From positions 1 through 63,609 of the forward strand of contig CALSCP010001258.1 of assembly GCA_943704425.1 (NCBI GenBank): DNA of 63,609 nt, given 5' to 3'. Below the pieces are notes generated by a model, which had not been told where the DNA came from, searched no databases, and worked only from the letters and a program-made list of their open reading frames with translations. The position numbers and the translations under genes were made by a program. Each line of letters begins with the position of its first letter. The first letter of the stretch is position 1. Source of the DNA: Ministeria vibrans ATCC 50519 (taxonomy: Eukaryota; Protista; Filasterea). Below, piece by piece: positions 1 through 63,609 of the stretch.

Positions 1-1057
1 AAAAAAAAAACAAACACACAAACAAAAAAAAACAAACAAAAAAGGGATAGGGTGAAATGACTGTACCTTTCCGGTAGTTGAATCGATGGAAGGCACGAGA
101 GGAGAAAGGAGCTGGTAAACAGTAAAGAGGGAGAGGTCGATGTCGCCAGGGCCAGTGAGTTCAAAGAATTGGTCGCCGAGAGCATAGCTGAGTTCGCTGA
201 AGAAGAAGGGGAGGGAGTTGGAGGGGGCGAGCTGAGTGCCGCCGTTGCTGCAGCCGATGCGCTCACAATGGACACCGGCAAAGCCAACGGGACAAACGCA
301 TGTGTACGAGAAATGTCCGTCGACGCAGGTGCCGGAGTGCACGCAAGGGTTGGAGGCGCAGTCGTCAATGGAGACGGCGCAGACGGAGCCAGTCCAGCCA
401 GCAGGACACGAGCAAAAAGGTGTAATAGACTGGCCATCGTTAACAAAGCCGCGCGAGTGGGCGACAGGGCCGGTCCAGGTAAAGTCCGCGTAGGAGACAC
501 CGACGCCTTTAAGCTGCAGTGACTTGGTCGAGTGCCCCCCCGAGTTCTCGTGTACAAGGATATCTTCGCTGTCGTAGACGAAGCCATTCTTGACGTACGA
601 GAGGGTTCCCTCGTAGGAAATGAAGTGGGGCGTGAGCAACTCGGCGTCATCAATGAGCATGTAGCCGTCGCGCGGTCCATTTCCATTGTTTACATGACTC
701 ACCCACACAGCACCAAACCCACTTGACCCCTCGTTGGGAATGATGAGGCCGTCCAGTTCAAAAGTCAAGTAGAGAACTGCAACGTACTATCAAAAAGAAA
801 GCACAACGATAAAAAGTAAAGTGAGAGGGTTGCGAGGACGACAGTACATAGAAAAAAAGAGAGAGGAGAGAAAGAGAGTGTGTGTGTCTCTGCATGTATG
901 TATTGTGCGCGCGTGAAGGTGTAAATAGAGTGAGTGTGGGGGAGTAATTGTAACGGGTGCGTGAGGAGTATTGTGAGCGCGTGTGCGAAGTATAGAAGAG
1001 TGAGACAATGTGTGTGCGTGTGTGCGTGTGCGTGTGCGTGTGTGTGTGTGTGTGCGT

Positions 1058-1088
<31 letters not shown>

Positions 1089-1677
1089 CGAGTGAGTGTT
1101 GTGACAGCTGTGTGCAAACAGAGTGTTGTAGTGGGTGCGTGAGGAGTGTAGAAGAGAGAGAGGGTGTGCGTGTGTGCGTGTGTGTGTGCGAGGGAGTGTG
1201 GTGACAGCCTGTGTGCAAACAGAGTAATTGAACTGATTGTGAGAAGACTAAGGGCGGTACCTTGCCGAGACTTGCGTCGAATACGGGGGTCCGTGGACTG
1301 GCGAGGCGCAGCAGTTTGTAGGGCGACAGGTCGAAGCCGGCGGGCCCAACAATCTCAACACCCTCGTTGTTGTCGTCGCCCGGATCGGCGTAGTGCAGCT
1401 CGTTGATCCAAATGGGCAGCGCCGTGGGTCTGTCGCTGTTGCGGGTGCCGCCGTTGAAGCAGTCGAGGCTATTTGCGGGCCCACAGCTCGAGTGCACGAG
1501 CGGAGTGGTCGACAGGACGGACACCACACACATCCAAAAGAACACACCTAGCGGGGCGCTGTTAGGGATCGCAGCGAACACACACACAGAGACAAGAGGA
1601 ATGACAGCCGGTTGCGGCCAAACAGCGGGCAACACTGCGGTGAGGAAGCGAACAACGACCGCTTGTGGGAATCCCAT
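1..1677 (-). CDS. Secreted/membrane protein with lamin-tail-like domains (LTD) and EGF repeats; 3' end runs off the window
   Basis: Exon 1 is 1677-1261 (hydrophobic N-terminus, CFNGGT, WINELHYADPGDDNNEGVEIVGPAGFDLS). Exon 2 is 786-67 (SLQLKGVGVSYADFTWTGP, CSCPAGWTGSVC, EGF IDDCASNPCVHSGTCVDGHFSYTCVCPVGFAGVHC, and the start of a second LTD, FFSELSY...FFELTGPGDIDLS). Splice sites are GT-AG. Confidence 0.8.
1008..1090. repeat. (GT)n/(GTGTGC)n microsatellite in intron
   Basis: Seen directly in the sequence. Confidence 0.95.
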
Positions 1678-2194
1678 TGTGGTATTCTTATCGTTTCTTA
1701 AATAATTATGCGAACTCGTGCTGTGAGCGCACAGACACGCAGAGAGAGGGAGGGAGACGGGGAACGGTCGGCAAGAGCAAGAGGGAGTACTAGCACAGTG
1801 TCGCCGACGACTGGAGCGGCGTGGCTGGTCGACAGCCAAAGTGAGTGTGAACGTTATTATTTCATCAAAATAGTACAGAGTTGGAAAGAACCCAAAGAGC
1901 GCTGTTTTCGACAGTCTCCATGCCGAAAAGCAAATGAAACAAAAGCACACATGTGACCTGCGGTGTTTGGAGGGAAGCTCGTACCCATCTTGTGTGTGTT
2001 GGAAAGCGAAAAACGCCAATGGACGGAGAGTGGCGACTCGCAGGGCGTTCAGTGGTGTTCCCAAGCACCCAGAGGCCAGAGCAATGTGGATAGCCCAAAG
2101 AAAGAGGCGAAACAAAAGACTTGACTCGGTGTTCACTTTTGCGATCATAGATATGAGACGACAATTGATCACACACACAACTTTTGTTTTCACA

Positions 2195-3000
2195 ATGGAG
2201 GACGAACGGCGTCGGTTGATCCCGCTGATGGTGATCGGGGGAACGCTTGCGGCGGTGTACATTGGGTTCTACCCGTTTGCGTCGGTGGTGCTGCACAAGC
2301 ACTCACTGCCCTTCGTGCCCGCCAACCCCAGACAGATCCGCCGTGTCCTGGGCCTGATGAAACGCCGCGGGCCGCTGCTGGACATTGGCTCTGGCGATGG
2401 GAGAGTGGTCATTGCGGCTGCGAAGGAGCAGGTGAGAGAGACTTGATCGTTCGCCAAAACGTCTTTCACACGACTGGCACAGGAGCGTCGAGGCGTCGGC
2501 GTCGAAATCAACATATGGCTTGTGTTGTGGGCGCGTCTTCAGGCGCTGCGCCACGGCGTGTCGAAACGCACCAGCTTCATCAAGACAGATTTATGGAAGG
2601 TTCCTTCTTTGATGATCAGTTGCACTGTCGTCTCATTGTCATCATTCGTTGCAGTACGACATTCGGGGCTACAAGACAATTGTCGTCTTTGGCGTGCCTG
2701 AAATGATGGACGATCTTACAGACAAGTTAATACGAGAAATGGATCAGGATGCTGAGGTAGGCAGAGAGAGAGAGAGAGGACACGATAGTGCACCTTTCAA
2801 TCGAATCGTTGCAGGTGATTGCCTGTCGATTTCCACTTGCGCACAAGTGGAAGCCAGCTGAGGCACTACCAGACTCGGCAGGCACACAGGGACTCCATGG
2901 CGTGTGGCGGTATGTGAGCAAACGGCCCGATATGTTCGCAAAGACGGCAAAAGGCACACAAGAAGATCGGGACCAGAGCGAGGGACGGAGAAGTGTATAA
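2195..3000 (+). CDS. FAM173B: FAM173-family mitochondrial lysine methyltransferase (ATPSCKMT/ANTKMT-like), 4 exons
   Basis: N-terminal TM segment, LPFVPA, LLDIGSGDGRVVIAAA, GVEINIWLV, IVVFGVPEMM, VIACRFPL and VWRY motifs typical of FAM173A/B. Paralog assignment is uncertain. Confidence 0.88.
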
Positions 3001-3120
3001 GATTTCAATTTCATTTGTAAGGAAAATATGTTTGCAAAGACGGCAAGAGGCACACCCGAAAATCGGGACCAGATCGAGGGACGGAGAAGTGTATAAGATT
3101 CAATTTCATTTGTAAGGAAA
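2930..3120 (+). repeat. Tandem duplication (~96 bp x2) of the FAM173 last codons and 3' flank
   Basis: Copies at 2930-3025 and 3026-3120 differ by a few substitutions and one indel. Confidence 0.95.
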
Positions 3121-3122
3121 AC

Positions 3123-5106
3123 TCAGGCGGGATCATTGCACTGTGCGCCCACACAGGAACGAAGAAAGTCAAGGCGCTTGCGGTAGTGGGAGACTCGCTC
3201 GGAGGGAAGAGACGAAAGGGTGTTGTTGAGCTGGTACGGATCGGAGTGCATGTCAAAGAACTCTGTGTGGTAGAATGTGTTGGTCTTCTTGTCGTCTACA
3301 GCGCAGTGTGTCAGCCAATCAATCAATCAATTGTAAATGAGTGTCAGCGGTGAGTGTGTTTGATGAAGAATCAAATGAGTGTTTTTTTTTAGTGTACCCC
3401 ATGTTCTGTAGTAGTCACAGAAGATTGAGTTTTCGTCGTCGTTGAGAGTGCGCACGCACGACCAAGTGTTGTTAACGCTGTCCTGCCACCAAAAAAAGGG
3501 ACCTACAGATACACACGGAGAGTGAGTGACTACATCTCTCGTTCTCTCTCTCTCTGACCTCCAGTGTAGAAAGGGGGAGTGGAGAAGGAGTTGTTTCCAA
3601 TGTGGGTGGGCGCATCCTGACCCCAGTACTCGGTGAGACAGTCCTTGCGAGGTGGAGAGTCGGGCGGGGACATAGCAGGATGAAGGGCGGACGCAAAGGA
3701 GCGGCCGTCAAAGGATGGGGGCAAGGGAGAGACGCCGGCAAGGTCAAGAAGGGTTGGAGCAATGTCGATGTTCTGAGTGATGAGAGGGGAGCGACGGGGA
3801 ACGGACGAAGCGTGAGGGGTGCGCACGTACAGCGGCAGACGAATGTTCTCCTCGTATGGCAGTCGCTTGTCGTACGGCATCGCAAAGTTCCCCAGATGGT
3901 ACCCGTTGTCGCCCGTGTAAATACTACGCAGTGCAAAAGAAGGTGTAAGCCGACGGAAGAGTGAGTCTCTATAAAAAAAAGGGTGTACATGTATGTGTTG
4001 TCAAGTGCGTTATGTTTGCGCAGGAGCTCCACCACATCCTCCACCATGTCGTCGACGGATTGCAGCACTTGAAGGCGACGCCGGAACGTCAGGTCGCTGT
4101 AGTTAATCTCAGATTCGTTCATGGTGCCTTGTTCCCACACAAGCCAGTGCTTTCCTTTGGTCGCTGTGTTCCAGTTGGGTGTGCGAGGTGCCTTGGCGTC
4201 CGGGAACAGCGTGGAGTACTGCGGGGCGGGATCGTTGGGGCCGTGACAGGCGGGTGAGGAGAGCATCGCAAAGAGTGGCGTGTCGGGACTGTTGCTGAGC
4301 TGCGAGTCGATCCACGACAGCGACGTGTTCTTGACCAGGTCGGTGAAGTAGTCGTGCTCGTAGTCGTGTCCGTGTTGCACAGTTTTGCCATTCATCGACA
4401 CAGCATAGTCGTAGTACCGCGAGTTGCCCTGCAGACCCACCCAGTGGTCCCAGCCGGCCGGGACATGCTCAAGACCGCCCACTGCACAACCACAAACAAA
4501 CAGTTTGGTGTTGTTGGTCGCACCGCAAAACCACACAAAGACACAAAAGGGCCCGGGGCGCGTGTATTACCTTTGGGGTTGCCGTACGCGTTGAGGTACT
4601 TGCCGGCAAAGCTTGTAGCGTAGCCGGCGTGCTTGAGAAAGACAGACATTGTCGAGTTGGCTTCAATGCGACGCTGCCAGTCGTCGCTGGAGCAGCCGTC
4701 GGGGATGCCGTTCTGGTACGTGCGCGTGTTGTGCTGGAAGCGCCCGCTCAGGAACGACGCGCGGCTCGGGCAGCAGATGGGAGTGGCGACGATCATATTG
4801 CTAAGAGAGAGTGTGTGGTTGTCACGTCGCACTCTCCTCCTTCCCCTCCCCTCCTCCACTCAACACGTACTCAAACACCACGCCGTGGTCGCCCCCCAGC
4901 AGACGCGTCGTCTTGGGCATGTAGTCCATTGAGCCCAGCGTCAAATCCTGATCATCAGTGAGCCTAACGCGAACGGAGAGAGAGACAGGTTGAAATTGGT
5001 GTGTGTTATGGTTTGGGTTGCGATACACAAAAATCAAATGAGGCTTGGCAGGAGCAGCAAGCGCACCAGCAATGCCAAGCAATACAAACAAGGAGTAGAG
5101 GTGCAT
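3123..5106 (-). CDS. GNS: N-acetylglucosamine-6-sulfatase, multi-exon
   Basis: Signal peptide, LTDDQD, sulfatase signature CCPSRASFLSG, GKYLNAY, PAGWDHWVGLQGNSRYYDY, RRLQVLQSVDD, DKRLPYE, NIDIAPT, DPYQLNN. Confidence 0.93.
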
Positions 5107-5525
5107 GCTCCAGGCTAAGAATTACACTGATGACTGATCTGATATTTATTTCGTTTTATTCATTCATCGAAAAGAAATTAATCTTATAATATTTTTCATT
5201 GTCGGTTTTGTCGATAGATCTTGGGGAGACAAATTTTGAATCAATTTCCTGTAGGCGCCGACAGAAGATTGTTGTCTAAAAATTGAACAATGAGTAATGT
5301 TTTTAAAAAATCTCCGTTGATTGTTTGCGGATAATTTTCTCCTCGTTGTCGGTTCTTTGGTTGTTTGTCGACGCTCTACCATCACCATGGTATTTCTCCT
5401 TTTATGACACTCTGTCTCAGACAATCACCTTTTCAGCATGATTTAGCTCAGATTTTGCGGACTGGGTAAGGATCAAACGCGCATTGAAGAGTGTTTTCAA
5501 AAGAAAGGTTTTTGTACTTGTTGCT

Positions 5526-7323
5526 TCATTTCATCTCCGCTACCGCGTTTGAACGGCCCTGAGCCACCTTTGAACGACGACAAGGGCGCCCCGCAGATCG
5601 ATGCAACGGTAGCAACGATGTGCTTTTTTTCTGTCGTGCATCCCCCTGCTGTCTCGGCGCAGGTGGGGGTGGGATGCCTTCGTGCGGGGTTCGAAGGAGA
5701 GGCGCACTCGAAATGGTCCGTCGGTCGACAACAATGGGAGCGCTCAGTGACGTTTCCTCACTTTCTTTTACCTCGTAAACCTTAATTGGATCACCTTCCA
5801 CAACCTGTGGAGGTGCAGCCCAAGCCACATGCTGGTGCAGGACCAGCCCCAACGGGGCAGATACGTGTTTTTCCTCCACTGCCGTCTTTGGCTTCTCCTT
5901 CCGCTCGCGCTTGCTATTCTTTTCCTTGATGTGTGGCTGAAACATCCATTTCCCTGGAGTTGGCATACGAGAGCTCAACAACTCCTCGGGACTCGACGAT
6001 TTCTTTTTGCCACTCTCCTTTGCCTGCATGAATAAGTTTGTGTCAGTCTCTTTCTTATGAACCGCATGAATTCATTGTGTCACACCTTCAATTTGAATTC
6101 CAGAACTCCCTTTGCGACCATGTGAAAGACAGCGTCAACGTTAATATTCAGCTCGACACTGCACTCAACAAACGCGTACGCGTTGATTCCAAGTGCCATT
6201 TGTTGACCTTGCGCACGACCAACAGTCTGAAAGAGCAAAAGACGTATTAATTTTACAAAGAATAATAAGAATAAGAATAATAATAATAAGAATAATATAA
6301 GAAGAATAATAAGAATAAGAATCATATAAGAAGAAGAATAATAATAAGAATAATATAAGAAGAATAATAAGAATAATAATAATAATAATTGAGTTTGCAA
6401 GGCGATCTGGCTGTGTCTTTGCATGGTGACTGTAACATTAATAAATGGGTTGTATATTTTTTTCGTTCTTCTTATGATTATTATAGTTTTCATACCTTTT
6501 GCTGGTCGTCGTTGTACTTTTCGATGTTTGTGGCTACTAAAATCACTGGCACTTTGGGCAAAGAGCGAATCACCTCGGTGTTCCAGTCCATAATGCTGCT
6601 AAAGGACTCGGGACAGTCCGCGGAGTAACACAGAAGGACACAATGGACGTCTATAGAGTCCACGTATATGTTTTAGGGTTCTCCGCAATTTGTTTTCTTA
6701 CCTTGATGGTCGCTGAGCTCGCCCACGAGGATATCGTCACCGTTGTCAGACGTCTCCCAAAGGAGAAGATCCATCTCACCCTCAGGTATGACTTGGACGC
6801 CATTGATACAAGGTGCAGGAATACGCTTGCGCGCGTTCTCGAAAGTCTAACCAAAATCACCAAACATTCATTTTCAAATGTCACACGCACACAGGAAAAC
6901 AACAGTAGCACGTAGATGTTTTAAAAATGGGTTTAAAAGCGTGACGGGCATTGAATGGTATTAATATGAAATAAATATAAGTTTCGTCTCCGTTTCGTCG
7001 TCGAGTTTCTTTCGCGTACCATTGGAAGGGGCTCTGTCGGACACTTTGGAATATTTCCGTGAGCAAATGCACGCAGCAGCACAGTCTATGCATGTCATGT
7101 GTAAGATTTTATCAATTTGAGGCACTTTAATGGAAAATATGAAAGATCGAGAGAATTGTCGGAAAAACATTGTCGAGTCGACCAGCTGGGTTTATTTTTT
7201 TATTTTATCGCTCACCTTTGCGCTCGACGGATCTCCAAGAGTCAGCACCTTGGCAGTGTAAATTATTTTACGCTGCTCTATTCCAGTCGGAATTCCCGTC
7301 TTGAACGGTTTGCAGTGGCTCAT
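5526..7323 (-). CDS. Atypical Rho-like small GTPase (probable pseudo-GTPase) with C-terminal low-complexity extension, 6 exons
   Basis: Hand-spliced in frame: MSHCKP...KVLTLGDPSSAK|TVLLRAFAHGNIPKCPTEPLPM|TFENARK...LLLWETSDN...|DVHCVLLCYSADCPESFSSIMDWNTEVIRSLPKVPVILVATNIE...|...QGQQMALGINAYAFVECSVELNINVDAVF...|AKESGKKK...AEMK*. Confidence 0.8.
6389..6473 (+). mobile_element. Truncated copy of (TTC)n-tailed interspersed repeat (putative non-LTR retroposon)
   Basis: TTGAGTTTGCAAGGCG...AATAAATGGGTTGTAT matches the copies at 7672-7880 and 9675-9763. Confidence 0.75.
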
Positions 7324-7516
7324 GAGAATGACAAGAAAAGGATAAAATAAGTGATTTTTAAATTTCAATGGGTTTGTTTGGTTTCCGATTAGTATGCCCC
7401 CTGAAATTTATCTTTTAGCATGTTATCTTCAGCTCAACCAACACGCCAATAAAAGATTTTTGGATCGTTTGTGTCGAAGAAACAGGGGCATTTTTTTTTC
7501 GTCAACTATGCGTTGG

Positions 7517-7597
7517 TAATCAAAAACTCATTGTTATTCAAAATATTCAAAAACTCATTGTGATTCAAAGTAATCAAAAACTCATTGTTATTCAAAA
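7517..7597. repeat. ~27-bp tandem repeat x3 (CAAAAACTCATTGTTATTCAAA)
   Basis: Seen directly, upstream of the Rho-like gene. Confidence 0.9.
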
Positions 7598-7671
7598 ATT
7601 AATTATATTTTTTATTGACGATAAATTGAGAATGTATTCTTTATTTTTGAAAAAACCAAATTAATAATAAT

Positions 7672-7880
7672 AGAAGAAGAAGAAGAAGAATACAACCCAT
7701 TTATTAATGATACAGTCACCACGCGAAGACACAGCCAGACCGCCTTGCAAACTCAACCGAAACTCTAGAGGTAACATGGGAGAACAGTGGCAGGTCATAG
7801 TGCTGTGTCGACGCTATCCAGTGAGGCAATCGCAATGGTACGCCATACCCCCAGTGGAGGCTTAGGGCTCTGACACCATG
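7672..7880 (-). mobile_element. Longest copy (~200 bp) of the (TTC)n-tailed interspersed repeat
   Basis: The reverse complement ends in AATAAATGGGTTGTATTC(TTC)n. AATAATAATAG flanks both sides, a possible TSD. Confidence 0.78.
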
Positions 7881-7959
7881 AATAATAATAGTAAGGATGA
7901 TGATTATAATAATAATTTGTTATAATTGTGTAATTCAAAGGGTCGATGTGTTTTCTTCT

Positions 7960-9533
7960 TCATTTTCTCTGCTTGGACTTCTTTCGCTCGCTGTGACGTT
8001 TTGGCGCCGGCACAATGTCAACTTTTGAGTTATTCGGTGCTTTGCTAAGCTTGGTGCGAATCTTCTTGGCAATCGCACTTGGGTGAGCGCTTCCACCCTT
8101 CTTCATGGACGGCTAAACAACACAAACAGTTTAACTATTATTAAGACTTAGTACTCGTTTTACCCCCTTCCGCGTGGCAACCGAAGTCACCGGGGCTCCC
8201 ACTCTCTTGTGCATGGACACAAGATGCTCCACGTCGACTGCATCTCGCTCGTCCGCTTGGTCCTCCGCCTCGTCCTCACTGTACACCACCTCATCGGTGG
8301 TGCACGCACCACTGTCCATCATGACTGGAAAACACTCTGACTCCTGATCGCCGATTGTGCTGTCGTTGCTGCGTCTCTCTTCAGGTGCCGACTCAGTGCA
8401 AAACAGCTGAAAATGCTAAAATGTACAACATTTGGCATTGGTTTTTGGACAATGGCCGTGCATAAAAAAAAATACCGACGCTCGCGATGCTTGTCTCTTC
8501 TCCTCCAACATGTCGTCAATTTTGAGTGCGACAGCGTGCGAAGCTTGGACGCATTGTTCAAGTTTGTCGGCGCACGCCTCCCACTCTGCAACACAACGTT
8601 GGAATTGAGCTCTGTGAAGAAGGTAATTTCGCCCTGTTCTTCCTCACCTTCCTTTCCTTCTTGACGCGACTTGGCGACAAGATTTCCAATCTCTTTGAGA
8701 GCACCTTTGATTTCGGAGAGCTGCTCTTTTGTCTGCAAAAGAGGTGAAAAATAGGGGATGAGGAAAAGCGCGGCAAAGTAGAACACTTGAAAGAAAACCT
8801 GTTTGGACAGTTTCTGTCGCGCTTCGTCTTGAACGCACTGATAGTCCTGCAGTCGTTGGTCAAAACCTTTAACTTGAGACACAAGAGGTGCAATCGCAGC
8901 TGCAATAGACTTTGAAATGGCCTCCGAGACAGTTTCGTCGACAGCGACCGATGGTTTCGGGTTCGCGTCGGTCACCGGCGCCACTTGGTCGTCCATAGGA
9001 GGATTCTTGCGGAAAAGAGGACTAAGCGTGCCGTATGCCTGACTGAGACTGCCGCTGGCGCTTTGCTACGAGCAACAGTGGTCGTTTTGAGTCGTTTCGT
9101 TTCTGTTTCGCTTACGTCGGTCAAACTGTCGCCACCCCACGAAAACGTCGACTGGGCACTGGGCTTTCGGCCGATTCGCTGTTCCATAGCAGCAGCAGAG
9201 ACTGACGCTTGTAATGCGCGATGAGCTACGGTGTGTGGCTACGAGACACACACACACAAGCAGTGTTTTTTTCTTCGTTTCTTTGTGTCGTTGACGCGTT
9301 TTCGATTCGTTTTCGACTTACTCTTTCGCTGACAGACATGTCTCGCGCGGAGAGTTGCGGCTCTTGTAAACATGAGGCAGTATGGCGTGAGGCAGGGCGT
9401 GGGGTAGGACGAGTTGAGCGACTGGGAGGGAGTAGCCTGAGAGGAGAGCGAAAAAAAAAACGAATTATTCATTATCAATTGTGTTTTCAGGGGACAGAGC
9501 AATGATTGTAGATTGAGCAGCGATTCGTACCAT
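7960..9533 (-). CDS. Hypothetical multi-exon protein with central coiled-coil and basic C-terminus
   Basis: Series of GT-AG-flanked open segments (MEQRIGRK..., ...SQVKGFDQRLQDYQCVQDEARQKLSKQ|TKEQLSEIKGALKEIGNLV..., ...KRHSERKKSKQRK*). No family recognised; start uncertain. Confidence 0.5.
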
Positions 9534-9674
9534 GAGGGCGTGTCGTAGCAACGACCAGGAGAGAGCTCATTGTAGCTCGACATGAGAAGAAGCAAAAGAA
9601 TTAACTGATAAAAAAGAAGAAGAAGACATTTTTTTATCATTAATTCAATATATNNNNAATTCAATAATTAATGG

Positions 9675-9763
9675 TCTAGAGTTTCGGTTGAGTTTGCAAG
9701 GCGGTCTGGCTGTGTCTTCGCGTGGTGACTGTATCATTAATATGGGTTGTATTCTTCTTCTTC
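9675..9763 (+). mobile_element. Truncated copy of (TTC)n-tailed interspersed repeat
   Basis: Near-identical to the reverse complement of 7680-7770. Confidence 0.78.
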
Positions 9764-10794
9764 AATAATATGGAAAATAAATGTTCATTGTTCAATTTGT
9801 CTCCAGGAAGTCTCCAGCTGGACTCTTGAGTCTTTGAAGCTCATTACCGTGTTTGAATCTTGATTGGAATATAAAAGGAAATCAAAGAAGCTCAATCGAA
9901 CATTGAGGGACTCATCCATATAATAAATTATTCTGAATGAATACAATCAAAAATTACAATAATACAATTAATTATTATTATACAAAACAAACGCGAAAAA
10001 ATTATTATTCGTCTTCTCTGGACCTTGTTAGCACCACTGCCGTGCTCCCGACTGCCCCATGTATGGTGCACCTTACTTGACACACGCACTACCATCACCA
10101 TGTAATTTTTTGCCATGAGGATAAATACCACGATTGAGCAAATTATTTTTCTGGACTTGACAGGGCACAGTGAAAACCCGAACGAAAGGAGACACAAACG
10201 AGTCGGGCCCTCTTGCGGGGGCGCCGACTAACACTATTGTTCCTTGGGAAGGTCTGAGACGGGACCGCTTTTGTCGAGCGAGAGGCTTGGCTCCGTAATG
10301 GGGCGCGCTACCACCAGCAACAGACTAACCTTCTGTCATACTCGCTGATTTGGCAACAAATCCCGTGCAAGACCGTGACTCGGCCTGGATGGAACAGGCG
10401 GAGGCACGGGACACGGTCGGGCGAGTTGAGACTAGGATTGGCTGGAAGAGGGGTGCGGTCAGCAAATCAAGTACAATGTTTGGGATCGGTGAGGTTCTCA
10501 CGAGCCGCCGACCACTCAATTCAGACTATCTCTCTGTGTCCATGTCAGTCCACTCTTTTTTTTTTTTTTCCTTTCGTTTTGAAAATGTTTCAACATATTG
10601 TAATACTATTGCAATGATTGTAATTTGTATGTGTGGCTGTGTGTGTAGTGACGCTACCAAGTGCATCAATTTTTTTTTAATTATATTAATTATTTTTAAT
10701 TTTGATGTTATTATTATTATTATTATAATAAAGTACACAAAAGTTGTTTACATTTTCTCTCATTCCTCCTCACGCATGTGTTGTGACCCACCGG

Positions 10795-11607
10795 TCAAGC
10801 GGCTTCGGTGGTCTCGACAGGAGGCGGGTGTGGCTGCTGGTTGTGCTGGTGGTCAGAAGGAGGAGCGGCGTGAAGCAGAGGGCGATGGCCAAAAAAATGG
10901 TTGTCTAGGTAACGGTAGCCTTGGATCAGCTGGACGCCTTCATTGACGGCGTGGCAGGCAAACAACAGTCCATTGGCTGGTCGTACGCGGATGGCGAAGC
11001 GCATGAAAAGGCCCGAGTAGATGCACAGAGCTGAAAGGAGCGGAGGAGTCCATGTGTGAGTAAACAGTCTCTCTTCTGAGTCTTCTCAGGGTTGGAACGA
11101 GGTTGGAACTGGCGCGGCACAGCCAACGTTCACACACAGGCCCACTAAAAGCGATTCTAGGCCGTGCGCGACACCACACAGTTTGATTCGTTGGGGCGCT
11201 TAGAGTCTTCCGCACGACGTCGCGCGCAGTCCCACATTGCACGTCTCCGATACAAAGCAGCCCACCATGCACATATGCGCACACACACGTGCAGCCGCAG
11301 TGCTGGCCGGCACAGACGAACGGCCCAGGCGCCGAGGCGAGCAGCGCCACGCCAGATCAGAGCCGATCACGCTTGTTCGCCTTACCGAGCGTCATAGGAC
11401 CACTGATGTTCTTGGCATCCTTCTTCAGATCGATAAAGGCAGCAATAGGCAGCCCCCAGTTGGCAACGGGCCCCCAGAAGTGCTACATCAACGGCACGAG
11501 GGGTTACGACGGCCAGAAACACCCAGAATGCGACTCACTGTGCTCATGAGGTATTCGCGTGTCTCTTTTGACCGCAATGACGCTCCCATACGCCGCACAT
11601 GATTCAT
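10795..11607 (-). CDS. MPC1: Mitochondrial pyruvate carrier 1, 3 exons
   Basis: REYLMST|[32 protein letters not shown]|[41 protein letters not shown]. Confidence 0.95.
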
Positions 11608-11974
11608 CTCAACGCCAGAGGTGTCGTTTTCTCTTCAATGATCAATCCTTTTTTCAAGTGAAACCAAAAAGTTTGAAATTCTTTAATCTTTTTCATGCAT
11701 GATCAAGGGATCAAATCGCAAACTGGGCCAAAACTGTTACGATGCTACAATCGCAAATCTTCATTGTACAGCTTCCACTTGTGAATAAAAAGGGATAGAG
11801 CTCGACGAAAACACGACAGTGCGTTTAGGGTTCAAGTCGCGCGCACAGATACAAAGGGCTCATTTTGACTAGGTAGCTGCAGAGAAAAATATGTCTTGTA
11901 AGAGATGGTTTGATAGATTGAACATAGTTGATGTCGCTCAGTTTACTCATCATAATGCTTATTCGGGTTCACTT

Positions 11975-14291
11975 TTACAGGGATTTGGTGACAAAGGCGG
12001 CGGCTCGCTCCAGAGCGTGCGCAAGGGGCCCCTCCTCGAGTGGACGTGCGCTCTGCTGGCGTCGTTGCTGCTGCAGTTGACGCTGCGAGATGGCAGGGCG
12101 TTCGGCGGGTAGCGGACGGAAAAGAACAGGGCGTGCGGCGGTGTCGTAGGCGGCAAGGAGACGAGCGGGTTTGTCGGCGACGGCGGTGACAGCGGCGAGA
12201 GCAGACTTGGGCGCGGCGCGTTCGTCGGAGCGCGCGCCGCGAGCAAGGTGACCGGCCACGTCAGCGACGTGCGGATGGACATGTTGTTGAAGTGCAACCA
12301 GGTCCCACAAAAGCGCGCCGCCGGCGTGGCTGTGCTCGGGCACATCCACTTCAGGCTGGTACGTCGCACCGGCATTGCCGCCGTCCTCGCTGTCAAGCAT
12401 CTGCTCGATGAACGAGTAGCGCTTGAAAAGCACGCGCACAAAGGCCAGCAAGGACATGGCAACGGGAGGAGCGGCATGCAGCGTGGCGCCCACTAGACGC
12501 TTGGTGTACGCAAAGACGCGCTCCTGGCTCACCTGCCGCCGTGTCTTCAGCATCATCATCAACGCATCGACAAAAGGCCCAAACTCCGCGTCGAGCGAGC
12601 CCCGCGCAGGCGTTGACAACACTCCAAAGTCAGGCACCATCGAATACAACGCAGCATAAAAGTCGCGCAGGTCAATCTGAAGAATCTCTCCCTGACCCGA
12701 CAGCAGACGAAATGCAGTTGCGGCACACGCAACGACAATCGAGCGCGCGTAGGGGGAGCCCGGAGGTCCTGCCAGCGCATCCTCCACTATGGAGCGGAAC
12801 ACATTCATCATATCCGCAAAGAAGTCAACGTTGATCAAATGGGCGAGCTGCCCAAGCCCATGTAGCACACGCGGGAGGAGCACACTGCGTCGCGTGTTCT
12901 TGAGCACGCGGAAGTACGTCAGGAAAATCATCTTGAGCGTCTCCGTCTGGTAGCGCTGTCGCTCGGCCTTGCTGTGCTCTGCGTGCGTCTCGCGCAGGTC
13001 TCGCTCCAGCACCTTAAGCACCTTGTTCTTCTTGCGCTGTCGCTTTGTCACGTGCTTCTTGGCCTCGAGACGGTTCTCGCGTGTCTTGGCCTTGCGGTCC
13101 ATGCGCTCGTCGCCCGACGGCGCACTCTTGATATTGGTCACTGGGTTGATGTCGCGGATGCTCTTGAGGTCTGCGTCAACTCGCACCCGCAGGAACAGAT
13201 CAATGGCCTGCGGAGCCACGCGAAAGTGGCGCACCTTGATCGCCTGTGACACCGCCTGGACCACTTCAAGCGACGCGTCGCCTCGTGTGTCCCCCTCAAA
13301 CAGACGCGTGACAGAGGACACTGCCAGTGCGCGACACTGCTCCAGTGCACTCGTGTCACTGTCACCCTCACCACCATCATTGTCAGCGTCGTCTTCGTCG
13401 CTGTCTGTGCTGCTGCTGCTACCGTTGGCTTTGGGCTGGGAGGGTGTGAGGAGAAGCGGGAGCAGTGCCGTGATGAGCTCGGTGCGGTAGTTGAAGTGGA
13501 ACTGCGTCGCGAGCAGCTCACTGAGACACTTTGCCGCAATGAATGTGATATCGGAGGGCGGCACAGGATGCGGATTGGCCGCGGTGGGCTTGGAGAGGCG
13601 CGAGAGACGCGTGAGAGTGAGCACAAAGCGATGGTAGAGCGAGAGCAGCGTCGACTCGAAGATCACGGTCTGTTTGACTTCCTTGCTCATGCGCTGTTGC
13701 TTCTCCACGTCAGTCAGTCCGCGGATGCGATAGTCCGGAATGAGCGATACAAACACCCGCAAGGCTGTCAGCAATGCATACTTTCGCACCGTTCCCAGTG
13801 CGTCGTCTTCGGCACAGCGCTCAATCAGTGCTGTCAGAGCCTGCAAATTCTCTTCGGGGTTCTGCATCAGCTCGCTGGCCAGTCCTGCCAGCTCCTCTTT
13901 CGCTCGGGTAATCTTCTTCAAATACACTCGGCGTCGATCTTCCGCTGATCGTGGCTCCTCCTCATCGCTCTCGTCACTGTCGTCCTTGTCCATCGCTGTC
14001 GCCTGATCGTCGTCCATCTTGTCGGGAGCGTTTGCGCGGGCCTCGGCCTGTCGCGCTGCCTCCTCAGAGACCCGCTGTCGCTCACGCTCTTCATTCTCAA
14101 CCCGTCGTCGTGCCACCAAATCTGCGTTCTTCACCACCTTGCCTCGTTCGTCCTTGACAGGCAACACACGATCCGCCGCGTCCATCGACTCGTCCTCCTC
14201 CTCGTCCTTGTCGTCTTTTCTCATGCTTGTCTCGCGCCCTTTTCGTTGACGCTTCGCATACATTTGCTCGACTCGGTCGTTGTTCTCTTCG

Positions 14292-14323
<32 letters not shown>

Positions 14324-14893
14324 GTCGTCGTCGTGGCGGCGGCGTTTCTTGGGCTGTTTGGGTTGCGCTGTCAACATATCAAACGATGGCATTTCTTCGT
14401 CGCTCTCGTCGCTCTCGTCATCGTCACTCTCGTCAACATCACTGCCACTGTCGCTGTCGCTGTCGCTGTCGTCGTCCGAGAGCTCCATCTTCTGCTTGGC
14501 GACCGCCATCTGACGGAGACTCTCGGCCGCCTGCCGGTGTTCCTTCATCTTGCGCTTGTGCTCCTCAATCGCCATCTTTCCCGTCTTCTTCCTGTCACGA
14601 GCCAGATGCAGGGATCATAAGACACACTATTGAAAGCAAAAATGCAAGGCAGCTTACTCGGGGAGGGCACGGCGAAGCAAAAACTGCGCCTCGTGGGCGT
14701 GGAACTCGGCGTCGCTTTCGCCATCCACCGAATCGCTCTCGTCCGCAGCCACCAGCGCCACCGCCTGCTGCGGTGCGGCCTTCTTGGCCTTGGGCTTGGC
14801 CTTGAGCGGCGCAGCGGGCGCTGCCGGGCCCTTGCCCTTCGCCTTGGCCCGTCCACTCGGCGCCGCTTGCTTTGTGCTGCCGCGCTTTGCCAT
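11975..14893 (-). CDS. NOC3L: Nucleolar complex protein 3 homolog, 2 exons
   Basis: KEELAGLASELMQNPEEN, VFVSLIPDYRIR, HFNYRTELI, IFLTYFRVLK, LGQLAHLINVDFFAD, IDLRDFY, ALLWDLVALQQHVHP. Confidence 0.93.
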
Positions 14894-14969
14894 TGCGATC
14901 AGAGTAAAATCAAAAAAATGTGTTTCTCCAAAATCTCAATTCGATCATTTAGTTTTATTTTTATTCGCA

Positions 14970-17435
<2,466 letters not shown>

Positions 17436-17636
17436 GCGATGAAGAGGGCGCCTCAGTTGTATAACCGAACTCCTTTTAAATATGTCCTTCGCAAATGTTC
17501 AATTGGGGTGCTGTTCAATAAGAAATCGACTAAGAAAAGAAAGAAATGGGCTGAGATAATCATAATAATCATAATAATAATTTTAATAGACAGAAAATAT
17601 ACCAAACCATTAAAATTGTTTCATTTTTATTTTTAC

Positions 17637-19115
17637 ATGTCAAGCGCTCTCACACCACCACCGCCGCCTGGGCTCACTGAAGAGCAGTGGGCCAACGAAA
17701 ACCTGTTAAATGCCATGTATGCGGCACTTCCTGAGTCAAGGGAAGTCAATAGCCATCAGTGGGACGCGCAGGTGGCGTTTTGGCGAGAGGTGTTTGAAAA
17801 GGGCGCGAGGGAACGTGCGACCGCCTTGTCGGACGCCAGCCTCGAGTGGAGCCTTCCTCTTGCGCTCAAACTGTACACTCGTCCCGACGGCTGCACGCCT
17901 CTATGTTTGCCACGGCTCTTGCACCTTCTCGAAAGCGACACGGCGTTGTCGACAGTGACACGTCTTGCGACGAACTCGACTTCCTTAGAGGAGTGCGCTC
18001 GCAAGCTCTCGACTATTGCGTCTGCCTCAGCAGGGGGACGAGCTGTATCAGCATTGTCGTTTCTTCGTGGTGCCTGGGAGTGGGTCGTAGGAGGTGCTGG
18101 AGGCGCTTCTTCCGACTTCGCAACATTTCCAAACACCACAAAGTTTGTCGTGGCGTCCAGCGTCGAGCTGGTGGCTACACGAGTCTATGAAGCACTCGTG
18201 AAGCACGCCACTGAAGTTGCCGAGGGTCACACCGAGCTGCCGTTGCTGTCATTTGAGCGAGAAGTGCGACAGATTCTGAGACGAGAGCATGTCAGCGAAT
18301 CAGACGCGACACTGGTACTTGAGCGCTTGCAGCAGTTCTCGCCGCAAAGGTTACGTTTTTGTGCTCTCCAGCAAGAAGGAGATGTTGCGGTGAAAGTGGC
18401 AGTGGCGTCATCGAGTGAGAATGTGGCGAGTGCGACGGAGGCAGAGGTATCTCTCTATCGTGTGCGCATGGCGATGGAGACCGTGCGCGCGACGATTGTA
18501 CAGCTGAGTCGACGCACGGAGGAGTATCGACGGCGTGCATGCGAACGAGCACACAATGGCGCGCAACGTACCACGGCACTGCGGATGCTGGCAATGGCTC
18601 ACAAGTGCGAAGGGAGCGCGCTGGAGCAGGAACAGGTCCTGGCGAATCTCACTGAGCTACAGATGCACCTGCAAGGGAGCATGAGCGCCGCACAGATTGT
18701 GCATGCACAACGAACGGGAGTGAGTGCAATGAAGACGACGCTCAAGAAGGAAGGAGCCAGTGAGCGAGGGGGCACAGTGATGGATGCGGTGGCAGAGGCC
18801 ATTGCCGACGCAGCGGACGTGTCTGACGCACTGGCACAGACGGGCGGTGCAACGGCGGATGTCGACAACGACCAGCTCGAGCGAGAGTTGCAGGCTTTGT
18901 TAGCGCAGGAAGAGGAGAGGGAGCAGGAGCAGGAGCAGGAGGGGGAGAGGCCGAAGGGGAACGAGACAACGCAGGATGTGGATGCGTTCCTAGTGGAGCG
19001 CATTCGCAATCTCACTGTGGGGCCCTCTCAGACCGACGAGGCAGTATATGAGAAGGGGAATGGCGGAAAGGGGAGGAAGCCACAGAAGGAAAAGCAGGGA
19101 GAACTGTGTGCATGA
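17637..19115 (+). CDS. CHMP7: CHMP7 (ESCRT-II/III hybrid), single exon
   Basis: N-terminal SREVNSHQWDAQVAFW...FTR-like YTRPDGCTPLCL winged-helix region plus C-terminal Snf7 coil (ALRML...QVLANL...DNDQLERELQAL). Confidence 0.82.
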   Translation: MSSALTPPPPPGLTEEQWANENLLNAMYAALPESREVNSHQWDAQVAFWREVFEKGARERATALSDASLEWSLPLALKLYTRPDGCTPLCLPRLLHLLESDTALSTVTRLATNSTSLEECARKLSTIASASAGGRAVSALSFLRGAWEWVVGGAGGASSDFATFPNTTKFVVASSVELVATRVYEALVKHATEVAEGHTELPLLSFEREVRQILRREHVSESDATLVLERLQQFSPQRLRFCALQQEGDVAVKVAVASSSENVASATEAEVSLYRVRMAMETVRATIVQLSRRTEEYRRRACERAHNGAQRTTALRMLAMAHKCEGSALEQEQVLANLTELQMHLQGSMSAAQIVHAQRTGVSAMKTTLKKEGASERGGTVMDAVAEAIADAADVSDALAQTGGATADVDNDQLERELQALLAQEEEREQEQEQEGERPKGNETTQDVDAFLVERIRNLTVGPSQTDEAVYEKGNGGKGRKPQKEKQGELCA

Positions 19116-19237
19116 TAGTTTTTCGTTTATTATTACTATTATTAAATCTTTTGTATTATTATTAATATTATCAGCTTCATAGCTAATTTTCCAGATTTTA
19201 AATCTGTATTAATTTTTAATACTTTTCGATTCTTCTT

Positions 19238-20425
19238 ATGAGTGAAAGGTGGGATCGCGTTGCGGCGGCGGCTAGTCGTGCGTACGTCTACAATATGGAG
19301 CTGATGATGTTGGAGACGGGCGAACGATGCCGGACGGATCCGCCAAGTGAGATTGGCGCTTGTTTTGCATTGGGCGCCAACGGAAAGATTGTGTGTCGCT
19401 TTCCTACAGCCGATGGAGAGCCATGTCGGTCGCAGGGTTTTGTGGGCGAGGCTGTGCGGGATCATTGGAACGCGACGGAGAAGAGGAGGACGTTGAGGGA
19501 AAAGTGGCCAAGGTGTTTGGTCGTTGCGAGTGGGAACGAGTCCCAATGGGATTTGTGACTTGGTTGGCGATGGCACGAGGCGAGAAGGAGGATGAGGAGG
19601 ACACGAGTGTGTTTGAGATGCTGGGCAATGGCAAGGTGCGGTGTCGGTGTCGACTGGTGGACGGACGAGTGTGTGGGGGACAGGGATTTGCACCTGAGCG
19701 GGTTGGGCAGCATTTCTCAAAGAGCCATCCTCGGAGTGTGTTCCGTGTTAACTGTGTGTTGTGCAAGGATGATATTCCGCCACACAGAATCAATTTCAAG
19801 CTACACATGCTGCAGTCGCACAGTGACGCGTTTGGTCGTGGCTGTGACTGGCTGAGCGTGTAGGCTTCTCTTGTGCGAAGTGAACTGGAGGAGCGCGATG
19901 CGAGCGTGTCAGTGATTGTGCGCGAGCTGCAGCTGTTGCACGAGAGTGAGCGAGTGCCGTCGTCATTCTCGGAGTGGCTTTCGTGTGCGCAGAAGGAAGC
20001 GGGGAGTGGTTGTGTTGTGGTGGATCTCGATGCGTCGTTTGAGCGACAGTCCAATGGTCGGTTCAAGTGTCGAATGGTGCGACCAGCAACGGGACAAGTG
20101 TGTGACTTTGCGCCATTCACAAAGGGGAATGTGGGTGATCATTTCAGTGGGTATCATGAGTGAGTATCGCACTCGATGTGCCATCTGCTCGCAATCCGTG
20201 TCCAGGGCCGGCAGTCTGCGTGCTCACCTGCGCACTCGTCACGCTACTGTGTTCACGAGTACCGTGTTGGCGTCGAACTGGAAGAGTGTGTCCAGTGAGT
20301 GTGTGCGAAGGGCGATGTTGCGAGAGGGAAAGCGTGAGAGTGTGATTGAGAGAGAATCAAGCATTTTGTATGAGCATGGGAAAGTGCCTGCCTTGTTTCA
20401 CAAGTGGGCAGCGCAGCGTGAATAA
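19238..20425 (+). pseudogene. Disrupted intronless gene with three repeats of an atypical zinc-finger pair unit
   Basis: Repeat F..NG(K/R)..C....G..C..F....V..H(F/W)...H followed by CxxC...HxxxxH and VP..F..W. Lesions: in-frame TAG at 19861, frameshift at 20157-20164, and frameshift/deletion near 19470. Confidence 0.65.
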
Positions 20426-20758
20426 ACGGAAACAGTTATAAAACCGCACTGATTGTATCTTGTTTGTTAATGTTCAGTATATTCTTCTCCTCTCATTCTT
20501 GAAGTTTATTACAATCATAGGGTTCACACACACACAGGTTCAGGCTATTTATCTTCTTCGTAACAATCAGTACAACCAACCTGTCTAAGTGTTTATGCCC
20601 CCTCTTGATGCTTTTGTGGCTTAGAAAGTGCTTCTGAGTTTTTCGCTTGCAATTGATCACCAATTGATAATCAATTGGAAATGTCAAATTGATCGTTCAA
20701 TATCCGCGTCTCCTCACCGATTCGCCCCGAGTTTACTCTTTAGATTGCTGCTACAGCT

Positions 20759-20891
20759 TGTCAGAGCTCCAAGCCTTCACTTTGAGTCTGGCGTACCATT
20801 GCGATTACCTCACTGGACAGCGATTGCACTTGTGCCTTTGTTGTTGATCGGTGACTGTATCATGAATAATTATTTTCTTCTTCTTATCTTC
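20759..20891 (+). mobile_element. Diverged, internally deleted copy of the (TTC)n-tailed repeat
   Basis: TGTCAGAGC..AAGCC..CACT...TGGCGTACCATTGCGATT.CCTCACTGGA.AGCG and GGTGACTGTATCAT match the reverse complement of 7672-7880. Confidence 0.7.
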
Positions 20892-20981
20892 TATTTATTT
20901 TGTTTCCTCCAGTGAGTCCAGTCCCTTTGTGTGGCCAACTCTGTTTCTTTCTGACTCGGGCCACTCAATTGCGGTGTGAAG

Positions 20982-22867
20982 ATGGAGAAGGATAACTTTT
21001 CGAAACTCGGTAAGAGGAAACCCTTTCGACCGACCTAACGCAGTCCTCTCGTGCGGCAGCGGGCACGCCAGCCAACCGCCAGCGCATTGAACATGTTGAA
21101 GAGTGCTTTGGGAAGCTGGGCAAGGTACCAGGCGCTCTGCGGATGCGGTTTTTTTTCTCTTGTTTTGGCTGAGGTACTTTTTCTTCATTGTAGCCACTGT
21201 GGAAAGAGGGCCGTGCTCTGCTGGGCGAAGGCATCCTCACCAAGCTGTGTCGGAAGAAGCCTAAGCCTCGGCAGTTTTTCCTTTTCAATGACATTTTGAT
21301 TTATGGGACAATTGTGGTCTCAAAAAAGTACGAACGAAACACACACAACACTGTACGCCGTCGCAACTAACCCACACGCGGCCCCCTCCGCCCGTCTCCC
21401 TCAGACGATATGCGTCGCAGCACATTTTTGATTTGGCGACGCTCTCCATTGATCCGTTAGAGGACGAAGGGGCCTTCCGAAATGCCTGGCAGGTGGCGGT
21501 GCACACGCCAAGTTCGTGCGTGTCTCATGTTGTTGTTGTTGTTGTTTTTTATTTTTTTATTAGTTCCGAACACCAAGCAAAAGCTTTACTGTTTTTACTG
21601 CGACAGAGCAAGAGAAATTGGACTGGATTGCACACATTACACGAGCCATTGCTGATTTGGAGACCAAAGGTATGCAGAACAACCGCGATACATATTGTGT
21701 GAAGTATGTGTGCGGGTGTGTGTGCGTGTCTTAGGAGTACTCTCACCGGGAGTGGACACTGCTGCTGTGTGGGTGCCCAACGATACCTCTGCTGTCTGTA
21801 TGCACTGCTACAAGACCAAATTCTCATCGCTCTCTCGTCGTGTAAGTAGAAAACACAATGATAGTGAGAGTGAGAAAGAAACACGAAGCGACAAAGGAAA
21901 TACTTAATGTGATAGAAAGATAGAGATAAAGAGAGAAAGAAACAAAGCATTAGAGAGAAAGAGTGAGATATCTCAATATGACTTGGTTTTAGCATCACTG
22001 TCGTAATTGCGGTGCGGTGGTCTGTGCGCCGTGTTCTCGCTATCGGTATCTTCTTATTAACATCTCAGGTAAAACTTGCTTGGAGAAATATCAGTCTCTG
22101 TCTTTTATGCTGTTTCTCCTTTTTTCTGTGCTTCCTCTGTTTTAGCGCGACCTGTTCGTGTCTGTTTCACGTGCTATCAACTTCTCATTGCTGCCGACGA
22201 GAATCGCGCCAAAAGTCTGGCGCAAGGGCAGACTGGTAACATTCGTACATACACACTCACACACATACTCTCTCTCTCTCAAATCGACTTCTTCTTTTAA
22301 AGGCGGTTCTGGTGCGATTGGGTCGGCGAACAGTCAAGACGCATCGGGTACAGTGAATCATATCACCATCCACTCACTGACACAACTGACCTGCTGTCTC
22401 ATTGACTTGGTTTGACTTGGAATGTGCACTAATATCGACTTCCTTCTTAGTCCCTCCTGCACCCGCCTCGCGTGTCCGTGTGCCTCCGTCTGGCTCGTCC
22501 GATCCCGACAGCATTAGCAATGCCGTTGTGCCCTCCGCCAACTCCTCCTTCCGCACTGCCAACTCGCATTCACCCTCTTCCTCCCTCTCCACTGCTGCTT
22601 CTTCCACCACTGGCCCTGAGATGACGTCTCCTCCTCCTCTTTCCGGTCGTCTCCGTCGCTCAAGCACAGGCGGAAGCAGCTCAGGCGGTTCCGATCTTGT
22701 ACGAAACCAACCCCACTCACATACTCTCCGACTCACTCTCTGCATCACACTTTTCTCAGGAGGACAATGACACTGATCTGAGTGACGTGCGTGACGTTGA
22801 GTCTCTCGTTGCCTTCCAGGGCTCTCTCAACCGCCAAAGTCTCTTCTTTCACGACGACGATGATTAG
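20982..22867 (+). CDS. PLEKHF2: PH- and FYVE-domain protein Phafin2-like, multi-exon
   Basis: NRQRIEHVEECFG, GRALLGEGILTKLCRKKPKPRQFFLFNDILIYG, AVWVPND...CMHC..TKFSSLSRRHHCRNCGAVVCAPCS, RPVRVCFTC, acidic tail. Confidence 0.92.
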
Positions 22868-22969
22868 CCTCGATCTGTTGTGTATCTCTCACTTGTTCCT
22901 CTGATTTGTACCGTCCCCCCTTCGTTCCTTTACAGATTCTTTTCCTTCCTATTTTATTGAAATTGAATG

Positions 22970-24438
22970 TTATTCTTTTGCGCCGGTCACTTCAAAGCGG
23001 GCGAGATCCACCAACTGACTGGGCTTGACGCCGGACTGTTGCGAATGAAAGGAATGCTGAAGGAACCGACGAGTGGCGGTGACGAGCTCGCGCAGGTCCC
23101 GCTCAGGATAGCGCCCAGAGCCCTTGTTGAAGGACGAAAGAGCATACAGACGCACAAAGTGTGCAAAGTCAGTGGGCGTTTGGTGGCCCGTGCCCAGGTG
23201 TGTAAGCCACTGAGTGGACGGGTGCTGTGCCCGTTGAATGATTCCTGTGAGCTTTGCGCGCGGACAGTAGTGTGTGAAGTACTCACTGTCAATGACGAGG
23301 AGTGGCGCGCGGACCACACTTGAATCGAGCTGCTCGGGTGTTAGTGCAAAGTACCAGGGGTCAAATGCGACCACTGCGTGCGGTTTCAGTGTGCTACTAC
23401 CGTCCATTGCGAGCGAAAGAACCGTTCCGCCGCCAAACGAGTGCCCTACAAGTGCGAGCCGTTGTTCCAGATCTAGCTTGGTTGCGAGCAGTGCACTCGC
23501 TTTGGGATCCGTCGTATGTTTGCCTGCGTTCAGTAGTTGCAAAGTGGCAAAGACGTGCTCGAGTTCGTCGCAGCGGTGCTCGAGTTGTGAGCGACGAAAC
23601 TGCCAGAGTTGCGCATCGTCGTCAATGATATCCTTGCTGGGCCGGTTGTAGTGCAGCAGGTCCCCTTTCCTGCCCGTGTCCGTCAGCACCGCCGTGCCAT
23701 CAGTGTGCTCGACACAGACCACGACGTAGCCGTGCGAGGCAAGGTCGCATGCGAGCGACGAGTGAACGGTGCGCGTGCCGCCAAGTCCGTGTGACAGGAT
23801 GATCACGGGCAGCGCCGCTTTCGGCTCGCTGTCAGTGTCGACTGCTGCGCCCGTGTGAAGTCGCATGGGCACGTCAACAAGGTGCTGCATGAACCAACGA
23901 GGGGCATTGACAAATGCGGAGAAGGCAGCGGCCGTGTCGGGGCCGTGCGGGAGGTAGGGATGACTAACGTGCGGAGCGTTGTCGATGACAGCGGGATACA
24001 CAATCCACAGAGCCGCTGGGTGTCCCCTGCTCGAGTCTGTGGCAGCGAGGCGTGTTGTGATGCTCCCTACAGCATGGGGGCCCGTGGGATGGGGAAGTGT
24101 GGTGGGTGTGATCGTCGTGAGTGCGAGTGAGGCGACGGTCGACAGACCGATCGCCTGCGAATCAAAACAGAAGAAAAATGCGACTCAGTGAACTCCCGCA
24201 CACCACATCCCCCCTGCGGACTTACCACAAGGCGCAGGGCGGAGAGAGCGGGGCGCTGTGCAATGAAGCTTTCGAGCAGAATGGCGCAGGAGACAGAGTA
24301 GCCATAGGATTGCCAGCGATTTCTTTGGTACAACACTTGCGCGGCGCACACTGCCGCAGGCACAAGCCGCAGCGGCATTACCGACGATGCAGCCATCGAT
24401 GCGGCGACCGATGCAGCCGTCAAAATATCGAGCAGCAT
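22970..24438 (-). CDS. Platelet-activating factor acetylhydrolase family lipase (PLA2G7/PAFAH2-like), 2 exons
   Basis: PIPRAP-region GPHAVG, LPVIILSHGLGG, LASHGYVVVCVEHTDGT, nucleophile GHSFGG, FDPW, GHQTPTDF. Confidence 0.9.
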
Positions 24439-24785
24439 ATTGAATAAAAAAATGAAAATGATCAGTCAGTCAGCGTTTTGGTCAGTCTAGTTGAAGTCCA
24501 TCCATTAGTCGTGCCAGATCCTCATTCGCTTCATTTATTCGCTTGCTACACTACATCTTGCAACTAGTCACCGTTTTTTTTTCCAGCTCAATAATCCATA
24601 TCTCAGGGTCGTGATTCTATGGCCGCCATTCTGCAGCGAAAACAAACCACGCGTTTCAAGAAAATTATAAGTTGTAATAATAACTTTTTGTAAAATTCTA
24701 CTCTGTACTCATTTTTTTTGCTCTCTACACTCGGGTTTGTTGGGTTTTCTTGATGGGGGTTCAGTTGAAAAACAAAGAAAAACAT

Positions 24786-26487
24786 TTAGGCAGTCGAGTT
24801 GGAGCAAAGGTTGCCGGCATTGGCACCGTTGGTGTTGAGAATGAGGGCGACAATGAGGCCGTACAGACCCAGGACTTCGGCGAAAATGAGAATCAGAATC
24901 ATGCCTACAAACAGCCTCGGCTACACACACATATATGTCAGCAATCAATCAACACAACGCCGTGCATCCGTGTTCGTACCTGCTGGGCAGTGCCACGCAC
25001 GCCCGAGTCACCCACAATGCCAATGGCGAAACCTGCTGCCAGACCAGAGAGACCGACGCTCAGACCGGCACCCATGTCAATGAAGCCGCGGAAGAGCGAG
25101 TACGACATGGGGTCGCTGACTGTTAAGACAAATTGGAGGTTGTCATGTCAGTCACAGAGATGCACAAATATATATATAAAAGAACTTACAGCCCTGTGCG
25201 ATGAGCACAGCGACGACAAGACCGTAAATGGCAATGATACCGGCCATGACGACGGGAATAATGCTGAAAAACAAAAGAAGGAAAATCAGGTTATTAACAC
25301 TTTCGTAATGTCCTATTAACCCGATTTACCTCTTCATGATAAGCTCGGGCTTCATGACGGCCATCGAGGCGATACCAGTACCGCTCTTGGCTGTTCCGTA
25401 GGCGGCACCGAGGGCTGTGCAGAAGGAGAGACAGAGAAAGACAAAAAAAAAAAGTCAGTCACCATTGTAACTATCACACGGACGAAATATGGAAAAGTTA
25501 GGGGCTGATGGTGGGGATACGCTGCTATCAAGTAGGCTCGCGAGAGTGAACGCTATGCAGTCTCGATAGCAAAAGAAGAGTCAAAATGAAGAAGAGAAAA
25601 AAGAATCAAAAGAGAGGACAGGAGACGAACAACCGCCGCCCAGATGACACCAAGTGCTACCATGCAGAGAGGGGCACAGAGTACGACGTAGAAGGGGGCG
25701 ATGCAGCGTGCAGACACGCTCGATGGATGTCAAGTTGTGTTGTGGGGATTTCACAGTTGAAGCAAGACACAGCCATCAGACTTGGCCGCACATTCACCCA
25801 GCACACACAAGAAGATTCCCATATGATGATGCGCACGCAATGAGGAGCGAAAGGATTTTTTTTTTTCCTTCTTTTTTTTTTTTTTTTTTTTTTCGCCTTC
25901 ACATTGTCTCACGTCTGTGGATGACGCCGAGTGGATGTCACCGAAGACAAAAGGGCCCAGGAGACGCGCTGAGAGACTGGCCGTTGCCGGCGCGCAGCCG
26001 TGGCGTGAAATGACGCGTGTAGAGGGCAGCAGAGGGCGTCCATCAAGAGCGAAAACGAAGCGAGAGAAATGAAGAGAAAAAAAAAACCCTCTTGTAAAAA
26101 TACGCAGACAGAGAGATTGGAGGAAAGTGGCGATCGATAGGGACAAGACAGGTCGGGAGCGATGGAGGGCGAGCAGACGACGAGCGAGAAGGAGCGTTGA
26201 GAGCGAAACGATTCACGTTTTACACTTTCTGGTTTGACCAAAAAATGAAAAAAAAAAAAAAAAAAAGGACCACGGAGTGGCAAGGAGCAAGAAGAGGCAT
26301 CGGGGACTTACCGCTGAAGACCATGGCGCTGGTGGCACCAAGGACACCGAAGAACCTGCGCCAGGGAGTGGAGGAAAAGGGTATTTGAGCGGATGACACT
26401 TTGGCTTTGCTTTTTTTATATATATATGGGCTCAGCGTACGGCGAGTAGACGGGGCAGTTTTCGCTATCGAAGAGGAGATCAGCCAT
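24786..26487 (-). CDS. ATP6V0C: V-type H+-ATPase 16-kDa proteolipid subunit c, multi-exon
   Basis: CPVYSP|[14 protein letters not shown]|[28 protein letters not shown]|[17 protein letters not shown]...[22 protein letters not shown]|[26 protein letters not shown]. Confidence 0.96.
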
Positions 26488-26816
26488 GGTGTGTATATGT
26501 GTATGTAGAATGGGCTTCGAAGTGTGTATCAAAACTGATATTTTTTGATCAAGTCACAATTGACAACTCAAAGTGATAAGTCTGAATCAGTGAATCGGCC
26601 ATGCAAAAAACTCTCTCAGCGCTTTCTTTCATAGAACAGAGGTCCATTCTGTCGTAAAAAGCCATCTTGGCCATCTGACAAAGGGACAGTGCTGACTAAT
26701 CGATATTGTGTGAGACTCAAAGATTGAAAGACAATACATTTTTATTCATTGAAATGAATCATCGGGTGACACTGTCAATATGGCTCGGGGTCATGTTCTA
26801 CTTGTTGATCAACAAC

Positions 26817-29523
26817 ATGGGACCCCGCAAGGCGGGTAAGAGATGCCAACAACGAACAAAATAATAATAATAATAATAAATTTTTTTTGTGGTGGGGACA
26901 GTCTCAGTTGATTCGTCGACCGACCAGAGTGCAGGGACTGTGGCAGCGCACGCTGTCTTTGCGTGGTGGCAGGACAACTTTGGGTTTGTTGCCTCGGTGT
27001 GCATGGCGGTGGTGGTCGCGGCCTTCACGCGCTTCGCCATCACCAGCGCGCAAGTGTCGAGCCGCGTGGAGCGCGAACGGCGCACGCAATTGCTCAAGGC
27101 ACACAACCACAAAGGCGCAGCGAACGTGCTTGCGCGCCCCACGCACGAAGACCGCATTGCGCATGCTGAAATGGAAGAGGAAGAGCTCAACGAGGAGTGG
27201 GAGCGTGGCGAGAGGCTGCGACAAGAAGAAGAAGCAGAAGCAGAAGCAGAAGGCGAAGCGGGCAAGGCGCCGTCGACCAGCGCAACGACCGCTGCTGCTG
27301 CTCCGACACCCATGGCACCGGCCACGACGAACCCTCTGGAGCTTGGTGGTGCTGAGCTCAAGGTGGTCTACGGTACGGTGCTGGGCAAGGCAGCCAAGTT
27401 CGCCAAGGAGCTGGCGGCGACGGCACGCGAACGCTTTGGCCTGCGCGTTGCCGTGCACAATGCAGCCGAGCTGGGCGACGACGTCGAAGACATCCTCACC
27501 AACGACACGTGTCCCTACGTGTTTATCATGTCGACGTACACAGACGGTCGGCCCGCCGAGGGTGCCGCCTGGTTCCACGACTGGCTCGTCGAGGCGTCGT
27601 ACGACTTTCGGTACGACAAGGAGATGCTTTCGCAGATGCGTTATACCGTGTTTGGACTGGGCAACGCACTCTACGAAGAAAATTTCAATGCAGCCGCACG
27701 CACACTGGACAGCGCGCTGCACCGGCTCGGCGCACGGAGGATTGCGGGAATGGGCAGTGGCGATGAGAATGTTGCAACGAGTCCGGCCGGAGACATTGAG
27801 CGCGACTTTACCGCCTGGCTCGATGCCAGTTGGGCGAAAATGGTGCGGGCAGCACGCAACAGGGATGTGTGGGATGCGGAGGCGGATGCGCTGGTGGAGA
27901 GCAATAGTGAGGAGGAGGATGATGACGATGACGATGATGATGACGATGGAGAAGGGTCGGATGCGGAAGTGGATTTGGAGGACATGGGAAAGGTTGCGAA
28001 TGCACTGGAAACGGCAAAGGAGCAGCGACGTAAGGAGGAGGCAGCAGGAAAGGGAAGCGGAGGAGGAGGGGTTGTGGAAGAAGGGGTTGTGATGGTGACG
28101 AATCGGAAGGGAAAGAAGAAAGGGGGCGATGTAGGAAGTAGTGCGCAAGGGAGTGGAGAGGAAGCAAGTGAGGCTGTTGAAATGGTGACGCCGGCACTGC
28201 GCAAGGCACTGACCAAGCAAGGGTATCGGATTGTCGGAAGCCACTCGGGGGTGAAGCTGTGCCGGTGGACCAAGAGCATGCTGAGGGGTCGCGGAGGATG
28301 CTACAAGCACACCTTCTACGGCATTGAGTCGCATCGCTGCATGGAGAGCACCCCTTCCCTCGCGTGCGCCAACAAGTGTGTCTTCTGCTGGCGCCACCAT
28401 ACCAATCCGGTGGGAACCGAGTGGCGCTGGAAGGTCAGTTTCAGTCTTTTTTCTTTGATGAATGATTATTTTGATTTAATATTGATTGTTTTTATTTTGT
28501 TTTATTTATTTATTTTGTATTAATTATTAATTATTGATCTAATGGCGCGTTGCACAGCTGGACGACCCTGAGAGTGTGCTCAACGGGTTCATGGAGGAGC
28601 ACTATCAGATGATTCGCACAATGAAGGGAGTGCCAGGGGTGATCCCTCAGCGCTATGAGGAAGGAATGGAGATCCGTCACTGTGCTCTGTCGCTTGTTGG
28701 TGAGCCCATTATGTACCCTGAGATCAACGCCTTTCTCCAGCTTCTCCACAAGAGACGCATTTCCTCTTTCCTTGTCACCAATGCGCAGTTCCCAGACCAA
28801 ATGAGAGGGCTCGTAAGAAATTCCTCAACCCCAAGTCTAACCCTAAAGCGTACGTCTGTTGTTTGTCAGGTTCCTGTGTGTCAGCTGTACGTCTCCGTCG
28901 ACGCGTCGACCGAGCAGTCTCTCAAAGCAATCGATCGCCCTCTCTTCCGTGACTTTTGGCAGCGTTTTCTGTCGAGTCTCGAGGCGCTTGCTGAGAAGGG
29001 CCAACGTACTGTCTACCGCCTCACGCTGGTCAAATCATGGAATGTCGACGAAATCGAAAACTACGCTAAACTCATCTCAAATGGAAATCCTGACTTCATC
29101 GAGATTAAGGTGCGCGTCTTTTTCTCGTTTCGTTTTCGACTAATTATTGGCTTTTTATTTTGAAAGGGAGTGACATTTTGTGGCGATTCCAAAGCGAATC
29201 CACTGCGAATGACCAATGTGCCATATCACGAAGAAGTGTTGGGGTTTGTGCAGAAGTTGGTGGACCGACTTAGTGGAAACTATGAGGTACAATGCAATGC
29301 AAAAAGAGACTATAATAATAAGACGCAATTAAAAATTCAAATCATTTTGATTTTGTTTCGCACGCTCTCACTCTCTCCATTTATCTTCTCTCTCTCTTTC
29401 AGATTTGCTCTGAACACGAGCACAGTACGTGTGTGTTGGTTGCGCGTGTGGACCGCTTTAAGATTGATGGGCGATGGTGCACTTGGATTGACTACGAGAA
29501 GTTCCATCAACTTGTGCTCTCCG
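26817..29523 (+). CDS. TYW1: tRNA wybutosine-synthesizing protein 1 (flavodoxin + radical SAM); 3' end lost at assembly gap
   Basis: Flavodoxin YGTVLGKA / VFGLGNALY; GYRIVGSHSGVKLCRWTKSML, TPSLACANKCVFCWRHH, HCALSLVGEP, PDFIEIK|GVTFCG. Confidence 0.95.
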
Positions 29524-29577
29524 GTACCAAATCCCTTTAAACGTGTTGTTTTGTTGTGTTCTCATTGCCTCTTGTCT

Positions 29578-29609
<32 letters not shown>

Positions 29610-29619
29610 NNNNNNNNNN
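29610..29619. other. Scaffold gap (N10)
   Basis: N run between poly-T and poly-C tracts. Confidence 0.98.
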
Positions 29620-29694
29620 CCCCCCCCCTCCTCCCTCCTCTCAACCAAACAAATCAATGAGACTGACTCGTCGTATTTTTACATGTCTGCATAG

Positions 29695-32658
29695 GTCAAC
29701 GGCATGAAGTTTGTCAAGCCATTTGTGGAGAAACCGGCGGATGCCGAAGACCACAGCATCATCATATACTATCCGCGCTCAGCGGGCGGTGGCAGCCAAC
29801 ATCTCTTCCGCAAGGTGGATAACCGGTCGAGCGAGTTTCGGCGCGACGTCAACGCAGTGCGCACGACAGGCAATTACATTTATGAGGAGTTTTTGCCGAC
29901 CGAGGGCACTGACGTCAAAGTGTACACGGTGGGCCCCAACTACGCACACGCGGAGGCACGCAAGTCGCCCGTGGTCGACGGGGTGGTGCGGCGCGACTCG
30001 GATGGCAAAGAGGTGCGCTTCCCGGTGATGCTGTCGACGGTGGAGAAGGACATTGCGCGCAATGTGTGCCTCACCTTCAAGCAGACAGTCTGCGGCTTTG
30101 ATCTGTTGCGCACCGCCGGAAAATCATACGTGTGCGATGTCAATGGCTGGAGCTACGTAAAAAAGTCGAAAAAGTACTATCAGGACTGTGCGCGACTCCT
30201 GCGCGAGTCCTTCTTCCTCGGTCTTCACCGTGTTCCTCTGACGCGCTCTCTGCTGCCCGACTCGGCGCATCACCACGCACACCACCCGTCGGTGGGTGTT
30301 GCTCTTGCCGCCCTCACGTGCATTGGCAGCGGTGCTACCGTGCAGCCCGTGTCGCTGCATGGCGGTGTGGTTGTGCCGGCGTCGTCGCCCGTCGACAGCC
30401 ACCGGCCTCTCTCCGTCGCGTACCACGACGAGGGCACCGACCAACTGCGCGGTGTCATTGCTCTTGTGCGCCATGGCGATCGCACCCCCAAACAGAAACT
30501 CAAAATGACCACACGCAACGAAAACTTCCTGGCGCTCTTTGACACGTATGGGACGCCCAAGGATCCCGCTCGGCGCAACGAGCTCAAGCTCAAGAGCGCA
30601 CGTCAGCTGCAAGATGTGCTCTCGGTGACGAGGACGCTGCTGGAGCGCGAGCAGATGGAGGGCGCTGCAGATAGCGATCACGAAGAGCAGACGGTGCATC
30701 TCAAGCAGGTGCGCACCGTACTCGAGCGTGGCGGTCACTTCTCGGGCGTCAATCGCAAGGTGCAGCTCAAGCCCCGTCGGTGGGTGCGCTTCAACAATCA
30801 CAACGGCTCAGTGGACACGACGGCCGAGAACCAGCACGCGTATGACAGCGACAGCGACGACGAAACCCTCCCGTTCTCCCATGCCGATGCCTCGACCACG
30901 ACAAACGTTATGTCGCCTGCCGCCCCGGTGGGCACTCGCCCTAGCAGCGCCCTTCTTGCCCACACGTCGTCGTCGGCATTCTCGTCGCCCCAACGCGACG
31001 GCGACCCTGTCCTCTCCTCCGCTGTCGTCTCGTCGGGCGCCTCAACGCCAGGCGTGTCCCAACCCACTACGCCACTGCGTACCTCCGACGCGACCCACTT
31101 CAAAGGCGACGACGACAAAAACGGCGCCACAGAATTGACGATGACGACAACAACATCGCGTGTGAGTGAGGCACTGCTGGTCGTCAAGTGGGGCGGTGAG
31201 CTGACGGAGCGAGGGCGCATGCAGAGCACGGCGCTGGGACTGGACTTTCGCCGGAGTCTTTACCGGGGCACTGCCGAAGTGCTGCAGCTGCACTCGTCGT
31301 TCCGCCACGACATGAAAATCTACTCGTCGGACGAGGGACGTGTCCAGGTGACGGCGGCGGCGTTTGCCAAGGGCTTCCTTGAGCTGGAGGGCGAACTGAC
31401 GCCCATCCAGGTGTCGTTGGTGCACAAGGACAAGAACGCGATTGCGCTGCTCGACGACGCAAGTCAGGCAGAGTCGGCACTGGACGCACACAAATCGCGC
31501 ATCCACTCGCTCATGTGCGCCGACACCGACGTCATTGACGACGCGTACTTGCACGCGCGTGCGCCCACCGGTGACCCTTCCCTTGTGCAGGCTCTGAAGT
31601 CCATTGGCAATCCCCACCGCGCTCTTCAGCACATCTACCAGCTCCTCGAAAAGCTCGTCATCTCCCTGCGCTTCCTCCTCACACACGATCCGCGCCCCCA
31701 CGACCTCTCGCTCTACAATGGCGAGTCACTTGCGATGATGCACCAGCGATGGGCCAAACTCCACGCCGACTTCAAGCCCCGCCGTCGCAGCAAGAGTGGC
31801 TCTACCAGCGTCAATGGCGAGAGTGTCTTTAATCTCAGCAAAAGTAAGAGAGAGAGCAAGAAACATTGAAAAAAAATGATAGAGAGAGAAAGTAATGGAG
31901 AGAGATGAGGAAGAAAAAGAAACAACAAAGTGAATGCGAGACAATATTTTAATTATTTGGATTTCGCAGTTCCTGACATTTACGACTGCTCCAAATACGA
32001 CACACTGCACAACAATGCGGTGTTGAAGCTGGTGCACATCCCGGAGCTGTACGAGGCGTCGCGCCGCATGGCAGACGTGATCATTCCCAGCGAATATGGT
32101 CTGACGGCGGGCGATCGTCTGCAGGTCGGGCGACTTGTCTGTCGCAATCTGTTGCGGAAGATCAAGGAGGATATTCTCGTGGCGACGTCGACGACGGACG
32201 AGCTGGAGGACGAGACGGTGCACCGCCTCAACAAACAGTACATGACTACCGACAATCCCACCTCGTTGGGTTTCACCGACACGCAAATCCGCACGCGCAT
32301 CTACTTTACCTCCGAGTCTCACATTCACGGGCTTCTCTCCGTCCTGCGCTTCAATACGGCGGCGCAGACAAGCAAACGCTACGAGCGTCTTCGGCAGGTG
32401 CTTGCTGACGTTGCTGAGTTTGACTACCTCACCCACGTCGTCTTTCGTGTGTTTGAGGACCGTGCCAGTGGTCTCATTGGCGCGACGGGTGGTCGCGCCG
32501 CAACCTTCCGCGTAGAATTGCTCTTTTCTCCGGGCGCCCGTTCCGACATTCCCGACTGTAACTGCGACAGTAGCGACGTGCTTTGGCATCCACGCATCAC
32601 GTTGCTGGACGATGCCACGGTCGATGAAGTCGTGGCGTTGCTCAATTTCAAAGACTGA
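29695..32658 (+). CDS. PPIP5K: Inositol hexakisphosphate/diphosphoinositol-pentakisphosphate kinase (VIP1/PPIP5K); 5' end lost at gap
   Basis: KPFVEKP..AEDH, GTDVKVYTVGPNYAHAEARKSP, VCGFDLLR, CDVNGWSYVK, phosphatase RHGDRTPKQKLK, KWGGELT, RTRIYFTSESHIH. Confidence 0.96.
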
Positions 32659-33173
32659 TCAGAGTCAGAGTGAGTGATTAAATTTGACTTGCCCTCTTCT
32701 CAAGTAAACACATAACCCCGAATCAATAAGCATACAAGGCACACCTTGTTTTTGAAGCAGAAACAAACAAAAAAAACCCAGCTCAAATATGAATATGAAA
32801 TGAAAATACTCCAGAGAAGAGCTGTAGTTCTGGACGAGAATGTCCCGAAAGAAGCTCATAGGTCACTGATAACCCCGTGAGAAGAATGCACGAAGACACA
32901 GGTAGACCGTGTACACGACCGTCTGCGGGTGCACCATTGCGGCGCCACTCACGCTCCATTCTCCCGTCGGTGTTGATTGATCCCCGTCACTCACTCTGCG
33001 TTGCACCCCATGTCCCTATCCCGCGTCGAAGGTGACGCCGCACGAGTGGAAGCAGTACAGCTCGCGGAGATGCGTTGCCGGATGGAAGAGGGTGGAGACA
33101 ATGGAGTAGGTTCTGAGCATCCAGGGGATTACAAATAGATGAATTAATGTCTGTATTCTCGATAATAATAATA

Positions 33174-33210
33174 AGAAGAAGAAGAAGAAGAAGAAGAATA
33201 CAACCCATTA
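33174..33210 (-). mobile_element. Very short 3'-terminal remnant of the (TTC)n-tailed repeat
   Basis: (GAA)n-TACAACCCAT is identical to the end of the other copies. Confidence 0.55.
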
Positions 33211-33274
33211 TTTTATTATTATTATTATTATTTATTCAGAATAAAAAATTACAAAATTTAATATTCTATTTTCA

Positions 33275-35198
33275 GTCAATTTCCTCTCCTTCCCCATTCC
33301 AACGACTTCCTGCCCCCTATGCCCGCGACAGATTCAAATGCCTGTGTGAGTGCCTGTGGCAGTACTGAACCCCCTTCTCCGGTATGAAAGTGTCTTTGTT
33401 TGTTTGTTATTGTGCCGTTGTTGTTTGAGCACCTGTCAAACGTTTGAAGCTGCTGAAACTGCGCTATTCGCTGAATATTCAGCGCATGCGTTGGCGCATA
33501 CAGCTTTATCAGTGTCTATGTATACCGTCTACACCCAAGATGCACCTCGGCAGGGGCTGTGAGGCGCGCCTGACGCAACGCGTTCTTTTTTTTTTTCATC
33601 CACTCGTCTTCCGACATCCGTTGCAATTCGACTTCCTATTGCTTCCCATTTGCATTATACAGTGACACAATGTCACATCCGCCGCAAATGGTGTTCTGGA
33701 ATGCTTTCTATCGGGCGGTTGGGCCACCTTCAAAATGTTAGAGGATGTCACCCACTTGCGGCATTTTCGCATTTCCCGTCGCTTTCCGCCTTCCCTTGTT
33801 CGCGGTATCCCTATAAATGGTATGTCTATACCATATTCGACCCTGCTCTCTCACGAACGCGTCTCCTGAAGCGCAACTGAGCGACCTTCAAACGTTTGAC
33901 GCTCAAGTTGAAAGTTCCCCCAAACGAAAAACTCAACTCTCTTGTGCGTCTACAAGGCACTGTCGCTTTCTCGCCTATGGGGTGCATGGCGTGCTACCAC
34001 ACCGCGTTGCCGCCTTGATTGCAGTGTGTGCATCCAAACAAGCACAGATGACAAATTGCTCATCCAATCAATCTGCAAATCAAATTCGTTTCTCCCTTCA
34101 GATTCATTCGATGACATGCGATCCGGAGCACGATGCCAATACTTTGCATCAGTGCTTGGAGTATAAATCCTCGTCTTCAACCGGAACCCACTCAATTCGA
34201 GACACAGAATCGCCCGTATGGACAGAAACTCAAAACGAATATTTAATAATACGTCTTGTTATTAATATAATTATAATTTTCGTCACTTTATTTTCTCTCT
34301 CTAGGATTCATCTATGTCAGATACGCGATCTATTTCACCAGGCGCCCAGCAAACATGCACAGTAGTGCAGCCGAAGCAGGGAACAGCAGTTACAGCACTA
34401 CAGTTGTGCCCGCAGGACGAAACAACAATTCTGTTCTGCGGGCTCACACGCAAGGGCCCTTGTGTTCTCAAGTTACTTAGCAGCATGGACATTTCATTTG
34501 CTTGCCTGCGCACAGAGCACCACAACGACGAGATGCGCTGGAACTACTTGCAACAGGTGCTCTACGACAGCGCCACTCCCTTGGAACGGATTCTCTTTGA
34601 TGTAAGCAAAAAAGAGGAGATTATTATTATTATTTTTATAATATATATATGTGTGTGTGTAGTCCGAGAAGGATTCTTCGGGGTCAGTGACGGCACAGCG
34701 ATTTGTAGAGCATCGTAATGCAGTGCTTGAGGTGTCACTGCAACTGATCAACGCAATGTTTTCGGCGAGCAAAACCCCACCTACTGCCTTCACGTTTGAC
34801 GGACATGGATTCAAAATGAAGACGATCACGGAGAGTACATCGGACAAACAAGTGCGTGTGTTTTCCGGCAGAGTGATGCAGACGATCAATGATGGGCCCA
34901 AGCGCGGAAAAAAGAATAATAAGCAGGAATGCGACATTATCATTTCAGCGACGGAAACGGTAAAAAGCGTTACAGAAACACACATAGGATTATTCTAATG
35001 TGTGCCTGTGTGTTTGTGAATTAGACACTGGATATGGTGTTGCGAAAGGCTAAAAAGAAACAGAACCGCGGACGACACGTTGCGATGGGACGAGGACGGG
35101 GCGGCACTGCCATGGGCTCAGACTCAGAGTCCGACTCGGAGACGGAGGATGAGGACGATGAAGAGGATGAGGAGAAGGATGATGATGACGATATTTGA
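33275..35198 (+). CDS. Hypothetical multi-exon protein with acidic C-terminus; 5' structure unresolved
   Basis: The last exons splice plausibly (…RWNYLQQVLYDSATPLERILFD|SEKDSSG…IIISATE|TLDMVLRKAKKK…DDDDDI*). Upstream exons could not be framed consistently. Confidence 0.4.
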
Positions 35199-35227
35199 GT
35201 GCCTCTCATTTTTATTGTGTGTATGTA

Positions 35228-35232
<5 letters not shown>

Positions 35233-35305
<73 letters not shown>
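35233..35305. repeat. (TG)n microsatellite
   Basis: Seen directly in the sequence. Confidence 0.97.
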
Positions 35306-35306
<1 letters not shown>

Positions 35307-35972
35307 TAGGGAAACCGTTTACATCTGTTGATTACCGCATGCCCACTCCCGATTGGGCGGTTATTGGGAGTCGCGAGAGAGGGTTTGATCCGCAGGAGAC
35401 TCGTCACAAGCGAAACAAGCCTGGAAAGAACATTGGCGGTTGTTAGAGATTGAGAGTGGAGAGAACGACACAGAGAGAAAGAGAGAGAAAGAGATTGTGA
35501 ATGAAACAATCGTGTTTTGTATCGGAAAAGGGAAACGAATTAATCATGGTAGATTTATTATTATTGAATTAATCATGGTAAATTTTTTATTATTACTACT
35601 ATTATATTTACTTTGGTAAGAATTGATTTTTATGTGAGAAACGAAAATTTAATAAGAATCATAATCATACAATAGGGAGCTGTTTGTACTCAATGGCATT
35701 TTAATGTTAAAGTTTGCTCAAGGAGATGAAAATATGCAACGAAGAGTAATACAATGCGTCCGACATGGGCTAGATACTAATAATAATTATAGTATTTTTT
35801 TTTTTAGGAATAAATGAAGTGAAAAGTGTACTCAAGGAGAAAAAACGTCAGAAATACATAATAATAATACTAATAATAATAATTAATTTAATTTTATTCA
35901 TATTAATTTTGTGATTGATAATAAATTGGAAATATCTTCTTCATATTTTTGTGACTGTTTTTCCTTCCACAA

Positions 35973-38285
35973 ATGAACGATGAGGAGACCAAACCGCTTT
36001 TGGAGGAACGCGGGATTGTGAGGGACGCAACGCTAGGGTCGGAGGGAACTCCTGAAGACACGCCGGACGACAAGTGGAATCTGGCGTATATCATCTTCTT
36101 TGTGTTGGTAGGCGACGCGACGTGCCGCTTGTCTCCCCTTAAACCGCTCGTTCTGCCTTGTTTTCGCGCCTGTTTCTGCTTGCAGGGCATCGGAATGCTC
36201 TTCCCCTGGAACATGTTCATCACGGCCAGCAGTTTCTTCAAGTACGCACCGCTCTTTGAGGCGCAACACCTGACACTGACATCCGTCCCGTCTCCCTCTC
36301 CCCTCTCTCCTCCAGCGACCGCCTCGCAGGCATCTCGCTCGCCACCTACAGCGAGTCCTTCTTCTCCTTTGGCTTTCAGGTATGCCCCTACAGCTGTTGC
36401 GCTGCGCTGAGACTGCCAAATGCTCTTTCTCTATTTCACTCGTGAAACTGATCCTTCGCTAATTTTTTCTAATCGTGCGTTTTTTTTTTGTTTCGATCAA
36501 TACGTCGCGATTCTCTCCTTGTAGATTGCCAACATCGGATGCCTCTTTATTGCACTGCGGTTTCAGCATCTCGTCTCGATCAAGAAGCGCGTGGTGATTC
36601 CTCTCGTTCTGCAAATCATTGCGTTTGCAGTCATGACTGCGCTTGCTGCCATCTCATCCATTGGGCCGTACGCCGTCTTTGGGATCAGCATGATCTGTTG
36701 CATTATCGCTGGTGCCTCGACGGCCTTCCTCCAAGGGGGTGTCTTTGGTCTGGCAGGCACACTTCCATTCAAGTATGCATCAATAGTGCAAAGCGTCACC
36801 ATAATTCTATTATGTTTGCTTGTGATTTTTGCAACTTTCTTCTCACATGACTGTTTGTACTTCTTCCTTCCAGATACACGCAAGGGATCATGGGTGGGCA
36901 AGCACTGGGTGGCGTCATTGTTTCGATTGCCAACATTCTCTCGCTGCAAGCGAGCACTCCAAGTGCGTCTGCCACCGCCTACTTTGCCTCGTCCGTGGTC
37001 GTTCTCATTGCCTGTCTCGCCTCGTACAAAACACACATTGTCTCTCTCTCTCTTGTGACTGTTTGTGCGTGTTGATTCTATGTTTGTCATTGTTTGGGTG
37101 TATTTTGCAGCTTTTTCATGCTCCCTGCTCTCCCCATTGTGCGACGTGCCTTCGCGCTAGCTGACCAGGGCACTACCAGCGAAACTCCGCGCGACTTTGA
37201 ATTCAAAAAAGTGTGGAATGTCGTAAGTGACCTTTTTACTTCGAGCCAACTCACATATTCATACCCGACTAATGCATATCATTTTATAATAATGTTTATA
37301 TATTATGTTGGTTCAGGTGCGGTACTATGGTCTCTCCGTCTGCTACAACTTCTTCATCACGCTCTCTATGTTTCCTGCCATCACCGCCAGTGCCTTTCTC
37401 GCCTCAGACCCCGACAGCAAACTCTTTGTTCCTGTCTACTGTTTTCTTGGTAACAGCCTCCTATTGATTATTATTATTATTATTATCTTATTTATTTTGT
37501 TGTTTGGTTTGCTTTGCGTTGTCTCTTTTTAAATTGGTCTATTTGTCTCGTTAGTTAGTTAGTTAGTTAGTTAGTGTGTGTGTGTGTGTGTCGCGATGTA
37601 TTCTGTCGCGATATACTATTTCGTTTTGTATATTAGTTTGTGAGTCACCATCGATTTTTCTTAATTTCCTTCTCTTTTCTCTTAGGGTTTAATCTTGGGG
37701 ATTACATTGGGCGCACTTTGGCTGGCTTTGTGCCTCGTTTGGTTTCTCCGCGACACTTTTGGATCATCATTGCACTGCGCACAGTGTTTATTCCGCTCTT
37801 CCTTCTGTGCAATCTTCACAAAACCGTATTGCCCGTTGTCTTTTCAATGGGTGTTTATCCCATTGTGTTTATGGTCATTTTTGCCATCTCAAATGGGTTT
37901 ATGGGTTCTCTTTGTATGGTAAGTCGCTGAAATGATTTTGTCTGGCTTTAATCCCACGCTCTCATTTATTTTCATTTTGACTCAATATCAACATAACAAA
38001 ATACACGAGCAACACACACACACCAACAACTCACTACAAGAGCACCCTACCAGCAACACACACATACCCACCCGTCTATTGACATCATTCACATCCACTC
38101 TACCTCCCCACTTCTATTTTCTTTCTTTTTTTCAGATGTACGGCCCTCTTGAAGCCAAAGAAAAGGAGCGCGAGAGTGCCGGCACAATGATGGTCACTTG
38201 TCTTGTTTCTGGAATCACTCTGGGCTCCTTCACCTCCTTTGCTTTTGTCTATTTGGTCACCCGTCAGAATCCCTTTGCTGGTTAA
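35973..38285 (+). CDS. Equilibrative nucleoside transporter (SLC29 family), multi-exon
   Basis: AYIIFFVL|GIGMLFPWNMFITA, AFLQGGVFGLAG, MGGQALGG, FITLSMFPAIT, FNLGDYIGR, RTVFIPLFLLCN, FAISNGF, ERESAGTMM. Confidence 0.94.
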
Positions 38286-38388
38286 TATATCAATCTTCGT
38301 CTTTTGACTGTTTTGTGTTGGATTTTTTGTGTGTGTGTACTTAAAAAAGCAATTTTTCCCTCTTTAATACTTTTTTTGATGAGTTTGT

Positions 38389-41300
38389 TTACATTTCAAT
38401 TAGAGTATTTCCTTTGTTACACTCTCTCAATCGATTCTCTCCACTTCGCGTGAAACTGTTTTTCAATAACCTAAAAAATATAATAAAAAATAATTTAATA
38501 TTAATATTAATATTAAAAGTATTTTACTAAAAAACAAACAGAATACGAATAATTAATTGTTACCTGAGATGTTTCAGAGAGGACTGAGCGACCGAGCGGA
38601 CAAACACAAGAGCAACCGAATCACTAAGAGCACATGCACTTGCATGTAACACAGTCAGTCTCTGTTGTGACTGTCTTCGAGTGTCACTCTGAGTCTGTCT
38701 CTCAGTGTCGCTCTGCGCCAGTCTCTCTTGGAATTGAGTGTCTGGCGGTGGCTGTGTCTCGCGTGTGCTTGCTTGTGCTAGGCGAGTCCACGCAATGGTC
38801 CATTCGCTGTCACTTGCTTCGTCGCTTGTGTAGTCGTAGCTGACAATGCTGTGGTCCCGCACACTCAGTGTGTGGGCTGTGGCACTTTGTAGCTGACGCA
38901 CACGATAGCGATTTCGCTCGTGCTCGTCTTCATCATCATTTCCATCGTCGTCGTCGTCGTTATCGTTGTCTTGGTCATTGTCATTGTCGTCACCTGACAC
39001 ATTGCGGTTTCCATTCAGTCGCAGTTCCGTCAAGGGGCAGTCGGGTTTGGAGAGTGCCTCCGCAAGAACCGTGATGGCACGAGCGTCCAGCGCACAGCCA
39101 CACAACGACAGACGCATGAGCGATGAGCTACCGAGTGCTCCGGTGAGTGCCGCAAGTCCCTTTGCCTCAATGGTCTCGTTGCGCGACAGATCGAGCGACA
39201 GCAGCGCAGAGCGACCCGACGCTATGAACTCGCCAAGCGCGTGCAGTGTCTGCGGGCCAATGGACACGTTGGTCAGAGCAAGCGAGTGCACACAACTGTA
39301 GTCGCGCGGAAACAACGAGTACGTCTGGTTGTTGCGCAGTGCAGCCACAAAGAGCCCCCCGCTCTCGTCCGAGTCGCCCGGCAGAGTGCAACTGTGCACC
39401 TCCATCCGGCGCAGCTCGTCACTGTACGCAATCTCATCCAACACACCATTAAAGCTCGTCTGCGAGAACACGGTGCTGCGCAGCGCAATTGTCGTCGCAC
39501 TTGCAATGGCCGCCTGAAAGGGCACCATCCGCGGGAGCACTCCGTGGTCATCCTCCGCCAGTGTCTTGGTGAGCATTTTGTCCGTCACAACCACTTCCGC
39601 TCCAGTCCCATCCTCACTCTCATCACGTGCTATTGGCGCATCGCTCACCGAATCGCACTGTAGTGACTCTTGCGGCTCATTTGTTGCGTCACCAGGTAAC
39701 TGGAAGCTCACCTGTCGCTTGGCGGTCTTACTTCGGTCTCTCCGTCGCGACGGCTCACCGTCCCGTCGCAGACTGCTCTGTGCGCCCGTCACCAACAGAT
39801 TGTCGTCCTTCTCCAATCGTTCTTCGTCCGCTTCGCTCAGGTTTTTTCGCACAGACACCCGCGTGAGGCTCGCATGGCGCGACAATGCCTCCTCAAGCAA
39901 CACCACTCCCTCACTCTCAATCCGATTCCGATCGAGACTGATCATATATTAAAAAACAGCAACGGACCGTAAGTACATACGAATTACGATTGATAAATGA
40001 TTAAAAACAACTTGAATGTTTCGTACTTGATAGACTGAATGCTAGAAAGGTAGTCTGTCAGGTGCGCAATGAACTCTGCGCCTTTGTTGGTCAGTCGATT
40101 GTGGCGCAAGTGCAGTGTCAAGAGTGACCGTTTGACACTGAGTGAGCTCGCAAGAGAGTCGCACACGCGCTTTGCACCCGCATCCGACAGACGATTACCA
40201 TACATCTGGAGAACGCATAGGCTGCTTGAGAGATTCTGAGCAAGTGCCATGGCCACGCGAGTGCATCGGTAGTCGCCCAGGTCATTCGCACCCATATTGA
40301 GAAGAGTGAGACGCTCATTGTGCTCGAGCATGCGCAACAGTGGATCCAGCACCAAATCAGCCGTCGCAATCGCACTGTGCAGCACCAACTGCTCCACACG
40401 CGAAGTCTTGGTCATAAGCGCATCGCTCAGGGTGCGCACACACTCATTGGTGAGTTCACTGTACGACAGGTCCAACCGTCGAATGTACACCCTTCCACTC
40501 TCCAAGGTCCGAGAAATCGCTGTCCACTCTCTGCCCGTCAGCATTTGGTAGGCCAACGACCAACATAGCCCCTCCTCTTCGGCCTCACCACTCGTCTTTG
40601 TCGTCTCCCACCGTCCGTCCGTAAACACTGCCCGATCGGCCGCAATGTCCACCTTCTCATCACCCGCCCAGTGCGCCCGTCCCAGTCTCGGTGAACGCGG
40701 CTCACGCAACGCAGATTTGAGCGGTGTCGAGGCACCCGCACTAGTACTACGGCTAAATGCATGATGGCCAAGGCTGGCACTTGTTCCCACCATAGTAGCC
40801 CGCTTGTGCTCTTCCACACCATGCTCATCACCTCCACCACTCGATGACTCAAAAAACGACCCGCCATTTGACACAGACGAGTCGTCGTTCAACACAGACG
40901 AGTCGTCGTTCGACGTGTCGTCATTCGGCGCAGACAAATCGTCATCCGACGCAGACAAGTCGTCATTCTCCTGCTCTCCCTTGCTGTCTTCCTCTTCCTC
41001 TTCGTTCTTCTCTTCTTCCTCCCTACTTTGTTGGCGTTCCTCCTCCATCTTCGCTCTAAACTCCTCCATTCCTTCCTCCACAAGTTGCTCCACTCTCTTT
41101 GCATCTTCCTCTTCCCTCCTCTGTCTCTCTTCCACCTCCTTTTCCCTCTTTTCTTCCTCCTCCCTCCTCTGTCTCTCCTCCTTCTTCTCCTCCTTCTCTC
41201 TTCTCGCTCTCTCTTCGTCCTCCTTCTTCTGTCGCCTTTCCTCCATCTCTGCCGTCATCTTCATCTGCTGCTCCAATATCTCTCTCTGCATTCGCATTTC

Positions 41301-42931
41301 CATCTCCATTCGCTCCAGTGACTCGCGAGTGCGCTGCTCCCGTTCTAATCGCGCTCTCTCCTCTTCCTCCTGCTCTTGTTTCCGTTTCTCCATCGCCTCT
41401 CTTTCAATTCTCTCTTTCTCGTGTGCCAATTTCTCCCGTTCCAATTGCAGTTTCTCCAATTCCAACCTGAGTTTCTCCGCCTCCAATTCTTCACTCTCCC
41501 CTTTTCCTTCTCCTTCTCCCTCTTCAACAAACTCATCATTACTGTAACCATCTCCCCCACTTTCCTCCTCTTCCTCTTCCTCCGGCTCTTCTTCTTCTCC
41601 CCTCTCCTCCTCCTCGTCCTCGTCCTCCCCCTCCCCCTCCCCCTCCTCCTCCTCCTCCTCTTCTTCATCGTGTTCCCGTCCCATTCCGCTCTCGACACTC
41701 GTCGCCACTCTCACCAGCACAAACTGTCCCACAACTGTCCCGGGCGCAGCCAGATGCACATCGTTGAGAGACCGATGGCCTACTCCGTCGACAAACAACT
41801 TCAGACCAAAAGTCGCATCGCAATCGCCGCGCAGAGTAAAGCAGAAGATTTCACCGCGCGGCACATCATTGCGGAACACTGTAACTGCGTTGCGTCGCCG
41901 CGACGACTGGGTCACACGGATGGCTGCGACCGGTGCTGTTGTTGCTGTAGTCTCACTTGTGCCGGCGATGGTCCGTTCGCGGGCCGAGCGGGGCCCCACA
42001 TAGCGCATGTAGATGATGGGACCCGTGAAGCGATGTGTGCGCACGGTTGGGTTGGTGAAGATTAGTGCGGGTGATGATGGTGGTGGTGGTGCGCCGCTCG
42101 TGCGTGTGCTGCCTTGGTGGTGGTGGTAGTAGTGAGGTGTTCGCTGACGAAAAGCGTTTGCACTTGCGGCAGTACGTGTTGTCGTTGCGGTGGTGGTGGT
42201 GGCGGTGGTGACACGTGACGATCTTGGGCGATTGAGGTATGGCGAGTGGTGTTGTTGACGCTGCACAAATCCTGGTTGTGTGGCTGACTGAGGACGCGAG
42301 CGCAAATGATCAAAGGCACTTGACGGACGCGGCGGAGTTGCATCTGTGGCAAACACAATGTGTTGTGTGGTGCCACTGAGTTGTCGTAGTGTACGATGGA
42401 TGGTGTCTGAGCGTCGATTGTCACGCGCTGTCTTCATTGCTCGCACATAGCGCTGTCGTTGCTCAAGCTCAAGCTGACGCTGCACTGCTGCCGAGTTGAG
42501 TCGTTGCTCCTGAATGGCATCCGTCACAATGCGCGCTGCCCATTGTTCCTGTGCGCGACGCATTCGCTCTTCTTTGCGAATCCGATCTTTCAATTCTCGA
42601 TCATCAAGAATTTCACCTCGTGAATTGATCTGGGCGGAAAAGCAGGTTATTATAGCATCCAGTCGACAAGTACGCACAGAAAATCAACATATACCCGTCC
42701 AATATGTCTAAGGTGGTGGAGCTTTTGTTTGCTGGTGTAGTGGCTTGACAGATTGCGATCGACAAGCGCCTCATAATCATCCAGTTGCAGCGGTGTCCTG
42801 CGATTGTATCGCCCCGATCCTGTACGGCATAGGGAGAAGACGTATGCAGTACAGTCAGACACAATGCGCGTTGTGATGGCCGTCCTAAGCGTACCGGGGG
42901 GCTGCACAACCTGTGTGTCGGGAATGAGCAT
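38389..42931 (-). CDS. ERICH3-like protein (N-terminal motif, DUF4590-like domain, Glu-rich coil) fused to two RNI-like LRR blocks
   Basis: LDDYEALVDRNLSSHY...HLRHIG|INSRGEILDDRE; IYMRYVG...IRVTQ...TVFRNDVPRGEIFCF...FGLKLFVDG; E/R/K coil; LRRs such as LTLLNMGANDLGD, LHLRHNRLTNKGA, LDLSRNETI. Start uncertain. Confidence 0.72.
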
Positions 42932-43282
42932 TTCTGACGATATGTCTGCGTTGCCCCTGGCAACTCTACAAAAAACGGCCGTTTTCAGCAGAGAGTGGGC
43001 TGGAATACAAGCAGCATGTGCAAGGGTTCACATTGACAGCCCGTAAATGGAGAGCGTGTACATGTATGTGTAATAGAGAGAGCAAGAATGAACAATGTCA
43101 TTTTCAATACCTCGATCGTGCGGACATGACGACGAGCGACGCTGATTGAGTCGTGACAGAAGATGAATAAGCGTTGATACACGATACGCCAAGTGCTACG
43201 AATCAATGTTGAATGTGTGAAAGAAAATAATTATTAATTTGAATTATCTGATAATACTAATTTATTTTCTTATTATTTATTT

Positions 43283-44716
43283 ATGGTGGATAGCAAAGCA
43301 ATCGTTGTGCGGGGGCTGCTGGCACTGGCTGCTATTACCTTGATGGGAGCCTTGATCGCGTTGAAATTAACGCAGTCGTCGCGTGTGCCGGCACTGACGT
43401 TCCTCCAGCACCACTCAACCGCACTGCCAACGACAGTGCTTAGCCTGCCTCTTGCCAACCCCAGCCCGGTCGACACCAAGCTGCAGGGTGCAGGACCACC
43501 CGCAGCAGCACCGTCGTCTGCTCAAATATCCCCCACAGCCCATTCTGACACTGATGGATCAGCACCATCGGCACCCACGCTGATCATCCCGCCGTCCTCG
43601 CCTCCACCCTCACAAGTGCCTCTACAAACAACACCACACTCTGCAGCGGCATCCCCCAGCCCACACGTGGGCTTTTGCGCGCTGCGCCAGAGCGTCTCGT
43701 ACCCTCATCTGTCGTGGGAGTGGACGCTCTTTCCAGATCGCACTCATGTCCCCTTTACGCCCAAAGGACTCACAAAACTGCGCACGGGCGCCAAGAGCCC
43801 GCGTGAGTACGAGATTGGGTCGACACGGCTCTTGCCTCGATGTGCACGCACCAACACGGCGGGAGGGCGATGGGTTGTTGAGTGTGACAGTGATTGTCAG
43901 CGCAACGAAACGTGTCGTTGGGACGAGGCAGTGTGGCAGCCCACAGGCTGTCGACTGCCACAGCTCCAGCGCGCCTCGGCCAAACAATGCCTTGATAAAA
44001 TGCTACTGCTGCTTCTGGGCGACTCCACCATGCGCGGTCTGGGCAATTACCTTGCGCAGTCCCTTGGTCTGCCCATCACTACCCCGTACTTCCACAGCTG
44101 TTTCTCCTTTAGCAACCAGTTTGTCTACGAGTTCTTCCACGTCACACGCCACCTCCCGCGCAACGTGACCTTTTCCACCCTGTACAATTGTAGCCATGCC
44201 GAGAAGGGCAGAAAAGAGGCAGCAGCGGCGAGTGACAATGTAAACGAGTCGAGTCTGTCGCGTCTCATCGACGCGCATCCATCCATACCCGTGGTGCTTG
44301 TGGTCGGTGGCATCAGCGAGGGCCTTCACGAGATTAACATCAACAACACACATTATCTGCTCCACCACCAGCTGGGCTTGCGTGCGGCTCAGCTTGCGCG
44401 TGTCACTGTCGTCATCAAGTCAACGCAGTTCACCTCTGCAGTGCGCACCCACGCACTCGAAAGGGATCCTACCGCACTGCGCCACGACCTCAACCAAATG
44501 AAGGCCGTTGAAGCGCGCTCGCGGGCCTTTGGATTTCGCTACTTTGATACATGGAACACAACGATGCCCGTGTGGTGGACGGCAACGCCCAACAACGGCA
44601 GTCGCTGGTGGAACTGCCATTGCCACTACCACACCAACGTCGGCGGACGCATCCACGGCTTTGCGATGGAGGCCCTCGTGCGTATGCTTCTCAATACCGT
44701 CTGTGATGACTTGTAG
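43283..44716 (+). CDS. CPED1-like PC-esterase (SGNH) type II membrane protein, single exon
   Basis: N-terminal TM, P/S-rich stalk, GRWVVEC...CRWDEAVWQPTGC, LLGDSTMRG and CHCHYH resemble the CPED1 C-terminal domain. Confidence 0.8.
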   Translation: MVDSKAIVVRGLLALAAITLMGALIALKLTQSSRVPALTFLQHHSTALPTTVLSLPLANPSPVDTKLQGAGPPAAAPSSAQISPTAHSDTDGSAPSAPTLIIPPSSPPPSQVPLQTTPHSAAASPSPHVGFCALRQSVSYPHLSWEWTLFPDRTHVPFTPKGLTKLRTGAKSPREYEIGSTRLLPRCARTNTAGGRWVVECDSDCQRNETCRWDEAVWQPTGCRLPQLQRASAKQCLDKMLLLLLGDSTMRGLGNYLAQSLGLPITTPYFHSCFSFSNQFVYEFFHVTRHLPRNVTFSTLYNCSHAEKGRKEAAAASDNVNESSLSRLIDAHPSIPVVLVVGGISEGLHEININNTHYLLHHQLGLRAAQLARVTVVIKSTQFTSAVRTHALERDPTALRHDLNQMKAVEARSRAFGFRYFDTWNTTMPVWWTATPNNGSRWWNCHCHYHTNVGGRIHGFAMEALVRMLLNTVCDDL

Positions 44717-45117
44717 CGCATTAGAAGCGTCTTTTGTAAACATGAATGTATTGAAAATTTGATAATGTCAGACAGGAGTAATGATCCCTTTGGTTGAATA
44801 AATGAGGAATGAAGTCTACCGCTTGTGTGCTGACTGCTCCTCAGAGATCATTCATGTGAGCGAGACTCAGTAAGTAACCTGCACATACTTTCACTAACAG
44901 ACGATCTACACAGAGACACCCGCTTACAACAGGATGAGACTTTATATATTAGGAATAAATGAAGTCGAAAAGTTGACTCAAAAAGAAGGAGAGAGAGAGA
45001 GAGAAATACTAATGCTCATATAAAAGAATTCTTTGTACGTCTTTCGTTGTTACTAAAATAAAATAATGGTAATTTGTCATTCGTGAGTCAGTCGTCTCCA
45101 GTCAGTCCTTTCTTGCC

Positions 45118-46043
45118 ATGTCCCGCTTTGGGAAGGCGTTCGCTCATCTCTCGACAACGGGCGAACTTGCCGCCGCCGCTGCCGCAGCAGCCTCCACCGC
45201 TGCCCCGCCTACCACGACGGGAAACGACGCAGGCACTGTGCATTTTCCGTCCTCTCTTGCGATTCTCGTCAGCCCGAAACAGCGCGGCAACGAATTGCTG
45301 CGCCATGTCACCAATGTTGCCTTTGAATACAACGACGCGCTGCCAGCAGACTTCCTCGTGGGCCCTTCGGCCGGGGTGCTCTTCCTGAGCGTTCGCTACC
45401 ACCTGCTGCATCCACAGTACATCTTTCAGCGCATCCGTCAAGTCGGCAAAATGGTACAAACGTTGTTTTGCACGTCCAACTGCCCTCTCCTGAGCCTTTC
45501 GCGCCCGTGTAGTTTCACATGAGAATACTCTTGGTGCACGTCGACTCTGAGGTGCCCGAGGGACCCATCCAAGACTTATCTTTGGTATGTTCGACACACT
45601 CACACAAAGTGAACCATACAATTTACGTTCACTTTCGTTTTCCAGATGTGTATCAACTTTGAGTACACTCTGGTGCTGGCGTGGAGCACCGAAGAAGCAG
45701 CACGCTACCTTGAATCCTTCAAAGCATACGAAAAGAAGCCGGCGGATCTTCTGCGCGGCGAAACCAAAGATGACTTCTTCAGTCAGGTGACGGCCTTTCT
45801 CACGACCATCAAGGGTGTCACCAAACCCGATGTGGTCACTCTCCTCACGACTTTTGGGTGCGTCTTGCTCGTGTGTATGTGTGCGCTTCACTGACCTATG
45901 TCCCTTTTTGTGTCGTCTGCAGATCAATTGAAGGCATTTCGAAAGCAACCACTGAAGAACTAAGTATGTGTCACGGGTTTGGCGAAAAGAAGGCAAACCG
46001 GGTCTACGAAGCATTCCATACCTCCTTTCTTGCCCAATCATGA
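45118..46043 (+). CDS. ERCC1: DNA excision repair protein ERCC1
   Basis: [19 protein letters not shown]...[51 protein letters not shown]. Confidence 0.95.
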
Positions 46044-46204
46044 TTCTTCTTCTATAAATAAACAAATTGTATATGATCTACTGGATAAAAAACCGCAACG
46101 TAAACAAAAGACTCACGCACTCACTCACTCTCTTCCAGGCTCTTTTCCCCGAAGTAGACCAAAACACCAAAATCAAAAAATGTGCGTGACTGATAATTGT
46201 TTTA

Positions 46205-50824
<4,620 letters not shown>

Positions 50825-51416
50825 TGACGCAACGGGAAGTTTTCAACAGAGCTGACTCAAGGAAAGAGAATAGAAAAAAATAACTTTTTTTCAAAATAAA
50901 TAATGTAATAATAATAATAATAATAAGAATAATAATTCGCGCTCAGTCTTGCTCTGCAAAGTCGATTAGTCGAAAGCTCAAAGCGCAGACAGACAGCGCA
51001 GTGACTCGAAACGCGCACTTCCGAAGAGAAAACTATATAAACTCATAATTCTCCTCCCCCTTGTAACACTCACAGTGTCTGACAGTGACCCACTTGAGAC
51101 CTCTCACTTCTGACTTCTCACTTCTAGACGATAATGTCCCGAAAAAAGCCCATAGTTATAGATCAGTACAACTAATTAATAATAGGTTGTTTTTTCTTCA
51201 ACTGATTTGTCTTATCTCTGTTCATCCTTACAATAACCCCACCCCCGACTTCCCTGTACACTCTACAGGCCGTACTCTTCCTTAGGCCTTCTCACTCTGG
51301 CGATTTTGTCTTTTGAACACTCTGATCACATCTGATCTGTGGTGGATCTGTGGGAAGAGCAAAACTGATAATTTTAGTATTATTCTTTCTTTCTGTCGCG
51401 AGTGTCGTCGCGCGCC

Positions 51417-54497
<3,081 letters not shown>

Positions 54498-54580
54498 GTA
54501 AGAGAGAGAGGAACAAATAGAGAGAGGAGGGAGGGAGAAAGAATAAATAGAGAGAGGAGGGAGAATAAATAAATAAATAA

Positions 54581-54810
<230 letters not shown>

Positions 54811-54837
54811 TGTCAATAAACTTGTTGCAAAGAACAG

Positions 54838-54860
54838 TAGGGTTAGGGTTAGGGTTAGGG
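54838..54860 (+). repeat. Interstitial (TTAGGG)~4 telomere-like repeat
   Basis: TAGGGTTAGGGTTAGGGTTAGGG. Confidence 0.8.
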
Positions 54861-54892
54861 TCACGCTTGTCATTAGGGTAAGGGGTTCTGAC

Positions 54893-56221
54893 CTGAAGAC
54901 GACAGTGACAAGAGTCTTTGCGACCAAACGCATTGCGCATTGAAAGCAACAGTCCTCCACTGTTCAAAAGTGCAATCTAAACACAAATCAAAAAGGGAAG
55001 GTAAGATTAAATAGTTGTGCACACTGGTATTATAATAATTATTATGCAAACCTGTGACTCATTGGGCTCAGTTGTGACTTCGTTTCCAACGACCTTTGCC
55101 GACACAGTCCATGTGACGCCATTGTCATCACTCGCTATAATCGCACTCCCTATTATATACAAAACACAAGATGAGATCGTTTTGGGTGAGTTGCGTTACG
55201 CGGGCGTGAAATTGTTGATTAGAACAAAAAACTGGAAGATCGATGACCTGGGGCGTTTGCACTGTCAAGCGGCTCAAACCAGCCGGCAACCACCAGACGA
55301 CCGCCGGCCGTCACAACGCCAGTGCCGGGCCCTGGACAGTACTCGCGGATTCCACCGGCGACGGGGACTGAGGTGATATTGACGGGCGCTGACCAGGTTA
55401 CTCCTGCAGAAGAGAATGTTTATCCTATCATGAGCAGTTGTTTGTGTACCGTTGTCGTTGGATGTGATGTAGAAGAGTCCTGTAATGTGGCATTTGTGTG
55501 CACACTCAGTGTAGTGCACAATGATGGTCTTTGTCTTGGGAATGTACGTAGCTGCGCCCAAATTTATTCCGTCGTAGTCTGGATCGCTGAGAGGATCAGA
55601 CACAAGAAAGCGAATGTCTTCCCAGGTTGCACCGCCGTCGGCCGAGCGGCGTTGCGCAAGATGCTTGGGTCCGGCATCGGAGCCAGAGTAGACGCGCGCC
55701 TCGGCGAACGAGATGAGGAGATCCGGCGCACTTGACGAGTCTGCGGGAACTGTCAACAAGAGAGGGATGCGGTACTCGTGCACGCCCGACGTGTTGAACG
55801 GGTACACGACGGTCTTGGTGACGTTGTACTCGCAGCTGGCAATGATGTCAAGAATCTCCGCGTTGTGTGTGCAGTAGGCGCTGCCGGTGGTGTAGTGCGA
55901 GCGGTCTGGGGTGAGACTCGACGGCGAGTAGCAGCGCCACTGTGCCGGACTGCGCTGGGCATCGGTGTCGTCGCGCGCCACGAGGGGCGTGGCATAGCCG
56001 CCTGTGGCCATGGTCTCAAGGCACGCTGGCGGAGAAGGACGAGGGGGCGCGGGAGAACGGTTGAGAGGAACAATTGCGTGTATGGGTTAGTGCCTACAGG
56101 CGATTTCCGGTACGGTCTTGTTGTTGCACCAGGCGTCTGCGAGGGCCTGACAGCGCGCTGGGGGGACATCTGCAGCACTGGAGAGAGCAAGAAATACCGC
56201 AAGGAAGACGATTTGGATCAT
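54893..56221 (-). CDS. GH33 sialidase (NEU1-like) with signal peptide and N-terminal MAR-like module; 3' part missing
   Basis: YRIP motif, SFAEAR, Asp boxes SADGGATW, SNDNGVTW and SDDNGVTW, GPGTG, LLLSMRN. Confidence 0.88.
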
Positions 56222-56291
56222 GGTGGTGAAAATAATTGAGATGAGTCACCTTGAGTGAACTGAGTCTGATTATTTTCGATCTCCACAGGGA

Positions 56292-56527
56292 ATGTCAAGG
56301 CGACGTTTAGATATGCTACTCTGTCATGAACTCATGGTTGCCATCCTCTTATTCCTCTCTGATCCTCACTTCTCAGGTCTGGATCAACATGTATTGCTAA
56401 TTGAGAAAAAAATATCTTCATTTCAATTTTTTTTGTCGGAATGTTCCGAGCTCGAGTACTCGGACCACTTACCAAGACATGCGTCCAGGTGCTGGCTGGG
56501 TGAGAGATGACAGACGAAAACACTCCC

Positions 56528-56564
<37 letters not shown>

Positions 56565-59500
56565 TTTTTATTATTTTCGACCAAGTGAGTGTCACTCATA
56601 CGCTCACACATTGTCTGCTCTCTCCTGCGCCTTTACAGCGGCCTTGGCATGTGCGCCGTGGACTCGATCCATTCTACATACAAAGAGCTTGAAGCTGTAC
56701 ATCCCGCGAAAGGCACGGCGCTTGATTGGCAGAGGGGGAATGATATCATTTTTGGGCGGTTGGGTCGACTGGCGTTGACACGGTTTCCTTCTGTTCTGCA
56801 GCTTCTGTTCGGCTTGCGTGCAGCATCTTTGCAGTATCGTCCTTGTGGAGTGTTCCTATTCCACGTCTTCACGAGCGCGTTGTGGCTGAGGCCTGGAAAA
56901 GGCGCACAGAACGTACCGACCAAAAAATCGCAAAGTTTCACTCTCTCAAACCTCATTTCTCTGCTCAGCCGAAGTGCACGAGGTGCTGCGCCTCTCGCAC
57001 ATTGTGCCTAAGATTGTCGAGGAAGTCAGCGAGGAGCGGCGTAGCGTGCCACAGACGTACTGGCCGTCGTTTCTGCAGTATCGATCGGCCAAGTCGCACT
57101 GTCTTGCACTCGACGGAATTCTCACAGTGCTCCTCAACGAGAGTATGGCGATTTTCTTCTTTTTTTTTTTTTGACAATACTGTTCTCTAGTGAGTTTTAA
57201 CGAAGCTCGGAACCTCACCAAGACAATGTCACTGCGCGGCCTTGTGCGACTCGCGCGCGTCCCCAGCATCGATCCCGCGCGTCTCTCGGTGGGCACTCAC
57301 TTCTCCTCGGGCGCAATTGCACGCGAAGCGCGAGCCCACCGTGCACTACAGTCCATGTTGGGGGCTTGTCAGCACCACGAGACGCGCTGCATGCGCCACT
57401 TTCTAACGGCCGCCGAAATGCTTCTACAACAAGGCACGTCGGAGGAGCGCGACGAGAACTGGAGGTGGAAACACACACACACGCACACCACAAGGACTCA
57501 CATACGCATGCCACAAAGACACACATTGCGCACATACACACTATTACATACACACTCTCACTCACAAAGACACACAAAGACATACACACACATACACCCA
57601 AAAATACACACACGCTCTCTCACTCACTCACTCACTCACTCACTCACTCACTCACTCACTCACTCACACTTTCTCTTTTTTTTATTAATTTTTTTGCTGT
57701 TTGTCTGGTATTTGTTTCTTCTCTCTTCACCTCGTTTATAAGATATGGAGTGGGCATCAATGAGCTGCATCCGACGTTTGAGCGCAACCTGAACACACCG
57801 AGTGCGGAGCTGATTGTGTCGCAGTGTATGGCAGCGCTGAGCGTGCTGACAACGGCACGCGAGAATGGGGAGAAGGTGCTGCGTCGGGATGGACTGCGGA
57901 AGTTGCTGAGTGTATTGCTTGCGAGTGAGGTGGGGGACGTGGAAGCGCGTCGCGAGTGTGCTCATGTGTTGGCAAACCTCACGCGACTGCTGCGTCAAGG
58001 GATGTTCAACCAAAGCGCACTACAACAGCAGAAGGAGAAGAGCGAACAGAGTGTGCGTTTGGAAAAGGGACTGCGCGAGTGGATTGGAGTGCTTGCCATG
58101 TGGATGCGGTACGACACAGATTTGGTGCTGCAGGGCCATGCGCATCGGGCCCTCGAGAACATCCATGCCTGGCTTGAAGGGTCCTCTCTGCGCTACGCTG
58201 ACGGTGTCTTTGTACTTCACTCTCCCGAACACTCCTTCAACAACACTCGCACACTCCCTTCCAGGACTACTTCTACTTCGACTACCGATTTCACTGTGCG
58301 CACCGATCAGTCTCCTTCCGTTGATATTATTTTTGTGCATGGCCTCTTGGGTGGTCCCTTTTTCACTTTCCGTCCTTCTCCTTTGGATCCGCTCGACACT
58401 GATTCAGTTGAAAATGTCAATTGGGCAAAGGTATGAAATGACATAGCACTCTACTTTTGCACTTTCCCTTTATCAATTATTCCACTCTCCTTATTTTATA
58501 CTTTTATACACGTCCACTCTTATCAATCGCACTTTCTTCTCTTCTCTTCAAACGACTCCATTGGCGTTTTTCTCTTTCAGCACTGGTTGGCAGAGGATCG
58601 CAGTGAACATCGCATTCTTACTCTGGGCTATGACACGACTCTCAGTGAATGGCTTAGTGTCTGTCCTGATTTGGCCGATGTCAGAGGCTCAAGATCCATT
58701 GCGACGTAAGACTTGTTTGTTTCTTTCTGTCTCTCTCTATCACTGTTTCTTTCTTCTCTTTTTCTCTTTCTTCTCTTTTTCTCTCTTTTTCTCTCTTTCT
58801 TTCTCTTTCTTTCTCTTTCTCTCTGTGTGTCTATCTTTCCACTGACACAGAGTATGATGATTGTGTCGTATTCACTCATTTAAATATTTCTCTCTCATTC
58901 TGTGTGCCTCACATTCTGAATCTTTCTATGTGTATTTCTGTTGATACAGTCGTGGAAGTGAAATGATGCAGAAGCTATTGGAAGCAAATGTGGGAGAACG
59001 ACCAATTGTGTGGGTCACACACTCACTGGGTGGACTAATTACCAAAAGCATTCTGGTATGTGAGAGAGCGTAGAATATATATTTAGTGTGGGTGTTGAGG
59101 GCATTTTAAGAGGATACTGGGTGTACTTAGAGTGTACAGAATGTGTTCAATAGTGTGCGCATTGTGTGTGTTAGGTGTGTGTGTGTCTTGTGCGTACTGA
59201 GTGTGTTTAGATTAGAGTGTCTACTTTGTATGTGTGTCCTTTGTGTGTCTAACAATTCCTTTGGGGGGGTTGTTTTGATTGCTTTAGTATCAGGCTTTGC
59301 TTTCGGGTGATCCTCGTGCGAAGAAACTTGTTGAGAATACAAAAGGTATCGGGGGGTTTTGTCGTCATCATAATATTATACTCTATTAATTTTGTTTGTG
59401 ATTGATATTAAACTTTGTTTTCTTGAAGGAATTGTATTTTATGCGACTCCGCATTTGGGCTCTGATTTGGCCGCGCTTCTGCCGCGCGTGCGTTATCTGC

Positions 59501-60080
59501 TCTTTCCCTCTGTGGAAGTAGAAGAAGTGTGCAACGTAAGAACGGGACCTAAACCCTAATGACAACTATAATTTGGCAACTTCTCTCTGACTTGCATATT
59601 CGAATCACTTTAGAGCGACCTTCTCACTGAAATCCACTCTGCTCTGACTAACGAAATGAGCCATATTTCTACTCTCTCATTGGCCGAAACTGAGTCGACT
59701 CCTCTTCTCGAGGGTCTTCCATGGAAAAAGATTGTCGTCACCGAACAAAACGCATTTCTCCGTACGAACAGTTCACTCCAACTCACTCGTTTGCAATCCT
59801 TATAACATTCGCTCTCTCACTGACTCTGCCACCCACACTAATTTTTTTTACACATTCTACTTACGCCCTTGGTCACTCTCTAACTCAGTCACTACCACTT
59901 TCTTTCCACATAATGCACTGGCTCGCTCTTTTCCTATCAGATCCCGGTGAGAACATCACAGTGCCTGGCTCAGACCATCTTGACCTGTGCAAACCAGTCG
60001 ATCGCTCTGACATTCGCTACACGTCCGTTCTCTCCTTCATTGATCGTATTGCATTACTTGAAGATGAAGATCAGAACTAA
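56292..60080 (+). CDS. SERAC1: SERAC1 (ARM-like region + PGAP1-like lipase), multi-exon
   Basis: RYADGVFVLH, VDIIFVHGLLGGPFFTFR, NWAK|HWLAED, VGERPIVWVTHSLGGLITK, GIVFYATPHLGS, DHLDLCKP. Start uncertain. Confidence 0.9.
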
Positions 60081-60234
60081 TCACAGTCGGTTGTATACTA
60101 AAATGATATAATTACATAAATTCATCATTATTATTTTAAAAAAATATTAAAAAATCTTTCTTTCTTGTTCATGGGAGAAACTCTCTCTCTCATACACACA
60201 TAAAACCCCACAATCATTCGCTTTTTTTTTTGTC

Positions 60235-63200
60235 TCATTTCTTCACGTCCGTCAAAAGTTCGGCTCGGAGAGACTGGCGAGCCATTTTGCGTTGATGTTT
60301 CTGGACACATCGCACACATTGCAACTGACCCTCAACTTCCTCGCTGCCCTCCACACTCGCACTCAGCCCGCACTTGCCACACCTGACAACACACGCATGG
60401 GCAGAATCAGAGACATGTTGCCACACATATAATGATACTTACTTTGGCCCATCGATGGGTGAGAGTGACGACGACGCAGTGGACAAGGGACGGGTGGCAA
60501 CAGACTGCGCGGATGGTGTCAGCGCCCCTGTGCTGTCCAGCACCCCAGCTGACTTGGCTGCCTCAACCTTCTCCTTCACTTGCGCCGCTCGTTCCTTGCG
60601 CTGCCGTTCTGCCTCTGCACGTGCTGCTTGTCGCTTCTCATTCTACACATATAATTTTATTAATTTATTTTTTATATTAATTCATAATTTTAATTGCTAG
60701 TATTAATAATAATATTATTATAATTATTTAAAAACATTAGTATTCAAAATTCATCTCGAACAAATATTTGACACTTACACGCGCTTTTGTCGTCTCTTCA
60801 AAATTGGCAGCGGCTTTCTGGGATTTGGGACTAAGAGGAGTGTTGGCCTGGGCGTACTGAGACGCCTGACGTTTGCGTTCCTCTTCGCGCTTCTGACGGG
60901 TCTCTTCGCGCAGCCGACGCACTTCCTCCTTGGGATCGACGGGCGGTGGTGACTGCACAAAGCGACTTGTGTCAAGTTTGCCTGGACCTGGATTGCGACG
61001 ACCCGTCGTGGGCGAGACCAGAGGCGACTTGAGTGCGTCATCAGTGGTGGTTCCCGATGGCTTCAGGTTGGCCTTGAGGGCCGCTTCGGTGCGCTTGGAC
61101 GCTGCCTCGGCGCGCTCCTTCTCGCGCTGTGCCGCCGCCTTGGTCTGTCGTTCCCTCTCCTTCTCCTTGTGCTTGCGCTCGTCCTCGGCCATCTCAGCAT
61201 GCGTCTTGATCGACTCGGGAAACGACTCCTGCATCTTGATCAGACGCGGGGTAGGCCCTGCATTCGGCTTGCGTCCATCCTCCTCTTCACCAAACACTTT
61301 GCTCACACTTGTCCTGCGCTCGGGCGTCAGTGACTTCCTTGGCACAGCAGCACTACTAGTTGTATCTGTAGACGCCCGTCGTTCCGCTCGCTCCTTGGCG
61401 CGTTTCTCCAGCTCCGCCTCGCGTTCCTTTGTCCTCTTCTCAATGTCCTCTGCACTCGCCACAGCACTCACCGCCGTACTACCAACACCAGAGGTCGACT
61501 GGCGCTTGTCCTGGCGCTCTTGCCGATCCGCACATGCCTTACAGTAAGGCTCACTCTTGTACTACAATGAAAAAGAAGGAAAGTGTGAGAAGACAGGTGG
61601 GCGCCTAAGGTACAAAAAGTTCACCTCCTTCCAATACTGTTGGTTCTCTTTTAGCGTCGCGTTGCACTGCGTTCGCGCGCACTTGAAGCACGCGCGATGG
61701 TACAGCCGCTGCAGAGCCTTCACCTTCTCTCCCGCATACACAGTCTTGGTGCATTTGTAGCACTTGGTCAGGTCTACAGCACAATAATAAAATAATAATA
61801 AATTTATAATTCCATAATAAAATAAAATTTAATATATTTATAATAATTATAATTCTTATATATATATAATATAAAGCACATACACTCACCTTGTTTGGGT
61901 TGGAATGCAATACCAGTGCCACCCATCGCGGCGCTCGCAGCACTTGCGCCAATGCCCATTGCGCTGGACGCAGGACGGGCCGTAAACAGCCCTCCACCAC
62001 TTGTACGTCGTTCGTAAGGTTTGACACTACTGACGGTATTCGTAGTAGTAGTGGAAGTGCCCGACGAACGACGCGACGACCCACCACTGCCAGTTTGTTC
62101 TTCACTCGACGCACGACGCTGCTGCTGCTCTCCTTCAGATTTCTCTTGCAGCTTCTGTTGGAACCGCATCGCAGCCTCAGCATCCGAAATTACCTTGAGT
62201 CGCTTCTTCTCCTCCTGCTCCTTTACCTTCTTCTTCGTCTCTTCCTCCTCTCGTTCCTTCTTCTCCTTCTCCTCTCGTTCCTTCTTCTCCTTCTCCTCTC
62301 TTTCTTTCTTCGCCTCCTCCTGTTCCTTCTCCTCCTTGATCGCGTCGGTTGCCTTGGCCGTCTTCTTTGCCTCCCGCGCCTCTCTTCTCTCCTCCATACT
62401 CAGTCGTTTTGACACCTTCTCCTTCGAGTGGTGCTTGCGCGATCCCTTTGACGATGTCTTCGACACAGTACTCGTCGTCTTCTCCACCTTCTTCTTATCC
62501 GCTCCGCCCTTCATCTTTTCCTCCTCGTCGTCGTCCTCCTCACTCGACGTGTAATCCTCATCACTCGACGTCAAAAACGACGAATCGCTCAGTTCCGATG
62601 ATACATCCGACGACATATCATCATCATCGTCGTCATCGTCGTCAAACACCTCATTATCTTCCTTCTCCTCCTTTTGTTTGTTCTGCGCTTGGACCTTCTT
62701 TTGCCGCTCCAACATCTCCGCCTCGAGACGCACAAACTCCTGCGCCTCTTTGCTTGCATCCGACTTCTTGCGACGCTCCTCAATGCGCTTCATCTCCGCC
62801 TCGACGCGCTTCTGCTCCGCTTCCGCCTCCTTGGCTGCGTTCTTCTTCTCCAGCTCCTCCAATCGCCTCTTGCGCTCCTCCTCCTCCTTGATCTTCTCCT
62901 CCGCCGCAATTTTCCTGCTCGCATCCGCGGCTGTGCTGGGCTCGGCACTCATGCTTGCACGACGCTCATCGCGCACACTCCGCTCGTGACACCCCTTGCA
63001 GTACGCTCGCCCATCCTTCTCCTCAAACGCACTCACCCTGAGCACCGCACCGCACTTGGCGCGTGCACACCGGAAACAGCCCTTATGCATCGCCATCTCC
63101 ATGGCAACCACCCCTTCTCCATCATACACCCGCTTCTGGCACACCCCACACGGTCCCGTCTTGTCCACCTCGCTCTTGCGTGGAATCAATGCACTGTTGG

Positions 63201-63609
63201 GCTCCACCGTCACCTTGACATTGTGTCGCCGTGGCTCAGGCGACGTCATGGGCGAAATGGTCCCTACGTCAAAATATAAGAAAAAAAACAGAAAGAGTGT
63301 CACACAAAGGGGAGAAAATATGGGATTGGATCCAGTGGGCACCTTGAGAGAGTTGCAGTTTCTCACGTTTCTTGGCACACGAGAGACACACTGGATTCTG
63401 GTCGATCATTTGGAAGTTGCCTGGCTGAAGGGCCTTGTTGCAGCGACCATTGGAGCACTTAAAGCTAAACATTGGGTAACATGACATGATTAGAAAGGGG
63501 AACACGTGCATTTCGTTGTTTATACCAAAGCTTGTGGAACACTTTGCCTTCGCCGCCCGGAATGCGCTCAGCGTCGTACACAGTCTTGAATAGGGGGGGG
63601 GGGGGGGGG
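60235..63609 (-). CDS. Multi-LIM-domain protein with long charged coiled-coil linkers; 5' end outside window
   Basis: LIMs: FKCSNGRCNKALQPGNFQMIDQNPVCLSC; CGVCQKRVY...HKGCFRCARAKC...YCKGC; CYKCTKTVYAGEKV...YHRACFKC...YCKAC; degenerate terminal CGKC...CVRC. Confidence 0.82.

What the first reader, a model, noticed from the sequence alone, without database searches (positions are those of the whole stretch)
55830..56170. MAR-like sialic-acid-binding module fused to a GH33 sialidase outside Apicomplexa
After the signal peptide comes CQALADAWCN...C...PLVARDDTDAQRSPAQWRCYSPSSL...YCTHNAEILDIIASC. The L(V/Y)AR.D......(Q/E)WRCY....L pattern and the helix-C...T...L..I...C layout recall the microneme adhesive repeat of Toxoplasma MIC1/Eimeria MIC3, a sialic-acid lectin usually described as coccidian. 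Here it sits directly before a sialidase catalytic domain (YRIP, Asp boxes). Inference: the MAR fold acts as a carbohydrate-binding module of a secreted sialidase, a possible ancestral context for the parasite adhesin.
Basis: partly seen in the sequence, partly recalled or inferred. Interest (0 to 1): 0.8.

Follow-up and report, generated by a model that had tools for sequence, protein, structure and literature searches.

The report
MAR-like lectin module on protist sialidase
A secreted sialidase gene of a free-living, animal-related protist starts with a small cysteine-rich module that is a true relative of the sialic-acid-binding MAR domain, until now described only in coccidian parasite adhesins.

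Summary
On the minus strand, about 54.89-56.22 kb, lies an intron-containing gene with three parts: a signal peptide, an ~85-residue six-cysteine module, and a NEU1-type GH33 sialidase.

Evidence that the module is a MAR relative:
- An 8-sequence module profile finds only T. gondii MIC1 (E 2.3e-7) and E. tenella MIC3 (E 2.8e-4) in the PDB.
- The same profile retrieves Eimeria MIC3 proteins from 1.84 billion representatives (E 6e-14 and 2e-18).
- AlphaFold models of an intron-free homologue and of the window's own exon-2 part match only MAR structures (Z 8.1-8.6; next best 2.8).
- hhalign places the module's Y-C-T on the H-L-T sialic-acid motif of EtMIC3.

It is a reduced MAR. The C5-C7 cysteine knot is missing, and the window sequence scores below Pfam's cut-off.

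The module-sialidase fusion occurs in choanoflagellates, diplonemids and many environmental protists. The module also precedes GT29 sialyltransferases, esterases and other enzymes. This fits a carbohydrate-binding module, but binding itself is untested.

The gene's 3' end lies on another contig, so the apparent truncation is an assembly break at a GA microsatellite. The scan's first stage noted the same resemblance on another piece of this genome (s1-761940), probably the paralogue on contig C932.

The parts
56098..56221 (-). Exon 1: start codon, signal peptide (about 56221-56174), and the first helix of the module with Cys1 and Cys2 (C-x7-WCNN). It ends with 1 nt of a Ser codon.
   Evidence: Translation. 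Module profile A4 positions 1-24 match 56090-56164 at E 0.023. Orthologue alignment. The signal peptide is called by inspection only.
56026..56097 (-). Intron 1 (72 nt, GT..AG), just before the third cysteine of the module.
   Evidence: Junction sequence. The acceptor was fixed by alignment to orthologues P0125 and P0179. The M. brevicollis homologue has an intron at the equivalent spot.
55450..56025 (-). Exon 2: the rest of the module (Cys3..Cys6) and the first ~115 residues of the sialidase catalytic domain.
55832..56152 (-). MAR-like module, from the first to the last cysteine codon, interrupted by intron 1. Six Cys; helix, two-strand hairpin (LVAR / WRCY), short strand (YCT), C-terminal helix.
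   Evidence: AF2 model of the exon-2 part: pLDDT 89.7. The Foldseek top 5 are all MAR structures. Family-level model: pLDDT 93.3, Z 8.1-8.6 to MIC1/MIC3. Profile hits.
55928..55939 (-). WRCY: invariant core strand of the module. Its Cys corresponds to Cys4 of coccidian MARs.
   Evidence: HMMER and hhalign alignments to TgMIC1 (WRCF, WRCY) and EtMIC3 (WRCY). R and C are invariant, and W and Y nearly so (229 each), in 234 module copies.
55868..55876 (-). Y-C-T: the position equivalent to the H-x-T sialic-acid-binding motif, directly before the last helix.
   Evidence: hhalign puts module Y-C-T-R on EtMIC3 H-L-T-R (same). The role of the motif is taken from PMC3192848 and PMC5646145. The position is Thr in 163 and Ser in 45 of 209 copies.
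55763..55774 (-). YRIP: the sialidase (F/Y)RIP motif with the first catalytic arginine.
   Evidence: Aligned to FRIP of NEU1 (8du5) and YRIP of bacterial sialidases.
55622..55645 (-). First Asp box (SADGGATW). The putative acid/base Asp lies in SGSDAG at 55678-55676.
   Evidence: Alignment to NEU1: SASDEGAK...RRSTDQGSTW.
55248..55403 (-). Exon 3 (..VTWSAPVN..PGPGTGV..). Intron 2 is 55404-55449.
55052..55149 (-). Exon 4 (SDDNGVTW Asp box, ..PNESQ).
54893..54976 (-). Exon 5 (..SMRNA..CHCRLQ), the last sialidase exon present in the window, followed by a GT donor.
54497..54892 (.). Start of intron 5 with CCCTAA repeats and a long GA/CT microsatellite: an assembly break. The remaining exons (SFSNDDG.. 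to the stop) are on contig C159 (L015, about 1498-1840, +), directly after an N gap and the same microsatellite.
   Evidence: Orthologue P0125 residues 43-372 map to the window and 374-480 map to L015 at 43-45% identity, against 27% for the other sialidase locus L014.

Best explanation
The window encodes the 5' two-thirds of a secreted, or food-vacuole/lysosome-targeted, NEU1-type GH33 exo-sialidase. Its mature N-terminus is a reduced member of the MAR (microneme adhesive repeat) superfamily. The module most likely works as a carbohydrate-binding module. It would hold sialic acid, or a related nonulosonic acid, on a glycoconjugate through the conserved Thr of its Y-C-T motif, with Tyr replacing the stacking His. 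That would keep the catalytic beta-propeller on polyvalent substrates such as prey surfaces or mucin-like glycans. Shown here: homology and fold of the module, the domain order, conservation of the Thr position, conservation of the sialidase catalytic motifs, and a wide distribution of the fusion outside Apicomplexa. Inferred: ligand binding and its specificity, the cellular location, and the disulfide pairing (C1-C4 and C2-C3 as in type I MAR, plus a new YCT-to-last-Cys pair).
For: Homology:
- Pfam MAR_sialic_bdg is the best family for the window and matches 23 of 41 homologues, covering profile positions 2-63 from the first Cys.
- phmmer of a single module hits TgMIC1 at E 9.8e-6, matching both MAR1 and MAR2.
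- The 8-sequence profile hits TgMIC1 at 2.3e-7 and EtMIC3 at 2.8e-4, with no other PDB hit at E<=10.
- The same profile against 1.84 billion representatives gives 456 hits at E<=1e-3. These include E. praecox microneme protein (2.2e-18) and E. tenella MIC3 (6.1e-14).
- hhalign to 2LBO: probability 89.7%, E 1.8e-6, 72 columns.

Fold:
- The model has pLDDT 93.3.
- Foldseek ranks 1-5 are all MAR entries, followed by a drop to TM 0.2.
- VIA gives Z 8.6 and 8.5, rmsd 2.6-3.2 A over 79 of 84 residues.
- In an independent scan of 48,161 chains only 2lbo (8.5) and 2jh1 (8.1) exceed Z 2.8.
- The window's own exon-2 fragment gives the same top 5.

Binding motif:
- YCT(R) aligns to HLT(R).
- In Eimeria the Thr is essential and the His is replaceable (VxT binds; a natural YLT exists in EtMIC3 repeat 1).

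Carbohydrate-binding-module behaviour:
- Pro-rich linkers separate the module from the enzyme in many homologues.
- The module is N-terminal in sialidase-bearing representatives (median start at residue 23). Of 50 representatives of 350 aa or more, 30 carry a sialidase.
- It is also fused to GT29 sialyltransferase, PAE/NOTUM-like and GDSL esterases and O-FucT, and it occurs in tandem arrays.

Enzyme:
- Best PDB relative is NEU1 8du5 (exon 2 E 1e-14; orthologue P0125 E 5e-42, aligned through the nucleophile Tyr).
Against: - No binding data exist for any member.
- The window's module scores 14.7 bits against Pfam's 25.1-bit cut-off. The split by an intron lowers that score.
- The 17-residue Cys-knot segment (C5-C7) of coccidian MARs is absent, so the pocket may differ.
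- The His of HxT is Tyr. The LxxY contact of EtMIC3 type I MARs is not present.
- About 22% of family members have Ser in place of Thr, and HxS variants did not bind in Eimeria.
- Partner domains include enzymes with no obvious link to sialic acid (O-FucT, 2OG oxygenase, ShK/EGF), so the ligand may be broader or different.
- The Thr alignment rests on hhalign and HMMER, not on superposed coordinates.
Confidence: 0.68

Rival explanations
1. The module is a genuine MAR relative but not a sialic-acid lectin. It would be a general cysteine-rich adaptor, used for another glycan, for protein-protein contact, for sorting or for oligomerisation, that marine protists attach to many secreted enzymes.
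For: Partners include O-FucT, DUF3431, 2OG-Fe(II) oxygenase, ShK and EGF modules and PAE esterases. The C5-C7 knot is missing and His is replaced by Tyr. Many coccidian MARs with variant motifs do not bind sialic acid.
Against: The most frequent partner by far is a sialidase, in two different sialidase clades. A sialyltransferase is also a partner. The one residue shown to be essential in Eimeria, the Thr, is kept in 78% of copies, with flanking Y/F-C and R.
Confidence: 0.22
2. The module is an intramolecular chaperone or pro-domain of the sialidase, for example replacing NEU1's dependence on cathepsin A, and is removed or inert in the mature enzyme.
For: It occupies the position of NEU1's N-terminal region. 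Animal NEU1 needs a partner for folding and activity (background knowledge, not tested here).
Against: The same module occurs on unrelated enzymes, alone, and in tandem arrays of 2-4 copies. That pattern fits a binding module, not a dedicated pro-domain. Flexible Pro-rich linkers are common.
Confidence: 0.06
3. The resemblance to MAR is convergent or due to chance, or the gene is contamination or a recent transfer from a coccidian.
For: Pfam scores are below threshold, and the Foldseek E-values alone are weak (4e-3 to 0.17).
Against: Reciprocal profile searches are highly significant and specific. Four cysteines and the ARxD / WRCY / L pattern align residue for residue. The gene has short spliceosomal introns like its neighbours, and one intron position is shared with M. 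brevicollis. There are 456 cluster representatives across distant eukaryotes.
Confidence: 0.03

Closest known systems
Coccidian MAR domains (T. gondii MIC1 MAR1/MAR2, PDB 2JH1/3F5A; E. tenella MIC3 MAR1b, PDB 2LBO; Pfam PF10564)
   Same: Homologous sequence and fold. N-terminal helix with Cys1. The type-I-style extra Cys pair after the helix. The (V/Y)AR-x-D strand, the WRC(Y/F) strand with Cys4, and the conserved Leu. An x-x-T-R motif directly before the C-terminal helix, at the position of the H-x-T sialic-acid motif.
   Different: About 85 residues instead of about 105. The 17-residue segment carrying Cys5-Cys7 is absent. The motif is Y-C-T, whose Cys probably pairs with the last Cys. There is no LxxY. 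It is a single copy fused to an enzyme rather than tandem repeats in a micronemal adhesin. It occurs in free-living non-apicomplexan protists and scores below Pfam's gathering score.
Animal lysosomal sialidase NEU1 (PDB 8DU5), GH33
   Same: The catalytic domain is the closest solved relative (exon 2 E 1e-14; orthologue E 5e-42). RIP motif, SxSDxGxK, Asp boxes, PGPG, ExQ, xRN, CxCR and the nucleophile Tyr are all aligned.
   Different: NEU1 has no lectin module. Here a MAR-like module follows the signal peptide.
Bacterial sialidases with a sialic-acid-binding CBM40 lectin domain (e.g. Vibrio cholerae, Clostridium perfringens NanJ, Streptococcus pneumoniae NanA); background knowledge
   Same: Same design logic: a sialic-acid-binding module N-terminal to a GH33 propeller, raising activity on polyvalent substrates.
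   Different: CBM40 is a beta-sandwich unrelated to the small disulfide-rich alpha/beta MAR fold. The full-library structural search shows no notable match apart from the MAR structures.
The second eukaryotic sialidase clade (CIRIP / AECR..GDGC type) of choanoflagellates and diplonemids, e.g. S. rosetta PTSG_04204 and M. brevicollis MONBRDRAFT_28502
   Same: Same module at the same N-terminal position. The genome's paralogue on C932 belongs near this clade.
   Different: A different sialidase clade from the window's NEU1-like gene (98* split). These proteins are annotated only as sialidase or hypothetical, with no MAR annotation.

Membership tests
MAR (microneme adhesive repeat) domain, Pfam PF10564 | Score at or above Pfam's gathering cut-off (25.1 bits) | tested here: not met
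   Window exon 2 scores 14.7 bits, E 0.034. Homologues score 12.6-21.5 bits. Some environmental module proteins pass (P0113 53.4 bits, P0114 35.1 bits).
MAR (microneme adhesive repeat) domain, Pfam PF10564 | Significant sequence homology to bona fide MARs by reciprocal profile search | tested here: met
   Module profile: TgMIC1 2.3e-7 and EtMIC3 2.8e-4, the only PDB hits. E. praecox microneme protein 2.2e-18 and EtMIC3 6.1e-14 among 1.84 billion proteins. hhalign E 1.8e-6.
MAR (microneme adhesive repeat) domain, Pfam PF10564 | MAR fold (distorted beta-barrel/sheet flanked by helices) | tested here: met
   Z 8.6 (3f5a), 8.5 (2lbo) and 8.1 (2jh1) over 79 of 84 residues; the next fold scores Z 2.8. 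The window's own fragment gives the same top hits. These are predicted models, not experimental structures.
MAR (microneme adhesive repeat) domain, Pfam PF10564 | Three conserved disulfides C1-C4, C5-C7, C6-C8 (plus C2-C3 in type I) (PMC3192848) | tested here: not met
   C1, C2, C3 and C4 align. The segment with C5-C7 is deleted (17-residue gap). Two other Cys (in YCT and at the helix end) are present instead. The pairing was not checked on coordinates.
MAR (microneme adhesive repeat) domain, Pfam PF10564 | H-x-T sialic-acid motif with the essential Thr | tested here: inconclusive
   Thr is conserved and aligned (Y-C-T on H-L-T). His is replaced by Tyr. In Eimeria, VxT binds, HxS and YxE do not, and the natural YLT was not tested.
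MAR (microneme adhesive repeat) domain, Pfam PF10564 | Binds sialylated glycans | not testable with these tools
   Needs a glycan array, NMR or crystallography.
GH33 exo-sialidase, NEU1 type | (F/Y)RIP motif and Asp-box repeats on a six-bladed propeller | tested here: met
   YRIP at 55774-55763. Asp boxes in exons 2, 2/3 and 4, and on L015. Pfam BNR_2 is found in the homologues.
GH33 exo-sialidase, NEU1 type | Catalytic Arg triad, acid/base Asp, Glu and nucleophile Tyr | tested here: met
   By alignment of exon 2 and of orthologue P0125 to NEU1 8du5, and of the window/L015 exons to P0125. Motifs RIP, SDAG, ESQ, MRN, SRINGT, AYS and YEQ are present. The last four motifs' exons are partly on contig C159.
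GH33 exo-sialidase, NEU1 type | Complete open gene | tested here: inconclusive
   The window holds exons 1-5 only. The matching 3' exons lie on C159 after an N gap and microsatellite. Continuity is not proven.
CBM40 (bacterial sialidase lectin domain) | Beta-sandwich lectin fold | tested here: not met
   In the scan of 48,161 chains, only the two MAR structures score above Z 2.8. The analogy is functional only.

The most novel reading that the evidence does not exclude
The MAR fold did not arise in coccidia. It is an old eukaryotic carbohydrate-binding module for sialic or nonulosonic acids. It was attached to both ancient sialidase clades and to sialyltransferases and esterases of phagotrophic protists (holozoans, diplonemids, cryptophyte and picozoan relatives). 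Coccidian micronemal adhesins would then be exapted, tandemly multiplied copies that gained an extra cysteine knot. This would define a new CBM family and give the origin of a parasite invasion lectin.
Probability: 0.4. Interest if true: 0.78.

Novelty: new variant of a known kind. Interest (0 to 1): 0.66.

Why it matters
The literature held here describes the MAR domain as restricted to coccidial parasites (PMC5646145). None of the papers that mention it co-mention choanoflagellates, diplonemids, cryptophytes, stramenopiles or chromerids.

Showing that a reduced MAR heads sialidases and other sugar-processing enzymes of free-living protists has three consequences:
- It gives a testable origin for a host-invasion lectin.
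- It suggests a new eukaryotic CBM family for sialic or nonulosonic acids.
- It annotates a conserved but unlabelled N-terminal region in public proteins such as S. rosetta PTSG_04204 and M. brevicollis MONBRDRAFT_28502.

It also bears on how phagotrophs digest sialylated prey surfaces. Sialidases are top markers of the phagotrophic lifestyle in MAST stramenopiles (PMC8163842).

Tried and rejected
- Searching the genome with Pfam PF10564 found nothing, and its controls were also silent, so the result is uninformative.
- phmmer of the P0003 module alone gave only a spurious histone hit.
- The ESM Atlas gave no usable hit.
- My first splice model put the intron-1 acceptor at 56003/56002 and the third Cys in exon 1. 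It was wrong, and orthologue alignment corrected it.
- I first took the host for a choanoflagellate, from the best named hits and a shared intron position. The tree places neither of the genome's two genes inside the choanoflagellate clade. A NOC3 search gave only ~30% hits to fungi, animals and plants.
- 'Truncated gene' was rejected in favour of an assembly break.
- Chance, convergence and contamination were rejected (see the rivals).
- I could not superpose coordinates, so disulfide pairing and pocket geometry remain unchecked.

Full report
**1. What is in the sequence.**

The window is eukaryotic nuclear DNA with short GT..AG introns, microsatellites and about 51% GC. The gene lies on the minus strand.

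- Exon 1 (56221..56098) encodes a hydrophobic signal peptide and then C-x7-WCNN.
- A 72-nt intron follows (56097..56026).
- Exon 2 (56025..55450) continues with C-LETM.., PLVARDD.., WRCY, YCT and a helix ending in Cys. It then runs straight into a sialidase: YRIP, FAEAR, SGSDAG and the first Asp box.
- Exons 3-5 (55403..55248, 55149..55052, 54976..54893) carry further Asp boxes, PGPGTG, ESQ, MRN and CHCR.

My first intron-1 acceptor was wrong. Alignment to two ~54%-identical environmental orthologues (P0125, P0179) showed that the third cysteine belongs to exon 2. The complete module was folded from an intron-free homologue instead.

**2. The gene is not truncated; the assembly is broken.**

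After exon 5 come CCCTAA repeats and a long GA microsatellite (54497-54892), and then a convergent kinase gene. Orthologue P0125 maps with residues 43-372 on the window. Residues 374-480 map on contig C159 (L015, about 1498-1840), immediately after an N gap flanked by the same GA/CT repeat. Identity there is 43-45%, against 27% for another sialidase locus, L014. The C159 exons carry the remaining motifs: SxDDG, PVCQGS, SRINGT, AYS and YEQ.

**3. The enzyme.**

Exon 2 is most similar to lysosomal NEU1 (8du5, E 1e-14). The full-length orthologue P0125 aligns to NEU1 at E 5e-42, through the nucleophile Tyr.

In a tree of 51 sequences the window gene falls in a NEU1-like clade of environmental sequences (95-98* support). 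The genome's second module-bearing sialidase (contig C932, complete, two exons) falls with the CIRIP/AECR..GDGC clade, which also holds the choanoflagellate and diplonemid proteins. This fits the published inference of two ancient eukaryotic sialidases (PMC5811610).

**4. The module is a MAR relative: sequence evidence.**

- Pfam MAR_sialic_bdg is the top hit of window exon 2, but below threshold (14.7 against 25.1 bits).
- It matches 23 of 41 homologues (best E 2.3e-4). The matches cover profile positions 2-63 starting at the first Cys.
- One module alone (L005) finds TgMIC1 as the only significant PDB sequence (E 9.8e-6, both MAR1 and MAR2).
- An 8-sequence module-only profile (A4, all rows by reference) finds TgMIC1 (2.3e-7) and EtMIC3 (2.8e-4), and nothing else at E<=10.
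- Against 1.84 billion representatives the profile has 456 hits at E<=1e-3 and 196 at E<=1e-10. They include E. praecox microneme protein (2.2e-18, 6 repeats) and E. tenella MIC3 (6.1e-14, 7 repeats).
- hhalign against the 2LBO chain gives 89.7% probability and E 1.8e-6 over 72 columns.

**5. The module is a MAR relative: fold evidence.**

- The AF2 model of the intron-free module of P0003 (84 aa) has pLDDT 93.3 and pTM 0.82. Its order is helix, two strands, a short strand, helix.
- Foldseek ranks 1-5 are 2lbo and four MIC1 entries (probability 0.93-1.0, TMq 0.59-0.64). The next hits have TM about 0.2.
- VIA-align gives Z 8.6 and 8.5, rmsd 2.6-3.2 A over 79 of 84 residues.
- An independent scan of 48,161 chains gives 2lbo 8.5 and 2jh1 8.1, with the next at 2.8.
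- The window's own exon-2 part (76 aa, lacking helix 1) folds with pLDDT 89.7 and again has only MAR structures in its top five.

**6. How it differs from coccidian MARs.**

- Cys1-Cys4 align, including the type-I-style pair after helix 1.
- A 17-residue segment holding Cys5-Cys7 is absent.
- The motif before the last helix is Y-C-T-R where EtMIC3 has H-L-T-R.

According to PMC3192848 and PMC5646145, the Thr binds the sialic-acid carboxylate and is essential. The His can be replaced: VxT binds, and EtMIC3 repeat 1 is naturally YLT. HxS variants did not bind.

Across 234 module copies the motif position is Y 170 / F 30, C 209, T 163 / S 45, R 161. The window has Y-C-T-H.

**7. Distribution and partners.**

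The module-sialidase fusion is present in these groups:
- Choanoflagellates: S. rosetta, M. brevicollis, S. urceolata, Choanoeca flexa, Didymoeca, Savillea and Stephanoeca.
- Diplonemids: Diplonema ambulator, D. japonicum, Flectonema, Namystynia and Artemidia.
- Many unnamed marine sequences.

Module proteins also occur in Guillardia theta and in a picozoan single-cell genome. Of the 150 best representatives, 54 carry a sialidase, and 30 of the 50 that are 350 aa or longer do so. The module is N-terminal in these.

Other partners are GT29 sialyltransferase, PAE/NOTUM-like and GDSL esterases, O-FucT, DUF3431, 2OG oxygenase and ShK/EGF. Tandem arrays of 2-4 modules exist. Pro-rich linkers often separate the module from the enzyme. 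This is how carbohydrate-binding modules behave. The sialidase and sialyltransferase partners point to sialic acid, but the other partners leave room for a broader ligand.

**8. The host organism.**

- A NOC3 orthologue in the window has its best named hits in fungi, an animal and plants, at about 30% identity.
- The window also encodes an LRR-C2-WW(x3) protein.
- Neither sialidase gene nests within the choanoflagellates.
- Earlier notes of this scan name the genome Ministeria vibrans, a filasterean. I did not test that.

Whatever the species, the named family members establish that the module exists outside Apicomplexa.

**9. Novelty.**

The literature held here calls MAR 'restricted to coccidial parasites'. 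I found no paper linking MAR to sialidases of protists or to the taxa above. The public homologues carry no precomputed MAR annotation. M. brevicollis NEU1-like genes were surveyed in 2012, and the passages my term search returned do not mention this module.

The design, a lectin module plus a GH33 domain, is well known in bacteria (CBM40). I therefore rate this a new variant of a known kind. Binding itself remains to be shown.

Noticed in passing
window 54497-54893, and L015 (G000:C159) about 1300-1480: The sialidase gene and a convergent kinase gene both stop at one GA microsatellite. The sialidase 3' exons lie on contig C159 right after an N gap flanked by GA/CT repeats. This looks like a mis-join or collapse in the assembly, not a biological truncation.
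   Followed up: yes
window 54838-54880: Interstitial CCCTAA (TTAGGG) repeats lie inside intron 5 of the sialidase gene, next to the microsatellite.
   Followed up: no
L002 (G000:C932), minus strand, about 2040-655: A complete second sialidase with the same MAR-like module (motif YCTRD, two exons, intron before WRCY). It belongs to the other sialidase clade (CIRIP type). This is probably the locus noted by another first-stage reader (s1-761940).
   Followed up: yes
L014 (G000:C2358), minus strand, about 2220-1490: The C-terminal half of a third, more divergent sialidase, again preceded by a GA/CT microsatellite. Its 5' part, and whether it has a module, were not examined.
   Followed up: partly
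P0173, and other members of alignment A5 (environmental proteins): The same module heads GT29 sialyltransferases (2), PAE/NOTUM-like esterases (3), O-FucT (2), DUF3431 (3), a GDSL esterase, and ShK/EGF-containing proteins. One large subgroup has the signature GC(D/E)xxLNAWCxxNCPH.
   Followed up: partly
P0113 (764 aa, metagenome), P0134 (Picozoa SAG22), P0225 (Guillardia theta GUITHDRAFT_138750), P0114: Non-apicomplexan proteins with 1-4 tandem modules and no sialidase. P0113 and P0114 pass Pfam's MAR cut-off.
   Followed up: partly
L006 (M. brevicollis CH991567.1), 1501-4009: The M. brevicollis homologue has an intron immediately before the module's third cysteine, the same place as intron 1 of the window gene. 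It has two further introns inside the module.
   Followed up: partly
window 48347-50821 (-): One long ORF combines LRR repeats, a C2 domain and three WW domains (NEDD4-like N-terminal half with an LRR extension).
   Followed up: no
G000:C1992:24237-24344 (+), L020: A weak extra match of the module profile (E 0.87, positions 22-57). It was not examined.
   Followed up: no
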